Origin: a virus
Taxonomy: Duplodnaviria > Caudoviricetes
Direction: 5' to 3' (one strand)
Virus record (IMG/VR): IMGVR_UViG_3300042465_000911
Location: 1 to 60,984 of that record
Length of the DNA: 60,984 nt
The translations under genes and the position numbers were made by a program. Under the pieces are notes generated by a model. That model was not told where the DNA came from. It made no database searches and was given only the letters and a program-made list of their open reading frames with translations. Every line of letters starts with the position of its first letter. Position 1 is the stretch's first letter. Of this stretch, positions 1 to 60,984 are shown one piece after another.

Positions 1-141
1 ACCACCACCACCACCACCACCACCACCACCACCACCACCACCACCACCACCACCACCTACACCCAGTCCACCTATCCCACTTGTTGCATTTCCAACAGCG
101 GCAGAAGCAGCAGCATTTGCAGCGGCAGCGGCAGCACCGGG
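1..141. repeat. Terminal direct repeat / assembly overlap; contains (ACC)19
   Basis: 16-141 is identical to 60859-60984. The ACC tract has at least 19 units here and 14 at the right end. Confidence 0.9.
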
Positions 142-1539
142 ACTTACACCACTTGCAGCCGCACCAGCCGCGCCTGTACCCATGCCGCCGATACCGGAAC
201 TTGTTCCACTTCCGGAAGAAACGCCGCCAAGAGCAGTGGGTGATAGGGTGGTTTGCGGAGCCACAGGAGATGTTATGGCAACAGGAGCAGGTGGCCCCAT
301 TTCTCCCATAGTTGTCATATTAGGAGCCGGTAAGGTAGTTTGCGGAGCCACAGGAGAGGTAACTGCAACTGATTCCGCTGCTGCGGCAGGAGACAAAGTA
401 TCCATATTCACAACAGGAGCAGGCAAGGCGTCGGGGTTTTTAGGTTTTAAAGCAGGCAGCATCTCTTGTGCTATTTTCACAATCGTAGGCGTCATCAATT
501 GGCTTATATTTTGCAACTGCGCATCATGATCTGCTTTTTGCTGAGGAGTCATGTTGTCAAAAAACGCATTTGTCTGGGCTTGATTTGGGTTTACTCCGCC
601 GCCCCCTGTAATAAGTGTAGGGATACCACCAGTATCTGTTAAAGGTTTAATAGTTGGAACAACCGGCTTTATAGCGGGGGTCATATCCATACGCGCTGGA
701 ACCCACCGGCTTGTGCCTGTTGCCGTATCAAACTCGTAGTGGCCTTCAAAAGTAGGCGCTTTAGTTATTGTCTCAACTTGCGGGGTCGAACTCTTACCCA
801 TCAAAAAATCGTAGGCACCTTGAGAGGTCATGCCGCCACCAGCAAGAGCAACAATACCGCCATTTGCCGCCTTGTAGGGCGTACCCCTCTCCCATTCGGT
901 ATCAAACCATCTTTGCTCCCGCGAGCCAACTTCCTGTTCTGGTTTGCGCACGGTTCGACGCATCGCATACGGGCGGATGTAACTTGGGCCTGAAAGAGAA
1001 CCCGCATCTGGCAAAGGTGTTTTTGTTGGCACCATCTGATCGGCCAATATAGGGCCTGCTGCCATAAGAGCTTTGCCGTAGTTGTCTTTGGTAAATTGCA
1101 AAGCCGCTTCGGGAGAACTTGCAACAGAGCCAAACCCCGCACTGATTTTGTCTAACGCAGATGCGTTAGCAACAGATGGGTACTGAAGAGCTTGATTACC
1201 AAACCCAGCGGTCTGTCCACCGATTGCGCCCTCATGAACGGCATTTGCCGCTATATCTGAGGTTCCGGCACTCATCAAAGAGCCAGATAAGCCAGCGCCG
1301 CCATAGGCACTCAAGCCGGTCATCAAACCTTTTTGCAAACTTCCAGTAGCCAAAGCAGAAATACCGCCAGCCGCCATTGCAGCTTGCAAAGAAGTCAAAC
1401 CATACCCAGCAGGGCCAAGCGCTAAACCTGCCACCAAACCAAAAGCGGGATCGGACACGACGTTTTTAACCGCGCTGCCGGGATCTTTTAGTGCGTTTGT
1501 GTAGGTTTCGGGAGTAAGCGCCCGTTCAAATATGTTCAT
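1..1539 (-). CDS. N-terminal part of a Gly/Ala-rich virion internal/ejection-type protein that crosses the contig junction (continues at 60418-60984)
   Basis: Absent from the ORF track because it has no stop in the window. Read by hand: ATG at 1539 (MNIFERALTPE...) with GAGG upstream, no in-frame stop down to base 1, ends in poly-Gly in the same frame as 60418..60843. Confidence 0.85.
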   Translation of the reverse strand, partial: MNIFERALTPETYTNALKDPGSAVKNVVSDPAFGLVAGLALGPAGYGLTSLQAAMAAGGISALATGSLQKGLMTGLSAYGGAGLSGSLMSAGTSDIAANAVHEGAIGGQTAGFGNQALQYPSVANASALDKISAGFGSVASSPEAALQFTKDNYGKALMAAGPILADQMVPTKTPLPDAGSLSGPSYIRPYAMRRTVRKPEQEVGSREQRWFDTEWERGTPYKAANGGIVALAGGGMTSQGAYDFLMGKSSTPQVETITKAPTFEGHYEFDTATGTSRWVPARMDMTPAIKPVVPTIKPLTDTGGIPTLITGGGGVNPNQAQTNAFFDNMTPQQKADHDAQLQNISQLMTPTIVKIAQEMLPALKPKNPDALPAPVVNMDTLSPAAAAESVAVTSPVAPQTTLPAPNMTTMGEMGPPAPVAITSPVAPQTTLSPTALGGVSSGSGTSSGIGGMGTGAAGAAASGVSPGAAAAAANAAASAAVGNATSGIGGLGVGGGGGGGGGGGGGGGGGGG

Positions 1540-1579
1540 ATTTGCCTCTGAAATATGGGTTTATTGGATGGTATCATGT

Positions 1580-1930
1580 TTAGCCAATTTTCCAATTGGT
1601 TCCGTCGGAGTAAACAGGCACTTGGTTAGCCCCGCCCCCTGCTACGGTGGATGCAAATGTTGTTGCGGTAGCGTCTGAAACAAATGCCCTAGCGCCCATT
1701 CCGGAGGTTGCCGCGTTGGGCAATGTTGCAACGGTGTAAACAGTCAAAGCGGGAATAACCCCACTGGCCGTACTAAGCTGCCCAATAATGTTGTCAAGCT
1801 GGTTGAAGTACAACCGCAAGACGTTGTTTAACTGGTTAATATAGTTTTCGTCGTATTGCGCACTAGCCGCAGGGAGCCGAGGCGCAACAACTCTATTGAG
1901 TTCATATTCGGATGTAACAACGTAGCTCAT
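1580..1930 (-). CDS. Small virion-associated protein downstream of the stabilisation protein
   Basis: LP-A-YD-NQL-LRLYFNQLD N-terminus and YTVATLP...VPVYSDGTNW fibre-type C-terminus; overlaps the upstream stop. Confidence 0.7.
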   Translation of the reverse strand: MSYVVTSEYELNRVVAPRLPAASAQYDENYINQLNNVLRLYFNQLDNIIGQLSTASGVIPALTVYTVATLPNAATSGMGARAFVSDATATTFASTVAGGGANQVPVYSDGTNWKIG

Positions 1931-3999
1931 CGTCTGCCGTCCGGTCTTATGTCAATACGAGGAGCACCAAGCTGCCACTGCACGCCCAAAGCATTTGATG
2001 TAATTTTCATCTGCATCTGACGACCCCGTATACGGATGTACAACTGCCCTGTGAACTCATCCACGTTTATGACGGAAGGCGCTGATCCGCTGTATGCCAC
2101 GGCTGCGTTGCCTGTTTGAGTAATACCAGAACCTGAGTTATTCAGCCCTTGCAAGTACATTGTCACGCTGGGTGTTGTACTGGCGGTAGATCCACGGAAG
2201 GTCATGTCGGGAATCATGCGATATACAAATGCAAAGTTGTGGCCATCCCCAATGTCAAACTGGGCGGATGTAATGGAAGCCTCAATAGGCAAGGTAGTGC
2301 CCGTCTCGTTGTCGTCAACGCCTTGCTCTTGATTGACAATGTTGTAGTTATATGTGGCAGCAAGCGGGTAATCGCGCAGCCCAGTATCTAACCAAGCTGT
2401 ACGCGCCAATGTGCCGTACATCCAAATATCTTCGGTGTAGTTGTAAACAACATATTTGTCGATTGAGCTTGAAGCAGACGAACAATAGAAGAACCAGACC
2501 TCATTGAACCCCTCATTGGTGCTGGCAAATATTTGGTCAAACTGAAGTTTGTTGATGTCGTTGTAGATGTACTGACGCAAGTCGCAACGCAGTGTTTGAA
2601 CACGCCCGTCATACTTATAGAACTTGTCCACACCCATCCAGTAGGTAACACCTGAAGCCATTGCTGCGGCATTGGGGCTAACTATGGATATGTTGTCGGC
2701 CAAAAGTTGCGTACCCCAGACATAGGGTGGGCCAAGGTACTGGAGAGAGTACAGAGCCTGATCTGTCCAAACCACAATCTCTTGGCGGCTTTGCAGAGTA
2801 GTGACAATCTTTGACCCGTGCGACAAACGCACACTACCCGCTTGGTTGGTGATTGCTGGAAACCATGTTGTCAACGACTCTTGGTCTGACCAACGAATAA
2901 GCAGTGGATCTAGTGTTGTGCTGCCGTAGTCGTTCGTACCAAACACAAGCAAGAAACGGCTTGCGTCCGATATGGTAAAAGTGTTTTGATAAAGCGGTGT
3001 ATAGCCATCAGCGCCAGATAACGACGACAACAAAATGCCCCGAGGGGAAATTGACTGCACTCCGCTTTGCGAGCCAGTAGTGGTTATTGCTGCGCCGCCG
3101 GATGTTGCAGCCAAATTAAATGTTGCCGCTGTTAAGTACTTGGTGTAATAAGTAACTCCGGGCAACAAGCCTGTCGGCAAAGCGCCTGTGGTTGCAAACG
3201 TAATTGGAGTCCCGTCCGGCAAATTTATTACCGCCGTTACTACACAAGGGGACGCAATAGTCATGGACACCACGGAATTTGACACACCAATAGCTGCGCT
3301 CCAGTAGTAAAGCGGGAAACCGCGAGGGCCATAAACTAAATCTTGACCCCAATTCAACTGGTTCCAAATACGCAAAGCGTCCGTGGATGTACTACCAAAA
3401 CCCCAAGTGCCCGAACCCCAAGTGCTTGCCCCCCAGCCCGTCAAAGGAGCGGTAGAGGCTGGGCCGGTGTTGATTTGATACACCGCATAAACAGTACCGC
3501 CGCCAGTAGCCGCAGTAGCAGCCGCAGCAATTGTTATGGTGTAGGAAGTTGAGTTTATATAGGTTATCTGATACTCGCCAGAAATAGTCTGTCCACCAAC
3601 AGCCGTTGCACCGTAGAAGGTAACGTAGTCATTGTCAATGAACCCGCCAGCAGCATCGGCAACGGTGACAGTTGTTGTTCCGTTTGTCGTAAACGGGTTT
3701 GTAAGTGTGGTGGTTGTTCTGATGGGTGTAACGTCGTTATAGACACCACCGCTCTCAATATAAAACTTAGAGCTTGTGCCAACACCAAGCAGGTTCAGGG
3801 AGCCAAGCGTCACCCAATTCCACAAAGAACGACAAACCCCCAAAAAGGTAGAAGTTGAGATGCGTTGCCAGCCGCCAATCTTTTCAGGTGTGCCTTGCCG
3901 GAACCGCACTTTGTCAGACTCGTACCAACCACCCTCGCTCGTATACCTCGTGTTCTCACGATTGACACCGGGCTTGAGGAGGATTTTTTGTAAGGGCAT
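1927..3999 (-). CDS. Phage stabilisation / tail nozzle protein (P22 gp10-like)
   Basis: 690 aa beta-rich; PGVNRENTRY, IRWSDQE, NQAGSVRL, NEVWFFY and terminal RIDIRPDGRR motifs typical of this family. Confidence 0.75.
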   Translation of the reverse strand: MPLQKILLKPGVNRENTRYTSEGGWYESDKVRFRQGTPEKIGGWQRISTSTFLGVCRSLWNWVTLGSLNLLGVGTSSKFYIESGGVYNDVTPIRTTTTLTNPFTTNGTTTVTVADAAGGFIDNDYVTFYGATAVGGQTISGEYQITYINSTSYTITIAAAATAATGGGTVYAVYQINTGPASTAPLTGWGASTWGSGTWGFGSTSTDALRIWNQLNWGQDLVYGPRGFPLYYWSAAIGVSNSVVSMTIASPCVVTAVINLPDGTPITFATTGALPTGLLPGVTYYTKYLTAATFNLAATSGGAAITTTGSQSGVQSISPRGILLSSLSGADGYTPLYQNTFTISDASRFLLVFGTNDYGSTTLDPLLIRWSDQESLTTWFPAITNQAGSVRLSHGSKIVTTLQSRQEIVVWTDQALYSLQYLGPPYVWGTQLLADNISIVSPNAAAMASGVTYWMGVDKFYKYDGRVQTLRCDLRQYIYNDINKLQFDQIFASTNEGFNEVWFFYCSSASSSIDKYVVYNYTEDIWMYGTLARTAWLDTGLRDYPLAATYNYNIVNQEQGVDDNETGTTLPIEASITSAQFDIGDGHNFAFVYRMIPDMTFRGSTASTTPSVTMYLQGLNNSGSGITQTGNAAVAYSGSAPSVINVDEFTGQLYIRIRGRQMQMKITSNALGVQWQLGAPRIDIRPDGRR

Positions 4000-4003
4000 G
4001 AAA

Positions 4004-4471
4004 TTAGGCTACTAAACCGGGAACATACTGAGTTTTACCAGCGACTTTCATTGCGGTCAACTCCTGCTTCTTCAGGTTGTTCGGGTCGTAAGACACATGC
4101 ACCCAGCCGCTGTCAGGGATGCCGGGGGTATAGAACTCAAGGATGAGTTGGGTGTATTCTAAGTTATCCATGATCCATTGGGCAAGCTCTGCGTTTGCCA
4201 CTCCGGGTATCTCAATATCGGCTGCTTGGCCCTTGCAATGGTCTGAGGTACGAGATCCTCCCACCGCTTGGTTACTTTCAGGACTGCGGAACCCAGAATT
4301 ACACTTGACACCCTTGCCAAAGTGGTCACGCACAGGCTGTAGAACCTTTTCACAGAGCAAGCGCAAGGCTTCAGTTTCTGCCTCACCGGGCGTGTTGTCA
4401 AAGCCCATACGCAAAGCGGTCTCTGATTTGGTCAATTCATGCAGGGAAAAGTTGGCGGTCAATTGGGTCAT
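4004..4471 (-). CDS. Endolysin, peptidase M15A family
   Basis: LTANFSLHEL, SGFRS, SDHCKGQAAD and WVHVSY zinc-peptidase motifs; adjacent to spanins. Confidence 0.85.
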   Translation of the reverse strand: MTQLTANFSLHELTKSETALRMGFDNTPGEAETEALRLLCEKVLQPVRDHFGKGVKCNSGFRSPESNQAVGGSRTSDHCKGQAADIEIPGVANAELAQWIMDNLEYTQLILEFYTPGIPDSGWVHVSYDPNNLKKQELTAMKVAGKTQYVPGLVA

Positions 4472-4935
4472 TTCATTTTCCTCAAGGTTTCGTATTGGTC
4501 GATGCAGGCGTTGAGCTTGCGGATGGCTTGGTCTCCGTCGGCTGTGATTGCGATAAGAGCTTCAGCAACCGATCGGTCAAGTTCGGTTCTTGTTTCTCGG
4601 CTATCTCCGGCGGTAGAGGCGGCATTACCGGCGCTTGGTACGGGGCAGGTGGTTTTGGTAGGAATGAACAGCTTGCGCTCGCCAGTGGCAATATCAGCAC
4701 GCAACTTAGTTTCTTTAGCTTTTGCAACATTATTGGCTTTCCTCAAAGTTTGAGCATAGACTTGAGCAACTTCGCCCATACGTTGTTCTGTTTCCCGCGC
4801 CTGCTGGTTTAAACGGGCAATCTCAATCTGTTGACGGGTGTTCTCATCTTGTTCGCCCTTGTAGTACCCGCCTCCAAAACTGCCAAGCAGGGCAAGGACA
4901 ATGCCTAGCAAGACGTAAGGATTGAACAAGCTCAT
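4468..4935 (-). CDS. Rz-like inner-membrane spanin
   Basis: N-terminal TM helix, coiled coil, C-terminal GDQAIRKLNACIDQY; contains a nested lipoprotein ORF. Confidence 0.85.
   Translation of the reverse strand: MSLFNPYVLLGIVLALLGSFGGGYYKGEQDENTRQQIEIARLNQQARETEQRMGEVAQVYAQTLRKANNVAKAKETKLRADIATGERKLFIPTKTTCPVPSAGNAASTAGDSRETRTELDRSVAEALIAITADGDQAIRKLNACIDQYETLRKMK
4482..4730 (-). CDS. Rz1-like outer-membrane spanin nested in Rz
   Basis: Alternative frame within Rz; basic N-terminus, hydrophobic stretch, lipobox-like ASASC, Pro-rich mature part. Confidence 0.7.
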   Translation of the reverse strand: MLQKLKKLSCVLILPLASASCSFLPKPPAPYQAPVMPPLPPEIAEKQEPNLTDRLLKLLSQSQPTETKPSASSTPASTNTKP

Positions 4936-5255
4936 GGCTTGGGGGGCTCATCGTTGTCGTTGGCTTCAGCTTTGGCTACCGCATTGGCTACCGCCTTGAT
5001 GCCTGAGCGTCCTGCTACGCCACCAAGTACACCGGTAATGAACACCATGATGGTCGAAATCTGCTGGGTGTAAATCTTGTCGATGGGAGCCATACCCGCC
5101 ATAGGCTGCGTGACGTAGGTCACCGAGTACAGGAACGCCACCATAGCGCCAAGCAAGATCGTCACCAGAATGACGATGACAAAGGCCCATACACGGACTT
5201 CAATCTCTTCTGCGCTCAGGCGATTACTTGGTTTGTATCCAACAGTAGCCATCAT
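4932..5255 (-). CDS. Two-TM membrane protein, holin candidate
   Basis: Two hydrophobic helices; located in the lysis cassette. Confidence 0.55.
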   Translation of the reverse strand: MMATVGYKPSNRLSAEEIEVRVWAFVIVILVTILLGAMVAFLYSVTYVTQPMAGMAPIDKIYTQQISTIMVFITGVLGGVAGRSGIKAVANAVAKAEANDNDEPPKP

Positions 5256-5446
5256 TTCTTCTCCTGTTCAGGTTTGATAAGTTGCTCTGGGCATGTGCCA
5301 GTAGCGGTACAGATTGGGGGCTTGCACTCGGCGTTATTCCAGTTTGTCGGATTTTGGCAAGGGTAGCGAAAACGGTCGTCGCACCCCACCAAGCACAGGG
5401 TTATCAGCAAAGGTATCAGGCTTTTTGTCACGTCGCTCCCTTTCAA
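5252..5446 (-). CDS. Small Cys-rich lipoprotein
   Basis: Lipobox LVGC followed by four more Cys; exact start uncertain. Confidence 0.7.
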   Translation of the reverse strand: MKGSDVTKSLIPLLITLCLVGCDDRFRYPCQNPTNWNNAECKPPICTATGTCPEQLIKPEQEKK

Positions 5447-5702
5447 TTTCTCGTCTTAACTTCTCAACCTTTTCCATCTGCACCTTGGCATCATGCTTGG
5501 CATCCAGCACATCCAAGTACAGCATCCCCAGCATAGGAAGAAGCAGAGCGACCAACACACATGCGGCAATCCATCCCACTATGTCTTCCCCCAGCGATTC
5601 ACGAACAGGAGCCACAGCCACAGGTAGAGGAGGAATAGGAAAGTCGCTACGAGATACGCTGACTTTGCTTGGAAGTTTCTTTTTTCCTCCGCCCGTTGCC
5701 AT
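5334..5702 (-). CDS. Single-TM coiled-coil membrane protein (start may be the GTG near 5579)
   Basis: WIAACVLVALLLPMLGMLY TM segment followed by a charged coiled coil. Confidence 0.55.
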   Translation of the reverse strand: MATGGGKKKLPSKVSVSRSDFPIPPLPVAVAPVRESLGEDIVGWIAACVLVALLLPMLGMLYLDVLDAKHDAKVQMEKVEKLRREIERERRDKKPDTFADNPVLGGVRRPFSLPLPKSDKLE

Positions 5703-6274
5703 ACCTTGTACCTCTCCTTCGCCTCTTCCTTCAGCCTAGCGCCTTCCTGTTCCTCCTTGATGATGTCCCGCATGTCAAACACTTTGGAATACATAGCCCC
5801 CATTTCGGGTGGAGACTGGTAGACCATAACCTCTCGGATCGTCTTTTCCAACTCTGCCATCTGATCCTGCGCCATGACACGTTTCAGGGCAGCTTCCATC
5901 AGGTTGGCATCGGGGTCGTAGACTGATCGGCTCTTTTCTTCCTCTTCCCTTATGTGTGCAGCTAACTGTTCTTGGAGCTTGAAGAACTCCGTGAGTCGGC
6001 TGACGACATCTGCCATGACTTTGGTTTCGTCAACGGCAACATACTTTTCCTTCTTTTTCGCCACAGGCTGGCTTTGGGCTGGCTTTGGCGCACCGCCAAA
6101 CATACTTGCCAGTTTGCCCCAAAAACCATATACCTCCTGTGCAACTCCAATAGCCTCGTCAACCGTTGCCTTGACCTCCATGAAAGATGTCTTAGCTTGC
6201 TTGTATAACTCACAACCTTCTTTGATTGCGGCGACACAAGCATTTGCAGCAAAGAGGATGGAGATTGGATCAAT
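5579..6274 (-). CDS. Coiled-coil protein with C-terminal TM anchor (extended to a probable ATT start)
   Basis: The frame of ORF 5579..6181 is open upstream to ATT at 6274 (IDPISILFAANAC...), with GGAG 5 nt upstream. Confidence 0.7.
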   Translation of the reverse strand: MDPISILFAANACVAAIKEGCELYKQAKTSFMEVKATVDEAIGVAQEVYGFWGKLASMFGGAPKPAQSQPVAKKKEKYVAVDETKVMADVVSRLTEFFKLQEQLAAHIREEEEKSRSVYDPDANLMEAALKRVMAQDQMAELEKTIREVMVYQSPPEMGAMYSKVFDMRDIIKEEQEGARLKEEAKERYKVWQRAEEKRNFQAKSAYLVATFLFLLYLWLWLLFVNRWGKT

Positions 6275-6276
6275 GA

Positions 6277-6444
6277 TTACTCCGCAGGCACTTCAGCTTT
6301 GGCTTCAGGCATTGGCACTTGGGGAATGGCTTGTTCCCGAATGGCTTGAATCATGTCTGCTACTTCAGCATAAGGACGTGTACCCAGATACTGCATAACA
6401 GCATTCACCAGACCCAAGGTCAGTTCAATTTTTTTGTCGTTCAT
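6277..6444 (-). CDS. Small hypothetical protein (55 aa, MNDKKIELTLGLVNAVMQYLGTRPYAEV...)
   Basis: Manual ORF with GGAG SD; fills the gap between tail and lysis genes. Confidence 0.7.
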   Translation of the reverse strand: MNDKKIELTLGLVNAVMQYLGTRPYAEVADMIQAIREQAIPQVPMPEAKAEVPAE

Positions 6445-6513
6445 AGTTTGCTCCAAAGCACCGCTGGGATGGGGCAGCGGTAGATACCCCTTAACCTTGT
6501 GGCATTGCCGCTT

Positions 6514-6843
6514 TTATTGCGGTTTTGGATATTTAGCTTTGACCGCCAAACAATCAGCTATGTACTTGTCAATCTGAGCCTGGTCACCCTTGACCACGCC
6601 GTCAAGGTAATCAGCCATCGGGGGATATTCTGCGGCACGTTTCTGGGCATAAGTTAATTCAACGACGGGCCTATCAACAAGAATTGGCAAACCGTTTTCG
6701 TCGGCTGAGATTTCCTTGCCCTGCTCTTGCCCCGCAATTAAAGCCGCATAGTTTTCGTCGGTGATTTCCAAAACGTCGTTTGGCATGTTGTCGCCGTGAA
6801 TTTCAACGCCGAAAAAACCACCAGTAGATTTTGAATAAAACAT
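6514..6843 (-). CDS. Tail fibre assembly protein
   Basis: FYSKSTGGFF...IHG..MP.D..EIT...GQ..GK.I..D..G.P pattern of tail-fibre assembly proteins. Confidence 0.7.
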   Translation of the reverse strand: MFYSKSTGGFFGVEIHGDNMPNDVLEITDENYAALIAGQEQGKEISADENGLPILVDRPVVELTYAQKRAAEYPPMADYLDGVVKGDQAQIDKYIADCLAVKAKYPKPQ

Positions 6844-6852
6844 ATTTTTTCC

Positions 6853-7329
6853 TTAGTTACCAATGGCTAACCAATGGGCAGTTGGCGACTGAGATGATCC
6901 AGACTGATTGTTAATAAACCATGCGACTGTTGTTGCTGTAGGAACTCCATAAGAACCCATGTAAAGATATGCGTTAGCCCCTCTTGACGGGTTGAAAATA
7001 ATATTGAAACACGCCGTTGGGAAGGCGTTGGGGAATGTAAGGGTGCCGTTTGCAAAGTTATTTCCAGCAACAGAACCTGTAGCAAAGTTCCCCCACTGAA
7101 TGTATAACCCGCTTGGCAACTTTTGATACCCGCTTGCCGCCTGAGAGTTTGTCCAGTCGGTTGTAAGAAGCTTCGCATAAGCTACGCTGGACGCAACCAA
7201 CTGAGAGCCGTTAACAGTTTTGTTGGTCAGTGTTTGAGTGTCGGTTGTACCAACGACTGCACCTGCTGGGTTACCTAAGCCGCCTGCTGGGAATGTGATC
7301 CCAGATGTTCCATCAATTGTGACTGCCAT
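6853..7329 (-). CDS. Tail fibre tip protein (gp53-like C-terminal domain)
   Basis: SGYQKLPSGLYIQWG...TFPNAFPTAC motif. Confidence 0.75.
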   Translation of the reverse strand: MAVTIDGTSGITFPAGGLGNPAGAVVGTTDTQTLTNKTVNGSQLVASSVAYAKLLTTDWTNSQAASGYQKLPSGLYIQWGNFATGSVAGNNFANGTLTFPNAFPTACFNIIFNPSRGANAYLYMGSYGVPTATTVAWFINNQSGSSQSPTAHWLAIGN

Positions 7330-7332
7330 GAT

Positions 7333-7914
7333 TTAGCCCTCGTAGATTATGTTGACTGTGCCAGCGTCAAAGGTGTCTGTGCCGTTGACTGTGGTGATGC
7401 GAACTCGGTCTAGTGCGCCGCCAAGAGCGATTGCGCCTCCACCATACAAATTTGCACCACTGGCAGTACCAAGAACGTGGCTACATACCCATGTATTACC
7501 TGTAATACTGGAAATAGTAATAATTCCATACCGCGTGGATGTAGCGCCGGAGTCATTTAAAATAAAACCAGCGGTTGAAGTTGTAACACCGGTTGTATTT
7601 GTGCCAAAAACACTGGCGCTACTTGAGGTATACCCCGTAGTGGTGACGGAACCTGCTCCAATTTGAACCAAAGGTAAAGAAGTCCCGCTAGTACTCACTC
7701 CGTTGAACATCACAGTGATTTTTTCAACCCACGCAGGGATGCCTGTGAAGTCAACGCTTGTACCTGATGCTGAAACAGCAGTCGCCCTTACGATCCTCTG
7801 CATCTGCGCCCTAGACGCATTGCTGTCAGTGCCAAAGAATTGACCATCGTATTCAATGTTGCCAGAGGCTGGTGTGCCAATCAGCGTGTTGGAAGTTAAT
7901 GCAAGTATCGACAT
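7333..7914 (-). CDS. Tail fibre-associated protein, paralogue of 7917..8501
   Basis: DFTGIPAWVEKIT...FDAGTVNIIYEG shared with the neighbour. Confidence 0.7.
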   Translation of the reverse strand: MSILALTSNTLIGTPASGNIEYDGQFFGTDSNASRAQMQRIVRATAVSASGTSVDFTGIPAWVEKITVMFNGVSTSGTSLPLVQIGAGSVTTTGYTSSSASVFGTNTTGVTTSTAGFILNDSGATSTRYGIITISSITGNTWVCSHVLGTASGANLYGGGAIALGGALDRVRITTVNGTDTFDAGTVNIIYEG

Positions 7915-7916
7915 GA

Positions 7917-8501
7917 TTAGCCCTCGTAGAAAATGTTAATAGAGCCAGCGTCAAAAAACTGCGTCCCATCAATGTAAAAACGAACCGCTGTTAATGCTGC
8001 CCCAAGTGCAATAGAGCCACCTGTAATAATAGTGCCTGCTGTATTTGATAATCCTGAAACTCCAGAACAAGCCCAAGTGTTACCTGTAACATTTGTTAGA
8101 ACAATATTTCCACCAATTAAATAAGCAGCAGTATGACTAGCAGATATTGCAAAACCTGAAGTTGCAAGTGATGTTACAACTGTTGAAGCGCCAAGAATAG
8201 AAACAGAAGATAAATACCCGCTTGTTGTATAAGTTGTTGACCCTGTACCCAACTGAATAATAGGTGTTCCTGTGCTGTTTGTAGATACACCAGACATATT
8301 TAACGTAATTCTTTTTACCCAAGATGGTATAGCAGTAAAGTCTGGTGCGGTCTGATTAGTTAGAGTAATTGAGGTACCCAACGTATTCATCGAATTTGTG
8401 GCAGTACCCGCTTGAAGCGTCAACGTATTAGTACCCGCAACAGCAGGCGCTGATATTGTTACTGCACCGCTGGTATCTCCTGATATAACGACTGATGACA
8501 T
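7917..8501 (-). CDS. Tail fibre-associated protein, paralogue of 7333..7914
   Basis: DFTAIPSWVKRIT...FDAGSINIFYEG. Confidence 0.7.
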   Translation of the reverse strand: MSSVVISGDTSGAVTISAPAVAGTNTLTLQAGTATNSMNTLGTSITLTNQTAPDFTAIPSWVKRITLNMSGVSTNSTGTPIIQLGTGSTTYTTSGYLSSVSILGASTVVTSLATSGFAISASHTAAYLIGGNIVLTNVTGNTWACSGVSGLSNTAGTIITGGSIALGAALTAVRFYIDGTQFFDAGSINIFYEG

Positions 8502-8510
8502 ATATTTCCT

Positions 8511-10925
8511 TTACAGAACAACCCAGCGAGCGCCGGTGGGGATGGTTACAGTGACACCGCTGTTGATGGTGATTGGGCCAGTAGACATTGCATTTTTACT
8601 TGTTGTTATTGTGTAGTTGGTTGTGACTATAAGGCTGTTCTCAATAAACACTTGGTCGGCTCCGCCGCCAGTAGCACCGCCACCAACAGAAGACCAAGCA
8701 GTACCGTTGTAGCCTTCAAACTGTGTAATTGAGCTATTGAAGCGCAAATAACCAGACGCACCTGTGGGGCGCTGCGCTGTTGTACCCACGGGAACCAACA
8801 TTGCATCAGTTCCAATAACCTCCAACATGACTGTTGCGCTTGTAGCGCCTCCAATATTAACCTTGCCGCTGGAGTTAATACGCATAGACTCAACACCACC
8901 CTCAGTAAAGGCAATGGTGTCAGCGGCAGGGAACCATATACCTGTGTTGGTGTCACCTGTAGTAGTGATGGCAGGAGCAGCAGCAGAACCAGCCTGCACG
9001 GTTGTTACACCTGTAGCTGACAAAGTAGTGAAAGCTCCAGTGCTTGCCGTTGTGGCACCTACAGACATATTGTTTATCGTGCCAACACCTGTAGAGGTAA
9101 GGGCAAGAGTAGGCGCATTAGCCGCAGTCAACGTAATTAAGTTTGTGTATGCAGCGCCATCAACATCATATGCAGCAAGTGCAAGTGTGTTGGTTGCTGC
9201 TTGTGCAGAGCGCAGCACTGTACCTGTAACAAACTGACCATTTACAGTAATGGTGTCTGCTACGGCATCACCTATGGTTGTGTTACCAGTACTGCTAAGC
9301 GTAGTAAATGTTCCTGCGGCGGCTGTATTAGCCCCAATAATCCCATCAAAGTTGGCTGCGTTGATTCTTCCGCTTACACCTAAACCGCCTGTGATTACAA
9401 GTGTTCCTGTTCCAGTAGTAGTTGAAGCAGTACCTGCGGTAAAAGTTGTTGCACCATTACTTGTTAATGTTGTAAATGCGCCTGTTGAAGCGGTGGTAGC
9501 ACCTACAGACATGTTGTTGATAGTGCCAACACCAGTTGACGTTAGCGCAAGTGTGGGTGTTGTACTAGCAGTTAGTGTGATTAAGTTCGTATATGCTGCG
9601 CCATCTGTATCGTAAGCCGCAAGGGCAAGTGTGTTGGTAGCTGTTTGTGCAGACCTTAAAACTGTACCTGTTACAAACTGCCCATTTACGGTAATGGTGT
9701 CTGCTACCGCATCACCAATTGTTGTATTGCCATTTAGCGTAGTCGCTCCAGAAGCAGTTAGCGTGGTGAACGCACCGGTTGAAGCTGTCGTTGCCCCGAT
9801 AGACATGTTGTTGATAGTGCCAGCCGTTCCCGAACTGATTGTTATCGTCCCTGCGCCAGTGGTGGTGTATGACTGTGCGTTGGTAGTTGTATTAGCGGTT
9901 ACAGCACCAGTAGCAGTCAATGTACCTGAAGCAGACAACGTAGTAAAAGCACCTGTTGATGCTGTTGTTGCACCAATGGACATGTTATTGATTGTGCCTA
10001 CGCCCGTTGATGTTAACGTCAGTGTTGGTGCATTAGCCGCAGTCAACGTAATTAAGTTGGTATAGGCTGTACCATCCACATCATATGCTGCAAGGGCAAG
10101 TGTGTTGGTTGCTAATTTTGCAGACCTTAAAACTGTGCCTGTAACATAGGAGGCCGCTTGAGTGATGGTATCAGTGTCAGCATCACCTATGGTCGTATTA
10201 CCTGTAGCTGACAAAGTAGTAAAAGCTCCAGTGCTTGCAGTCGTTGCCCCAATAGACATGTTATTGATAGTACCGACACCTGTCGAAGTAAGTGCAAGTG
10301 TAGGAGTAGTACTAGCAGTTAGTGTAATTAAGTTTGTATATGCTGCGCCATCTGTGTCATAGGCGGCGAGATTTAACGTATTGGTTGCTGTCTTTGCTGA
10401 CTTAAGCTGAGTGCCTGTGACGTAAGAAGCTGTTTGAGTGATGGTGTCAGTGTCGGCATCACCAAGCGTAGTGTTGCCTGTAACAGTCAAATTACCATTG
10501 ACGGTGAAGTTGCCCACAGTAGACGAGCCAATTTCAATGAAGTCAGAACCGTTCCATGCAACAACAGCACTTGAGCCGTTGGGAATAGTCAATCCTGTCG
10601 TTGGGCCAACACCAACCAACTTAACAGAAAATCCGCCTGTCGTAGCGTTAATGATGGTATAAATCTTTGACTGAGCAGGAGCCGTGATTGTGCGCAAAAC
10701 CGTTCTTGATCCCGAACACAACAAAATAGCCTGTCGTGAAGTATTTGCTGCGCCGGTAGTTGTTGTCAGTGTGACATCTGCATCAGTGCTTAAAGTGGTT
10801 GTACCCGCAATAGCTGAGTCAAGCAGCGAGGTAATGCTGTTATTTACTGTGTCACCCCATGTACCTGACAACTCTCCAGTAACGGGTAAAGCCAAGCCCA
10901 AAAGTGATGTATATGCTGTCGTCAT
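8511..10925 (-). CDS. Long tail fibre with four internal ~95-aa repeats
   Basis: Thr/Gly-rich; N-terminal TGELSGTWG anchor; repeated GNTTIGDA..DTIT...GTINNMSIGATTASTGAFTTL. Confidence 0.85.
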   Translation of the reverse strand: MTTAYTSLLGLALPVTGELSGTWGDTVNNSITSLLDSAIAGTTTLSTDADVTLTTTTGAANTSRQAILLCSGSRTVLRTITAPAQSKIYTIINATTGGFSVKLVGVGPTTGLTIPNGSSAVVAWNGSDFIEIGSSTVGNFTVNGNLTVTGNTTLGDADTDTITQTASYVTGTQLKSAKTATNTLNLAAYDTDGAAYTNLITLTASTTPTLALTSTGVGTINNMSIGATTASTGAFTTLSATGNTTIGDADTDTITQAASYVTGTVLRSAKLATNTLALAAYDVDGTAYTNLITLTAANAPTLTLTSTGVGTINNMSIGATTASTGAFTTLSASGTLTATGAVTANTTTNAQSYTTTGAGTITISSGTAGTINNMSIGATTASTGAFTTLTASGATTLNGNTTIGDAVADTITVNGQFVTGTVLRSAQTATNTLALAAYDTDGAAYTNLITLTASTTPTLALTSTGVGTINNMSVGATTASTGAFTTLTSNGATTFTAGTASTTTGTGTLVITGGLGVSGRINAANFDGIIGANTAAAGTFTTLSSTGNTTIGDAVADTITVNGQFVTGTVLRSAQAATNTLALAAYDVDGAAYTNLITLTAANAPTLALTSTGVGTINNMSVGATTASTGAFTTLSATGVTTVQAGSAAAPAITTTGDTNTGIWFPAADTIAFTEGGVESMRINSSGKVNIGGATSATVMLEVIGTDAMLVPVGTTAQRPTGASGYLRFNSSITQFEGYNGTAWSSVGGGATGGGADQVFIENSLIVTTNYTITTSKNAMSTGPITINSGVTVTIPTGARWVVL

Positions 10926-11821
10926 GTTGTTACCTCAATTTCTTCCCAATTTGGGGTTTGTTCATCATCAATCAGCGACCAGCCCGGAGTTTGCAAATTA
11001 CTGATATTTTGCCAGTTCACAGCCTGCGTGTCATCTATATTTGCCCAGCCTGCCGATTGTACGTCTGAGATTGTTGCCCAGTCTGCTGTTTGACTATCAT
11101 CAATCAGCTTCCAATAAACCGCAATCAGTGTTCCAACATATCCCTGAGCCTGATTTCCTGTCAGACCAAATGTTCTTGGCCCCAACGCTACCGATCCAAC
11201 AGCAGCCGTGGAAGCGTTACCAGTCAATTCAATGATTAGCTCATACCCCACTGACCCAACTGCGCCATTTGCTTGGTTGCTTGGAATCGGAACAATAACC
11301 GCATTCGCAATACCAGAAGCTACAACACCAGTCAGAGCAACCGAGCCGCCCCGAACAACCGTGCCAACCGCACCAGCGGCAGCATTACCAGTCAAGGCCA
11401 GTGAAGTTGCACCCCGAGAAACAGTACCGACCAAACCGCTGGCAACTCTGCCAGTCAAAGCCAGTGATGTAGCTCCCCTAAAAACCGTACCAGCACTTCC
11501 GCTTGCCAAGTCTCCGGTCAGCGCAACAGTTTTGCTGTGGACAACAGTACCAACCGCTCCCGCCGCTGAAACGCCAGTCAGAGAAATTACACGGGAAACT
11601 CCAACACTGCCCACGTTTCCAAAAGCAATATTGCCGTTTTCTGTTGGGTTATTTGTCTCAACAACAGTCCCAACCGCCCCAGAAGCCAGAACCCCACTTA
11701 ACGCAACAGTCCGACTGGGCGTGACCGTCCCTACGGTTCCTGTTGCTACATCCCCTGTTGCTTCAAGAGTGCCGCCCCAGCCGTTGTCGCCCCAAGCATT
11801 GTTGCCCCAGCCGAGAGCCAT
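10922..11821 (-). CDS. Virion structural protein with ALTG..A.G.VGTV repeats
   Basis: WG-repeat N-terminus, ~20-aa repeats, Trp-periodic C-terminus. Confidence 0.7.
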   Translation of the reverse strand: MALGWGNNAWGDNGWGGTLEATGDVATGTVGTVTPSRTVALSGVLASGAVGTVVETNNPTENGNIAFGNVGSVGVSRVISLTGVSAAGAVGTVVHSKTVALTGDLASGSAGTVFRGATSLALTGRVASGLVGTVSRGATSLALTGNAAAGAVGTVVRGGSVALTGVVASGIANAVIVPIPSNQANGAVGSVGYELIIELTGNASTAAVGSVALGPRTFGLTGNQAQGYVGTLIAVYWKLIDDSQTADWATISDVQSAGWANIDDTQAVNWQNISNLQTPGWSLIDDEQTPNWEEIEVTT

Positions 11822-11832
11822 GAACTACCTCT

Positions 11833-12324
11833 TTAGGTAGTTGCCAAGCGCAACAAAGCAGTTGACGTAGTGTTTGACGGCATAGTCAAAGTGAAAGTAC
11901 CCGCCGTGATGGTCTGTGAACCAAACGTGTGGACGCTGATAGCCTTGTTGCTTTGTGTTGAGTTGTACAGCAACACAGTATCAAACGCCGTGGTTAAGGT
12001 CACCGTGGTGTAGGTAATTGATGCTGAAGGAGTCCAGTACGCTACACCAGCAGTTGCTGAGGTGTTAGTTGACGTTGGAGCCGTAGCATTTGTTACCGTA
12101 ACTCCGCCAGCAACGTAGTTGGTGCCGGACACTTCTCCAGTTACTGTGTACGCAGTGGTAGCCGCATTGATGGTTGCTGAGGCCAAATACAAAGCTGCTT
12201 TTACAGTATCTGTAGTGGGTGATGTCAAACTACCACGGGACACGATGGTTGAAGTGCCAAGCTGGTGCTGACCAAGCATTAGCTCGCTCATGAATGAGGT
12301 GCACATTGATTGGGTGTTTGCCAT
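11833..12324 (-). CDS. Virion structural protein, paralogue of 12532..12972
   Basis: MCTSF...KAALY...TTAY...EV...Y.AGG pattern. Confidence 0.7.
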   Translation of the reverse strand: MANTQSMCTSFMSELMLGQHQLGTSTIVSRGSLTSPTTDTVKAALYLASATINAATTAYTVTGEVSGTNYVAGGVTVTNATAPTSTNTSATAGVAYWTPSASITYTTVTLTTAFDTVLLYNSTQSNKAISVHTFGSQTITAGTFTLTMPSNTTSTALLRLATT

Positions 12325-12334
12325 GATTTATCCT

Positions 12335-12532
12335 TTAGCCAATTGATTGGGTTTCGCCACCGCCAAAGACGGGCATTTTCTTCAAGGCCACATGCGCAGA
12401 CCGGTGGACAAGCTCACCTTCCAACCAATACTCAACCCATGTGGTTAATTCATTGTCGTTGTCCACGGTACCCTCACGCTTTTCCAGCAAAGAGTCATCC
12501 ATGTCGCCTTTGGTTGTGGTTACAAGTGCCAT
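12335..12532 (-). CDS. Small hypothetical protein (MALVTTTKGDMDD...)
   Basis: ATG overlaps the upstream stop. Confidence 0.65.
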   Translation of the reverse strand: MALVTTTKGDMDDSLLEKREGTVDNDNELTTWVEYWLEGELVHRSAHVALKKMPVFGGGETQSIG

Positions 12533-12972
12533 TAGCCGATCCTTATGATTGCTGTGGTGTTTGTGGCGGCAGGGAACTGCACCACAAAAGTGGTTGTTGA
12601 AGTCTTGTTTGAGCCAAAGTCCAGCACGCAAACTGCCGGATTAGTTGTCCCATTAAATTTATAAATCAAAGCTCCACGGGCAGTTATAGCACCAGTCCAT
12701 GAGGCATTTGAGAATGAAATATACGCCGTTGTGTTTGGCGCATTGCCTGTGGTTGGCACTTGGTTTATCACCAGAATTTCACCGCCAGCCGTATACCCAG
12801 CATCCACAACCTCGCCCGTAGACGTATAAGCCGTGGTAGAAGCATCAAGAGTGGCTTCATTGGTATAGAGCGCAATCTTGAATACGTCTGTTGTGCCCGT
12901 GCCAAAGTTGTACACGCCATCCAAGATGCCTGTACGAAACACGTTGCAGGTGTAGTTTCCCGTGAACGCCAT
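12532..12972 (-). CDS. Virion structural protein, paralogue of 11833..12324
   Basis: FKIALY...TTAY...Y.AGG...ARGALIY...VLDFG. Confidence 0.7.
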   Translation of the reverse strand: MAFTGNYTCNVFRTGILDGVYNFGTGTTDVFKIALYTNEATLDASTTAYTSTGEVVDAGYTAGGEILVINQVPTTGNAPNTTAYISFSNASWTGAITARGALIYKFNGTTNPAVCVLDFGSNKTSTTTFVVQFPAATNTTAIIRIG

Positions 12973-13703
12973 CAACGCACCCCATTATTCTGTGGCAATG
13001 GCGGCTGTCTAAATTGACCGCTGCGGTAAGCATCGCTGCGCTCAAGACCATCACCGAGGCGAGATGCCAACGCAAGTGCTTCTTTGTACTTGCCATCATA
13101 GAGTTGCAGCATATCAGTCTCACCCTTCATAAAGGTGTATGCCTCTACAAGCGAACCGTACAACAGCACCGAATCAAAGTTGTCACCCAACCATGTCTGT
13201 CCAGAAGCAATGGTAGTGATTGACTCGGGGTAATAGTAGTAATGCAATTCAACGCTGTAAGTTGTATCCGGCGTTGGGCCAAGGATAAAACTTAACTCGT
13301 TGGTAATAGTTGGTGTTGGGCCTGCTGTTGTGGTTGGGCCAAACAGTGCATAGTACTTAGGAATGGCTGTATCTGTTGGCGTGGGGTACGCCTGACGGAT
13401 GAAGTTGACATCCTTGTTCAGCAAGTACTCGTAGCTACCATCGGTGTTGATTACTGCCAAGGAATACGTAGACAGGAAGTCATCAGGGCAAGCAAGGTAC
13501 TTATTGCTGGCTGTCACTGTGCCTGTCACGTTTTTGCGAAGCGACGGGAACTGAACTGTGTTGTATATGCGCTGTTCAGCTTGCTGGATGAATCGGGCGA
13601 TCTGAGCCGTAGACGAAACCGTAGACGAATCCGCAAGCGTAATCGTCGGAAAATTGTTTTCCGTGTAGGTTTGTATTGCTGCTACAAGCTCAGTGTACGT
13701 CAT
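12972..13703 (-). CDS. Head-to-tail adaptor protein
   Basis: TYTEL...FIQQAEQRIY...PTPD..Y...LLYGSLVEA pattern. Confidence 0.7.
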   Translation of the reverse strand: MTYTELVAAIQTYTENNFPTITLADSSTVSSTAQIARFIQQAEQRIYNTVQFPSLRKNVTGTVTASNKYLACPDDFLSTYSLAVINTDGSYEYLLNKDVNFIRQAYPTPTDTAIPKYYALFGPTTTAGPTPTITNELSFILGPTPDTTYSVELHYYYYPESITTIASGQTWLGDNFDSVLLYGSLVEAYTFMKGETDMLQLYDGKYKEALALASRLGDGLERSDAYRSGQFRQPPLPQNNGVR

Positions 13704-13900
13704 GCCATTGGGCCTCGTGCCATTTTGCCTTTGGTCTGCGCTTTACCACCGCGCACGACAATCCCCGAAGTTTTCATGGGAGGGTAGTCTTGGCTACGGA
13801 TGTTTGCCACAGAAACATTGGCCTTACGCATGGTTTCTTTTGCAGGCTCTTCACCAACAATCACGTTGGGTTTTTTGGTTGCTTGTTTGTAGGTGGCCAT
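13700..13900 (-). CDS. Small basic late protein (RGG...TKGK tail)
   Basis: ATG at 13900 immediately after the upstream stop. Confidence 0.65.
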   Translation of the reverse strand: MATYKQATKKPNVIVGEEPAKETMRKANVSVANIRSQDYPPMKTSGIVVRGGKAQTKGKMARGPMA

Positions 13901-13901
13901 G

Positions 13902-14093
13902 TTACTTACCCCGACCAGCACTGCGCTGGTTAACGATCTTGGCCATATTGCGGCCATATTTCAGCATGTCGCTGTTGGTTTTGCCGCCAGCCTTGAGCTT
14001 GGTCATGGGCTTGCCGGGGTGCATGGCTTTCTCGTGCTTATGCACTGCGCCAGCAACCATCTTTTTGTCTTGTTTTAAGTCTGCTTTGTCCAT
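13902..14093 (-). CDS. Small basic late protein (LKAGG motif)
   Basis: Strong SD AGGAG; Lys-rich. Confidence 0.7.
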   Translation of the reverse strand: MDKADLKQDKKMVAGAVHKHEKAMHPGKPMTKLKAGGKTNSDMLKYGRNMAKIVNQRSAGRGK

Positions 14094-14102
14094 TTTGAAC
14101 TC

Positions 14103-14531
14103 CTAAGTTACGCTTACCGTGACTGTACCAACTTCTACCACAGAAACCAAGTCATTTGGGGTCAAACCTGCATCATTTGCTCTTGAACCACCGACAGGGT
14201 TCCACCCCCACTCAAATATCCTACTGCCGCCGCCAACAATACCCTGCGCATCAATGCTTGGGTTGTTGGTCAACACGACTTGCAAACCTGTTCTGCCAGA
14301 AACCTTGTAGCTCAAGTCTGGCCTTGGGTCTCTCACGCCCTGCGGATCGTCCACAGGGTACATACCAAGTTGCAACTGAGGCTGATCTGGATCCCAGCAC
14401 TGCGGACACACCTTCAAGTCGTAGACCTTGGTCTTGACAACAAGCTTTTGCAAAGCCGTCAGCTTGAATCTGAAGCCGCACCGGTCGCACTCGGCAATCG
14501 AGTTCTTGCCACTGGCAAACCGGTTCCCCAT
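14103..14531 (-). CDS. Conserved phage protein with two CxxC motifs
   Basis: CDRC...CPQC. Confidence 0.7.
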   Translation of the reverse strand: MGNRFASGKNSIAECDRCGFRFKLTALQKLVVKTKVYDLKVCPQCWDPDQPQLQLGMYPVDDPQGVRDPRPDLSYKVSGRTGLQVVLTNNPSIDAQGIVGGGSRIFEWGWNPVGGSRANDAGLTPNDLVSVVEVGTVTVSVT

Positions 14532-15469
14532 TACGTACCGCTCCCAATAAACATCTGTCTAGGCACAAGACGCAACGCGGCGCGTTCCTGATCCTCGTCA
14601 GCCGCAGTCATCCATGCCTCGTCATATTGAGCTTTGAGCACTTGTAGCCTGTCCATGCCACCCGGCACCTTCAAAGCGATGTAGTAGGCCAACCCAGCCA
14701 CCATACAGGGCACAAAACGGAAAGGCACATCCATCACATTGACACCGCTACCGGCATCTTGCACGCGACGCATACGCCAGTACACAAACTGGTAGGTCTG
14801 AGAGCCGTCAGGCGTTGGCCACACGGTTACGCGAGGCGTATTGTTGACGTAAATCTTGGCATTTGCACTTGCGGTATGGGAAGCCGCGGTTGTTCCGTTC
14901 TGTCCACGGAAGCAATCTCCCAAAGTGTTGCCGTCAATGTAGTTGTAGAAGATGGTTTCGCTGTCAAGGTTGATGTAACCAATGGCAGGCAAGCCCACGA
15001 CGTTGGACAAGACGATTGTGTTGTCTGTGGCGTTGATGTTTGTTGCCAAAACCGCTGAAGTGGGGCTGACTTGCCCGTCCAAACGCTGATACCAGACCTG
15101 AATTGGTCGTGCTTGGGTCAATTTGTTGGGCAAAGTGGCGTATGTAGACACGCTGATGCGTGTAATTGTCAAATCTGCCTGTGTTGACTGGACATTTGCC
15201 TGTGTTCGGATCACATGATCCAGCAAATCCACGGTATCTGTGGGGACTGCGTAGGTATTTAACCCTTGCGTCAGGGTAATTGTGCCCTGCTCAAACGTCC
15301 ACATGTTGACACCACGGTTTGCCCAGTCCGCAAACAGCAAATTCAACGACCGGCGAGCCGTTTTAAGGTCGTATCCCGTGCGCAACTCTGAACCGGCACG
15401 CTCAAACGCCTCCTCCACCAGTTCGGTGAGGTCTAAATTAAAGCCTGATGATCCAGAAGTTGTTGCCAT
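14531..15469 (-). CDS. Adaptor / tail tubular protein A-like
   Basis: EEAFERAG...ARRSLNLLFADWANRG...WPTPD...VPFRF pattern. Confidence 0.7.
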   Translation of the reverse strand: MATTSGSSGFNLDLTELVEEAFERAGSELRTGYDLKTARRSLNLLFADWANRGVNMWTFEQGTITLTQGLNTYAVPTDTVDLLDHVIRTQANVQSTQADLTITRISVSTYATLPNKLTQARPIQVWYQRLDGQVSPTSAVLATNINATDNTIVLSNVVGLPAIGYINLDSETIFYNYIDGNTLGDCFRGQNGTTAASHTASANAKIYVNNTPRVTVWPTPDGSQTYQFVYWRMRRVQDAGSGVNVMDVPFRFVPCMVAGLAYYIALKVPGGMDRLQVLKAQYDEAWMTAADEDQERAALRLVPRQMFIGSGT

Positions 15470-15488
15470 TGTTTAGTCCATTGCTGGG

Positions 15489-16604
15489 TTATACGGGTAT
15501 CCCGCTTCGGAGTACTTGACGCTCCGCATCCCAATCGCCTTGCCTTGGGAGTACTTGCGGTCGCTCTTGTGGTTGTCCGCCCAATAATGTCGCCAAGCCT
15601 TGCAGCCCCATTTGACCGCCGTATCCACCACCGCCCATGCGACCAAATGTTCCTGGTGGTGGAATGTCCATAGTCATACCGCGTCTAGCATCCTCTTGGG
15701 TAGCCTGCTGCCACGCGGACTGTAGTTGTGTTTGGTGTTGTGCATTGCGCTGCTGTTGCATCTGGTCAATGTTGCCGTATGGGTTTTGTCTCATTTGTCC
15801 TTGCTGGGGTTGGGCCATCCCCTGCATCTTGCCCTGCAAGTCTTGTAGCTGCTGGTACATCGGGGCTTTTTGCATGTAATCGTTCATTTGTCGGCTCAAG
15901 TCTTCTTGCTGCTGCCGGTAGCCTTGGAACTCTTGGTCTTGGAAAAACGCAGGTTGTTGTGCTTGTTGTTGTGCCATTTGACCCATGTTGCCCATGTAAC
16001 TTTGAGCAAAGGCTGGCAACTGCTGTTGTCCGCCCATGCCGCCACCAAAGCCTTGACCGCCGTAGCCGCCTCGATTGCCATAGCCGCCTCGATTGCCATA
16101 GCCACTATTCAGGCTTTGACCAAACGGGCTTTGCCCTTGCGGTTGAAATCCGCCACCAAAACCTTGGCCACCGCCAAATCCACCCATGCCACCCATAAAT
16201 GGATTCTGCATCTGGTAAGGGCTGTAGCCTCCACCAAAGCCGCCCATGCCACCCATGAAAGGGTTTTGCATTTGACCGCCGCCGTAGCCGCCTTGCATAG
16301 GATTAAAACCACCACCAAAGCCACCACCAAAGCCGCCGTAACCGCCTTGGCCACCAAACCCTTGATTGCCGCCAAACCCTTGATTGCCGCCAAAACCGCC
16401 CATGTTATTCATGTAGCCTTGTGCGTATGCAGGCATTTGCGGTTGACCAAAGCCACCACCAAAGCCACCACCAAACCCGCCGCCACTAGACTGCATAAAA
16501 GGGTTTTGCATCTGCTGCTGGGGTTGCTGAGATTGTTGCTGGCCGTTTGACCCGCCAAACAAGCTTTGCCCAAACGGGCTGGATCGGGGTGCTAGGGAAG
16601 TCAT
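15489..16604 (-). CDS. Gly/Gln/Phe-rich low-complexity protein
   Basis: 371-aa ORF with AAGGA SD; GGFGG, QMQNPFM and RGGYG repeats. Confidence 0.8.
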   Translation of the reverse strand: MTSLAPRSSPFGQSLFGGSNGQQQSQQPQQQMQNPFMQSSGGGFGGGFGGGFGQPQMPAYAQGYMNNMGGFGGNQGFGGNQGFGGQGGYGGFGGGFGGGFNPMQGGYGGGQMQNPFMGGMGGFGGGYSPYQMQNPFMGGMGGFGGGQGFGGGFQPQGQSPFGQSLNSGYGNRGGYGNRGGYGGQGFGGGMGGQQQLPAFAQSYMGNMGQMAQQQAQQPAFFQDQEFQGYRQQQEDLSRQMNDYMQKAPMYQQLQDLQGKMQGMAQPQQGQMRQNPYGNIDQMQQQRNAQHQTQLQSAWQQATQEDARRGMTMDIPPPGTFGRMGGGGYGGQMGLQGLATLLGGQPQERPQVLPRQGDWDAERQVLRSGIPV

Positions 16605-16625
16605 TTTTTGTTCCTTTATCAGCCG

Positions 16626-16859
16626 TTATCTAAATCCAGCCGTTTTCTTTGCCACTTTGGGTGGTTGTTTCACGAATTGCTTTCCGGCTTTTTTACCCGC
16701 ACGTTTTGCACGCGTTGTCGCAGCGTACTCAGAAGGGCTAAGAGCTTTAATTGCAGCTTCAGGGAGATATCTTTCACCTGTGTCAGAAGAGCGTTTGCCA
16801 CTTTTGGTTCTCCATTTTTGGTCGCCCCAGTTTTTCAAGGACTGTTGCGGCGCTTTCAA
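16626..16859 (-). CDS. DUF5872-like C-terminal half
   Basis: QQSLKNW..QKW...ERYLP...GKQFV. Confidence 0.6.
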   Translation of the reverse strand: MKAPQQSLKNWGDQKWRTKSGKRSSDTGERYLPEAAIKALSPSEYAATTRAKRAGKKAGKQFVKQPPKVAKKTAGFR

Positions 16860-17131
16860 TCTCGGTAGCCCCCGCCAGCAGCCTTGTACTTCTTGGCTAC
16901 CAACTGTGCTTTTCTAGCCGACCACTGACCTGCACCTGTGCCGTGAGTAGCCGCCGCCTTCACTTGCGACACAATCTTCTTGCGCAGGCTAGGCTTGGTG
17001 TAGTTTCCCGCCGCGTTGACTTTCCCACCCTCTTTGTATTGGGTGAAATCGGTGTCATCGCGGCGTGGTGTCTTCACGCCTTTGGGCATTTTGGAGGGAT
17101 TGATATCCCCCATTCCACGGCTGGACATCAT
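16856..17131 (-). CDS. DUF5872-like N-terminal half
   Basis: YTKP.LR...GQWSARKAQLVA..YK.AGGGY. Confidence 0.6.
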   Translation of the reverse strand: MMSSRGMGDINPSKMPKGVKTPRRDDTDFTQYKEGGKVNAAGNYTKPSLRKKIVSQVKAAATHGTGAGQWSARKAQLVAKKYKAAGGGYRD

Positions 17132-17132
17132 G

Positions 17133-17480
17133 TTAGCAGTAGGCTTTGCCGCCAGATTTCATGGTGACCATTTTGCCTTTGGTCTTGCCTTTTACAGCAA
17201 CACCGTCTTTGCTGGGAGCAGCAGTTTTCACTGAACCCATCTTGGCGTTGGTGATGCCACCAGAAGCCATTTTCTTTGTGCCCATTGCTTTTTTCTTAGC
17301 AATCATTTCCATGAAAGGGTTTGCTTTAGCCATATCACCACCTCTTTTAAAAGTTTTGCCTTTATCGGCGTTTGAAAAATCCTTGCCCACAGATTGCGGG
17401 ACTCCCACCTTCTTGGCAAACGATGGGTTGTGGGCCACCGCTTCCATGAAATTGTGTTGCTTCTTACTCGTGCTTGGCAT
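17133..17480 (-). CDS. Small basic late protein with three xxxGG motifs
   Basis: MPSTSKKQHNFM start; FKRGG, MASGG, MKSGG. Confidence 0.7.
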   Translation of the reverse strand: MPSTSKKQHNFMEAVAHNPSFAKKVGVPQSVGKDFSNADKGKTFKRGGDMAKANPFMEMIAKKKAMGTKKMASGGITNAKMGSVKTAAPSKDGVAVKGKTKGKMVTMKSGGKAYC

Positions 17481-17652
17481 ACTTAGCCACCAAGTTTTTA
17501 ACAGTTTCAGTTTCCCAGATGCGGATAACCATCCACACAATAGTCAACACGCCGCCAATGAGCGCTACGACAGGAGTCATCCAGCCCATGAAACCACCAA
17601 GTCCAACAACCACAGCAGCGCCATCAGTCATTGTTTTTACGTCGTTGTTCAT
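17464..17652 (-). CDS. Small two-TM holin-like protein
   Basis: 62 aa, two hydrophobic segments, charged C-terminus. Confidence 0.55.
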   Translation of the reverse strand: MNNDVKTMTDGAAVVVGLGGFMGWMTPVVALIGGVLTIVWMVIRIWETETVKNLVAKYAKHE

Positions 17653-17972
17653 ACCATACGTCCTTTCGTTTTGCCCTTGGTCGCGCAACCATCAGCCTTG
17701 GTGACATAGCCACCATCAGCGCAGTTCCAAGCTCTCAAGGACTTGTTAATCCTCGAATCCGGATCGTTTGCGGTCTTGGCGCTCGTAAGCTTCGCTTTCA
17801 TCCCTTTCATACGGGCGCAAAAAGAGTCTCGCCTGCTGCCGCCCTCGGGTTGAGGACGCTTCAGCCCCGGTTTCCCGGGATTCGCTGCGTTGTAAGAAGC
17901 CCGACCTTTGGCGTTCAAGCCTCCGCTCGGATTCTTCCCTTCTTTGCGCGTCCATGCTGGGGATTTAGCCAT
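17649..17972 (-). CDS. DUF6321-like basic protein
   Basis: KNPSGGLNAKGR...RRDSFCARM...SLRAWNC. Confidence 0.65.
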   Translation of the reverse strand: MAKSPAWTRKEGKNPSGGLNAKGRASYNAANPGKPGLKRPQPEGGSRRDSFCARMKGMKAKLTSAKTANDPDSRINKSLRAWNCADGGYVTKADGCATKGKTKGRMV

Positions 17973-18486
17973 AGTAAATCTGCGCCCCGTCAATAGCGCT
18001 CATGTAGGCATAAATTCCATTTGCTGCCACTACGCCTTCGCCGGGGATAAGAGGAGCATTTTGGAACTCGTCTGATGCGTGGGTTTCATAGGTTAACAGC
18101 CAACGATTTGTACCACTGACATAAAGCGCTGCTGGAGAACCTGTAATAGTCCCAGTATTGATGTCTGTGATCGTAAACGCGTCTGCGGTTGTTACAGTGA
18201 TGGCGTAATTCCCATCAGTGGCAGCGCCACCTGAGCCACTAACAAAGTGAATACCTACAACAGTGCCGGTTGTTAACCCATGCGCAGTTTTTGCAATCGT
18301 TACAGTCGTGCCGCTACGCCCGTAAGTAACACTTGAAGTTACTGGAGCCGTGGTTGTATCAAACAAAACTAAAGTTCCGCCGCCGCCATAAAAAGAAACG
18401 CCTTTTACCCGGTTGCGTCCAAGCACAAAAAAACCGCTTTGGTTTAGGTGCCCTTGTTTGACATCATATTGCATCGTCATAATCAA
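17965..18486 (-). CDS. Virion structural protein
   Basis: Beta-rich TAHGL..G..V...DG.Y.IT...FT module; head operon context. Confidence 0.6.
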   Translation of the reverse strand: MIMTMQYDVKQGHLNQSGFFVLGRNRVKGVSFYGGGGTLVLFDTTTAPVTSSVTYGRSGTTVTIAKTAHGLTTGTVVGIHFVSGSGGAATDGNYAITVTTADAFTITDINTGTITGSPAALYVSGTNRWLLTYETHASDEFQNAPLIPGEGVVAANGIYAYMSAIDGAQIYYG

Positions 18487-18501
18487 ACTCCTGATTTAAC
18501 A

Positions 18502-18515
18502 GGGGCCGAAGCCCC
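18502..18515 (-). terminator. C(UUCG)G hairpin between genes (weak terminator or stabiliser)
   Basis: GGGGC-TTCG-GCCCC on the minus strand with a short U-tail. Confidence 0.45.
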
Positions 18516-18525
18516 ATTGGGTTGA

Positions 18526-19056
18526 TTATTGGTCTGAGAAGGCAGGGGCAGTTGCGCCAACCACAGTGCCAAACACTTGCCAATTTGTACCGTCTTTTGC
18601 GATCACAGTGATTTGCGCAGAAGCTGGAACATTCACTTGCAGTTTAGAGTTGGAGTTGCCGTCAGAGAACACAACAGAAGCTGCGCCATCGTCAGTGTCA
18701 TGGAAAGCCACACCGCCAATGAAGTAGTTGGTGTTTGAACCAGTATTGATGATGAAGTCGGTGGCATCTGCCGCGCCGCCGCCATACACAAACACAAACG
18801 ATGTACCGGCAACAGGGGCAGGCAGTGTGTATGTATTGTCTTGAGTGCCGTTGGGAACAATGTTGACCATGCCGCCAGCATTTGCTGCTGCTGTCAAAGT
18901 TGCGTTGCCATCAGTTAAAGCAACGGGGGTGGCCACGATACCAGAAGCGCCCAAAGAAACTGGAGCGGTAGAAACCACGCCAGTAGTTGCGTTGATGGAG
19001 ATGGTTTGGAAACCGTTTTCAGACCGTACTGGGCCGTTAAATGTGGTATTTGCCAT
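18526..19056 (-). CDS. Head decoration / minor capsid protein
   Basis: MANTTFNGPVRSENGF start; directly downstream of the major capsid gene. Confidence 0.6.
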   Translation of the reverse strand: MANTTFNGPVRSENGFQTISINATTGVVSTAPVSLGASGIVATPVALTDGNATLTAAANAGGMVNIVPNGTQDNTYTLPAPVAGTSFVFVYGGGAADATDFIINTGSNTNYFIGGVAFHDTDDGAASVVFSDGNSNSKLQVNVPASAQITVIAKDGTNWQVFGTVVGATAPAFSDQ

Positions 19057-19069
19057 GATTTTTTCCTTA

Positions 19070-19138
19070 CATGCAAGTGGGGCGTATCTGTCTGCATGTC
19101 GTCAGCCGGGACTGTCAGATACACCGGAAAACCCCGGA
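19070..19138 (-). ncRNA. Pseudoknotted RNA downstream of the capsid gene, probable Mu-gpT-DE-type motif
   Basis: GTGTATCTG/CAGATACGC stem plus CATGCA/TGCATG pseudoknot; downstream of a Mu gpT-like capsid gene. Confidence 0.55.
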
Positions 19139-19156
19139 ATGGTTTGAATATACCTC

Positions 19157-19184
19157 AAAAGAAAAGGGGGCGCTAGCCCCCTTT
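19157..19184 (-). terminator. Intrinsic terminator after the major capsid gene
   Basis: AAAGGGGGC-TAGC-GCCCCCTTTTCTTTT on the minus strand. Confidence 0.8.
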
Positions 19185-19195
19185 CCATCTTTCGC

Positions 19196-20125
19196 TTACG
19201 CGCCAGCAGAGCCCCACATACCGAGGGGATCAGACCAGCCAAAGCTGTAACGCTCACGAGCCTTGTAACGGACGTTGCCGGTATCAAAGTCGCCGTCCAT
19301 TGAGTTAGACAAAGGCATACGTTCAAAATGCTTCATGCCGTTTGGAACGTCGGTAATCAAATACCAGCCGTTTGTGTCGGTCAAGAAGTGGTTGACGGTA
19401 TAGCCTTCAGGGATTGCACCCATCTGCTTCAACGCGTTGATGTCGTTGTCGGCAGTTGAAACACGCAGTTCAGTGTCAAGCAAACGCTTGGCAACGAACA
19501 TCAGTGAAGGAGGCACAATCATCTTGCGAGGCTTGGCAGCAATCAACAGACCGCGCTCATCAGTCCATGCAGCGATTTGAATCACGGCATTTTCCAATGA
19601 AGTTTCGTTCAAGTCCACGCCAGTGGTTGGGCTGTTGTAGTTAACAGAGCCATTAACCAGTGGGTGACCAACACGAGTGTTGGAGCTGTTGTTACCAAAC
19701 AAGGTAACGCCGTCACCGCCCAAGTAGGAGCCATTGAAACCGTTGTTGATAACAGCGGCTGCTTTGACTTGCTTGGTGTAGGACATGGCACGGGCCAAAG
19801 CTTTGGTGTAACGAGCAGACAAGCTGTCGTACAAGTTATCTTCAATCGCTTCTTCAGTGATTGAGAAACCCAAAGCAATGGTTTCGTGGTTGTAACGTGC
19901 GGTGAACGCTTCTTGCGCATTGTCATAAGCAATGGCAGAACCTTCGTTCTTGACGGGAGCAGCACCGAAACCAGCAAGCTTGGTCTCTTCTTCAAAGCTA
20001 CGCTCTGATTTCTCAGTTTCGTAGATTTCTTTGTGCTCTTCGCCGTAGCGAGCATACTCCATACCGAACAAAGCGTTCAGGCCGGGGAGCAACTCTTTAA
20101 GTAGTTGTGCGCGTGAAATTGCCAT
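19196..20125 (-). CDS. Major capsid protein (Mu gpT-like family)
   Basis: MAISRAQLLKELLPGLNALFG...DFDTGNVRYKARERYSFGWSDP; strong SD; followed by a terminator. Confidence 0.9.
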   Translation of the reverse strand: MAISRAQLLKELLPGLNALFGMEYARYGEEHKEIYETEKSERSFEEETKLAGFGAAPVKNEGSAIAYDNAQEAFTARYNHETIALGFSITEEAIEDNLYDSLSARYTKALARAMSYTKQVKAAAVINNGFNGSYLGGDGVTLFGNNSSNTRVGHPLVNGSVNYNSPTTGVDLNETSLENAVIQIAAWTDERGLLIAAKPRKMIVPPSLMFVAKRLLDTELRVSTADNDINALKQMGAIPEGYTVNHFLTDTNGWYLITDVPNGMKHFERMPLSNSMDGDFDTGNVRYKARERYSFGWSDPLGMWGSAGA

Positions 20126-20138
20126 TTTGAGTTACTCC

Positions 20139-20765
20139 TTACAGGCCAACAGCGTTGGTGAATGTGTGATAGCCGGGGTTAATCTTGACAAGGATGTCGG
20201 TGTAAGCGTCGCCTACAACTGAGAAGCCTTGCATATTAACGAACCCAACAACACGGAAAGCTGCGGTGGTAGTCACAGCCGAGGAACCTGCTACAACAGA
20301 AGCTGTAGAGTTACCTGTGGATGTGCTGCCAGTTGCCACAGCGCCAGTTGAGAAAAACACGTTTGTGCCAACCGCAGCTTGCGTGACAGAGCCAGCAGAC
20401 TGAACTTGGAACACAACACCGGGATCATCCACAACGTAAGCGTTAACCACGCCAGTTGTACCTGTGGGGTAGTACTGAGCGTAAATTACTTGACCTTGTG
20501 CATTGACGTAAGAACAGCCAACAAACACACCTACGATACCGGTATTAGCGGTGCCAGTAGGAAAGCCATTGGTGGTCGCGTCAGCGCCGGTTGCGGTTGC
20601 CACAGCTAGATAGCCGTTTGCGTTCACATACACGGGCGAACCGTTGTAAATGTTTGCGGCAGTACCTGCGGGGTCGATGAGATAAGTACGGGTTGCACCT
20701 GCATATGGTGTGCCGCCCAACTCATTTACGGGTTTTAGACCGTAAGGGGATGCTACTGATGCCAT
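20139..20765 (-). CDS. Capsid cement / decoration protein
   Basis: PYGLKP...GVFVGCSY...DDP; lies between scaffold and capsid genes. Confidence 0.65.
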   Translation of the reverse strand: MASVASPYGLKPVNELGGTPYAGATRTYLIDPAGTAANIYNGSPVYVNANGYLAVATATGADATTNGFPTGTANTGIVGVFVGCSYVNAQGQVIYAQYYPTGTTGVVNAYVVDDPGVVFQVQSAGSVTQAAVGTNVFFSTGAVATGSTSTGNSTASVVAGSSAVTTTAAFRVVGFVNMQGFSVVGDAYTDILVKINPGYHTFTNAVGL

Positions 20766-20780
20766 TTAAGGACTCCTTGT

Positions 20781-21233
20781 TTATTTAGAACCTGAACCAA
20801 ATCCGGCTCCGCGACTGACTGACGATTTTTTCTCGGCAAACAGAGGCATCATCGGGTTATTGTTTCGCATGAAGTGGTTGTCCACGGATTCCATCTGGTT
20901 TTGAGCCTGCTGATCGTAGTAGTCGTCCCGAGAACGCGCTCTTTCGGCAGACATCTTGCAAAGCATGAGTCCACCAATTTCGACGTTTCCTGTCTTTTCA
21001 CTACCAGTAATCATCAACTCAGGATGGTCTACTGCTTTCACCGGCTCCCAGCCATCGCGAAACTTACGTGACACGTTGGTTGGTTCGTGCTGACCCAAGA
21101 CATGAGTGGCTACCCATCGGTAGACATATCCGGGTTCAGGTGTCGGATCGGGCAGTGCGGTCGGCGGTACATATACAGCGCGAGCCTGTTTTTCGCGTGA
21201 AACATTGTCACGAGGGTTACGGTTTTCAGCCAT
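20781..21233 (-). CDS. Conserved head-module protein
   Basis: LPDP...YRW...NV....GWEPV...GGLMLCK pattern. Confidence 0.65.
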   Translation of the reverse strand: MAENRNPRDNVSREKQARAVYVPPTALPDPTPEPGYVYRWVATHVLGQHEPTNVSRKFRDGWEPVKAVDHPELMITGSEKTGNVEIGGLMLCKMSAERARSRDDYYDQQAQNQMESVDNHFMRNNNPMMPLFAEKKSSVSRGAGFGSGSK

Positions 21234-22164
21234 TTTGATTCTCCAATTTTAAAACTTCAGCAACATACTTCTTAGGGTCAAGGTTGTACTTTTTAATTAA
21301 CGCCGCTTGTGATGGCGTTAATTGCACCTTCCTTGTTCCTGTGGAACGTGTTGCCGGAGCAACCACTGAAGAAGGTCGCCGTGGCTTTTCGCTAGTACCA
21401 CCGAACATTTCGGGGAACGTAGACTTCACGCGAGCATCGATTTGCTCGAAATATTCATCACTGCGGGGATCGACCCCGTTTGACACTAGTTTTTGGTGCA
21501 GCCCTAGTGCAAAGCTGGAAACTTCCTCAAACCCCTGTGCTCCGAACCACTGGTTTTTTGCCTGCCAGCGCAGTGTCTTTTCGTCGGGTTGCACCTGTTG
21601 GGGTACAGGTTGTTGAGGTTGTACATCATATTCATCCACTTGTAAAGGGGCTGGACGAAAATTTTGCACCGCCGTAATTTTCATTTTGGCATCAGTCAAA
21701 GCCTCCTGAGCCGCAAGGATGGCATCGGTGTCAAACGCCTCTTGCGCTGCCTTGTAGTCTCGTCGGGCTTTCTCCAATTCAGCATCGGCAACAGACTTGG
21801 CCATTGCGCCATACTGCTCAGTGCCGTTGTTCACATATTGTTTGAGACGCTTGTTCTCTTCAACCATGTGCTGTGCAAGACGCTCAAGTTCTTGCTTCTC
21901 GCGGTAAAGCGCTTCTTTGGCCCTGCGCTCGTCGTGCCGCGCATGGGTTAGCTCTTTAATGCGTACCTTGACCTTATCGGAGTAGTTCTCAATTTCGTCG
22001 TCCGTGGGGTCTTCAACATCTTTGTCCAACGGTCTGCGACCACGGTCTTGTATGGGTGTGTCATCAACAATCTCAATTTCAACATCGTCTTCTTGTTGAG
22101 TTATCTCAACCTTCTGATTTCTGCCGTCATCAAGCTCGTCGGGGAACTTGTATTGCTCTGCCAT
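21226..22164 (-). CDS. Scaffolding protein
   Basis: Acidic N-terminus, long coiled coil, W..KN.WFG; between portal and capsid genes. Confidence 0.7.
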   Translation of the reverse strand: MAEQYKFPDELDDGRNQKVEITQQEDDVEIEIVDDTPIQDRGRRPLDKDVEDPTDDEIENYSDKVKVRIKELTHARHDERRAKEALYREKQELERLAQHMVEENKRLKQYVNNGTEQYGAMAKSVADAELEKARRDYKAAQEAFDTDAILAAQEALTDAKMKITAVQNFRPAPLQVDEYDVQPQQPVPQQVQPDEKTLRWQAKNQWFGAQGFEEVSSFALGLHQKLVSNGVDPRSDEYFEQIDARVKSTFPEMFGGTSEKPRRPSSVVAPATRSTGTRKVQLTPSQAALIKKYNLDPKKYVAEVLKLENQNG

Positions 22165-22174
22165 TTCTACTCCT

Positions 22175-22609
22175 TTAAGCGCGGGTTAACCCGCGTGGGT
22201 CTTGCACAACAGCGTCCACTTGGTCATCATTGATGAGCCGGAACTCTTTTCCAAAAATCTTAAATCGCGTACCGGAATAAGTACGCACGAGCACAAAGTC
22301 TCCTTCCTTGCACCACGCGCCTGCGGGGAACTTGGTCTGGTCTTTATACGCGTCTGGGCCAACCTTCAACACAAACAACACGGTTGTGGCGTGCTCTTCT
22401 TGTCTAAGGGTGGACGTTGCTTTTACGAGATCAAGCTCAGTACCATCAATCCTTTCGGATATATCGGGTACGGCACACAGCAGCTTCCAGCCTGTCGGCT
22501 CTGGCAACATGGTGGCTTTTTCTTCGTCTGTTGCGTCTTGCGCTGGCGCTTCAACGGGTTGGATTTCGGGCAACGCAAATTGCCCCGGTTCTAGAACAAG
22601 TTCACTCAT
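22175..22609 (-). CDS. groES: GroES-like co-chaperonin
   Basis: P.G.KLL...VLKVGPDAY...GDFVL...YSGT......EFRLINDDQV.AVV (cpn10 pattern). Confidence 0.8.
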   Translation of the reverse strand: MSELVLEPGQFALPEIQPVEAPAQDATDEEKATMLPEPTGWKLLCAVPDISERIDGTELDLVKATSTLRQEEHATTVLFVLKVGPDAYKDQTKFPAGAWCKEGDFVLVRTYSGTRFKIFGKEFRLINDDQVDAVVQDPRGLTRA

Positions 22610-22796
22610 CGGATTTTTCAACTTTCTGTGCAAGGTCAAGTAGATAACGCTCTGCAAGGGCTAGACCCTGAATAATCCCGCAGAGTTTTTGGTACTCGTC
22701 AAAATTGCGACATGCGCCACCAGCGCAGTCATCTGCGTAGTTGTTCATGTCGGTGCGTAATTTGTCGCGCAATACGCGTGCGAATTCTTGGATCAT
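22602..22796 (-). CDS. Small conserved protein after portal
   Basis: Coupled start/stop overlaps; EY..LCG.I.GL pattern. Confidence 0.7.
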   Translation of the reverse strand: MIQEFARVLRDKLRTDMNNYADDCAGGACRNFDEYQKLCGIIQGLALAERYLLDLAQKVEKSDE

Positions 22797-25390
22797 TTAG
22801 TAGGCTTCTCCTTTGGTTGACTTACATTTAACGCAGTTTTACGCGCATCCAATTCAGATTGAGCTTTGTGCTTGGCCATGTCAATGCCCATGCGCACGCC
22901 CTCTCTTTGTTGATTGGCTTCAATTTGCGCTTGGTCTTTTTTGATTTGCGCCCCAAGTTTTGTGCCGTCCAACTCCATGCGAGATTGCAATGTGGCCTTG
23001 TCCAATTCCAATTTTTGCGCTGCAATTTGCGCATCTGTCTGGGTTTTTTGACTTGTTTGTTGAGCTTGAGCCGCTTTAAGTTGCATGTCTTGTTGGGCAA
23101 TTTGTGATTTAAGCTCCAGCTCTTGCTGAGCAAGTTGAGCCTTGGCCTGCGCTTCTTGCGACTTCATCTGCAACTCTTGTTGCTTCAACTGAAGCTCGGC
23201 TTGTTGCATCTGGAGGATCGGGTCTTGAGCTTGTTGCTGAGCTTGCTGTTGCGCCTGTTGTGTTTGGCTTTGTTGCACCACTTGTTGAGATGCTTGAGCC
23301 AACAAACTTGCCAGCGCATATTCTGCTTGAGGTGGCAAATTGTCGTCTTGTTGCGGCAGGGCTGCACCCAACTGCTCTTCGACTTTACGGCGGTACTCAA
23401 AGCCAACGTGTTCAGCAATGTGCGCCATGAGTGCCGCTGAAATCTGCTGAGCCTTGGGGTTTTGACCAAGCATCTGTGCAATTGTTGGATCTTGTATAAG
23501 AGCCATATGCACTTGAATATGTGATTGATGGTCTTGGTAGAAGAACGCCTTGACTGGCTCACCTTTGATGATGCCCATGTTCTCAGACACGGGGTCTTTG
23601 GGCTTCATGTCATCCGGCATAGGCACGAGCTTGTCGGCATCCTTGATACCCAGCACCTCCAACATATTGCGGTGCAACTGCGGCAAATCATAAATATCGG
23701 GAGCCATCTGAGCCATTTGGATGACAGCTTGGTACTGGACAACTCGCTGACTCATCGTTGCCGCGTTGGGATCGCTTACAGGGATGATGTCAATATGGTC
23801 GTAGTCTTCTTTCTTGGCCTTGCGTGGGGCATCAACGGGGTCGTAGTCGTAGCTTGGCTCGGTGTAGTCGCGGATGATCGCGGCCAACAAGCGCAACTCT
23901 TGTTTGAATGTGTAGTGCAGCCGGGCCTGCACAGCAGACATAACCTTAAGCTGGCGCTCAAGCAAGGCAAGCGTGGTGCCCACAGGAGCCTGTGCGGACA
24001 TGTCCGACACGTTCATGTCGGCAGTGGCTGCAAACCTGCGACCCTCCTCCACAATCTTGTCCATCAGTCCGGCCAAAACAACGCTTGGCTCTTTGTAGGG
24101 TAAGGGCAGGATGCTGTCACGTAGTGCGCCAGAAGCAATATCTACGTCTCGCCATTCTCCGGGAGCGATGGGGGTGTCGTCTCCCTTAATGCGCATTCCG
24201 CGAGTCTTAAGACCTCCGGGTAAGTTAGATAACGTCCCAGCATCGACAAGCTGACGCATGATACTGGTGGCTGACCTAGCGTACCCACCGATGAGGTGGA
24301 AGAGGCCAAAACCGTAGGCTCCAAAGCCGGGGATGTACTGGTAGTGGACAAAGTGCTGACGTTTGAGGCAGAGGGGGTCATCTTGTTCCCAATTGCGCCG
24401 AATTGACAAGACATCGTTGCTTCCTTTAATTAGGGTAACTACATAGGGCTTCATCACGCCGGTAGGTTCACCGTCGTCATCTTTGTCTTCATCACCCTCT
24501 AGCACCAAGTCAACATGGCACTCGTACAGGGTATAGCGCTCGTCGTTCAGGTCAGAAAAGCCTGTCTCTTTATCCTTGGCCTTCTTGATGTTGTCTTGTT
24601 CTTTGCTGGGGTCAGGCAACTCAATGTCACGGTAAAAGCCTGCTTGCTGAAGCTTGATGATCTCATTCTTGGTCTTGCGCATACCGTGTGTCAATCGGTA
24701 GCAAGTGTCTAAGTCGGTTGTACCGTAGGGCAGGATGATGTCTTCTGCTGGGATAAACATAGACACCTGACGGCCAAGGTTGGGATCAAAATAAACTTTC
24801 TTGAACGCCGAACCTGTAGCCGGGAGGCTCCACAACATGCGCTCATGCTCAGGGCGAAACTCACGCATGACTTCTGTCAACTCGTAGTTCATGTCAGCCT
24901 CAACACGCACAGCCGCCTCTTGCTTCTCAGGAGTCTCTCTACCCAAGATTTTTGTACGTACAGGCCCTGCGGCTGGGAACTGCTCAGTGATGGTTTCTGA
25001 TTGGAACCGCACCACAGCTTCGGTAATCATGGGGTGGAACACACCACAAGCTCCATTCCAAGGTTCTGTACGTTCTTCATACTGCAAACCCAAAAGCTTC
25101 AAGCCTTCTGTATAGGCTTTCTCCCAGTCCTTGCGGGAGTTTTTGTCATTGTCAATGTCCCCTGACAATTCTTCAGCCAGTGCAGACAGCGCACCTTCGT
25201 CCATGTCCTCGGCCAAGTTCTCACCAAAGTCATCTTCACCATCAGCCATCATGCTGATTTCTAAGTCACCAGCGCGGATATTGACGGCTTCAGGATCGAC
25301 AATCTCGATCTCAATGGCCTCTTCTTCTTGCGCTAGATCGTCTATGCCTTGGGGTTGTTGGTACAGAGCTTTGTCAAAATTGGTTGCCAT
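22793..25390 (-). CDS. Portal protein (P22-like, long Gln-rich C-terminal coiled coil)
   Basis: 865 aa after TerL; PWNGACGVFHP, GSAFKKVY, APVGTT motifs. Confidence 0.85.
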   Translation of the reverse strand: MATNFDKALYQQPQGIDDLAQEEEAIEIEIVDPEAVNIRAGDLEISMMADGEDDFGENLAEDMDEGALSALAEELSGDIDNDKNSRKDWEKAYTEGLKLLGLQYEERTEPWNGACGVFHPMITEAVVRFQSETITEQFPAAGPVRTKILGRETPEKQEAAVRVEADMNYELTEVMREFRPEHERMLWSLPATGSAFKKVYFDPNLGRQVSMFIPAEDIILPYGTTDLDTCYRLTHGMRKTKNEIIKLQQAGFYRDIELPDPSKEQDNIKKAKDKETGFSDLNDERYTLYECHVDLVLEGDEDKDDDGEPTGVMKPYVVTLIKGSNDVLSIRRNWEQDDPLCLKRQHFVHYQYIPGFGAYGFGLFHLIGGYARSATSIMRQLVDAGTLSNLPGGLKTRGMRIKGDDTPIAPGEWRDVDIASGALRDSILPLPYKEPSVVLAGLMDKIVEEGRRFAATADMNVSDMSAQAPVGTTLALLERQLKVMSAVQARLHYTFKQELRLLAAIIRDYTEPSYDYDPVDAPRKAKKEDYDHIDIIPVSDPNAATMSQRVVQYQAVIQMAQMAPDIYDLPQLHRNMLEVLGIKDADKLVPMPDDMKPKDPVSENMGIIKGEPVKAFFYQDHQSHIQVHMALIQDPTIAQMLGQNPKAQQISAALMAHIAEHVGFEYRRKVEEQLGAALPQQDDNLPPQAEYALASLLAQASQQVVQQSQTQQAQQQAQQQAQDPILQMQQAELQLKQQELQMKSQEAQAKAQLAQQELELKSQIAQQDMQLKAAQAQQTSQKTQTDAQIAAQKLELDKATLQSRMELDGTKLGAQIKKDQAQIEANQQREGVRMGIDMAKHKAQSELDARKTALNVSQPKEKPTK

Positions 25391-25398
25391 TTTTTACC

Positions 25399-26937
25399 TC
25401 AGTAGTACGCCGCAGAGCGACGTTTAAAAAATCGTGGTTCATCTGCCTCATCCGTGTCTAGCGTGATAAAGCCGCCTTGTCTGAATCGAAGCAGTGCTTG
25501 GCTGGTCGTGTCCACATAGTCGTCGTGTTCGCCCACTGGGAAGGCCGCAACCTCCTCAATTACTTCACGCGCCCAGCGTGTGTCAGGTGCCCACACCATA
25601 CCAGAGGAGAACAAGTCAGCAATAGCCTGCACACGCACCATCTTATCGTTTCCACGGCTCGGTGTAAATTCTTGTACAGGGATGCCCATTGCCCTGAGTT
25701 CTTGGATCAACGGGCCACCTGCCGCCTTTTTCTCCACAATGAAGGCATCGGGTTGCCATTCCTTCCAGTGCTTGAAGGCGACTTGCTTGAGTTCTGGGAA
25801 TGGGATTCGGTCTTTGAAAGCGTCAAGGAGGATAAGCTGGGGCTTGTCGTTCTCCTCCTCGTTGTACCAGACCCCCCAAGTAGTACAGGCAGAATAGTCG
25901 GAGGTTGTTTTGGTTTCATGCGCCGTGTCCCAAGACTGGATGATGTACTCACAAGTGGGCGGTTCATCCCCCTCCCATATCCGCCAGTGCTTTCTGGAGA
26001 TGATCGCCGCCGTATCGCTGGTAGGCTGCTGCATGTACTGCGCGTTCCAGTAGCGGGGATCCATTGAGGACTTGGCAGACTTCAGCGCCTCGAGTGGCCA
26101 CTGCTCCGGCCAGAGGGATTTCTCTTTCTCCGTGTTCTCATGCAGGATGGCTGGAAGCTCCACAATCTCCCAGCGTGGGCTGTCGGGGTTGCTTACCTGA
26201 TACTGTATGAGTCTGCCGGTCAAGTCCAGTGGCCCCCAGCGCGTCATGATGACTATGATCGCACCGCCCGGCATCAGACGCTGCAACGGGCCGGTTTGAA
26301 ACCAACTCCACGCCGTGTCAAACGCTAGACGGCTGTTTGCTTTTACGTCTTGTTCCGAATGCGGGTCGTCGATAACAAAGAGATCAGCCCCGCGACCGGC
26401 AAGAGCACCACCAACGCCAGCCGCATAATACTGACCGCCAGCAGCAGTACTCCACTTTCCAGCAGCCTTCTGGTCATCTGCAACAAGTGTTTGCGGAAAA
26501 AGTTCATGGTACTGCTCATCATCCAGTAAGTTACGAACCCGCCGTCCAAAGTCTTCAGACAGCGACGCAGTGTGCGTCCCCATGATAATCTTCTTGTTGG
26601 GGTAGTTACCTAGAAAGAACGCGGGGAACAGGTAAGACGAGAACTCAGACTTACCCATACGGGGGGCAATGTTGATGATGACGCGCTTCTTTTTGCCTTC
26701 GATCACATCTTGGAATATCTTGGCCAGCTTCCTGTGATGTGGCCCAACCTTGAACCCGGGGTATACGTACTTGGAAAACTCAATCATGTTTGTACGACCG
26801 GCGTTGACGTTGTAGCGTTTCTCACGTTCTTCCAGCATTTCCATAAGCTCCACCTTCTCCGCCAAATTCAAGGTGGGGAGAGCTTTTTGGATTGCCTGAA
26901 TCTCAGTTGGACTCAGTGTCAGATCGTTCAGGTTCAT
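25399..26937 (-). CDS. terL: Terminase large subunit
   Basis: APRMGKS Walker A, IDDP Walker B, MTRW; nuclease SWDTA and HDDYVD. Confidence 0.95.
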   Translation of the reverse strand: MNLNDLTLSPTEIQAIQKALPTLNLAEKVELMEMLEEREKRYNVNAGRTNMIEFSKYVYPGFKVGPHHRKLAKIFQDVIEGKKKRVIINIAPRMGKSEFSSYLFPAFFLGNYPNKKIIMGTHTASLSEDFGRRVRNLLDDEQYHELFPQTLVADDQKAAGKWSTAAGGQYYAAGVGGALAGRGADLFVIDDPHSEQDVKANSRLAFDTAWSWFQTGPLQRLMPGGAIIVIMTRWGPLDLTGRLIQYQVSNPDSPRWEIVELPAILHENTEKEKSLWPEQWPLEALKSAKSSMDPRYWNAQYMQQPTSDTAAIISRKHWRIWEGDEPPTCEYIIQSWDTAHETKTTSDYSACTTWGVWYNEEENDKPQLILLDAFKDRIPFPELKQVAFKHWKEWQPDAFIVEKKAAGGPLIQELRAMGIPVQEFTPSRGNDKMVRVQAIADLFSSGMVWAPDTRWAREVIEEVAAFPVGEHDDYVDTTSQALLRFRQGGFITLDTDEADEPRFFKRRSAAYY

Positions 26938-27526
26938 CTGTATCTTGTGAGTGAGTACTAACTTCTTCTATGTCTTCGATTACTTCAGCGTCTTGCACGC
27001 CCATGAACTTGGCCAGCTTGTCTTTGAGCTTGCGGTCGATCTCCTCATCCGTGAGGTCAGTCTTCTTGACTTCAATCTTGTCGGTGAACAGGCCGACTTC
27101 GGTGACCTTACCCAAGAGCCCCAAGGCTTTCAGGCGGATGTTGGCGCTGGGGTTTTCGCATTCTTCCAACAGCTTGGCCACTGTGTAGCCACGAAGCTCT
27201 TTGGCCTGTTGGACAAACTCCCAGTCATAGGCGGTCAGCATCCCAACTAAGTGTTGCACAGCCGCTGGCGTTTTGATCTGAGACAGATGTTCGTGCGTGA
27301 TTTCGCTTGGTGCGGCAGATACTAAGTTAGTGAATGCACCCCGCGCTGCTTTGACTTCTGCTTGGCTGACCACGGTATCTGTGTCTGCCGCACCCAGACT
27401 CTTAAGCCAGTCGGTTGTCTTTACTTGGGCGTCGATCCTATCCGCCGGATGTTCTTTTTCAAGCGGCGTAGGTTTACCAGAGTGGGCAACCACTTCGGGT
27501 TCAAAATCAATAAGGTGTTCTAGCAT
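26903..27526 (-). CDS. terS: Terminase small subunit (probable)
   Basis: Immediately upstream of TerL; RLKALGLLGK...VGLF helix motif. Confidence 0.65.
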   Translation of the reverse strand: MLEHLIDFEPEVVAHSGKPTPLEKEHPADRIDAQVKTTDWLKSLGAADTDTVVSQAEVKAARGAFTNLVSAAPSEITHEHLSQIKTPAAVQHLVGMLTAYDWEFVQQAKELRGYTVAKLLEECENPSANIRLKALGLLGKVTEVGLFTDKIEVKKTDLTDEEIDRKLKDKLAKFMGVQDAEVIEDIEEVSTHSQDTDEPERSDTESN

Positions 27527-27541
27527 CGGCGCATAAGTCCC

Positions 27542-27570
27542 TTGTACCTGCGATGCGCGGAGTGTATACT
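27542..27570 (+). promoter_or_regulatory. Sigma70-type promoter of the candidate sRNA
   Basis: TTGTAC-17 nt-TATACT. Confidence 0.6.
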
Positions 27571-27576
27571 ATTTCC

Positions 27577-27697
27577 CAGTGATGCGGCAAGTTGCGAATT
27601 GGCCTTTGGCCAACCGCAACAGCAGTTGCCGATTGCTTCTCCTCGGTTGTTGGTTCGACCGTTCAGCCCCCCAGTCTCAAGCTGGGGGGTTTTTTTT
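27577..27697 (+). ncRNA. Candidate small RNA with an extended anti-RBS seed
   Basis: Promoter, long hairpin 27585-27631, unpaired ATTGCTTCTCCT, hairpin 27644-27661, terminator; no ATG-started ORF with an SD inside. Confidence 0.65.
27667..27697 (+). terminator. Intrinsic terminator ending the candidate sRNA
   Basis: CCCCCCAG-TCTCAAG-CTGGGGGG followed by T8. Confidence 0.85.
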
Positions 27698-27706
27698 ATT
27701 TGGCTT

Positions 27707-27722
27707 TGTCCAACGATTGACA
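27707..27722. promoter_or_regulatory. Palindromic operator-like site, copy 1
   Basis: TGTCCAACGATTGACA; related to 36071 and 44011. Confidence 0.5.
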
Positions 27723-27976
27723 CCAAATTTTATAAAATTTTTATAGTAATTGTAAAGTACTAAATTGAGTTGTAGAGAATGGTTGGGGAATAGTGTTCAG
27801 TGCTGAGCCACCCCAAGCTGCCTATATGGGTTGGTGGGGGATGGGTAGGGGTCGAAAGTAGTCGGTTTTCAGGCTTGAATAGTACCCTCGACCTCGTTTG
27901 GAAGGGGCTGTGTGGATAATGGCTTCAGCAAGTCGGGAATTGGTCTCGGCAAGCTATCAACTCAAAGGAAACAATC

Positions 27977-28399
27977 ATGACTAAAGCATCAAACACAAAC
28001 ACAGTTCACGCCGCACTCGATTCATGCTTCACGTATGCAGAGAAGATTGCCGCCTTGCAAGGGGTGTTCAAGGGCAAGACCGCCGAGGCGGTTCGTGCAT
28101 CCATCCTGCCCGATGTGGCGAGCTACCCGAAGTACTCTGTGCCCTTGGTTGCAGGTTCAGGCAAGGCAGAGGGCACGAAGGTACTCGACAAGGGGCACGC
28201 GAACTACGAAGCGTGCCGTAAGGCTTTGGGGCGTTTGGTCTCGGCTATCGTAGGCAAGGCATCAAGCGGTGCAAAGGAAGAAATCGAGATACCCGCAGAG
28301 GTTCTTGCCGCCGCCGCGAAGCTCGCCAAGCTGTGCGCTCAGTACGAGGACTCACGCAAGCTCGCCTCGACCGCTGTCGCTCAGGCTTTCGCCAAGTAA
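27977..28399 (+). CDS. First early-region hypothetical protein
   Basis: AAGGA SD; 140 aa Ala/Lys-rich. Confidence 0.8.
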   Translation: MTKASNTNTVHAALDSCFTYAEKIAALQGVFKGKTAEAVRASILPDVASYPKYSVPLVAGSGKAEGTKVLDKGHANYEACRKALGRLVSAIVGKASSGAKEEIEIPAEVLAAAAKLAKLCAQYEDSRKLASTAVAQAFAK

Positions 28400-28418
28400 C
28401 GGGGACACGATGTCCCCG
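28400..28418. repeat. GGGACA-N3-TGTCCC palindrome, copy 1
   Basis: CGGGGACA-CGA-TGTCCCCG directly after a stop codon. Confidence 0.85.
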
Positions 28419-28494
28419 ATGTGTTTTTTCCACGGCGGTGTAGACGGCTTGTCTTGCCGCTGTTTCTTTTCTTGTCCAACTAGGAGATTTTTCC

Positions 28495-28770
28495 ATGCCT
28501 TATCAAATTCAAACCTACACAATCCGACCTGACGGCGTTTGGGATTACGACCCGCCCATCGAGGTAGAGCACAAACACGCGCCGCTTTGGTGGCATGAAC
28601 GCGGCCTAAGTCAAACCGCCACAGGCTACGGCAAACGCATTGCCACCGCCACAATGATTAAGTACAAGGGCAAATGGCGCAGGGTTTACTGTTGCATCTA
28701 CTCGAATGTAGGCACCTGCTATATCGGCAAGCTATCCGACCGCCTGATTGTTTCAGGCTACCCAGAATAA
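28495..28770 (+). CDS. Hypothetical early protein
   Basis: AGGAG SD; TATGYG...WRRVY pattern. Confidence 0.75.
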   Translation: MPYQIQTYTIRPDGVWDYDPPIEVEHKHAPLWWHERGLSQTATGYGKRIATATMIKYKGKWRRVYCCIYSNVGTCYIGKLSDRLIVSGYPE

Positions 28771-28781
28771 GGAGAACCACC

Positions 28782-28982
28782 ATGAACCGCAACAAGTACA
28801 CACAGCACAGCAAAATAAAGATTGATACCCTCAAGCGACTGCGTGAGATACGCGATGAGATAGTCGAACGCCTACCCGAGGGCAAGGATAAGAAAGCCTT
28901 GCAAGCCAAGGCACGCCTACGCACAGACCTCGATGAGTGGAACGCCGTGAAGCGTACCTGCACACAAATGAGGTTGCTCTGA
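28782..28982 (+). CDS. Hypothetical early protein
   Basis: AAGGAGAA SD before ATG at 28782. Confidence 0.7.
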   Translation: MNRNKYTQHSKIKIDTLKRLREIRDEIVERLPEGKDKKALQAKARLRTDLDEWNAVKRTCTQMRLL

Positions 28983-28990
28983 CTGATGAA

Positions 28991-29009
28991 CGGGGACACA
29001 ATGTCCCCG
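28991..29009. repeat. GGGACA-N3-TGTCCC palindrome, copy 2
   Basis: CGGGGACA-CAA-TGTCCCCG. Confidence 0.85.
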
Positions 29010-29039
29010 ATGTCACAAAAATGGGTAAAATCTTTCGGT

Positions 29040-29325
29040 TCCATCGTTTTACCCACTATCCTTGGAAGAAGACAGCGTTTAAGCCAGCAACCACGGGCAG
29101 TCAGCAAAAACTGTCCTATATATCTACTTAATTAAAATATATTTATATATAGGAGATTGTTTATATGTGCGTGCTCTCCGCCTCTCGGTTGACTTTGGTT
29201 TGTTTTAACCTTTGGCGCTTTCCCTGTTGCCAGTAGGTACTTTTACGGGACAGCTTTTTTAAAACCCAATACTGGCGTGGCTTGGCGACTGTCTTCACCC
29301 AAGGATATTTGTAAAAATCATGGAT
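29040..29325. other. Putative replication origin
   Basis: AT-rich core 29117-29151 within nested inverted repeats in a long non-coding gap. Confidence 0.45.
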
Positions 29326-29400
29326 AGTACAAAAAACAGAGCTATCTTTTTACTCAAAAGCAAGTAGAATCACGGATACTTTCACCACAAGGAGTCTTTC

Positions 29401-30168
29401 ATGAAAGAGTTGAAGTACCACATCAGCAACAAAGCGCATTTAGAAACGTATCTCGCCGCCGAGTACAGGAAGGGTGCGTCTGAAGAAACGCTCAAGTATT
29501 TGCGGCGTGAGGGCATGGATTACCTAGCCAAGCGCAAGTCAGAGAACGCAAGACGCAAGCAAGTGGAGCGTATGTGGGACGAACACATTTTACCGCTTCA
29601 AGCGGAAAAGAAACGCATCGTGGCATCCCTCGCCTACCCTACGCACAACCGCAACAACTCAGACCCAAGGCGCATAGCACTCAAGGCATACCTAAAAGTC
29701 ATCGACACTTTGTTGGGCAAGATGCGGCGAGAGGCAACCTGTGTGCCGTTCGATGACCGACCAACCATGACACCCATCGAGTACGCCAAGGCAAAGAACG
29801 TACCCAACAACGGCGAGCATTGGACAGACTTCGTGCCGACCCACATCAAGCAAAGGGTTTGTCAAATGTTTGACGACATACCCTACACACCAAAGGCAAG
29901 GCGCAAGATTCCGTTTGAGCGTGTCGTAGGTGTTGAGTTGCACGAGTTACAGAAAGACCGACTCATCAGGCGCACAGAGAAGGAGCTAGTCAGGTGCAAG
30001 CAAGATGCGCTGTTGAACCCAAGCGATGAAAAGCTACCCGAGCGCATCCAAAAGATTGAAGCCGCCCTTGCCGAGATAGACAAGCTCGAACCCAGCGAGT
30101 TTGTACCGACCACATGGCAGGGGTTGATGAGTAAGCACAGAAACATCATCAAAGATTGGGACGATTAA
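29401..30168 (+). CDS. Hypothetical 255-aa basic helical protein
   Basis: AAGGAG SD; long ORF. Confidence 0.8.
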   Translation: MKELKYHISNKAHLETYLAAEYRKGASEETLKYLRREGMDYLAKRKSENARRKQVERMWDEHILPLQAEKKRIVASLAYPTHNRNNSDPRRIALKAYLKVIDTLLGKMRREATCVPFDDRPTMTPIEYAKAKNVPNNGEHWTDFVPTHIKQRVCQMFDDIPYTPKARRKIPFERVVGVELHELQKDRLIRRTEKELVRCKQDALLNPSDEKLPERIQKIEAALAEIDKLEPSEFVPTTWQGLMSKHRNIIKDWDD

Positions 30169-30169
30169 G

Positions 30170-30192
30170 AACGGGGACATGGTGTCCCCGTT
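30170..30192. repeat. GGGACA-N3-TGTCCC palindrome, copy 3 (loop reversed)
   Basis: AACGGGGACA-TGG-TGTCCCCGTT. Confidence 0.85.
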
Positions 30193-30274
30193 CCCTGTGT
30201 GTGGCATTTCGTCAGGCGATGCCGCGCACAACCCTGAACCTAGCCTGACATTCGCAACCGAAGGAGAAAACAAA

Positions 30275-30436
30275 ATGAACAGAGAAGAACTGATTAACGA
30301 AGTACTGAACCAAATACTTCAAGACGTAAAAGACTTTGACCTGACAGCCATCGAGGAACTCATCAAGCACATACCTGACGAGGCGCTGATGGCGTACCTA
30401 CCCGAAGCAACCGAAGGAGAAACAAATGAAATTTAA
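30275..30436 (+). CDS. Small acidic early protein
   Basis: AAGGAGAA SD before ATG at 30275. Confidence 0.7.
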   Translation: MNREELINEVLNQILQDVKDFDLTAIEELIKHIPDEALMAYLPEATEGETNEI

Positions 30437-30692
30437 AGACATACCGAAAGCCGCATGGAACGCACCAGCTACGCCGCTACCAACAAAGGTGGTGTATGAC
30501 TGGGATGCAATGCACAGCGTACTTGAAACGCAAGGCTATGTCGTCATCGAGTCCGATGAGACACGAGTCGTAGGTAATGGTGCAGAGGAGTCTGTTGTAG
30601 TCAAGATGTTCAACGGACACATGAGACAGACAAAGAAGATGAAGCTCTACACAAAACGATTAGGCAAGACCCGCTGGGTCTGCATACTTTAA
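30426..30692 (+). CDS. Hypothetical early protein
   Basis: AAGGAGAAACAA leader. Confidence 0.7.
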   Translation: MKFKDIPKAAWNAPATPLPTKVVYDWDAMHSVLETQGYVVIESDETRVVGNGAEESVVVKMFNGHMRQTKKMKLYTKRLGKTRWVCIL

Positions 30693-30703
30693 GGAGAAAG
30701 CAA

Positions 30704-30895
30704 ATGAGAGCAAGAGCAGTACTGAGTCACATATTCCTGAGCCTCGTGCTCTACAACGCAATGGCGCTTGGCGCTAATCAGATGATGGAGGTAGGCGGTG
30801 GATACCTGTGGATGTTCATGGCGCTAGGTAGTGCGTTCCTGTTAGGGATGCAGGTCATGTTGGTAGTTATTGAATGTAAAGGAGAAACAGAATGA
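30704..30895 (+). CDS. Small two-TM membrane protein
   Basis: Hydrophobic; strong SD. Confidence 0.65.
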   Translation: MRARAVLSHIFLSLVLYNAMALGANQMMEVGGGYLWMFMALGSAFLLGMQVMLVVIECKGETE

Positions 30896-31092
30896 GAGCA
30901 GGTACTGTGATGAAAGAAACGCTTGGCTACTTCGAAGAGGAGTTGATAGGCGTTGTGGAACGACTGCGCTTTGTCGCTAACAACATTGACGACATACGGG
31001 AACGCGACAACTGTTGCGAACAAGTCGAACAGGCTATCAACAAACTGCGTGCGTTGATTAGAGAAACCGATATCAAAGGAGAAACAGAATGA
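30892..31092 (+). CDS. Small helical early protein
   Basis: Coupled ATGA overlap with SD. Confidence 0.65.
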   Translation: MRAGTVMKETLGYFEEELIGVVERLRFVANNIDDIRERDNCCEQVEQAINKLRALIRETDIKGETE

Positions 31093-31322
31093 ACGAACCA
31101 GTACAACACTTCTACGCCTCAAGCGTAGCGCAATGGGCAACGACTACACCTGAGCGTGACTTGCGCCAGTTACTCAAGCTGATGGACAAGGATAAGTTTT
31201 CATACAACCTGTTCCTAGTCCCTGTGGCGCACGATGCACAGTACGACATCAAGATGTATCAACCCCAAGTCGAGGGCACTCAATGGCTTGGATTCTTTTC
31301 AGTAAAAAGGGGAAGTAAATGA
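31089..31322 (+). CDS. Hypothetical early protein
   Basis: Coupled ATGA overlap with SD. Confidence 0.65.
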   Translation: MNEPVQHFYASSVAQWATTTPERDLRQLLKLMDKDKFSYNLFLVPVAHDAQYDIKMYQPQVEGTQWLGFFSVKRGSK

Positions 31323-31498
31323 ACATGACAGACGCACAGATACACGAGGCCGCAGGCTATCTCGAAACTAAAGAGGGCGGGTTTGCCAACGCCATTGCAT
31401 TGGCTTACTACCGAGCAGACAGCGACAACCAACGCAAGCTAGTCGAGGCGTTCGGGGATTTGTTTGAGAGCGCCTACGCTAAGTGGCACAAGGAGTAA
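31319..31498 (+). CDS. Small conserved phage protein (GGFA.A.A.A...AD..N...L..AF pattern)
   Basis: Manual 59-aa ORF with ATGA overlap. Confidence 0.7.
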   Translation: MNMTDAQIHEAAGYLETKEGGFANAIALAYYRADSDNQRKLVEAFGDLFESAYAKWHKE

Positions 31499-31525
31499 TG
31501 AACAGGGACACCATGTCCCTGTTCA
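31499..31525. repeat. GGGACA-N3-TGTCCC palindrome, copy 4
   Basis: TGAACAGGGACA-CCA-TGTCCCTGTTCA, with a compensatory A/T change in the stem. Confidence 0.85.
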
Positions 31526-31579
31526 ATGGGTTAGTGGTGTGCCCTCTCACACCACATTCGCAACCGAGGAGATACAAAA

Positions 31580-32935
31580 ATGAAGACAAACTTCATATCG
31601 TTAGTTTTTGACCTTGCAACCATCCTGCGTGGTGGTGCTACCTACATGAGGTTCAACCCTGAGCAGAGGTACTACTACGAGTACCAAACCGCACCATGCC
31701 GTGACTGGCACGGCAGAGAGCAACGCAAGTATCCAATGCACCCCGCCGTGGAGAAAGCCTTGCAGTCAGAGTATCGACCGTACGACTGGCACTTGCTCAC
31801 TCTTGAGTGGCCGCACATATCCGAGGACAGCACACGCCTTGCATACACACGAGACGACAGAGCAGGTGAGGCAGACCGACAGACTGTCACGACTGTGGGC
31901 AAGTACTTGACGCGACACTTCCGCGATATGCCTGACCATGAGGTACGCAACCTCGTTGCGCTGTACTCAGCAGGTGAGTCGTGCAAGTTTGTATACACAA
32001 TGGCTGAGATGATTCATCACATCATGCGTGGGCCGACATCGTGCATAGGTGGTAGACCATTCGAGGTGCGTTGTGCTGACGGCGAGCGCCGACATCCCTA
32101 TCAGGTATACGACCCCAAGTATGGCTGGCACATGGCTGTGCGTATCGAGAACGACAACACAGTCGGTCGTGCGTTGTGTATGGCAGATGGTGACAGCAAG
32201 TACTTCGTGCGCTCATATCGCAAGACCGATGGCTACTCGCCAGCAGACGAGCGCCTTGAAGCGTGGCTTGAGTCGCAGGGCTATACCAAGCAGAGCTATT
32301 GGGAGTCAGACACACGGCTTGCGTACTATGCGGTAGATGGCGGCGAGATACTTGCGCCGTACCTTGACGGCGGTCATCAGTACGTGGATGTCTGCGGTAA
32401 TCACCTTGAGATTAGTAGTAGCGGTGAGTACGAGTGCTCAAACACTTGCGGCACAGCGCAAGAGGCAGGCGGCGACGACTGTGCTGACTGCGGCGACCGC
32501 ATCAGTGAGGGTGACGGCTACTGGGTCGGGCGGCATGAGGAGACTCATGTGTGCGAGTCTTGCTGTGACGGCTTCTACCACTATGCGTATGGTCGCAACG
32601 GCAACCAGTACTATGTGCATGAGAACAACGTGGCGTGTGTCGGTCGCGAGTACTACGATGTGGACTATCTGTCCGACAACAACATTGTCGAGCTTGAGGA
32701 CGGCGACTACGCAGAGATGGATGACTGCGTGATGATTGGTGACGACTGGTATCTGACTGATGACGACCGCATCTGCCGACCCGAGGACAGCGATGACTAC
32801 TACTTGACCGAGGACTGCTGGCAATGCGAGGAGTCAGGCAACTGGTACACAGACGACACCGCGTATGTAGAGGTAGACGGCAACAAGTACCATCCCGACC
32901 ACGCACCTGAACAAACAACAACCGAAGAGGAGTAA
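31580..32935 (+). CDS. Early protein with a PcfJ-like core (SC...GRAL...RxY...PYLD) and acidic Cys-rich C-terminus
   Basis: Motifs seen directly; CADC and CESC pairs; very Asp/Tyr-rich tail. Confidence 0.55.
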   Translation: MKTNFISLVFDLATILRGGATYMRFNPEQRYYYEYQTAPCRDWHGREQRKYPMHPAVEKALQSEYRPYDWHLLTLEWPHISEDSTRLAYTRDDRAGEADRQTVTTVGKYLTRHFRDMPDHEVRNLVALYSAGESCKFVYTMAEMIHHIMRGPTSCIGGRPFEVRCADGERRHPYQVYDPKYGWHMAVRIENDNTVGRALCMADGDSKYFVRSYRKTDGYSPADERLEAWLESQGYTKQSYWESDTRLAYYAVDGGEILAPYLDGGHQYVDVCGNHLEISSSGEYECSNTCGTAQEAGGDDCADCGDRISEGDGYWVGRHEETHVCESCCDGFYHYAYGRNGNQYYVHENNVACVGREYYDVDYLSDNNIVELEDGDYAEMDDCVMIGDDWYLTDDDRICRPEDSDDYYLTEDCWQCEESGNWYTDDTAYVEVDGNKYHPDHAPEQTTTEEE

Positions 32936-32938
32936 TCA

Positions 32939-34057
32939 ATGAATAAGAAATCAATCCTGTACAAGACCCTGACCCGTGCGCTGTCAGTCAAGCGACCACA
33001 CAACGGACGGGGCGTGGCTATGTTCACCGACTGGCTCGAAGCCCATGTGCCTACGCACTTGCAAGACCGCATCAGTTATGACGACACAGGTAACCTGCAC
33101 GTTGATGCGCGTGTCGATGCTACGCACCGCACTTTGTTTGTGGCGCACGTAGATACTGTGCATCGTGCCGAGGGTGCCAACAAGATACGCAAGACTGCTG
33201 GCAAGTGGTATGCCGATGGTGCGCCTCTCGGTGCGGACGATGGTGCTGGTGTAGCTATCCTCATGCACATGCTGTGCGGCGGTGTACCCGCATACTACGT
33301 GTTCACACAAGGTGAGGAGTGTGGTGGTATCGGTGCTCGTGCGTTGGCCAAGGACACAGCGTTGCTGTCTCAGTTCGACCGAGCCATCGCGTTCGACCGC
33401 CGTGGTATTGACAGCGTCATCACACACCAAGGGTACGGCAGATGTTGCTCTGACACATTCGCTCAAGCCTTGGCCGACTCGCTCTCATCAGGCAACGTGC
33501 TCATGTACTTGGGTGACGACTCAGGTATCTACACAGATACCGCAGAGTTTGTCGATGTCATACCTGAATGCACCAACATCAGCGTTGGGTATATGTATGA
33601 GCACAGCGACAAAGAAGAACTCAACATCCACCACTTCACCGCCTTGGCTGATGCCGTGCTTACCCTGCCGTGGGATACCCTGCCAACCGACCGCGACCCT
33701 GCGGTCGTAGAGAGCAAGTGGGATGCGTATGACCACGCTGGCTACGCCGTGCCATCAGGTGCGTGGACTAAGGACTGGTGGAAGGACTACGACAAACAGC
33801 CGCCAGTTATGGACAACACCTACGAGAGCATGGTAGAGGATGCGCTGTATGACGCGATGCTCGGTGTGTACACAGGGCTGATTGACCTGATAGCCGAGTG
33901 CGTGTACCCCGATGACCCTGCGCTTGCCAAACGTAGCATACGCAGAAGTGCGTTGGATGATGACTTGTTGCTCGATGCGATAACCGCATTGCGTGATGGG
34001 GAAGACCCCGAGAACATCTTGTTGTGCCTGTATGACAGCGCGTACACAGACATCTGA
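32939..34057 (+). CDS. Zinc peptidase, M28/M20 family
   Basis: AHVDTV, GADDGAG, GEECG, FDRRG, TD and EH metal-ligand motifs. Confidence 0.85.
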   Translation: MNKKSILYKTLTRALSVKRPHNGRGVAMFTDWLEAHVPTHLQDRISYDDTGNLHVDARVDATHRTLFVAHVDTVHRAEGANKIRKTAGKWYADGAPLGADDGAGVAILMHMLCGGVPAYYVFTQGEECGGIGARALAKDTALLSQFDRAIAFDRRGIDSVITHQGYGRCCSDTFAQALADSLSSGNVLMYLGDDSGIYTDTAEFVDVIPECTNISVGYMYEHSDKEELNIHHFTALADAVLTLPWDTLPTDRDPAVVESKWDAYDHAGYAVPSGAWTKDWWKDYDKQPPVMDNTYESMVEDALYDAMLGVYTGLIDLIAECVYPDDPALAKRSIRRSALDDDLLLDAITALRDGEDPENILLCLYDSAYTDI

Positions 34058-34072
34058 CGGGTGTATTTTTGT

Positions 34073-34097
34073 GCAGGGGAATTCCCCTGCGTTTTTT
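34073..34097 (+). terminator. Palindrome with T-tract, likely terminator
   Basis: GCAGGGGAATTCCCCTGC followed by GTTTTTT. Confidence 0.55.
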
Positions 34098-34117
34098 AAA
34101 CGTAAAGGAGAAGCAAA

Positions 34118-34489
34118 ATGAAAACAGAAAAAGAATGGACAACAGAAGCAGGGCTAAAAGCTCAGGTAGTTGCAACACCGATGGGGCATCGCTGTGGGTA
34201 TGTAAGTGTGCCAGCCGAACACCCAATGTATGAGAAGCACTATGACGATGTTGCTGTTGATGTGCATGGTGGGCTGACGTATGCGGATAGGCACGATGGT
34301 TCGTGGTGGCTTGGTTATGACTGCGCTCATTTGGGGGATGCCAGAGACCCTGAGTTGATGAGCGATAAATATAAAGAGGCGTTTTCTCATTGGTCTAACT
34401 TCACTGAAGGCACTATCAGGACGTTGGACTTCTGCGTGGCGGAGTGTGAGTCTTTGGCGAAACAACTTATGAAAGGAGAAGCAAAATGA
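34118..34489 (+). CDS. Conserved phage protein (CGYV...VHGGLTY...GYDCAH)
   Basis: Motif pattern; strong SD. Confidence 0.75.
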   Translation: MKTEKEWTTEAGLKAQVVATPMGHRCGYVSVPAEHPMYEKHYDDVAVDVHGGLTYADRHDGSWWLGYDCAHLGDARDPELMSDKYKEAFSHWSNFTEGTIRTLDFCVAECESLAKQLMKGEAK

Positions 34490-34719
34490 TATTAGAAAAC
34501 TACGAGAAACTTGTTATGCGTACAGACACCCTTGAGGACGACTCAGTTGTTGTCAACTTTGATGTGTACAACAAGAATTACAAAGAGGTCACAAAAGATG
34601 CAGGCTATGTACACATACGCCAAGAGTTGGAGTTCTTCAATGTGGTTGTTTACAACTGCGATGGGGATGTGTTGAGTGAGGTAAATGTTCCATTTAAATT
34701 TAAGGAGATAGACCAATGA
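34486..34719 (+). CDS. Hypothetical early protein
   Basis: Coupled overlap with SD. Confidence 0.65.
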   Translation: MILENYEKLVMRTDTLEDDSVVVNFDVYNKNYKEVTKDAGYVHIRQELEFFNVVVYNCDGDVLSEVNVPFKFKEIDQ

Positions 34720-34913
34720 AACGATTTGTAATCTTTGGAGACATCGAGTTCCTCGACGACCACCACGCCTTGATACACAGCATCAAGAGCGCCGAGTTCA
34801 TAGCCGATGCTGACATCGAGGCGAGAGCCAGCGAGTTAGATAACTGTGACTTTCTTGTGCCCCACTACTACGATGGGGTTGTGACGTTTGTTAAATACCA
34901 TGAGGAGAAGTAA
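34716..34913 (+). CDS. Hypothetical early protein
   Basis: Coupled overlap with SD. Confidence 0.65.
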   Translation: MKRFVIFGDIEFLDDHHALIHSIKSAEFIADADIEARASELDNCDFLVPHYYDGVVTFVKYHEEK

Positions 34914-35156
34914 ATGACTGAAGAAAACTACTGGCGACAACGCTATGAAATGCTGATGGCAAACCTTGGCGATATGGTGAGAGCCGCAACAGCAAAACAG
35001 CCTGTGCTTTTGGCTGACAAAGAAAGCTATGAGCTTGGCAAACTTCATGGCGAGATAGGTGAACGTGAAGCCTGTGCAAAGATGTTTGATGGTGTTGTGT
35101 GGGCTTATGACTATCGTGAAATTGCCGCCGCCATCAGAGCAAGGGGGCAAGCATGA
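34914..35156 (+). CDS. Hypothetical protein (EREACAK...AAAIRARG pattern)
   Basis: Common small phage motif; SD. Confidence 0.7.
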   Translation: MTEENYWRQRYEMLMANLGDMVRAATAKQPVLLADKESYELGKLHGEIGEREACAKMFDGVVWAYDYREIAAAIRARGQA

Positions 35157-35392
35157 ATAACCTAGACGCACACTTTGATGGGCTGATGCACGCATTTAAC
35201 GATGCGTATGAGGAGGAACCGCCTTGGATGGTGGTGTGTAACGATAACGGGGCTGATGGTTACCTTGTCATTGATGACACGGGTACTGACGATGGCAACG
35301 TCTACGAGACAGAGGAGGAAGCTAAAGACGTTGCTAACCAATTAAACAAAGAAGCTATGGAGGCTGGCGATGACGACTTCTACATTGAGTGA
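35153..35392 (+). CDS. Small highly acidic protein
   Basis: Coupled overlap; Asp/Glu-rich. Confidence 0.6.
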   Translation: MNNLDAHFDGLMHAFNDAYEEEPPWMVVCNDNGADGYLVIDDTGTDDGNVYETEEEAKDVANQLNKEAMEAGDDDFYIE

Positions 35393-35750
35393 AGTATTGA
35401 AACAGATGGTCGAGGCTTTGGAAGTAGATGCCTATGTCTACAACGGCGAGAAATCATGGGCGGCAATCAAAGCAGGCAAGCAAGCCATTGCAGAGTTGGA
35501 AAGCCAAGAGCCTTATGGCTGGGTAAAGATTGATGAAGTGCGCGAACACTTTGGTTCAATTGGTTGTGGCACGATTTACAAAACTGCTGGCGAAGACCGA
35601 GTGTCCCTCTACACCCACCCACCACAGCGCACATGGGTAGGGCTGACCGAAGATGAAATCGCTGAGTGCTTCAAGGTGACACCTGACCTATATTTGACTT
35701 GGCATATTTACAAACGCATCGAAGCCAAACTCAAGGAGAAGAACTCATGA
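35370..35750 (+). CDS. Hypothetical protein (LYTHPPQRTWVGLT...IEAKLKEKN pattern)
   Basis: Common small phage motif. Confidence 0.7.
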   Translation: MTTSTLSEVLKQMVEALEVDAYVYNGEKSWAAIKAGKQAIAELESQEPYGWVKIDEVREHFGSIGCGTIYKTAGEDRVSLYTHPPQRTWVGLTEDEIAECFKVTPDLYLTWHIYKRIEAKLKEKNS

Positions 35751-35786
35751 AGCTCGCCTACCTCGCGGCAATCCTTGCCGTAACCC

Positions 35787-36068
35787 TTGACCTTTTTGTA
35801 TGGAGACCTGACCTTGAAACACAACCCGAACAACTACGACCTGAGCACACACGAGGGCATGGAGAACTCAAAGCAATGGCTATCCAACGCTCTGATGATG
35901 CTTTCAGACAACGCCACTTGGGGCATCCCTCGCTCAAACACCGTCGTGCGTATCAACAAGCCGAAGAAGCTTGCAACAGTCACACACCAAGACTCCCCCG
36001 ACGTCAGTATCGAGCTTGTATTCGAGGCTTTGGGATGGACAGTAGAGTACGCCGATAGTGCTCGCTAA
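35787..36068 (+). CDS. Hypothetical protein (start probably the TTG near 35814)
   Basis: ORF with GGAG upstream of an internal TTG. Confidence 0.55.
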   Translation: MTFLYGDLTLKHNPNNYDLSTHEGMENSKQWLSNALMMLSDNATWGIPRSNTVVRINKPKKLATVTHQDSPDVSIELVFEALGWTVEYADSAR

Positions 36069-36070
36069 CT

Positions 36071-36109
36071 TGTCTAACACTTGACAACCTCGCCCTTGCG
36101 AGGTACATT
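36071..36109 (+). promoter_or_regulatory. Consensus sigma70 promoter overlapped by operator-like site copy 2
   Basis: TTGACA(36081)-17 nt-TACATT; TGTCTAACACTTGACA overlaps the -35; inverted repeat in the spacer. Confidence 0.8.
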
Positions 36110-36129
36110 TTTTAACAAAGGAGGAAGCA

Positions 36130-36645
36130 ATGCCAGACATGAAAACTGCACTGAGTGGAATACTCAGCGAATGGGAATTAGATAATCAACAACAGGAGAA
36201 GCAAGTGCAAAAAGCACCATACGTACCACACTTTAAAGTCACCAACAACGTGACACGCGCAACATTCGATTACGTCAAGAGCAACCCGCTCCAATCATGC
36301 AAAGAAATCTGCGTAGCGTTGGAGAAGGACGGCTACAAACCGTCCTCTATCGGTTCATTGCTCACGCAGTTCGTTAAGAACGGCTTGTGCGTAAGAGATG
36401 CAAACAATAACTACACAGCGATAGCCCACGAGTACACGCCCATAAAGGTACGCAAGCAACTCAAAGCCAAGCAAGCCAAGCAAGTCATAGAGAAAGCCAA
36501 AGCTACACGAGGCCAAGGCATCGCCGCTCTCAGTCCGCAGCCTATCGTGAAGACTGCGTGGGATGTTGAGACAGTCATCAACAACATTGGCTTGAAGCAA
36601 GCACACGAGTTGTACAGAGAGCTACACACATACTTCGGAGGTTGA
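36130..36645 (+). CDS. Winged-helix-like DNA-binding protein
   Basis: TFDYVKSNP...EI...L......SIGSLLTQFVKNG pattern; possible second start GTG at 36205. Confidence 0.55.
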   Translation: MPDMKTALSGILSEWELDNQQQEKQVQKAPYVPHFKVTNNVTRATFDYVKSNPLQSCKEICVALEKDGYKPSSIGSLLTQFVKNGLCVRDANNNYTAIAHEYTPIKVRKQLKAKQAKQVIEKAKATRGQGIAALSPQPIVKTAWDVETVINNIGLKQAHELYRELHTYFGG

Positions 36646-36767
36646 GATGCTAGAAATGATTGCAGGTATTCTTGTGATGACAGCAGTGTTGGCACTGGGC
36701 GCAATACTGTTTGTCTTTGTATGCGCCATGATTGGCTGGATGATTTACACAACACAGAACGGAGGCG

Positions 36768-37043
36768 ATGATGACTGACGAGAGGTATGAGGAATTGAGT
36801 TGTCCGCAACCAACTTTTATTGTTAGGTCGCTGGCAAATGACCCCGACTACGTCAAGTGTCCACGGTGTTGGCACTACACACACGAGGGGTTCCACAACT
36901 ACGACAACCTGTGCGACAGATGTTGTAGCAACATGGTTGAAGGGTGGCCTGACCATCCTGATACTGCGCACATTTTGGAGTCAAGGAAAAAACAACTGGA
37001 GTATTTTTCCGCAGCAGCAGTGGCGGCAAGGAGGCAAGCATGA
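36768..37043 (+). CDS. Protein with an IleRS/FPG-type zinc finger
   Basis: KCPRCWHY...LCDRC. Confidence 0.65.
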   Translation: MMTDERYEELSCPQPTFIVRSLANDPDYVKCPRCWHYTHEGFHNYDNLCDRCCSNMVEGWPDHPDTAHILESRKKQLEYFSAAAVAARRQA

Positions 37044-37321
37044 CTGAAGAAGATGAAGCGTTCAACGAGATTGAGCGCCGAGCCAAGCAACGCAAGGAGT
37101 CGGTGAGAGCCGCGATAACTAAGGAGAAAACAATGAACAACCCACCAGCATTTCCAAAGACACCATTCATTGAAGTAGGTACGCCACAAAACGGCATGAC
37201 CTTGCGGGACTACTTTGCGGCAAAGGCTATGTTAAGGACAAGCGTGGGTTCATCCTACGAACAGCTTGCAAAGACGGCTTACGAAATTGCAGACGCAATG
37301 CTGAAAGCGAGGGAAGCATGA
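37040..37321 (+). CDS. Conserved phage protein (PAFP...GMTLRDYFAAKAM...ADAML)
   Basis: Motif; alternative start at 37133 with strong SD. Confidence 0.75.
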   Translation: MTEEDEAFNEIERRAKQRKESVRAAITKEKTMNNPPAFPKTPFIEVGTPQNGMTLRDYFAAKAMLRTSVGSSYEQLAKTAYEIADAMLKAREA

Positions 37322-37590
37322 TTGGAAAAGACGACACCATCAAGAACTATGTTCCTATTGGAAGTATTGAGTTGAAGTTGGCTGTGGCAAGGGCAGAGGG
37401 CTACGCCATTCGGGTTGAAGAAACAAGGTATCACCACGTTGTTGATGGGACAGTTGTTACCAGCGTAGATGAGAGCAAGCCAAAATACTATTACTACTCC
37501 GATGACTCAAAACACCAACCCAATCGCTTGCTTCCAATGCTTAACCCATACCGTATTGCAATGGAGTTTTATTTGAAGGAGAGGGTATGA
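37318..37590 (+). CDS. Hypothetical protein
   Basis: Coupled overlap. Confidence 0.6.
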   Translation: MIGKDDTIKNYVPIGSIELKLAVARAEGYAIRVEETRYHHVVDGTVVTSVDESKPKYYYYSDDSKHQPNRLLPMLNPYRIAMEFYLKERV

Positions 37591-37802
37591 GCTTTAGAGA
37601 AACCACAATCAAATACATCAAGGATATTCTTAGACCAAAGACTATCTACGAAGTGGTTTACGCAGAACTGCAAGAGGCATACCTACGCAAGTTGGAAGCC
37701 GAGACTGCGGCTGAGTATGCAGATGCCACTATCGAATACAACAGTCGCCGAATCGAAAGGCTGAAGCAACGCTTGTTTGAACACGCAGAGGAAGACGCAT
37801 GA
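37587..37802 (+). CDS. Hypothetical coiled-coil protein
   Basis: Coupled overlap. Confidence 0.6.
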   Translation: MSFRETTIKYIKDILRPKTIYEVVYAELQEAYLRKLEAETAAEYADATIEYNSRRIERLKQRLFEHAEEDA

Positions 37803-38005
37803 TTGAAAAGATACGCACATTCTTTGGTAGGGAGAAGGGTACGCACCCAAACAAGTCAACCGTTGTTGCCCAAGGGTCAGCATGGTATTGCACAGAGTGC
37901 AGGTTGGTATTCATAACCAAGGCGGCAGGAGACACGCATAGTTGTGAGTATCGTTTTCAAGACACGATTGTAGGGATGAGGAAGAATGCCGAGACCAAAG
38001 ACTGA
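37799..38005 (+). CDS. Small zinc-finger-like protein
   Basis: CTEC...H.C. Confidence 0.55.
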   Translation: MIEKIRTFFGREKGTHPNKSTVVAQGSAWYCTECRLVFITKAAGDTHSCEYRFQDTIVGMRKNAETKD

Positions 38006-38186
38006 GTTAACCAAAAGCGGCAAGACCATCGGTATCCGCGTGACGCAGAGTGAGTATGAGGAGTACATGAACTTAGGAGGAGGTAAATGGCTGAGAAAAA
38101 TGCTACAAGACAGAAGAGACAACAAAGAGTCCCTAGCACTGCAACGCTACTTAAACAAAACGCTTGGAACCCATTCGATAGAGTAG
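37986..38186 (+). CDS. Ribbon-helix-helix-like DNA-binding protein
   Basis: MPRPK...IGIRVTQSEYEEY..LGG.KWLR. Confidence 0.55.
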   Translation: MPRPKTELTKSGKTIGIRVTQSEYEEYMNLGGGKWLRKMLQDRRDNKESLALQRYLNKTLGTHSIE

Positions 38187-38271
38187 ACCCCAAAGTGTTA
38201 GAGCGCATACACAACGAGCACAAAAGGCAATCCCGCCTGTACCTGCTCACCAACATGGAGGATGCAGTTAT

Positions 38272-38586
38272 ATGATGACCCCAGAAGGCAAGGTCAAGAA
38301 GCGTGTCAAGGCAATCCTTGATGAGCTAAAGGTGTATCACTTCTCGCCTATGCAAAACGGCATGGGCAGAGCGGGTATCCCCGACATCGTGGCGTGTCAT
38401 AACGGTAAGTTCGTTGGCATCGAGTGCAAGGCAGGCAACAACAAACCCACAGCCTTGCAAGAGCGCGAACTCAACCGCATACTAAACGCAGGCGGTGAGG
38501 CATTTGTAATCAACGAAGAGAACATTGAACAACTACGGGAGGAATTGATATGGATGAACAGACAATCGAGAGACGACTTGCTTTGA
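38272..38586 (+). CDS. VRR-NUC domain nuclease
   Basis: PEGKVK...GIPDI...IECKA...PTALQ. Confidence 0.85.
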   Translation: MMTPEGKVKKRVKAILDELKVYHFSPMQNGMGRAGIPDIVACHNGKFVGIECKAGNNKPTALQERELNRILNAGGEAFVINEENIEQLREELIWMNRQSRDDLL

Positions 38587-38816
38587 TGAGCGAGGATGAG
38601 CAAGAGCACTTCAAGATGGTGATACTGCAACTGGTCAGATGCTACGGCCCTGACCCAGACCAAGCGGTGCTGCTCATCAAGTCGAAGGGGGATATGGCAG
38701 GCATCATCACCATGAACGCTGACGACATGGAAGCTGCGGAGCTAATGCTCGAGGCAAATGATTTTTTCGGCTATCTAAATATGGCTGGCGCACCACCAAA
38801 GGAGGCATTTAATTGA
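38550..38816 (+). CDS. Hypothetical protein
   Basis: GGAGG SD; ORF. Confidence 0.65.
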   Translation: MDEQTIERRLALMSEDEQEHFKMVILQLVRCYGPDPDQAVLLIKSKGDMAGIITMNADDMEAAELMLEANDFFGYLNMAGAPPKEAFN

Positions 38817-38984
38817 ACACACAAATCAGCAGGAAAAGAATCGTAGAGCTTGCGCACGAATCAACAGAAGAACCCTACCAGTTTGATGAAGGGTGGATTG
38901 TCCGGTTCATGACACGGCTGGCTAAAGAAGACCCCGAACTTGCAAAAGGGATACTAAAAGCAGCAGACAAAAGACTAAAGGAAC

Positions 38985-40955
38985 TTGATGACTAAACCAT
39001 TTGACAGGATACTGACCATCGACTTTGAAACTCGGTGGGACAAGAGGGACTACACCTTATCCAAACTAACAACCGAGGAGTACATACGTGACAAGAGGTT
39101 CAAGGCTTTCGGAGCGTGCATACATGAATATGGAACTGACAACCCAACTGAGTGGGTTGGAGGAGATGGACTACCTGAATTCTTTTCAGGAATCGACTGG
39201 GGACGAACCGCCATGCTTGCGCATAACGCACAGTTCGATATATCCATCCTTGAGTGGGTCTACGATTCTCACCCAGCCTTTATATTCGACACGCTATCAA
39301 TGGGGCGCGCTCTTCGAGGCGTGGAAGTGGGGAACAGTCTCGCGAAGCTGGCGCTCGACTTCGGACTTCAACCAAAGGGAACGGCAGTTAACAGCACTGA
39401 TGGCCTCACATCAATATCGCCAGAGATTGAAAGAGAGCTTGCCGAGTATTGCGCCCATGATGTGTACCTGTGCGAAGAGATTTTCAAGCGACTCGTTGAT
39501 GGGTATCCCAAATCCGAACTGCGTTTGATCGACATGACGCTCAAGATGTACACACGCCCACAGCTTGAGCTTGACAGCAAGATGCTCATCAAAGCATTAA
39601 CAGAAGAAGGAGAAGCGCGTGAAGGACTACTACAAAGACTCGGCATACAAGAAGTTGAGCTTGCGTCGAATCCGAAGTTTGCAAACATACTTCAAAGCCT
39701 CGGGGTTGTTCCCCCGACTAAAGTCAGTAAAACTACCGGCAAAGAAACGCTCGCTCTTGCAAAGAATGACGCCTTGTTCCAAGCGTTGCTCAACGGTGAA
39801 CGTGAAGACGTTGCCCTCCTTTGTGAAGCACGCCTTAAAGTTAAGTCCACCACCGAACGCACGCGTGCGCAACGGTTCCTTGATATCTCCCAGCGTGGCA
39901 AACTACCTGTTCCGCTATCGTATTACGGTGCTCTCTCGGGACGCTGGACGGCGGCAAAGGGGAGTGCAATCAACATGCAAAACCTCAAGCGAGGCAGTTT
40001 CCTACGCAAAGCGATTATGGCTCCCGAAGGGTACCAACTGGTCGTGGGGGATTTGTCTCAAATTGAACCGCGAGTGCTTGCGTGGCTTAGTGATTACCAA
40101 GAGATGCTTGACATCTTCAGGGGAGGTGGTGACCCTTACGCGGCGTTCGGCGCTCAAATGTTCAATATACTGGGGCTCACTAAAGAAAGTCACCCAGAAC
40201 TTCGCCAGTCTGCGAAGAGCGCTTTGCTCGGTTGCGGATACGGCTTGGGCTGGGCATCGTTTGCTTCGCAGCTACTCACGGGCTTCCTTGGCGCTCCGCC
40301 GCAAAGGTATGACAAAGCCTTCGCTAAAACGCTCGGGGTCGATCAGGCGTATGCCCAGAAGTTCGTTGACTGGGAAGACAACGTGACCAAGATGCTGGAG
40401 ATTCCCCACACCTGCACCGACCAAGAGCTACTGACTCACTGCCTTGCGGCCAAGAAGATTATTGACATCTACCGCGCCACTGCCCACCCCGTGGCTACCT
40501 TCTGGGACATGTGCTCACAGCTTATTGAGGACAGCCTGTATGGGGGTAAGGTGTACCAGTACAAGTGTTTGACATTCAGCAAGGAACGTATAGAATTACC
40601 CAATGGGATGAGCTTGCTCTACCCACAGTTGCGACGCGAGAAAGATGACAAAGGTAGGAGCCAGTGGGTATACGGGCCAAACGCTACCAAGCTGTATGCA
40701 GGGAAGGTGACCAATAACGTAACGCAGGCCGTTGCGCGTATTGTCATGACCGATGGAATGTTGAGGGTAACCAAGAAGTACCCCGTGGTTGGCACAGTGC
40801 ATGATGAACAGATCGTGTTGGTGCCTGATGATGAGGTCGCTAGCGCCAAGACTTGGGTCTTGGAGCAGATGACTATGGAACCGAGATATATGCCGGGGAT
40901 ACCCTTGGCCGCTGACGGTGGTGCGCACCGTAGATATGGAGAAGCAAAACAATGA
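38985..40955 (+). CDS. DNA polymerase family A with 3'-5' exonuclease
   Basis: IDFET, AHNAQFD, YCAHD exonuclease motifs; DLSQIE (A), RQSAKSALLGCGYG (B), VHDE (C). Confidence 0.95.
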   Translation: MMTKPFDRILTIDFETRWDKRDYTLSKLTTEEYIRDKRFKAFGACIHEYGTDNPTEWVGGDGLPEFFSGIDWGRTAMLAHNAQFDISILEWVYDSHPAFIFDTLSMGRALRGVEVGNSLAKLALDFGLQPKGTAVNSTDGLTSISPEIERELAEYCAHDVYLCEEIFKRLVDGYPKSELRLIDMTLKMYTRPQLELDSKMLIKALTEEGEAREGLLQRLGIQEVELASNPKFANILQSLGVVPPTKVSKTTGKETLALAKNDALFQALLNGEREDVALLCEARLKVKSTTERTRAQRFLDISQRGKLPVPLSYYGALSGRWTAAKGSAINMQNLKRGSFLRKAIMAPEGYQLVVGDLSQIEPRVLAWLSDYQEMLDIFRGGGDPYAAFGAQMFNILGLTKESHPELRQSAKSALLGCGYGLGWASFASQLLTGFLGAPPQRYDKAFAKTLGVDQAYAQKFVDWEDNVTKMLEIPHTCTDQELLTHCLAAKKIIDIYRATAHPVATFWDMCSQLIEDSLYGGKVYQYKCLTFSKERIELPNGMSLLYPQLRREKDDKGRSQWVYGPNATKLYAGKVTNNVTQAVARIVMTDGMLRVTKKYPVVGTVHDEQIVLVPDDEVASAKTWVLEQMTMEPRYMPGIPLAADGGAHRRYGEAKQ

Positions 40956-41272
40956 CAGCAAGAACAAAAACACCCATCCCCCGCCGCATCCGTGTCGGGG
41001 CCAGACAGTACTCAGTTGACATCGTGGAGACCATGCTGCGCAAACGTGACATGGCGCGGGTCTACTACGGCGACAAGAAGATCGAGCTTGGCCAGTTCAG
41101 TAATGTGTCCGGCAAGAAGTTCGATGACGACCGAGTACAGGAGAACTTCTGGCATGAGGTAACTCATGCAATCCTGTACGACATGGGCGAGCACAAGCTC
41201 AACAGCAACGAGAAGTTTGTAGTCGAGTTCTCAAAGCGACTAGCTAAAGCAATCAAATCAGCGAGGTTCTAA
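40952..41272 (+). CDS. Small HExxH metallopeptidase-like protein
   Basis: FWHEVTHAIL...E. Confidence 0.65.
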   Translation: MTARTKTPIPRRIRVGARQYSVDIVETMLRKRDMARVYYGDKKIELGQFSNVSGKKFDDDRVQENFWHEVTHAILYDMGEHKLNSNEKFVVEFSKRLAKAIKSARF

Positions 41273-41937
41273 TGAAAGCAGTAACGTGGAGCCACAGTGC
41301 CTTGAAAGACTTTGAAGGATGCCCTCGCCGGTATCACGAGGTCAAGGTACTTAACAACTTCCCATTCCAAGAAACTGAGGCTACATATTACGGCAAGGAG
41401 TTTCACACCGCCGCTGAGCTTTACATCCGAGATGGCAAACCCTTACCCCCACAGTTTGAATACACCAAGGACGTACTCGATGCGCTGATTGCCAAGCCCG
41501 GCAGGAAGCTATGCGAGTACGAGATGGGCATCATGCCCAACTTAGAACCGTGTGACTTCAACGAGAAGGGTAGATGGGCGCGGGGTATTGCCGACTTGCT
41601 CATCATTGATGACGAGAACTTAACCGCGTGGGTGGTGGACTACAAGACCGGCAACAACAAGTACCCCGACCGCGACCAGTTAAAGCTCATGTCGTTGATG
41701 GTCTTCAAGCACTTCCCCCACATCAGGAAAGTCAACTCAGCCTTGCTGTTCGTTGTCAAGAATGATATGGTTAAGCACAGCATGACCGTTGACGAGACGG
41801 ATGCTGAGTGGTGGAATTACCGCGAACGTGTGGCCAAGCTAGAAGCTTGTGTTGCATCCGGCGTATGGAACCCCAAGTCCTCTGCGCTGTGCCCGTGGTG
41901 CCCAGTTAAAACGTGCGAGTTCAATCCAAAACATTAG
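41272..41937 (+). CDS. PD-(D/E)XK exonuclease (RecB/Cas4-like)
   Basis: GIADLL...VDYKTG...QL; CP plus CPWCP...C cluster. Confidence 0.85.
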   Translation: MKAVTWSHSALKDFEGCPRRYHEVKVLNNFPFQETEATYYGKEFHTAAELYIRDGKPLPPQFEYTKDVLDALIAKPGRKLCEYEMGIMPNLEPCDFNEKGRWARGIADLLIIDDENLTAWVVDYKTGNNKYPDRDQLKLMSLMVFKHFPHIRKVNSALLFVVKNDMVKHSMTVDETDAEWWNYRERVAKLEACVASGVWNPKSSALCPWCPVKTCEFNPKH

Positions 41938-41946
41938 GAGTTATTC

Positions 41947-42189
41947 ATGGCAACCAAACGAGTAAGAGATTACAAAGCTGAATACAAGCGTGACTTAGAG
42001 ACAGGTAAGTCTGGCCCCGGCTCCGACCAATCAGAGCGCCAGCGAGCACGCAAGATGTACGACAAGAAAGGCATCGACCGCGCAGGTAAAGACATCGACC
42101 ACATCAAGCCGCTAAGAGCCGGTGGTAAGTCCGCGACAGGTAACTTGAGACTGCGTGCGAAGAAAGCCAATCAAGGCGACAACAAATGA
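41947..42189 (+). CDS. Minimal HNH-type protein
   Basis: KDIDHIKPL..GG....NLR.....N. Confidence 0.65.
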   Translation: MATKRVRDYKAEYKRDLETGKSGPGSDQSERQRARKMYDKKGIDRAGKDIDHIKPLRAGGKSATGNLRLRAKKANQGDNK

Positions 42190-42404
42190 CGCAAGAGGAA
42201 ATCAGCGATATAGCTAGGGCACGTTGCAGTGCCATAGCCTATATGCGAGAACAGGGTATGACCTTCGATGCAATCGGTAGAAGATGCGGCATATCTCACA
42301 GCAGAGCGCACCAGATGTATGAAAAACACAAACGAAACATGCAGTATGCGTTGCGTGCCGTGCATCGACAAAAACTAATTGAACTACTAACACCAATAAT
42401 ATAA
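42186..42404 (+). CDS. Sigma region-4-like HTH protein
   Basis: GMTFDAIGRRCGISHSRAHQ. Confidence 0.65.
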   Translation: MTQEEISDIARARCSAIAYMREQGMTFDAIGRRCGISHSRAHQMYEKHKRNMQYALRAVHRQKLIELLTPII

Positions 42405-42417
42405 ACGGAGAAGCAAC

Positions 42418-43977
42418 TTGGAAATCCTTGAAGACAAGGCACTAATATTTAGAACTAGAAACCCAGAAAAGTACAGCATCATTCCTAAACACAAAGTCAT
42501 CGAACGTGATGACGGTGGGTACGATGTCGCTGTCTACTGGGGACTAGATGAATGTAGGGTGCTACGCAACCTCGGCGTGAAAGATGTGCCCTCGCCAATC
42601 ACACGCAAGTACAAGTGGCCCGGTCGTTACAAACCTATGGCGCATCAGATGGAGACTGCCGCCTTCTTGACCATGCACCGCAAGGCGTTTGTGTTCTCAG
42701 AACCTGGCACTGGCAAGACGCTCTCTGCACTATGGGCGGCTGACTACCTGATGCAACGTGGTGAGGTGCGCAGGTGTTTGATCTTGTGTCCACTATCTAT
42801 CATGCAGTCTGCATGGCTGGCAGACTTGAGCAACAGCATCATCCATCGCTCGGCCATCGTCGCTCACCATACGCAGGCTAGTCGCCGCATCGAGATGATT
42901 CAACAAGACTACGAGTTCGTCATCGCTAACTACGATGGCTTGAACTTGATAGCTGACGAGGTTAAGAACGATGGTAGGTTCGACCTTGTGATCGTCGATG
43001 AGGCCAACGCATACAAGACGGTGACGACCAAGCGTTGGAAGGCATTGAAGTCCATCCTCACACCCAAGACCCACGTATGGATGATGACTGGTACACCTGC
43101 ATCGCAGTCACCAGCAGATGCCTACGGCTTGGCCAAGATCGTCAACCCCGAGGGCGTACCCAACTTCTACACATCGTGGCGCGACAAAGTGATGAACAAG
43201 GTCACTCTATACAAGTGGGCGGCAAAGCACAACGCCGCTGACCTAGTGCATGAAGCACTGCAACCAGCAATACGCTTTAGCAAAGCGCAGTGTCTTGACT
43301 TACCCCCAGTGCTGACCACCACACGTGAGGTTCCCCTCACACCACAGCAAGCCAAGTATTACAACCTGCTCAAAGACAGGATGCTGGTGCAAGCCGCAGG
43401 CGAAACAATCAGCGCAGTCAACGCTGCCGCTGGTGTGAGTAAGCTGTTGCAGATAAGTTGTGGCGCTGTGTACACCGACGAGAAAGAAGTGATTGAGTTT
43501 GATGCCGCCCCCCGTCTTGGTGTGCTGGAAGAAATCTTGGATGAGACTACACGCAAGGTCATCATCTTTGCGTTGTTCAGGTCAAGCATCGACACCATAC
43601 AGACGCACCTGACCAAGAAGAACATTGCCAACGAGTGCATACACGGCGGTATCACACCCAGTAAACGTGCCGACATCATCCACCGCTTCCAACATGAACC
43701 TGACCCTCGCGTATTGGTTATGCAACCGCAGGCTACGGCGCACGGCATCACGTTGACTGCGGCTGACACGGTAGTTTTCTTTGGCCCACTGATGAGCGTG
43801 GAGCAGTACATCCAGTGCATTGCACGGGCTGACCGCAAGGGACAGAACTCCGACAAGGTGACTGTCATCCACATCCAAGGCTCACCGATTGAGCGCAAGA
43901 TGTTCAAAGCATTGGAGGGCAAGGTAAGTGATAACTCACTTCTTACCCAAATGTTTGAGATAGAAATAAATTCATGA
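42418..43977 (+). CDS. SNF2-family helicase
   Basis: PGTGKT, DEAN, TGTP, GITLT, Q..AR..R.GQ. Confidence 0.9.
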   Translation: MEILEDKALIFRTRNPEKYSIIPKHKVIERDDGGYDVAVYWGLDECRVLRNLGVKDVPSPITRKYKWPGRYKPMAHQMETAAFLTMHRKAFVFSEPGTGKTLSALWAADYLMQRGEVRRCLILCPLSIMQSAWLADLSNSIIHRSAIVAHHTQASRRIEMIQQDYEFVIANYDGLNLIADEVKNDGRFDLVIVDEANAYKTVTTKRWKALKSILTPKTHVWMMTGTPASQSPADAYGLAKIVNPEGVPNFYTSWRDKVMNKVTLYKWAAKHNAADLVHEALQPAIRFSKAQCLDLPPVLTTTREVPLTPQQAKYYNLLKDRMLVQAAGETISAVNAAAGVSKLLQISCGAVYTDEKEVIEFDAAPRLGVLEEILDETTRKVIIFALFRSSIDTIQTHLTKKNIANECIHGGITPSKRADIIHRFQHEPDPRVLVMQPQATAHGITLTAADTVVFFGPLMSVEQYIQCIARADRKGQNSDKVTVIHIQGSPIERKMFKALEGKVSDNSLLTQMFEIEINS

Positions 43978-43983
43978 AAGGAG

Positions 43984-44026
43984 TTGCAAAACAAACGCAA
44001 ACGTGTAAACTGTCCAACCTTAGACA
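43984..44026 (+). promoter_or_regulatory. Probable promoter with operator-like site copy 3
   Basis: TTGCAA-16 nt-TAAACT followed by TGTCCAACCTTAGACA. Confidence 0.55.
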
Positions 44027-44046
44027 AACAATAAACAGGAGAAGTA

Positions 44047-44451
44047 ATGGAAGACACCGACATTCCGCTCGACAAACTCGTGAAGATTTACCGTAAGATA
44101 AAAATGGAAATCGACACCATGACCCAAGAGTACGACACCAAACTGGAAGTGCTCAAGGGGCAACAAGACGAAATCAAATTTGAAATTAAAGACCGTATGA
44201 AGGCGCTGGGCGTCACATCGGTCAAGAGTCCCTTTGGGACTGTATCCATGCGTACCTCGACTACGTACACAACAAATGACTGGGCTTCGTTCAAGGAGTT
44301 TGTCCTTGAGCACGGCGCTGTTGACCTGTTGTTCAAACGTATCGCGCAGGCAAACATGGCGCAGTTTCTTGAAGAGAACCCGGGGGTAGTACCACCGGGG
44401 CTGAACTCTGTAACGGAGTTCAACATAGTCGTAACCAAACCAACCAAGTGA
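44047..44451 (+). CDS. Coiled-coil replication-module protein (Gam/gp157-like)
   Basis: Coiled coil, then GTV...DW..F...LL.KR...PPG. Confidence 0.55.
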   Translation: MEDTDIPLDKLVKIYRKIKMEIDTMTQEYDTKLEVLKGQQDEIKFEIKDRMKALGVTSVKSPFGTVSMRTSTTYTTNDWASFKEFVLEHGAVDLLFKRIAQANMAQFLEENPGVVPPGLNSVTEFNIVVTKPTK

Positions 44452-44458
44452 GTTTTAT

Positions 44459-45427
44459 ATGTCAAACATAACGCTTTTTTCGTCCGCAAACGTACCTGCA
44501 TTCGCTCGTAATAACGAACTGTCCGAAACAGCCAAAGCCCTGACCGGTGGCGGCGTATCCAACACCAAACGCATCTCTATCAAAGGCGGCGTGTTCCGTC
44601 TGGTAGCTGGTGGTAAGGAAGTTGCCGCTATTGATGACCGCCATTTGGAAGTCATCATTGTGAAAGCTGCCCCCAAGGTCAGCCGTATCTTCTACGCCGC
44701 CCAGTACGATGCCGACAACATCACTGGCCCTGACTGCTGGAGCAATGACGGCGAACGCCCCGATGCTTCTTCTCAGAACAAGCAGGCTGAAACTTGCATG
44801 AGTTGCCCCAAGAACGTGGCTGGCTCAGGTCAAGGTAATAGCCGTGCTTGCCGCTACCAACAGCGCCTTGCTGTTGTGCTGGCCAACAACCCATCAGGGG
44901 ATGTGATGCAGTTGACCTTGCCTGCCACTTCGGTGTTCGGTAAGGAAGAAGGTGACAAGCGTCCGTTGCAAGCCTATGCACGCTACTTGGCGGTGCAGAA
45001 CCCTCCTGTTAACCCCGAGCAGATCGTGACAGAGATGCGTTTTGATACCAAGGCCGAGTCTCCCAAGCTGTTCTTCAAGCCTGTGCGCTGGTTGACGGAT
45101 GATGAGTACGAGATCATCAAGGAGCAAGCTGAGAGTGCTGACGCACAACGTGCCGTGGTCATGACCGTGGCGCAAAGCGATGGCGTGAAACCTAACGCCC
45201 CCAAGATGTCTCTTGCTGGTACACGCCCTATGGGTGACTTGACCAAAGAGGAAGACGCACCTGCCTACGAGCCGATTGCTGAGAAGGCTGAGAAAGCCAA
45301 GAAAGCAAAGCCTGTGGTCGATGCTGACGACGAGCCTGAAGTTCGCAAGGAAGCCGCGAAGCCGTCTGCTGTGCCTGCCAAGAAAGGCAAGCTGGCTGAC
45401 ATCGTGTCTGACTGGGATGATGAGTAA
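44459..45427 (+). CDS. Single-stranded DNA-binding protein (probable)
   Basis: RISIKGG, Cys cluster, acidic aromatic tail SDWDDE; replication module context. Confidence 0.6.
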   Translation: MSNITLFSSANVPAFARNNELSETAKALTGGGVSNTKRISIKGGVFRLVAGGKEVAAIDDRHLEVIIVKAAPKVSRIFYAAQYDADNITGPDCWSNDGERPDASSQNKQAETCMSCPKNVAGSGQGNSRACRYQQRLAVVLANNPSGDVMQLTLPATSVFGKEEGDKRPLQAYARYLAVQNPPVNPEQIVTEMRFDTKAESPKLFFKPVRWLTDDEYEIIKEQAESADAQRAVVMTVAQSDGVKPNAPKMSLAGTRPMGDLTKEEDAPAYEPIAEKAEKAKKAKPVVDADDEPEVRKEAAKPSAVPAKKGKLADIVSDWDDE

Positions 45428-45434
45428 ATAAAAC

Positions 45435-45510
45435 GGGGGGAAAGCGGGAGTCGCCTCGCTCTCTACCAATCAACTGGTGCCGTCACAAGGAGAGCACCGC
45501 CAGTACCCCC
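45435..45510 (+). ncRNA. Structured intergenic RNA with a loop-E/bulged-G motif
   Basis: GGGGG-GAA...AGTA-CCCCC closing GCGG/CCGC and GCTCTC/GAGAGC stems. Confidence 0.45.
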
Positions 45511-45526
45511 ACCTTCAGGAGAAACA

Positions 45527-45868
45527 ATGAGCACACTTGGAACAGATCCCCACGTCATGGCGCGAACCCATGACCCTGACACAAGCCACGAAGCAGCCGC
45601 CAGCATCGACACTGCCATGATGGAGCGTATGGTGCTGGACGTAGTTGCCCAGTTCCCCAACGGTTGCATAGCCGATGATGTTGAGCGTGCGTTACCGCAT
45701 GTACGTAGCCACAGCATCACCCCGCGCTTCGCACCGCTATTGAAAAAAGGTTTCATCATCGACACAGGTGAAAGACGCATCGCCTCATCAGGGCGCTCAC
45801 AGCGTGTTGTCCGTGTCACTCTGCCAGAAGAAAGAGCAAGTAATGGCCTATTCTCAAAAAACCATTGA
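45527..45868 (+). CDS. Winged-helix protein (ARxxDPxTSxxAA pattern)
   Basis: ARTHDPDTSHEAA...R...L...G.I.DTG.RR. Confidence 0.7.
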   Translation: MSTLGTDPHVMARTHDPDTSHEAAASIDTAMMERMVLDVVAQFPNGCIADDVERALPHVRSHSITPRFAPLLKKGFIIDTGERRIASSGRSQRVVRVTLPEERASNGLFSKNH

Positions 45869-46121
45869 TGCAATCATGCGTGCGCCAAAGACTCCGGGCA
45901 ACCAGCTTGGACGATGGGCGGCGCATCACAACTTCTCAGTTGTTCGCATCTCAAAAGCCTTGGGCGTGTCCCGACAGACGGTCTACAACTGGTTTGAAGG
46001 TGGCGACATCTTCCCAGCGTATGAACACCGAGTCGATACGCTCCTCACAATCCTTAGATCAGCACATTCAGCGGACGACGCATGGAGAAAAATATGTCAT
46101 CACTACAACCTCGTACCTTAA
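45843..46121 (+). CDS. Cro-like HTH transcriptional regulator
   Basis: ISKALGVSRQTVYNWFEG. Confidence 0.75.
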   Translation: MAYSQKTIDAIMRAPKTPGNQLGRWAAHHNFSVVRISKALGVSRQTVYNWFEGGDIFPAYEHRVDTLLTILRSAHSADDAWRKICHHYNLVP

Positions 46122-46282
46122 GCAACGCGGAACTCATCCGCTACTTCGCTATGTACATGGACAACAAAGACTTCGGCGCTCCTATTGAATGGCAACATGA
46201 AATACTGCGCCGCTTCACTGCGGTAGCAACCGACCACGCTTACCCCGTCAAAGACGAAAAGCAACTCGACCTGTTCATCTAA
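46082..46282 (+). CDS. Small hypothetical protein (possible clamp-binding QLDLF tail)
   Basis: ORF between HTH and primase genes ending KQLDLFI. Confidence 0.6.
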   Translation: MEKNMSSLQPRTLSNAELIRYFAMYMDNKDFGAPIEWQHEILRRFTAVATDHAYPVKDEKQLDLFI

Positions 46283-46296
46283 CCCAAAGGATTCCC

Positions 46297-49182
46297 ATGA
46301 CTCCGCTTGAATTTCTAGCGGTGGTTTTGCCGTCTCCGGATAACGGGTTGTACTGCGCGGCAGAGCTAACTACAAAAAAGAAAGAACACACGTTTGTTCA
46401 AAAGATTGAGGAGATAGAACCAACAGTAGGTAAGTGGGTCACGCAGAACAAGGACACCTATTTTGCGTTGTCCACCTTTGAGAACTCGGGTAAGCGAACA
46501 GCAGACAACGCACGGTACATCCGGTCGTTGTTCATTGACATGGATGGGTATGAGACCAAGAAGGCTGCTGCCCTTGCGTTGGATGGGTTTCTTGCCAAGA
46601 CTGGCATCGACCTGTTAGGCAACCCCTACATTGTGAATTCAGGTGGTGGACTGCACTGCTACTGGCCGTTCACAGAAGATGTGGCTGTTGATGAGTGGAA
46701 GCCTGTTGCCGAGAACTTCAAGCGCCTGTGTAAGCAAGAAGCTTTGAGTATCGACATGACTGTGACCGCAGATGCGGCGAGGGTGCTACGCATCCCTGAG
46801 ACGTTCAACAACAAGGCCAAGTACGCTACGCCGCGCCGAGTGCGCATACTAGCTGAAGGCGACACGTTCGACTTCCACGACTTGGCCAACCATATCGAGA
46901 GCCAACTCAAGAACGCTCCACCGCCCCTGCCCCCCAAGGGTAAGACTGACCTAGCGTTGCCGGGCAAGCGCCCTGAGACTGCGTTGTCAGCGACAACAGT
47001 CAAGCTGTTTGAGAACAGCGTCACGAAGTTCAAGCACATCTACAAGAAGACCAAGGATGGCGTGGGCTGTGACCAACTCAGGTACTACGTTGAGAACGCA
47101 ACTGAAGATGGCATGGAACCGCTGTGGCGTGGGTGGTTGAGCATTGCACAGAAGTGTGAGGATGGTGAGAAGGCGGCAGTGTGGCTGTCCGATCTGCACC
47201 CCTACCCCCATGAGCGTATGCACCAGAAGCTGGCCGAGATCAAAGGCCCGTACCCCTGCGTGAAGTTTGACTCAGAGAATCCCGGCATTTGTGACGAATG
47301 TCCCCATAGGGGGAAGATCACCAACCCGCTGGCGCTTGGGCGTGAGACGGCGGTGACCACAGCCGAGACCACCATCGAGGTCGAGAACGGCAACCAACAA
47401 CTCATCCGACCAGAACCGCCGCGTGGCTACGCATACGGCATACGAGGCGGCGTGTTCATGGAGAAGGAAGATACAGACGCTAACGGGCAGGTGACCAAGC
47501 GTCAGATCATGCTGTTGCCCTACGACATGTTCCCTGTGGATATCTTGAGCCATAACGGTGAACATCTTGTGCATATGTTGGCGGTGCGTGACTACAAGGT
47601 GCAGGCCGTATCGTTCCCACAGAAAGCCGTGGTCAGCAAGGATGAGACAGTCAAGGCGCTGGCTCAGCAGAACGTGCTGGCTACCTTTGGCTCGGGCAAC
47701 GACAAGAACTTGTACGACTACGTGCGAGCTTGCGTGGAGAAGATGAGCAGTGAGAAGAAGCCCATAGAGGTGCCAGACCACTGCGGCTGGCAACCCAACA
47801 ACACCTTTGTGTGGGGTGGCAAGATTTACTCTCCCAACAGGGAAGCCATCGAAGTGCCCATGCCCGGCCTTGAGAACATCACAATGAACTCCAAGCCTGC
47901 CGGAACACTAGAGAACTGGCGCAAGTTTATTGACCTGCTGGTGCGCAGGAAACTGTGGGATCACTTGGCCATCATCCTTGTGGGCGCTGGCTCACCGCTG
48001 ATGCGCTTCACAGGGCTACACGGCCTGACTGTTCACTGCGCCTCGACCGACTCGGGTACTGGCAAGTCACTGGCGCTGGAAGGTGCGGCATCCATATGGG
48101 GTCACCCTACCCACTACCGTACAGGCGCAGGCACTTCTCCTGTTGCGATGCAACAAAGGCTCGGCCTCCTGCACAGCAACCCCCTCATTACGGATGAGAT
48201 CACCAGCAAGAACCGCGACGAGTTTGAGTGGTTCCCTGCCTTCTTGCTTAGTATGACCGAGGGGCGCGGCAAAGAGCGCATGGAGTCTGGAGCCAACAAG
48301 GAACGCTTGAACCTGTCTACATGGGCAGCGATGGCGATCATGTCATCAAACACCCACGCCGTGGACTACCTGACAGGCACACGCAAACACGCTTCTGAAG
48401 GCGAGCTTCGCCGCTTGATTGAATACATCATGGACGAGAAGCTGGAGTGGAGTGCGGACGAGATCGAGATCATCAAGTCTTTGAGTAGCAACTATGCCGT
48501 GGCTGGCGTTGTCCTAGCGCAGTACATGGTTGACAACATTGAGATGGTTAAGACGCTGGTGCTTCAGACTGTGCGCCAGATGTATGCGGAGTACAAGGCT
48601 CCCAACGACGAGCGATTCTGGATGGCAGGCGTTGGCTGTGCCATAGCCGCCGGTATATTGATGAACAGCGAACACGCAGGCATTGCCGAGTTCCCGTTGG
48701 TAGAGATCATCGAGAGTTTCCGCAAGCGTATCAATCACCAGCGCGGCAGTATCAAGGGTAGTTACCGCAGTGCCGAGGACGTACTCAATGCGTTTGTGCA
48801 GGAGTACCAAGGTAAGTTTGTGGTGGTGCGTTATGGTGAGAAAGCTGGCCCACTGGCGCACTTGGGGGATGGCTCGATGGTAGACAAGAACACCACACGC
48901 GCAGAAGTTATGGGGCGGGTCGAGCACGGCGTAACCGCAGGGCATGTGGACTTCTTCATTGAAGAGCGTATGCTCAAGTCATTCTGTTCCAACATGAGCT
49001 TTGGTTATGCCAACTTCAAGCGGTATCTTGAAGCGCAGTTTACGGTGTCGTATATAGCCAAGAAAGACATGATGTCTAAGACCAGCGCACCACCTATGCG
49101 TGTGACCGCCATGAAGATTAGCCGCGCTGTGACGGAAGTCGATGAAACGCTTATCCATCAAATACCCTTGGCAAAAGACTGA
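46297..49182 (+). CDS. Primase-helicase (RepB-type primase, DUF927, P-loop ATPase)
   Basis: FIDMD, SGGGLHCYW, RVLRIP primase motifs; SGTGKS and DE ATPase motifs. Confidence 0.85.
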   Translation: MTPLEFLAVVLPSPDNGLYCAAELTTKKKEHTFVQKIEEIEPTVGKWVTQNKDTYFALSTFENSGKRTADNARYIRSLFIDMDGYETKKAAALALDGFLAKTGIDLLGNPYIVNSGGGLHCYWPFTEDVAVDEWKPVAENFKRLCKQEALSIDMTVTADAARVLRIPETFNNKAKYATPRRVRILAEGDTFDFHDLANHIESQLKNAPPPLPPKGKTDLALPGKRPETALSATTVKLFENSVTKFKHIYKKTKDGVGCDQLRYYVENATEDGMEPLWRGWLSIAQKCEDGEKAAVWLSDLHPYPHERMHQKLAEIKGPYPCVKFDSENPGICDECPHRGKITNPLALGRETAVTTAETTIEVENGNQQLIRPEPPRGYAYGIRGGVFMEKEDTDANGQVTKRQIMLLPYDMFPVDILSHNGEHLVHMLAVRDYKVQAVSFPQKAVVSKDETVKALAQQNVLATFGSGNDKNLYDYVRACVEKMSSEKKPIEVPDHCGWQPNNTFVWGGKIYSPNREAIEVPMPGLENITMNSKPAGTLENWRKFIDLLVRRKLWDHLAIILVGAGSPLMRFTGLHGLTVHCASTDSGTGKSLALEGAASIWGHPTHYRTGAGTSPVAMQQRLGLLHSNPLITDEITSKNRDEFEWFPAFLLSMTEGRGKERMESGANKERLNLSTWAAMAIMSSNTHAVDYLTGTRKHASEGELRRLIEYIMDEKLEWSADEIEIIKSLSSNYAVAGVVLAQYMVDNIEMVKTLVLQTVRQMYAEYKAPNDERFWMAGVGCAIAAGILMNSEHAGIAEFPLVEIIESFRKRINHQRGSIKGSYRSAEDVLNAFVQEYQGKFVVVRYGEKAGPLAHLGDGSMVDKNTTRAEVMGRVEHGVTAGHVDFFIEERMLKSFCSNMSFGYANFKRYLEAQFTVSYIAKKDMMSKTSAPPMRVTAMKISRAVTEVDETLIHQIPLAKD

Positions 49183-49330
49183 GCCGGGGCAGGGGTTCTT
49201 TATACCCTGCCTTGACACCGATGCTGTCCGCACTGAGGGCTTAAACCAAGCGCTCAAGCACAGGATATTCAACGCCAAAGCCGCCCCGTGTGTACGAGGA
49301 GGGCTTATCGGGGTATGGTTCTTTCGCTAG
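49142..49330 (+). CDS. Small protein ending the replication arm
   Basis: YPW....GQGFFIP...GVWF pattern; converges on the giant gene. Confidence 0.6.
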   Translation: MKRLSIKYPWQKTEPGQGFFIPCLDTDAVRTEGLNQALKHRIFNAKAAPCVRGGLIGVWFFR

Positions 49331-52300
49331 CCGCAAGGAAGCGTCGAGCGTAGGTCAGCTTGGCCTTATCAATCTGCGCTAACCGCCTGTCTTTTTCTTC
49401 CTGAGACATCGTTGGGTGTGCGATGACACGGCGTTCTTGTGCGGCAAACTCACCCAATTGCTTCTGCACGAAGCCGGAGGTGGATGCCATACTAAGTTTG
49501 GTAGCGTACTCTTGGGCAAACGCATTTGCTTCAGCGCGACGACCTTCAGACACCAGCCTGTTATACGTACCTTTAACTTGCTGTATCTCCACCATTTCTG
49601 CATACGCTTCATCCAACGTACCACGACCTTCAACCGGTTGGAAGATACCGCCAATGAACGGAGTCTTGCTGGCTTTCATGGATGGCTTGGCAATAGCGGC
49701 TTCGGCTTCGGTGTTTAGTATCGGGTTGGCAAGCTGCACAACAGCAATACCAAGAGGCCCTGTGTATCCACGCATCAGATAGTCCAGCGTGATAGGGCTG
49801 ACCCCAACCTTGCCAGTGACTTGACCAAGCAGTTTGGACACTTCTGTGGTGGACTCGCGGTAACGCTCAGTAGCCATCATGGTCTTCTTCTCGCGCTCAG
49901 ACTCAATGTCGCCGCTGTAGAAAGACTTGCCCAGTACTGCTTCAGTCAGCGGCTTAACTGCTTGTGGCAACGCAAACGGATTAGATAGCGCAAGCAACTT
50001 CATCATGCCGTCCATAGATTTGCTGGCCTTCTCGTCGCTAAATGCCATGTTGTACACAGCTTCGGGCAACGCTTTGAACAGGTAACCTAATTCAAATGGG
50101 ATTGGCACACGCACAGGCTCATCAACGCCGGGAACATATACGAACCAGTTTGCCAGCCGCTCTTCAGGCTTGGCGCGTTTGTACGCTTCGTCATCTTCCA
50201 TCATCATGGCGTAAGCCACAGTTCCAGCGGCCAGCATAACGCCACGCGCCACCAGTTTTTGACGAATTTTCAACTGCTCGCTGAAAGGCATATCGCCCTT
50301 GAACGCACGATATAAAACATCCAAACCTTGAATCTGTGCGTTGAAGAACGGGATCAACACGGACAACATCTGCATACTGGGGGACACACCACGGCGGCTA
50401 AAGTTCATCGACTCCAACGTGCGCAACAATGCTTGTTGCTTGGTCATACCTTTGTCCAAAGAATCCTTGTAGACCACAGCGCGGGTAGCCGCATCTCCCT
50501 GCACTGCCAGCGAATCCAGCCTGCTCATTGCTTTATCCCAACCAGACTTGCCTGCGGACACATCTTTCAAGAACCTAGACATATCGCGCTGGTCGCCGGA
50601 GAAGACATTGCTAGTAATAGCGCCTGCAGCCATCAGTTCTTTTTCCACTTCGCTGCGACCAGCCACCATCTTGGCCAGTTCTTTGAACGAACTCAGCACT
50701 GGGAAAGCGTCTGTGCCTGTAGTCAACCACGCACTAAGCGGGTCACGAACCATTTGGCGCAAAGCGTATGTCGGGTTGCGCGTAACAAATGTGCGCAAAA
50801 TATCTGCGGGTATACCCATCAACTGCACAATGGCGGGGATGGTTGTCTTGATACCTTCCATACCTTTGACCACCAAGTCCGCAGGGATGCCATACATATC
50901 GGAGTCAATTAAAGCGTAGTAATCTTTGCCTTTCTTTTTGAAACGCACAACATCACTGCTGGCTGGCCCTTTGCCTTCTGCTACGCGGCTGGCCATCCCT
51001 ATCTTACGCAGGGCGTAAGCGGTTTCTTTCACGCTTTGATTACGCAAGCCCATGTTGGTAAGCATGAAAGTGTTCTGCACGGCACTGGTAAAGATGGGCA
51101 TGATGTAATCATTGCCGCCCACAAGCGCCTGCAACTGAGGTTCGTCCTTGATGTTGCCAATACGGAAGGGGTGCTCTTTGTCCACCATAAGCTGAACGTC
51201 CCCGTTGCCAGACACACGGTAGAACGGCACGTAGCTGATGGCCTTAAGTTCAGCAGCCTTCTCTTTGGTGATAGCGCCAGTCTCGACAAGGAAGTCCAAC
51301 AAACCTGCGTTGTACTCACGGTAAAGTTTGGACGCGGCTTTGACAGCATCCTCTTGTTCTTTGTTTGTGGCAAGTTGCGCCATTACAGCGTTGTACTCAG
51401 CTTTTGCTTTTGCGGAGTTTTCTAAATTCAACTTTTCCCAACCAACTTGATTGGCACGCGCCCCGGCCTCGTAAACAGTCAAAACTTCTTCAGCTTTGGT
51501 GTCACTCTCAAATTTGCCTTTGCTCAACGCTTCAGCAACGTCCACCATGCTTACACCCTTTTTGCTCTCATAGGTGTAGGCAGTGCCGTCAGGTGTGTCT
51601 GTTCTAACAAGAGACACTCTACCGTTTGTCAAAAATTGACCGGAATACATACTGCGTTGCTCACCAAACCGAAGCAGATACTCAGCGTTCAATGCTTCTT
51701 GGGAAGAAATCTGACCAGCAGTTTGGCCTTTCTTCAACGCTTCAGACAGTGCGGCGTACTTGTCAACGAACTGGACGCGACCAGCCAAACCCATCACGTT
51801 GCCAAGGAACTTATCCACCACACCACTTTCACGGGCAAAGATAGAACTGCTTGGCTCTTTCTTGGTTCTGAATGCAATCTGCCCATCGGCTGCACGGTAT
51901 GGGCCAATCTGCTTACTGGCAAATGCTTTGCGGGATTCACGCAAGGCGTAGTACACATCGGACGTGGACATGGCTGACATCTTGGTAAAGCCCAGACGCT
52001 TCAAACCAGCGCGAACCATGCCAACCAGTTCTTTTAACCAACGTCCTGCTTTCTCACGGAAAGCTTCAGTCACCCGAGCTTCTTCGGTGTGGGCGATGAT
52101 CTCGCGCAATACTTGTAATTTTTGAGTAGCTTCGTCACGTCCAAGCGCCGCGTTGGATGCTGCTACTTGTTGGACTTCTATCAACAGTTTGTTGCCGCCA
52201 ATCTCGGTGGCCAGCTTGAACAAGTCGGTTTTGTTGGCATAGTCTTTTAGCTTGTCAATGCCGATGATGGTGTCGATGCCGTAGTGACCAACCAACTCGT

Positions 52301-55300
52301 GAGCAACAGTGGCTTCCAAGTCTTTCAAGTCAGCATGTTGATCGCCCACCACCAGCACAGTACCGTCACTGAAAACCGCGCCCTGAACCATAGCTTCGTT
52401 GGGGTCAACGCCCTCTGCGGTCATGCGCTTGAGTAGGCTCACAGGAATCTTGCCGGGGTCAGCAGCGTACACAAACTTGACGTTCTCAGGCAAACCGGCA
52501 ATAACTTTGTCCATAAAGGCTTGGGCTTCTGCGGTGTCTACAGACCCGCCTGCGGCTTCACGTTTACGGTATGCGGTGCCAGAGTCTTCATCAAACTTAC
52601 GCGCAGCTTCAAGGTCTTTCTTGAGTTGATTGCGGTATGTAGCAATGATCTGGTCTTTGGTAAAGCGTTGTGCTGCACCTTCTTGCTTACCTTCTGTGGC
52701 TTCACGACTTTCAGGCGAACCGGTACGATTTTCCCTTGGGGCACGGTTGACCTTGCGAGTTTCTTGAACACCGCGCTGGCTCTTAACTTCTTGTTTACCA
52801 GCACCCAAGGTCTCTTGGAAGTACGCAATCTGCTCTTTTAGCGTGGCTTTGTATTCAGGTGTTTCTTTACCAAACTGAACAGCCTTGTCTTGGTTGGTTT
52901 TAAAAGACTCGTTGATGTACGCAGTTACCTTAGAGTCGCCCTTACCGTGTCGTTCAGTCAACGCTTTGATACGGCGCTGAGTTTCTTTGACAAGCTGGAT
53001 GTAGCGAGGGTCTTCACGGCCAAGCTCTGCTGCCAAGTTGCGCATCTTTTCAGATGTTTCGGCTTCTTTGCGAACATCGCCACGATTGATACGGGCAGCA
53101 GTAGCGGCTTGTCTTGATTTAAAAACTTTGGTTTTTATGCCTTTTGCTTTTTCTTCTGCTGTAGGCATTCTGAAATCACTAGCCGCACGCAGATTTTCTA
53201 TCGTTCGCTTCTCGCCCTCAACCACGCTTGCGGCTCTAGCTTCCTCAACTTTAACTTTGTGCAGGCTTTGGTATAAATTCTCAATGCGCTCACGAACAGG
53301 CTCAACTCTGGCAAGTACGCTGTTGTATTTATTGAGCGTGGCGTTGATCTTGCGTTGAAGGTTTGCTCTTTCTAACCCTTGCATGGGGCGCTCAGTGGGC
53401 GCTTCCCCTTTGCCAAGCTTGGCTCGCAAAGCCATAGCCTTGTCTTGCACTGTGGGCGTAGCAATACCTCGTTCCATCTGGGCGGTAAGCTGCGCGTGCT
53501 CATCGGCTAAGTCGTGCAACTCTTGCAACAAAGACTTCTTGGCATTACGTTGGGGTGTTTCAACCAGACGTTTCTCAGCCTCAATATTTGCCATAACGCG
53601 GTCGTATTCTTCGGGCGTTACGTCACGGGATACTTTTTTACCTGTCAGATCAAGGCGCTCATCCAACGCTTTGACAAGTGCGTCGCGTTTGGCTTTCTCT
53701 GCATCAAGCTCACCAAGCCTAATCTTTTCTTTCTGTGCTTGCAAAACATCAAGTGTGCGTTGATCTTTGTTGCGAATGGCGGTACGGATGACGTTCTCTT
53801 CACCAAACAAATCAAGGGACTTAGTGTCAATGCGTTCTGGTTTGACGTTTTGCAAAGATGCAATTTCATCTTTGAGGTCTTTAACTTTGGACAACGCAGA
53901 TAAATACGTGGATTGGTCGCGGCTACTAGCTGCCATTTTCTGCATGGGCGCAAGGCTTGATTCCGCCTCACGTAGTTGTTCAGTAAGCGCGTAAGCTTTT
54001 GTGCGTGCTTCGGTTGCTTTTTCTTCAGCGGTTGGTTGAATATTTGAGACTTGCGTTGTCTCCATCTTTGCCGCAACCGGTGCCGATACTGCCTCTTCAG
54101 GCTTCTCAGCCATGCCGGGAATACTTGGAGGTGTTACGTCCGCAACTTGGGGCGCAGGGGTGGGGGCTTCGGCTTCTGTAAACAAGGGGCGGGTCTCGCC
54201 ACGCTGGGTCAGATTGGCTTGCTTCTCAGTCAATGCCTTGCGGCGCATCTCAATATCAGCGGCGGCTTTCTCACGCTCTGCATTCAGTTCTTTGAGCTTG
54301 GCCAAAGATTTATCGGCAACTTCATAGTCACGGTTGTTGGGGTCAGTGGCTTTTGCAAAAGCTGCTTTCTGTGTCTCGATCTGCTTGTCAAGAGCGCCAA
54401 GCGTTACGTTTGCTTGGGCTTCAAACTCGGCAGGTTTGACGGTAACTCCGCCCATTTCCTCAATCTGCTTAGACAAATCGCCAATTTGCGTGTTCAGTTC
54501 TTTGTGCTGTGGGCGCAACTGCTCATACGCTTCGGGGCTTTCAGCCATCTTTGCCGCAAGCTGATCTTCTTGTAGCTTAAGCGTGTCATACTGATCCATC
54601 AGCATACTGACATCCGGCACTGGGGGTGCAGGTGGTATGACTTCTTGGGTAGGTTGCGCCTCGGGCGCGGCAGGGGCTTGCTGTGCTTTTAATTCAGCAA
54701 TTGCATCTTTGCGCTTTTCAAATTCACTACGCACAGCAAAGAAATCATTTTCTTCGTTGAACGCGGATATAGCTTGTTTGGCTTCTTTGTATGCTTGCTT
54801 CTCTTCGTCAGTCGAACCTTTTTTGGGTTTGACAGCAAGAGCTTCCAACTCTTGTTTTTGCTGGAGAAGTCCAGCATACTGGGCATCCAGTGCCATCAAC
54901 GCTTCTGGCTGGTTCTTGGCGGCTTCGGCTTCGTCGGCTATGCGTTTTTGTTCCACAGCACGGGCGGCTTCACGTTGACCCGCTTCTTGACCGCGTTCAA
55001 AATACCGGCCAGCAGGAGAAATAGCACCACCAAGAACAGCGCCACCAATGAAACTGTCAAAATACTCATCCCTAGCTTTGTCATCCGTAATTGACAGTCC
55101 AGCCTGTAAACGCTCAAGTAATTGTTGACCTGATTCAGTCAAACCTTCAATACCGGCACCTTTGCCTGTGGCAAGTGCGTAATCTCCCGCAACCTTGCTA
55201 AGATTTTGTTTGGTTGCTTGCGCCAATACTTGCTCGGGCACTTCTTTACCAGCGGCGGCAAAGATTCGACCGATACCGGGGAGCAGTCTTAAAGAGAGCG

Positions 55301-55865
55301 TGTCCAACACGGCTTGTGGTATGGCGGCTGCGGCAGCACTACCCAGTTCAGTTTCTCCAAGCGTCTTACCTTCTTCCATTTGGCGGGAAAGGTTTGATCC
55401 AGTGAACTGTGCAGCAGACGCAAGTCCTGCCGCTACAGGGGCAACAACCGCTGCTCCGGGCGCAGCCAAAGCGCCAATACCTGCCGCAAGGGGCGCTGCC
55501 ATGTATGGTAAAGAACCGCCCAACAGTTCAAGCCCTTTGGTAACAGGAGCTTCGCCAAAAGTTTCTGTGGGCTTAAATGTTTTTTGGCGGTAGGTTTCTT
55601 GCTCTTGGATGTACTTTTCGGCAGCGGCCTCATCCATCAAACCTGTGCGGCCTGCAAGGGCGGCAACGTCACCTTTTAAAGAAGAGAACCCCGCCTTGGT
55701 AGCAGGCATAAAACCGCTTTGTGCGGGAGCAACTTCTTCTTTTTTCTTAGTAACGCCAAATGCCTGCGGGTACAGCTTTTCCGCTTCACGTAATGCAGAA
55801 TTAGGGTCTTCTCCTTCTTTTAATGGAAAGAACCCGCCATCAGGAAGCTGTACGTATTGAGGCAT
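49305..55865 (-). CDS. Large polyvalent virion ejection protein with a metallopeptidase-like motif and C-terminal LPD38-like domain
   Basis: 2186 aa; AHELVGHYG...EIIA; NFSRRG...PFFNA.IQG, IPFELG, DYLMRGYTG. Confidence 0.75.
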   Translation of the reverse strand: MPQYVQLPDGGFFPLKEGEDPNSALREAEKLYPQAFGVTKKKEEVAPAQSGFMPATKAGFSSLKGDVAALAGRTGLMDEAAAEKYIQEQETYRQKTFKPTETFGEAPVTKGLELLGGSLPYMAAPLAAGIGALAAPGAAVVAPVAAGLASAAQFTGSNLSRQMEEGKTLGETELGSAAAAAIPQAVLDTLSLRLLPGIGRIFAAAGKEVPEQVLAQATKQNLSKVAGDYALATGKGAGIEGLTESGQQLLERLQAGLSITDDKARDEYFDSFIGGAVLGGAISPAGRYFERGQEAGQREAARAVEQKRIADEAEAAKNQPEALMALDAQYAGLLQQKQELEALAVKPKKGSTDEEKQAYKEAKQAISAFNEENDFFAVRSEFEKRKDAIAELKAQQAPAAPEAQPTQEVIPPAPPVPDVSMLMDQYDTLKLQEDQLAAKMAESPEAYEQLRPQHKELNTQIGDLSKQIEEMGGVTVKPAEFEAQANVTLGALDKQIETQKAAFAKATDPNNRDYEVADKSLAKLKELNAEREKAAADIEMRRKALTEKQANLTQRGETRPLFTEAEAPTPAPQVADVTPPSIPGMAEKPEEAVSAPVAAKMETTQVSNIQPTAEEKATEARTKAYALTEQLREAESSLAPMQKMAASSRDQSTYLSALSKVKDLKDEIASLQNVKPERIDTKSLDLFGEENVIRTAIRNKDQRTLDVLQAQKEKIRLGELDAEKAKRDALVKALDERLDLTGKKVSRDVTPEEYDRVMANIEAEKRLVETPQRNAKKSLLQELHDLADEHAQLTAQMERGIATPTVQDKAMALRAKLGKGEAPTERPMQGLERANLQRKINATLNKYNSVLARVEPVRERIENLYQSLHKVKVEEARAASVVEGEKRTIENLRAASDFRMPTAEEKAKGIKTKVFKSRQAATAARINRGDVRKEAETSEKMRNLAAELGREDPRYIQLVKETQRRIKALTERHGKGDSKVTAYINESFKTNQDKAVQFGKETPEYKATLKEQIAYFQETLGAGKQEVKSQRGVQETRKVNRAPRENRTGSPESREATEGKQEGAAQRFTKDQIIATYRNQLKKDLEAARKFDEDSGTAYRKREAAGGSVDTAEAQAFMDKVIAGLPENVKFVYAADPGKIPVSLLKRMTAEGVDPNEAMVQGAVFSDGTVLVVGDQHADLKDLEATVAHELVGHYGIDTIIGIDKLKDYANKTDLFKLATEIGGNKLLIEVQQVAASNAALGRDEATQKLQVLREIIAHTEEARVTEAFREKAGRWLKELVGMVRAGLKRLGFTKMSAMSTSDVYYALRESRKAFASKQIGPYRAADGQIAFRTKKEPSSSIFARESGVVDKFLGNVMGLAGRVQFVDKYAALSEALKKGQTAGQISSQEALNAEYLLRFGEQRSMYSGQFLTNGRVSLVRTDTPDGTAYTYESKKGVSMVDVAEALSKGKFESDTKAEEVLTVYEAGARANQVGWEKLNLENSAKAKAEYNAVMAQLATNKEQEDAVKAASKLYREYNAGLLDFLVETGAITKEKAAELKAISYVPFYRVSGNGDVQLMVDKEHPFRIGNIKDEPQLQALVGGNDYIMPIFTSAVQNTFMLTNMGLRNQSVKETAYALRKIGMASRVAEGKGPASSDVVRFKKKGKDYYALIDSDMYGIPADLVVKGMEGIKTTIPAIVQLMGIPADILRTFVTRNPTYALRQMVRDPLSAWLTTGTDAFPVLSSFKELAKMVAGRSEVEKELMAAGAITSNVFSGDQRDMSRFLKDVSAGKSGWDKAMSRLDSLAVQGDAATRAVVYKDSLDKGMTKQQALLRTLESMNFSRRGVSPSMQMLSVLIPFFNAQIQGLDVLYRAFKGDMPFSEQLKIRQKLVARGVMLAAGTVAYAMMMEDDEAYKRAKPEERLANWFVYVPGVDEPVRVPIPFELGYLFKALPEAVYNMAFSDEKASKSMDGMMKLLALSNPFALPQAVKPLTEAVLGKSFYSGDIESEREKKTMMATERYRESTTEVSKLLGQVTGKVGVSPITLDYLMRGYTGPLGIAVVQLANPILNTEAEAAIAKPSMKASKTPFIGGIFQPVEGRGTLDEAYAEMVEIQQVKGTYNRLVSEGRRAEANAFAQEYATKLSMASTSGFVQKQLGEFAAQERRVIAHPTMSQEEKDRRLAQIDKAKLTYARRFLAASERTIPR

Positions 55866-55928
55866 ATGTTACTCATCGAATTGTGTTACGGCAGCGACCC
55901 CGTGATTCTGCGCTGGTTGGATTATGGC

Positions 55929-57875
55929 TTATTTAGGCCGGTCGTACACAGGCGCATTTGCTCCCGGCATAGTCGTTACTTTTGGACTCATGGCGGTCAA
56001 AATACCGCGCATACTTGCGGCAAATTCTGTGGGAGTCATGGGCTCAGTCATCTGTTTCTTAGATTCAGTCACATGATCGGCGTACAACTTGGCGTAGGTA
56101 GCGCCTGTCTTATCGCTTTGTAGGTCTTGGACTTTACGTAAGCCGGACTCCAAACGCTCGGCATCTGTTTTGCCTGTGCCCAACATCATGGCCATGCGTG
56201 CTTCTGCGGGGGGTGCGCTGAGTTGTGCTTGTGTGCGTGCGTTTGCTCCACGCTCTTGAATGAGTGTGCGGTCTGTGGCTGCGCCTTGCTCAAACTCTGC
56301 GCGTTTATTGCCAACATAAGCTTCAAACATTTTACCGGCTTGCTGTTGTGACAAACCATAAGCTTGTTGCGCACCAGCCAACACATCTCTCTCGGTTTGA
56401 GAAACAGTCTTTCTGACATTGTTTTCAAGTTCACGCAACTCTCTGGTGTTGAGCACCTTCTCGCTGCGACGCGCTTCTTCGATGCGACCAAACGCGTCAT
56501 CCAACTTGTCCTTGGCTTCGGATATTTTGTCAATACCTTGCTTGTATGACTTCACGCCTGTTGCACCACCAGCGCCAATATTGACAAAAGCGTGGGGAGA
56601 AGTTCCACTCATCATGGCCAAACCAGCCTCAAGCATTGCCATGTAAGGCAACTTGCCTTCTTCTTTTTCAATCCGGCCTTGGCGATCTTTTAACTTGGCT
56701 TCGCGTTCGGTATATGCGGGGCCGAGGTCGGCAATATCTTGACGGCGTTGAGCCAACGCCGCTGCTGCGTTTGCCTGCTCCATCTCGCCAATGTTGCGGA
56801 TTCTTCCTTCAAACGGGTCTGCCGCAGGAGGCACCATGTTGCCGTAAATGCGCTGCAAGTCTTCAGGCTTGGTGGCAAGCGCAGAAATACCGCCTTGTTG
56901 GGGCATTGTGGGTTCTGCAAGTTTGGGGCGGCTTGGCAGTCCGCGTTTATCAAGTGCTGCGGGTGGTACGGGAGGAGCAGCCCCTGCGCCGGAGGTGGTC
57001 ACGGCTGTTGCTGTTGGGTCAGGCAAGTTATTGCGTTGAGCCACATCGGATTGAAATTGCTGCTCGTCACTACGACGAGGCTTGTACCCTTTCATAACAG
57101 GGCCAATACGCTCTTCTGCTTGTATGTTTTGTTTTCTAATTTCGGCACGGCGTTGTTCTTTGGGGTTGAGCAACAGTTTTCCAAGCCCACTCTTTATCTC
57201 CCCACCTAAATCAGAAAGAGTCATTCCTGCATATTCAGAACGCTCAGGTTCAGAACCGGGGATGTACTTCATTTCGCCTGTATCGGGGTCTTTGTACATG
57301 TTGCCCATGACAATAGCGCCATCGGGTATTTCAGGAGGCATCATAAAACCCGCTTTTACAAGCCCACGATCAGCATAGCCAACAATGCCGCCTTCGGCAA
57401 AGTCCATATTGCCTACAGGAAGCGTGGCAATACCTTGATCTTCAGGCAACACATAACCGCCGTCGGCCATGCCTTGTGGTGGCATTTGACCTTGCGCCAT
57501 TTGGGGCGGCATACCTTGAGGAGGCATACCTTGAGGAGGCATTGGCCCACCTTGCCCTTGAGGAGGCATCGGGCCTTGGCCCTGTTGGGGGCCTTGTGGC
57601 TGCTGTTGCTGTGGGGGCTGACCAATGCTTTGCAGGATTTGCTGTGCAATAGGGGGCTTTTGCTGTTGGCCCGACATCAGCGCCATAGCTTCTTGACCGT
57701 GCTGCTTCTTGTACTTATCCGCTTCGGCGGCTAGGCTGAGCTTGATGGCATCGTCTTGATTTGCTTGTGCAAACGCTTGCAACTGCTGCGCATTCATCTT
57801 CATTAGCTGGACGCGCAATGCGTCGATACTGCCAGAGCTAATGCCTGATGTTCCCCGTTGTGTGGATGTGTACAT
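55929..57875 (-). CDS. DNA ejection/internal virion protein
   Basis: Q/P-rich N-terminus; GIATLP...FAEGGIVGY; GLAMM.G.SP....NIG. Confidence 0.65.
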   Translation of the reverse strand: MYTSTQRGTSGISSGSIDALRVQLMKMNAQQLQAFAQANQDDAIKLSLAAEADKYKKQHGQEAMALMSGQQQKPPIAQQILQSIGQPPQQQQPQGPQQGQGPMPPQGQGGPMPPQGMPPQGMPPQMAQGQMPPQGMADGGYVLPEDQGIATLPVGNMDFAEGGIVGYADRGLVKAGFMMPPEIPDGAIVMGNMYKDPDTGEMKYIPGSEPERSEYAGMTLSDLGGEIKSGLGKLLLNPKEQRRAEIRKQNIQAEERIGPVMKGYKPRRSDEQQFQSDVAQRNNLPDPTATAVTTSGAGAAPPVPPAALDKRGLPSRPKLAEPTMPQQGGISALATKPEDLQRIYGNMVPPAADPFEGRIRNIGEMEQANAAAALAQRRQDIADLGPAYTEREAKLKDRQGRIEKEEGKLPYMAMLEAGLAMMSGTSPHAFVNIGAGGATGVKSYKQGIDKISEAKDKLDDAFGRIEEARRSEKVLNTRELRELENNVRKTVSQTERDVLAGAQQAYGLSQQQAGKMFEAYVGNKRAEFEQGAATDRTLIQERGANARTQAQLSAPPAEARMAMMLGTGKTDAERLESGLRKVQDLQSDKTGATYAKLYADHVTESKKQMTEPMTPTEFAASMRGILTAMSPKVTTMPGANAPVYDRPK

Positions 57876-57884
57876 AGCCGCCTC

Positions 57885-59711
57885 TTATCCCATCTTTGAA
57901 AGTACGATTGCAGGCAGTCCAGCAGCGCCGCCCTTTTTCTCTTTGATACTACCGCCTTTAGCTTTGCTTGTGCCGCCAAACAGATTGCTTAAACCCGCAA
58001 GAGACAAACCCGCGCCTGCCACTTGAGACAGCATACTTGGCGGCTGTTGATACACAGACTGATTACCTTGGCTCATAGGCATACCGCGCAGGGTGTTGGA
58101 CATGTAAGACAACTGCTGATACGGGAACTGTTGTTGCGTCAGGAAGTCTTGATACTGCTGATTTAGTATGTTTTGTGCTTGCTGTTGCTGTTGTCCGCCA
58201 AGTTGTGCTTGCGTGCTTAAGTTGCCAATGTTTTGACCGTACAGGTTTTGCCCGATAGCGCCAAGGTTTTGATACCCCTGCATACCTGCTTGCAGACCTT
58301 GAAGACCCAAACCAGCGCCGTACTGTTTAGATTGCTCTCCCAACTGTTGCATCTGTTGGTTGGCGGTTTGGTTGGCAAGTTGAGCTTGCAAGTTTTGACC
58401 CGAGCCAAGTTGCTGTACACCAAGATTGGCTTGCAAGTTTTGGTTGCCTACGTTGTAGCCCATTTGCTGGTTGGCCAAAGCTGCTTGCATTGCTTGTGTA
58501 GCGTTCATGCCGCTGGCTTGCAACCTGTTAGCTTCATTCTGAACATTGGCCTGCTGTTGATTGGTCAAGTTTGCAAGAGCTGTCTGCACACCTGTTTGCG
58601 TGCCTAATTGTTGGGTACCAATTTGAGAGGCGAGGTTTTGTTGGCCAACAGTCAAACCCGCTTGTTGATTTGCAATTGCCGCCTGCATTGCTTGTGTGGC
58701 GCTCATGCCTGATGCTTGTAACCGATTGGCCTCATTTTGTACATTGGCCTGCTGTTGCGCAGTTAAGTTTTGCGTGCCGACAGTTAATCCTGCTTGTTGG
58801 TTGGCCTGTTGTGCTGCAAGCTGACGAGCTTGGTCAGATGTAAACATCTGCGCCGCTTGGTTGTACGCCTCTTGGCTACCTTTTGACTGAATGTCCGCCA
58901 TCTGTTGAGCCAGATTACGCTGCGCCTCTGCGTTCTCAATAGCAGAGCGCGAGCCGCCAAAAGCCCCAGCTTGAGCTTGACGAGCGCCGCGTTGTGTGCC
59001 TGCAATGTCAGCTTGGCGTTGAGCTTCCCGCTTTCCTATGTCGGTGACGGCCTGTTGATAAGGCGACATGTACGCATCGACAGTGCCCGGCGCAGTAAAC
59101 ATCCCAGTACTTACTTGCTGAGCGGGGCCCATCTGAGCCGCGTTTATGTCCCCTGCACTTACGCGTTGCGATGATACGTTTGCAGGCCCTTGCATTTGGA
59201 AAGTTTGCAAGTTGGGGTTGTAACCCGTTTGTGCAGCATTGATTGTTCCCGCATTTACTTGTTGCGCCGCAACATCAGCAGGCCCTGTCATTTGGTAGTT
59301 TTGTAATGTTGGCGCGACAGCTCGTGTGTAATCAAAACTTGACGGCGTGTACCCGTACTGACCCGCTTGTTGCGCTAAACCCTGCAAGCCTGTGGCGGCT
59401 CCTGTGGAATATGGGTTATAGCCCAAGCCTTGAGCTGTAGCATATGCTTGTTTTTGTAGGTCGGAATATCCCGCAGTTCTTTCGCCGGTATAAGGCTGAT
59501 AGTCTTGGAGGCCGGTAGGAGTAGGCTGAGCGCCAGCGGTGCCTTCAGGAACAATTTTCCCCGAAGCGTCCCGATAAATCATTTTACCGCTGGCATCTGT
59601 CTCGTAGTTATAGAGAGCGCCAGCGGTCATGCCCAGCAATTGCTCAACGTATGGGCGAGCGTATTCTGGGATTGAGGTTGTCGTGTTTACTACTTGTGTT
59701 GGTTCTGCCAT
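57885..59711 (-). CDS. DNA ejection/transfer protein, Gln-rich with internal repeats
   Basis: YMSPYQQAV, AGAFGGSR, repeated QQQANVQNEANRLQASGM. Confidence 0.7.
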   Translation of the reverse strand: MAEPTQVVNTTTSIPEYARPYVEQLLGMTAGALYNYETDASGKMIYRDASGKIVPEGTAGAQPTPTGLQDYQPYTGERTAGYSDLQKQAYATAQGLGYNPYSTGAATGLQGLAQQAGQYGYTPSSFDYTRAVAPTLQNYQMTGPADVAAQQVNAGTINAAQTGYNPNLQTFQMQGPANVSSQRVSAGDINAAQMGPAQQVSTGMFTAPGTVDAYMSPYQQAVTDIGKREAQRQADIAGTQRGARQAQAGAFGGSRSAIENAEAQRNLAQQMADIQSKGSQEAYNQAAQMFTSDQARQLAAQQANQQAGLTVGTQNLTAQQQANVQNEANRLQASGMSATQAMQAAIANQQAGLTVGQQNLASQIGTQQLGTQTGVQTALANLTNQQQANVQNEANRLQASGMNATQAMQAALANQQMGYNVGNQNLQANLGVQQLGSGQNLQAQLANQTANQQMQQLGEQSKQYGAGLGLQGLQAGMQGYQNLGAIGQNLYGQNIGNLSTQAQLGGQQQQQAQNILNQQYQDFLTQQQFPYQQLSYMSNTLRGMPMSQGNQSVYQQPPSMLSQVAGAGLSLAGLSNLFGGTSKAKGGSIKEKKGGAAGLPAIVLSKMG

Positions 59712-59720
59712 GACTATTCC

Positions 59721-60407
59721 TTAAGCGGGAAGATACTTATCTGCCTTGGTGTTCGCGGCAACCTTGCCTTTACCCACAGTCTTGCCACGGGCTGCTTGGA
59801 TACGATCCATCATTTTGTACAGTTTGCGTGCGCCTGCCTCAGTTGAGCCGTTACCAATTTCAGAAACGATACGTGCAGGTACCACAAACTCACCGTCAGC
59901 TAAACGCGCAGGCTGACCTTTACCAATAGTAGCGGGGATGGAGTCCGATACGCCGTCACCGGGGCCGCGCAACAACCTGCCGCCATCTGAGTAGGAGCCA
60001 AGGTCAGACATGCCGCCCATAGCCAAATTCTTAGGAGCCATCAGTTTGGAATCACTAACATTGGAAATCTTTTTGGCAAACTCAACCATGCGCTTATAAA
60101 TGTTGTGCGCACCAATAAAGTCGCCCTTTTTGATTTTCTTGTAGGCTGGCTCAATGAACTCGCTATACATTTTCTTGTATATCATCTGACCGTCTGGGCG
60201 GTTGTCAATTGCATCCACAATATTGGCGGCGTTCTTGTAATACCATTCAAGTTCTTTGGCTTTTTCTTTGTCTTTCACCATGAAAGTGTCACGGAAAGCG
60301 GACAAAGTGCTCAACAAGTCATCATCAAACTTATGGCCCATGTGGTCAACGGCTGCGACTCCAATAAAGCCGCCATCGTCTGCAAGATTCTTTTTAACTT
60401 TTGCCAT
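59721..60407 (-). CDS. Virion internal protein with an N-terminal CFI-box-like domain and a GPGDGVSDSIPA domain
   Basis: GGFIGVA...DD..L.TL.AFRD...YY..A..IV; C-terminal GPGDG.SDSIPA...LADGEFVVPA. Confidence 0.7.
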   Translation of the reverse strand: MAKVKKNLADDGGFIGVAAVDHMGHKFDDDLLSTLSAFRDTFMVKDKEKAKELEWYYKNAANIVDAIDNRPDGQMIYKKMYSEFIEPAYKKIKKGDFIGAHNIYKRMVEFAKKISNVSDSKLMAPKNLAMGGMSDLGSYSDGGRLLRGPGDGVSDSIPATIGKGQPARLADGEFVVPARIVSEIGNGSTEAGARKLYKMMDRIQAARGKTVGKGKVAANTKADKYLPA

Positions 60408-60417
60408 GTCTTATCCC

Positions 60418-60984
60418 CTAAACCACTTCGCCGTTTTCACGGATAAATTTAGTTTCTGTGCCAAGCGTATCAAATAAGCCCATCCAAAAACGCTCCAGTG
60501 GCTTGAATATCCAGCCCCATTTGTTCTCGCCGTAATACCACTTGGCATAACACACGGCAGGATCAGCAAAGGTTTTGACTACAAAGAAGCTGAATAGCTT
60601 TGATTTGCGCATCAAAGGAATAAACACTTCAGCCAATTTGTAATAACCACGCTTGTTTCTTTCGGTGACTTTCTCATCTCTGTAGCGGCGCACAACCCTG
60701 TCCATAGTGCCATTACCATATCGGGCTTCAAGCATGATGAAACAGCAACCTCCACCACCGCCACCACCTCCACCTCCACCTACACCACCAGTAGCAGCGG
60801 CAGATGCAGCAGCACCAGCGGCTCCAGTGCCCATGCCGCCCATACCAGATCCGCTAGAACCACCACCACCACCACCACCACCACCACCACCACCACCACC
60901 TACACCCAGTCCACCTATCCCACTTGTTGCATTTCCAACAGCGGCAGAAGCAGCAGCATTTGCAGCGGCAGCGGCAGCACCGGG
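60418..60984 (-). CDS. C-terminal part of the junction-spanning protein, ending in poly-Gly plus a CFI-box-CTERM-like domain
   Basis: Frame open to the window end; GGGGGCCFIMLEARYG...VRRYRD...GYY. Confidence 0.8.
   Translation of the reverse strand, partial: PGAAAAAANAAASAAVGNATSGIGGLGVGGGGGGGGGGGGGGSSGSGMGGMGTGAAGAAASAAATGGVGGGGGGGGGGGCCFIMLEARYGNGTMDRVVRRYRDEKVTERNKRGYYKLAEVFIPLMRKSKLFSFFVVKTFADPAVCYAKWYYGENKWGWIFKPLERFWMGLFDTLGTETKFIRENGEVV
60859..60984. repeat. Terminal direct repeat; contains (ACC)14
   Basis: Identical to 16-141. Confidence 0.9.

Follow-up and report, generated by a model that had tools for sequence, protein, structure and literature searches.

What is the non-coding element between the two arms of this phage genome, and on what might its product act? 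In the window (the whole stretch of DNA that was analysed, 60,984 nt), divergent late and early arms flank a candidate sRNA unit on the plus strand (27542–27697), which lies upstream of terS. Its promoter-like TTG-17-TATACT is followed by a long 5' hairpin, an unpaired UCUCCU stretch, a second hairpin of 6 bp and, last, a strong intrinsic terminator. The original prediction proposed complementarity between the encoded RNA and the ribosome-binding leaders that the phage's early genes have in common. The promoter-like site, hairpins and terminator that it described are all present at the coordinates given. The reading we favor is a trans-acting sRNA that targets translation initiation regions (TIRs) and damps or shuts off early-gene translation, to which we assign a slightly less than even chance.

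Architecture, conservation and fold of the unit

The phage belongs to a lineage of uncultured, abundant freshwater phages, with at least 595 terS relatives in IMG/VR. We kept the best 80 of 595 such relatives, of which 76 loci were testable and all carry the element; the set of testable sequences, defined as those with at least 200 nt upstream of terS, numbers 77 (62 distinct). The complete architecture is present upstream of terS in 77/77. The TTG is invariant, the spacer between the −35 and −10 elements is exactly 17 nt in all 62 distinct sequences, and the −10 element follows the pattern TAnAnT in the same 62 (TATACT in 28, TACACT in 29, TAAACT in 2, TACAGT in 2 and TATAGT in 1). A run of at least six T residues follows the terminator hairpin in all 77 sequences, and in a 60-sequence alignment the columns that are invariant, or nearly so, are those of the seed. 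In 24 of the 62 distinct sRNAs, CAU stands beside the seed and lengthens the match to the target AUG. These data support a conserved, independent non-coding unit on the plus strand, and the element is a clean marker of the early/late junction in these genomes.

Among GenBank phages, neither blastn with 26900–28400 nor tblastn with terS gave a match. Relatives of terL are found there at no more than 53% identity, in DSL-LC04 and the pelagiphages HTVC027P/023P; in these phages, the genes upstream of terL are collinear and the seed motif is absent. An exact 23-mer of the seed had no match in the viral contig collection, and a 29-mer scan of metagenome contigs gave 12 matches, in contigs of 1.8–68 kb, none of them bounded by the sRNA ends. 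As for the host, there is a weak hint from five MAG contigs of mixed taxonomy, the closest of which (1.7 kb, 90% identity) is binned with a Limnohabitans MAG.

The −35-like hexamer (TTGTAC, 27542–27547) is separated by 17 nt from the −10 hexamer (TATACT, 27565–27570). A sigma-70 scan did not flag this site because the −35 hexamer agrees with the consensus at 3/6 positions, and the site is a putative sRNA promoter on grounds of conservation. The conserved TTG and TAnAnT could partly be a property of the divergent late start. The −35-like hexamer adjoins a discrete RNA end at 27541/27542. Contigs from 4/4 metatranscriptome runs end at this position, with the library adapter directly next to it in two of them, and on the minus strand the terS start codon (27526–27524) lies close by, the two features together occupying 27524–27542. 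This end is probably the 5' end of the late terS mRNA, which would then have a leader of 15–16 nt. No contig covers 27564–28000 in the four runs, which represent relatives rather than the window phage and whose contigs drop small RNAs.

The predicted sRNA (27577–27697) is ~120 nt long, with its 5' end placed from the −10 hexamer and its 3' end in the terminator U-run, and predicted lengths in relatives range from 80 to 130 nt. In the scan, the terminator (stem 27665–27691; 27665–27697 with the U-run) has 11 pairs, seven of them G-C, and a loop of 5, followed by a T-run. Read on the minus strand, the hairpin has an A-run before it and no U-run behind it. A repeated late-promoter motif near 27551–27570 was also considered and was rejected: its sole exact match is the locus itself, and it has 7 matches versus 5.9 expected.

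Folded in silico, the plus-strand RNA (27577–27697) reaches −57.0 kcal/mol (z = −5.95), a value as good as which was found in 0/200 shuffles, compared to −47.3 kcal/mol (z = −3.99) for the minus strand of the same element. Stem-loop 1 (27578–27637) varies in length, and a ~31-nt insertion with a GGCC/GGCC tip is present or absent among close relatives. It is rich in G-U pairs, which on the other strand are C-A mismatches. The extended seed GAUUGCUUCUCCUCGG (27631–27646) has a single-stranded core, UCUCCU (27638–27643), and runs into the predicted stem-loop 2 (CGGUUG-UUGGUU-CGACCG, 27644–27661), with its 6-bp CGGUUG/CGACCG stem. The original prediction took the whole of ATTGCTTCTCCT to be unpaired. 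This holds for UCUCCU, which is predicted to be free, but the AUUGCU part pairs weakly with the RNA 5' end in the lowest stem of stem-loop 1, through pairs that include two G-U. Half of the extended seed is paired in the minimum-energy fold, a point against the favored reading.

Across 60 sequences, the plus strand folds better in 56 (mean −40.5 versus −32.6 kcal/mol; Wilcoxon P = 4e-11), and G-U accounts for 261 of 1790 predicted pairs there versus 61 of 1544 on the minus strand, which identifies the plus strand as the functional one. Stem-loop 2 (at least 4 bp) forms in 60/60 folds; its sequence exists in 36 distinct versions, each stem position is occupied by several pair types, and the hairpin covaries. 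An unpaired linker, (U)(U)CUCCU(U), is seen in nearly all 60. These pairs were counted on per-sequence folds, instead of with a covariance model, because the two MAFFT alignments (A1 and A2) were inconsistent with the structure, RNAalifold on A1 giving only three terminator pairs. The 60-sequence fold set omits one sequence, L019, which is counted in the set of 77.

Complementarity to early-gene leaders

The leader matches on which the original prediction was built are real, and exact matches occur far above chance expectation. There are six exact occurrences of GGAGAAGCAA compared to 0.08 expected by chance. Five copies lie on the plus strand directly before starts (34107, 34475, 36195, 40938 and 42407), the one at 36195 preceding an in-frame GTG at 36205, and the sixth is the sRNA locus itself, on the minus strand. 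With at most one mismatch, AGGAGAAGCAA has 12 matches (1.11 expected). Predicted plus-strand targets include the AGGAGAAGCAA leader and ATG of gene 34118–34489 (34106–34120; exact 11-mer, duplex energy −18.2 kcal/mol), the leader and ATG of gene 34486–34719 (34474–34488; exact 11-mer, duplex −18.1, cofold ΔΔG −15.0) and the leader and TTG start of an SNF2-type helicase gene, 42418–43977 (42406–42420; duplex −17.0, cofold ΔΔG −15.2). The best-scoring predicted target is the leader of gene 32939–34057, which begins CAACAACCGAAGAGGAG (32905–32941; duplex −22.3, cofold ΔΔG −21.1). The first five early ORFs (27977–30168) have no extended match, which counts against the favored reading.

Pairing energies were compared with those of shuffled and late-gene controls. 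In the window, early leaders (n = 44) have a duplex energy of −12.07, compared to −8.44 for late ones (n = 43), with 22/44 early versus 4/43 late leaders at or below −12. When the seed flanks were shuffled with CUCC held fixed, the real mean energy was equalled by 1/1000 shuffled seeds for early leaders, compared to 563/1000 for late leaders. Cofolding with the full, structured sRNA gave a ΔΔG of −9.35 for early versus −5.16 for late leaders (P = 3e-5), and the top 12 cofold targets are early genes without exception. We extended the analysis to ten genomes, namely the window and nine related complete or near-complete genomes, with gene calling restricted by arm in place of strand-blind calling, which was too noisy. 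In 10/10 genomes, few flank shuffles reach the real value for early leaders (0–6/500) and many do so for late leaders (92–442/500), and among GGAG-containing leaders alone, early ones pair better than late ones, again in 10/10 (P from 0.014 to 3e-5). Predicted pairing thus goes beyond the generic Shine–Dalgarno (SD) core, as had been claimed, with enrichment for early leaders and none for late ones. As judged from predicted pairing, these data support complementarity of the exposed seed to early-arm TIRs beyond the SD core, which late leaders do not share.

A different reading of these results, which we regard as unlikely, is that the sRNA is real and aimed mainly at host mRNAs or at SD-led translation generally. 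Its exposed anti-SD mimic would then serve host shut-off or host-factor sequestration, and the early-leader match would be a by-product of a common strong-SD context. The free part of the RNA is merely CUCCU, and a generic anti-SD motif also favors early leaders and discriminates them from late ones just as well (P = 5e-5), so stronger early SDs account for part of the difference between the two classes. An L-type seed scored 6/300 in the shuffle comparison on the leaders of one unrelated phage that lacks the element, so some of the matching reflects generic A-rich post-SD context. There is also a bacterial precedent, in that PMC5688073 describes double-hairpin sRNAs with unpaired CU-rich stretches that inhibit E. 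coli growth. What speaks against a mainly host-directed role is that, in 10/10 genomes, the flanks outside CUCC match the phage's own early leaders specifically and not the late ones. In addition, on two outgroup phages that lack the element, 100/300 and 157/300 shuffles reach the value of the window seed, which is thus not enriched there.

Co-variation of seeds and leaders, which the original prediction had proposed as a check, is only partial. Genomes with the GCUUUCUCC seed have almost exclusively GGAGAAAGCA-type leaders, GGAGAAGCA being found 0 times versus 16 in partial loci and once versus 30 in four complete genomes. L-type seeds accompany L-type leaders, but S-type genomes are mixed: partial loci of this type have 19 S-type versus 10 L-type leaders, and 2/6 S-type genomes are discordant (G008, with 2 S versus 3 L leaders; G005, with 1 S versus 5 L). 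The association is also confounded by phylogeny. There are only about 3–4 independent seed changes, and because the terS tree needs only ∼4 changes of seed type, a permutation result of 0/20000 overstates independence. The sequences thus suggest a seed/leader co-variation that is only partial and weak.

Possible roles in cis

Could the RNA act on its own arm? It might be a cis-acting, promoter-proximal terminated leader of the plus arm, with regulated read-through feeding the early or middle genes and the released RNA a by-product. Comparators would be the short transcript that terminates before the lambda late operon and put-like antitermination RNA. The unit is oriented as the plus arm is, its strong terminator lies only 280 nt upstream of the first plus-arm ORF, and both stem-loops ahead of the terminator are conserved, all of which fits such a leader. 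We nevertheless hold this to be improbable. Ten nucleotides past the sRNA lies a palindromic operator/promoter-like motif, TGTCCAACGATTGACA (27707–27722, plus strand), with an AT-rich block next to it. The motif is kept in relatives, has three exact plus-strand copies (27707, 36071 and 44011) and, at up to two mismatches, has 9 matches versus 1.41 expected. This separately conserved palindrome and promoter-like block, recurring at two other plus-arm positions, suggests that the plus arm has independent promoters. A terminated leader would also leave unexplained the invariant single-stranded seed and the distant leader matches.

Alternatively, the minus strand could be the functional one, with a long terS leader in which GGAGAAGCAA serves as a decoy or standby SD or as the ribosome-binding site for a short uORF. 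Read on that strand, the sequence makes a perfect ribosome-binding site of the early type, an ATG or TTG stands at the right distance in 25 of the 62 distinct relatives, the frame read from ATC in the window stops at a TAG that overlaps the ATG of terS, and minus-strand promoter-like sites occur at 27756–27727 and 27776–27749. Several lines of evidence count against this. No start codon follows the minus-strand GGAG in 37 of the 62 distinct sequences; with ATC in that position in the window, the segment is not a ribosome-binding site in its own right, as originally argued. The ORFs are 8–30 codons long or run on, differ in frame and in where they stop, and encode unrelated peptides. Stem-loop 1 changes in length by steps that are not divisible by three, both fold energies and the G-U asymmetry point to the plus strand, and the RNA end at 27541/27542 suggests that the terS mRNA begins downstream of the element. 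A minus-strand small protein or uORF was accordingly rejected, there being no conserved start, frame or peptide among the 62 distinct sequences, and a 68-aa minus-strand frame had no PHROG match. A plus-strand RNA acting purely as a cis-antisense to such a leader would have no need of an invariant seed, and we rate this whole family of explanations very improbable.

Proposed mechanism and comparison with known systems

For the trans-acting anti-TIR sRNA, we infer transcription, pairing in vivo, repression and its timing as follows. Host RNA polymerase would transcribe the sRNA from the TTG-17-TAnAnT promoter, which faces away from the adjoining late terS mRNA start, and the transcript would stop at the intrinsic terminator, 10 nt ahead of the early-arm operator/promoter region. 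The free CUCCU, an anti-SD look-alike, and the adjacent UUGCUU, which would be held by a weak G-U-rich stem with the sRNA's own 5' end, could pair with AGGAG(A)AAGCAA(AUG), the leader common to many early-arm genes. Pairing would start at CUCCU on the SD and extend through UUGCUU to the start codon, with CAU taking part in those sRNAs that have it. This would exclude the 30S subunit, and the early proteins would come as a pulse and then be turned off. Late mRNAs have other SDs, and the 15–16-nt terS leader is without the motif, so both would escape under this proposal. Given a sigma-70-type promoter, the repressor would be made together with its targets, which implies the logic of a pulse or timer rather than that of a simple switch.

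A more specific version, which we put forward tentatively as possible, is that in this lytic-type lineage a single sRNA acts as a regulon-wide translational off-switch. The shared early leader, AGGAG(A)AAGCAA-AUG, would work as a barcode, the anti-SD core as a toehold, and UUGCUU in its weak G-U stem as the source of specificity, allowing phage early mRNAs to be told from host and late mRNAs. On the same proposal, the overlap of the sRNA promoter with the late terS start would make sRNA synthesis and late transcription mutually exclusive. A role in dormancy (also raised in the original prediction) or in lysogeny finds no support: a search for the PF00589 tyrosine integrase gave no match in the window genome, with controls matched in 14/14 genomes.

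To our knowledge, temporal control in phages is exerted mainly via proteins (sigma factors, antiterminators, RegA and RegB), and the phage sRNAs known to us mostly act on one phage mRNA or on host genes. The proposed mechanism, if true, would provide compact, RNA-based timing of a whole gene class and would explain why early genes keep an extended, near-identical leader. In the literature as available to us, which includes a 2025 review of phage sRNAs, no phage sRNA is reported against a shared early-gene leader, and we found no paper or Rfam family matching this sRNA.

The closest parallels in logic come from T4. RegB cleaves early SDs at GGAG (extended consensus GG*AGRAYARAA) and spares most middle and all late mRNAs, and RegA competes with the ribosome on ~30 initiation regions, according to PMC3014915. 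As described there, both are phage-encoded, early, and inactivate many early mRNAs via their TIRs, and in the case of RegB, the likeness extends to early leaders, which here also have GGAG with an A-rich extension. The sRNA would thus be a functional RNA counterpart of RegA/RegB. They are proteins, however, and the likeness is one of logic only, with no homology implied; the Pfam families REGB_T4 and Translat_reg had no match in the window, in searches run without a positive control. The phage RNA c4 of P1/P7 base-pairs in the region of a ribosome-binding site and prevents translation, and its complementary sequences are thought to lie in loops (PMC12197685). In contrast to the present unit, c4 hits the single ant mRNA of temperate phages and is part of immunity. 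The unit described here stands alone as a gene, the genome that carries it gave no PF00589 integrase match, and the predicted targets are at least a dozen leaders over 20 kb.

Occlusion of the ribosome-binding site is the standard mechanism of trans-encoded bacterial sRNAs, according to PMC5861419. The unit resembles canonical members of that class in that it has its own putative promoter and ends in an intrinsic terminator, its single-stranded seed is conserved, and pairing is predicted over the SD and start codon; it differs in that the seed is an anti-SD core and the predicted regulon consists of the phage's own early genes with one common leader. An E-value scan of 26500–29000 against Rfam gave sub-threshold matches only, and no tRNA or tmRNA genes were found. 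The best Rfam alignments, to 27626–27697, are with RF02278 (Betaproteobacteria toxic sRNA) and RF02837 (anti-hemB, Burkholderia). Membership in these families was rejected, the scores being 20.5 and 22.1 bits compared to gathering scores of 50 and 49.5. Both families are chromosomal rather than phage-borne and are without the long 5' stem-loop, but they resemble the unit in being short RNAs in which one or two hairpins and an intrinsic terminator accompany a CU-rich stretch that is unpaired.

A predicted non-coding RNA upstream of terS

Each element listed in the original prediction is present at the locus. A -35-like TTGTAC (27542-47, + strand) is followed, after a 17-nt spacer, by TATACT (27565-70), and the predicted RNA (27577-27697, +) ends in an intrinsic terminator identified by a terminator scan (stem 27665-27691, then a T-run). 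A sigma-70 scan made no call at the promoter-like site, because the -35 matches at only 3/6 positions. The predicted fold of this RNA (-57.0 kcal/mol, z -5.95, equaled by 0/200 shuffles) begins with a long stem-loop at the 5' end and continues through an unpaired UCUCCU and a hairpin of 6 bp to the terminator; the minus-strand fold is weaker (-47.3, z -3.99). The seed (27631-27646), previously described as unpaired, is so only in part: UCUCCU (27638-27643) is free, but AUUGCU pairs weakly with the 5' end of the RNA.

An sRNA upstream of terS was also sought in related phages. We confirmed 595 terS relatives in IMG/VR and kept the best 80 loci; four with <200 nt upstream were left out, and the remaining 76 plus the window made 77 sequences, 62 of them distinct. 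The unit is present in 77/77, with TTGnnn, exactly 17 nt, TAnAnT and a variable 5' hairpin, and then (U)UGCUU(U)CUCC, the second hairpin, a G+C hairpin and at least six T. Alignment of 60 sequences places the invariant columns in the seed and in the G and T runs of the terminator. The divergent junction and the motif are absent from the nearest cultured relatives by terL, DSL-LC04 and HTVC023P (∼50% identity). No Rfam family reached threshold; the best alignments were to two Burkholderia sRNAs, which have CU-rich unpaired stretches and scored 20–22 bits versus a gathering cutoff of ∼50.

The + strand RNA is the more stable in 56/60 distinct sequences (mean -40.5 vs -32.6 kcal/mol; Wilcoxon p = 4e-11), and G-U pairs account for 261/1790 pairs in + strand folds vs 61/1544 in minus-strand folds. 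Since a G-U pair is a C-A mismatch on the opposite strand, the selected structure is, by these predicted folds, that of the + strand RNA. The second hairpin (27644-27661) forms in 60/60 folds from 36 different sequences, with several Watson-Crick pair types at every stem position. Almost every fold joins the two hairpins by a (U)(U)CUCCU(U) linker, and a U-run 3' of the terminator hairpin occurs on the + strand only.

The length of the first hairpin is variable, and its changes do not come in multiples of three; ∼31 nt with a GGCC/GGCC tip has been gained or lost among close relatives. This insertion (27592-27622 in stem-loop 1) is present or absent in terS-locus relatives such as L002, L004 and L008, and a similar GGCC-tipped insertion occupies the same place in more distant clades; it looks like a mini-hairpin repeatedly gained or lost. 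Another piece of stem-loop 1, the 19-nt GCAAGTTGCGAATTGGCCT (27587-27605, +), recurs with 16/19 identity at 27928-27946, immediately before the first early ORF.

Complementarity between the seed and early leaders

Genes were called separately for the early (plus-strand) and late (minus-strand) arms, with heuristic gene starts. Early leaders mostly read AAGGAGAA(A/G)CAA-ATG, and late leaders contain AAGGA, GAGG or GGAGT. The leader matches initially reported for the seed are real: GGAGAAGCAA occurs 6 times vs 0.08 expected, with five copies on the + strand directly before starts; the sixth is the minus strand of the sRNA locus itself. At 36194-36207 (+), an exact AGGAGAAGCAA precedes an in-frame GTG that lies 75 nt into the ORF called from 36130; this gene may have its start at 36205 instead, or use two.

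Around each start, duplex energies with the seed region GAUUGCUUCUCCUCGG were calculated for positions -22 to +4. In the window, the mean is -12.07 kcal/mol for 44 early leaders vs -8.44 for 43 late leaders; 22 early leaders reach -12 or lower, as do 4 late ones. The two classes are told apart just as well by a generic anti-SD motif (p = 5e-5). Early genes thus simply have stronger Shine-Dalgarno (SD) sequences, and on its own the contrast with late genes, being weak proof, also fits host-directed or global anti-SD action. In the decisive control, CUCC was fixed and the 12 flanking bases were shuffled. Such seeds attain the real mean in 1/1000 cases for early leaders vs 563/1000 for late leaders of the window, and the predicted enrichment over shuffled and late-gene controls recurred in all 10 genomes compared, namely the window and nine near-complete relatives (early 0–6/500, late 92–442/500). 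When only GGAG-containing leaders are considered, early ones pair better than late ones in 10/10 genomes. Cofolding of the entire structured sRNA with the leaders gives a net gain of -9.35 early vs -5.16 late (p = 3e-5), and the 12 best cofold targets are all early genes.

Three seed types were distinguished, S (GCUUCUCC), L (GCUUUCUCC) and A (ACUUCUCC). On the leaders of two phages lacking the element, the window seed showed no enrichment (100/300 and 157/300); an L-type seed gave 6/300 on one such phage, so the match is partly to a common A-rich post-SD context. Whether seed and leaders co-vary received a divided answer. L-type seeds do go with L-type leaders, GGAGAAGC:GGAGAAAGC being 0:4, 0:6, 1:5 and 0:15 in four L-type genomes, but six S-type genomes are mixed (4:1, 3:2, 5:3, 8:2, 2:3, 1:5). 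Among 53 non-redundant partial loci, L-type seeds accompany 0 S-type and 20 L-type leaders, and S-type seeds 19 and 10, respectively; A-type loci had too little sequence. A double-centred own-seed/own-leader statistic exceeded 20000/20000 permutations, but the genomes are related. Given this relatedness, a terS tree (62 rows) that needs only ∼4 seed-type changes, and the discordant G005 (a near-complete genome, locus L070), a recent S-type offshoot within an L-type clade with leaders still of L-type, co-variation is suggestive rather than established.

The reading best supported by these sequence comparisons is a trans-acting sRNA that would repress early-gene translation by covering the SD through AUG. 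Its free CUCCU would nucleate on the SD of early mRNAs, and pairing would next invade the weak G-U stem, recruiting UUGCUU (and CAU); the resulting duplex would span SD through AUG and exclude the 30S subunit. Since the promoter resembles a host-type one, the RNA would build up alongside its targets, turning early expression into a pulse. RBS occlusion is the established mode of sRNA repression (PMC5861419), and elements of this kind are already known, as RBS-occluding sRNAs or as phage antisense RNAs such as c4 (PMC12197685). T4 offers a precedent for early-made inactivators of early mRNAs: according to PMC3014915, RegB cleaves early SDs at GGAG during the first minute, its extended consensus being GG*AGRAYARAA, and leaves late mRNAs untouched, and RegA competes with ribosomes on ∼30 initiation regions. 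A stand-alone phage sRNA family with a seed complementary to one leader that a whole early gene set has in common was found neither in Rfam nor in the literature searched.

Genome setting, RNA ends and the minus strand

The window (60,984 bases) is the entire phage record. The late arm, on the minus strand, starts with terS (26903-27526), terL and portal and wraps to a 2186-aa polyvalent protein; the plus-strand arm (27977-49182) encodes a family-A DNA polymerase, an SNF2-type helicase, a PD-(D/E)XK nuclease, a DUF927 primase-like protein and numerous small ORFs. No tyrosine integrase was found in this genome. The sRNA unit sits in the 450-nt gap separating the arms, and its terminator and position could also suit a cis-acting terminated leader. 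To be weighed against that reading is the sequence that follows. A palindrome, TGTCCAACGATTGACA, lies 10 nt past the terminator and precedes an AT-rich block, both kept in relatives. The 16-bp palindromic motif TGTCYAACNNTWGACA has three exact + strand copies (27707-27722, 36071-36086 and 44011-44026), the last two upstream of + arm genes 36130 and 44047, and allowing up to two mismatches gives 9 matches vs 1.41 expected. The palindrome probably serves the early/middle arm as an operator or promoter element. Because the palindrome and AT-rich block are conserved and the palindrome recurs in the + arm, this arm probably has its own regulated promoters.

Four lake/freshwater metatranscriptome runs with small shares of 27300-28000 were examined. 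Contigs (90–99% identity), which carry no strand information, span terS from 27300 onward, and in 4/4 runs they break off at 27541 or 27542, with sequencing adapter directly past this end in two. This discrete RNA end most likely marks where the late terS mRNA begins, 15–16 nt before the ATG; it adjoins the -35 hexamer of the sRNA, and no sigma-70-like -10 lies at the right distance from it on the minus strand. If this is a primary start, the late mRNA would contain no antisense to the sRNA, and the two promoters would overlap back-to-back. No contig covers 27564-28000 in the four runs, contigs being uninformative on a small structured RNA.

Weakest is a minus-strand or cis-antisense role: the seed on that strand reads as a perfect early-type RBS, and the window frame from ATC ends at a TAG overlapping the terS ATG, but 37/62 distinct sequences have no ATG, GTG or TTG 4–10 nt past GGAG, and where a start codon is present the ORFs span 8–30 codons or run on, their frames differ, their stops lie anywhere from -79 to beyond +280 as counted from the terS ATG, and their peptides are unrelated. 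The minus-strand ATG seen in 24/62 is CAU on the sRNA, which would lengthen pairing to the AUG of GGAGAAAGCAA-AUG leaders.

A 1.7-kb contig (L121, from genome_contigs) with terS 90% identical to that of the window is binned with an uncultured Limnohabitans MAG, only a weak hint of the host; four other MAG matches are of unrelated taxonomy. In the stretch that separates the palindrome from the first early ORF, a block reading GAACACTATTCCCCA on the minus strand (∼27775-27800) is conserved in many relatives although flanking sequence diverges, and could be an additional regulatory site or a portion of the early 5' UTR.
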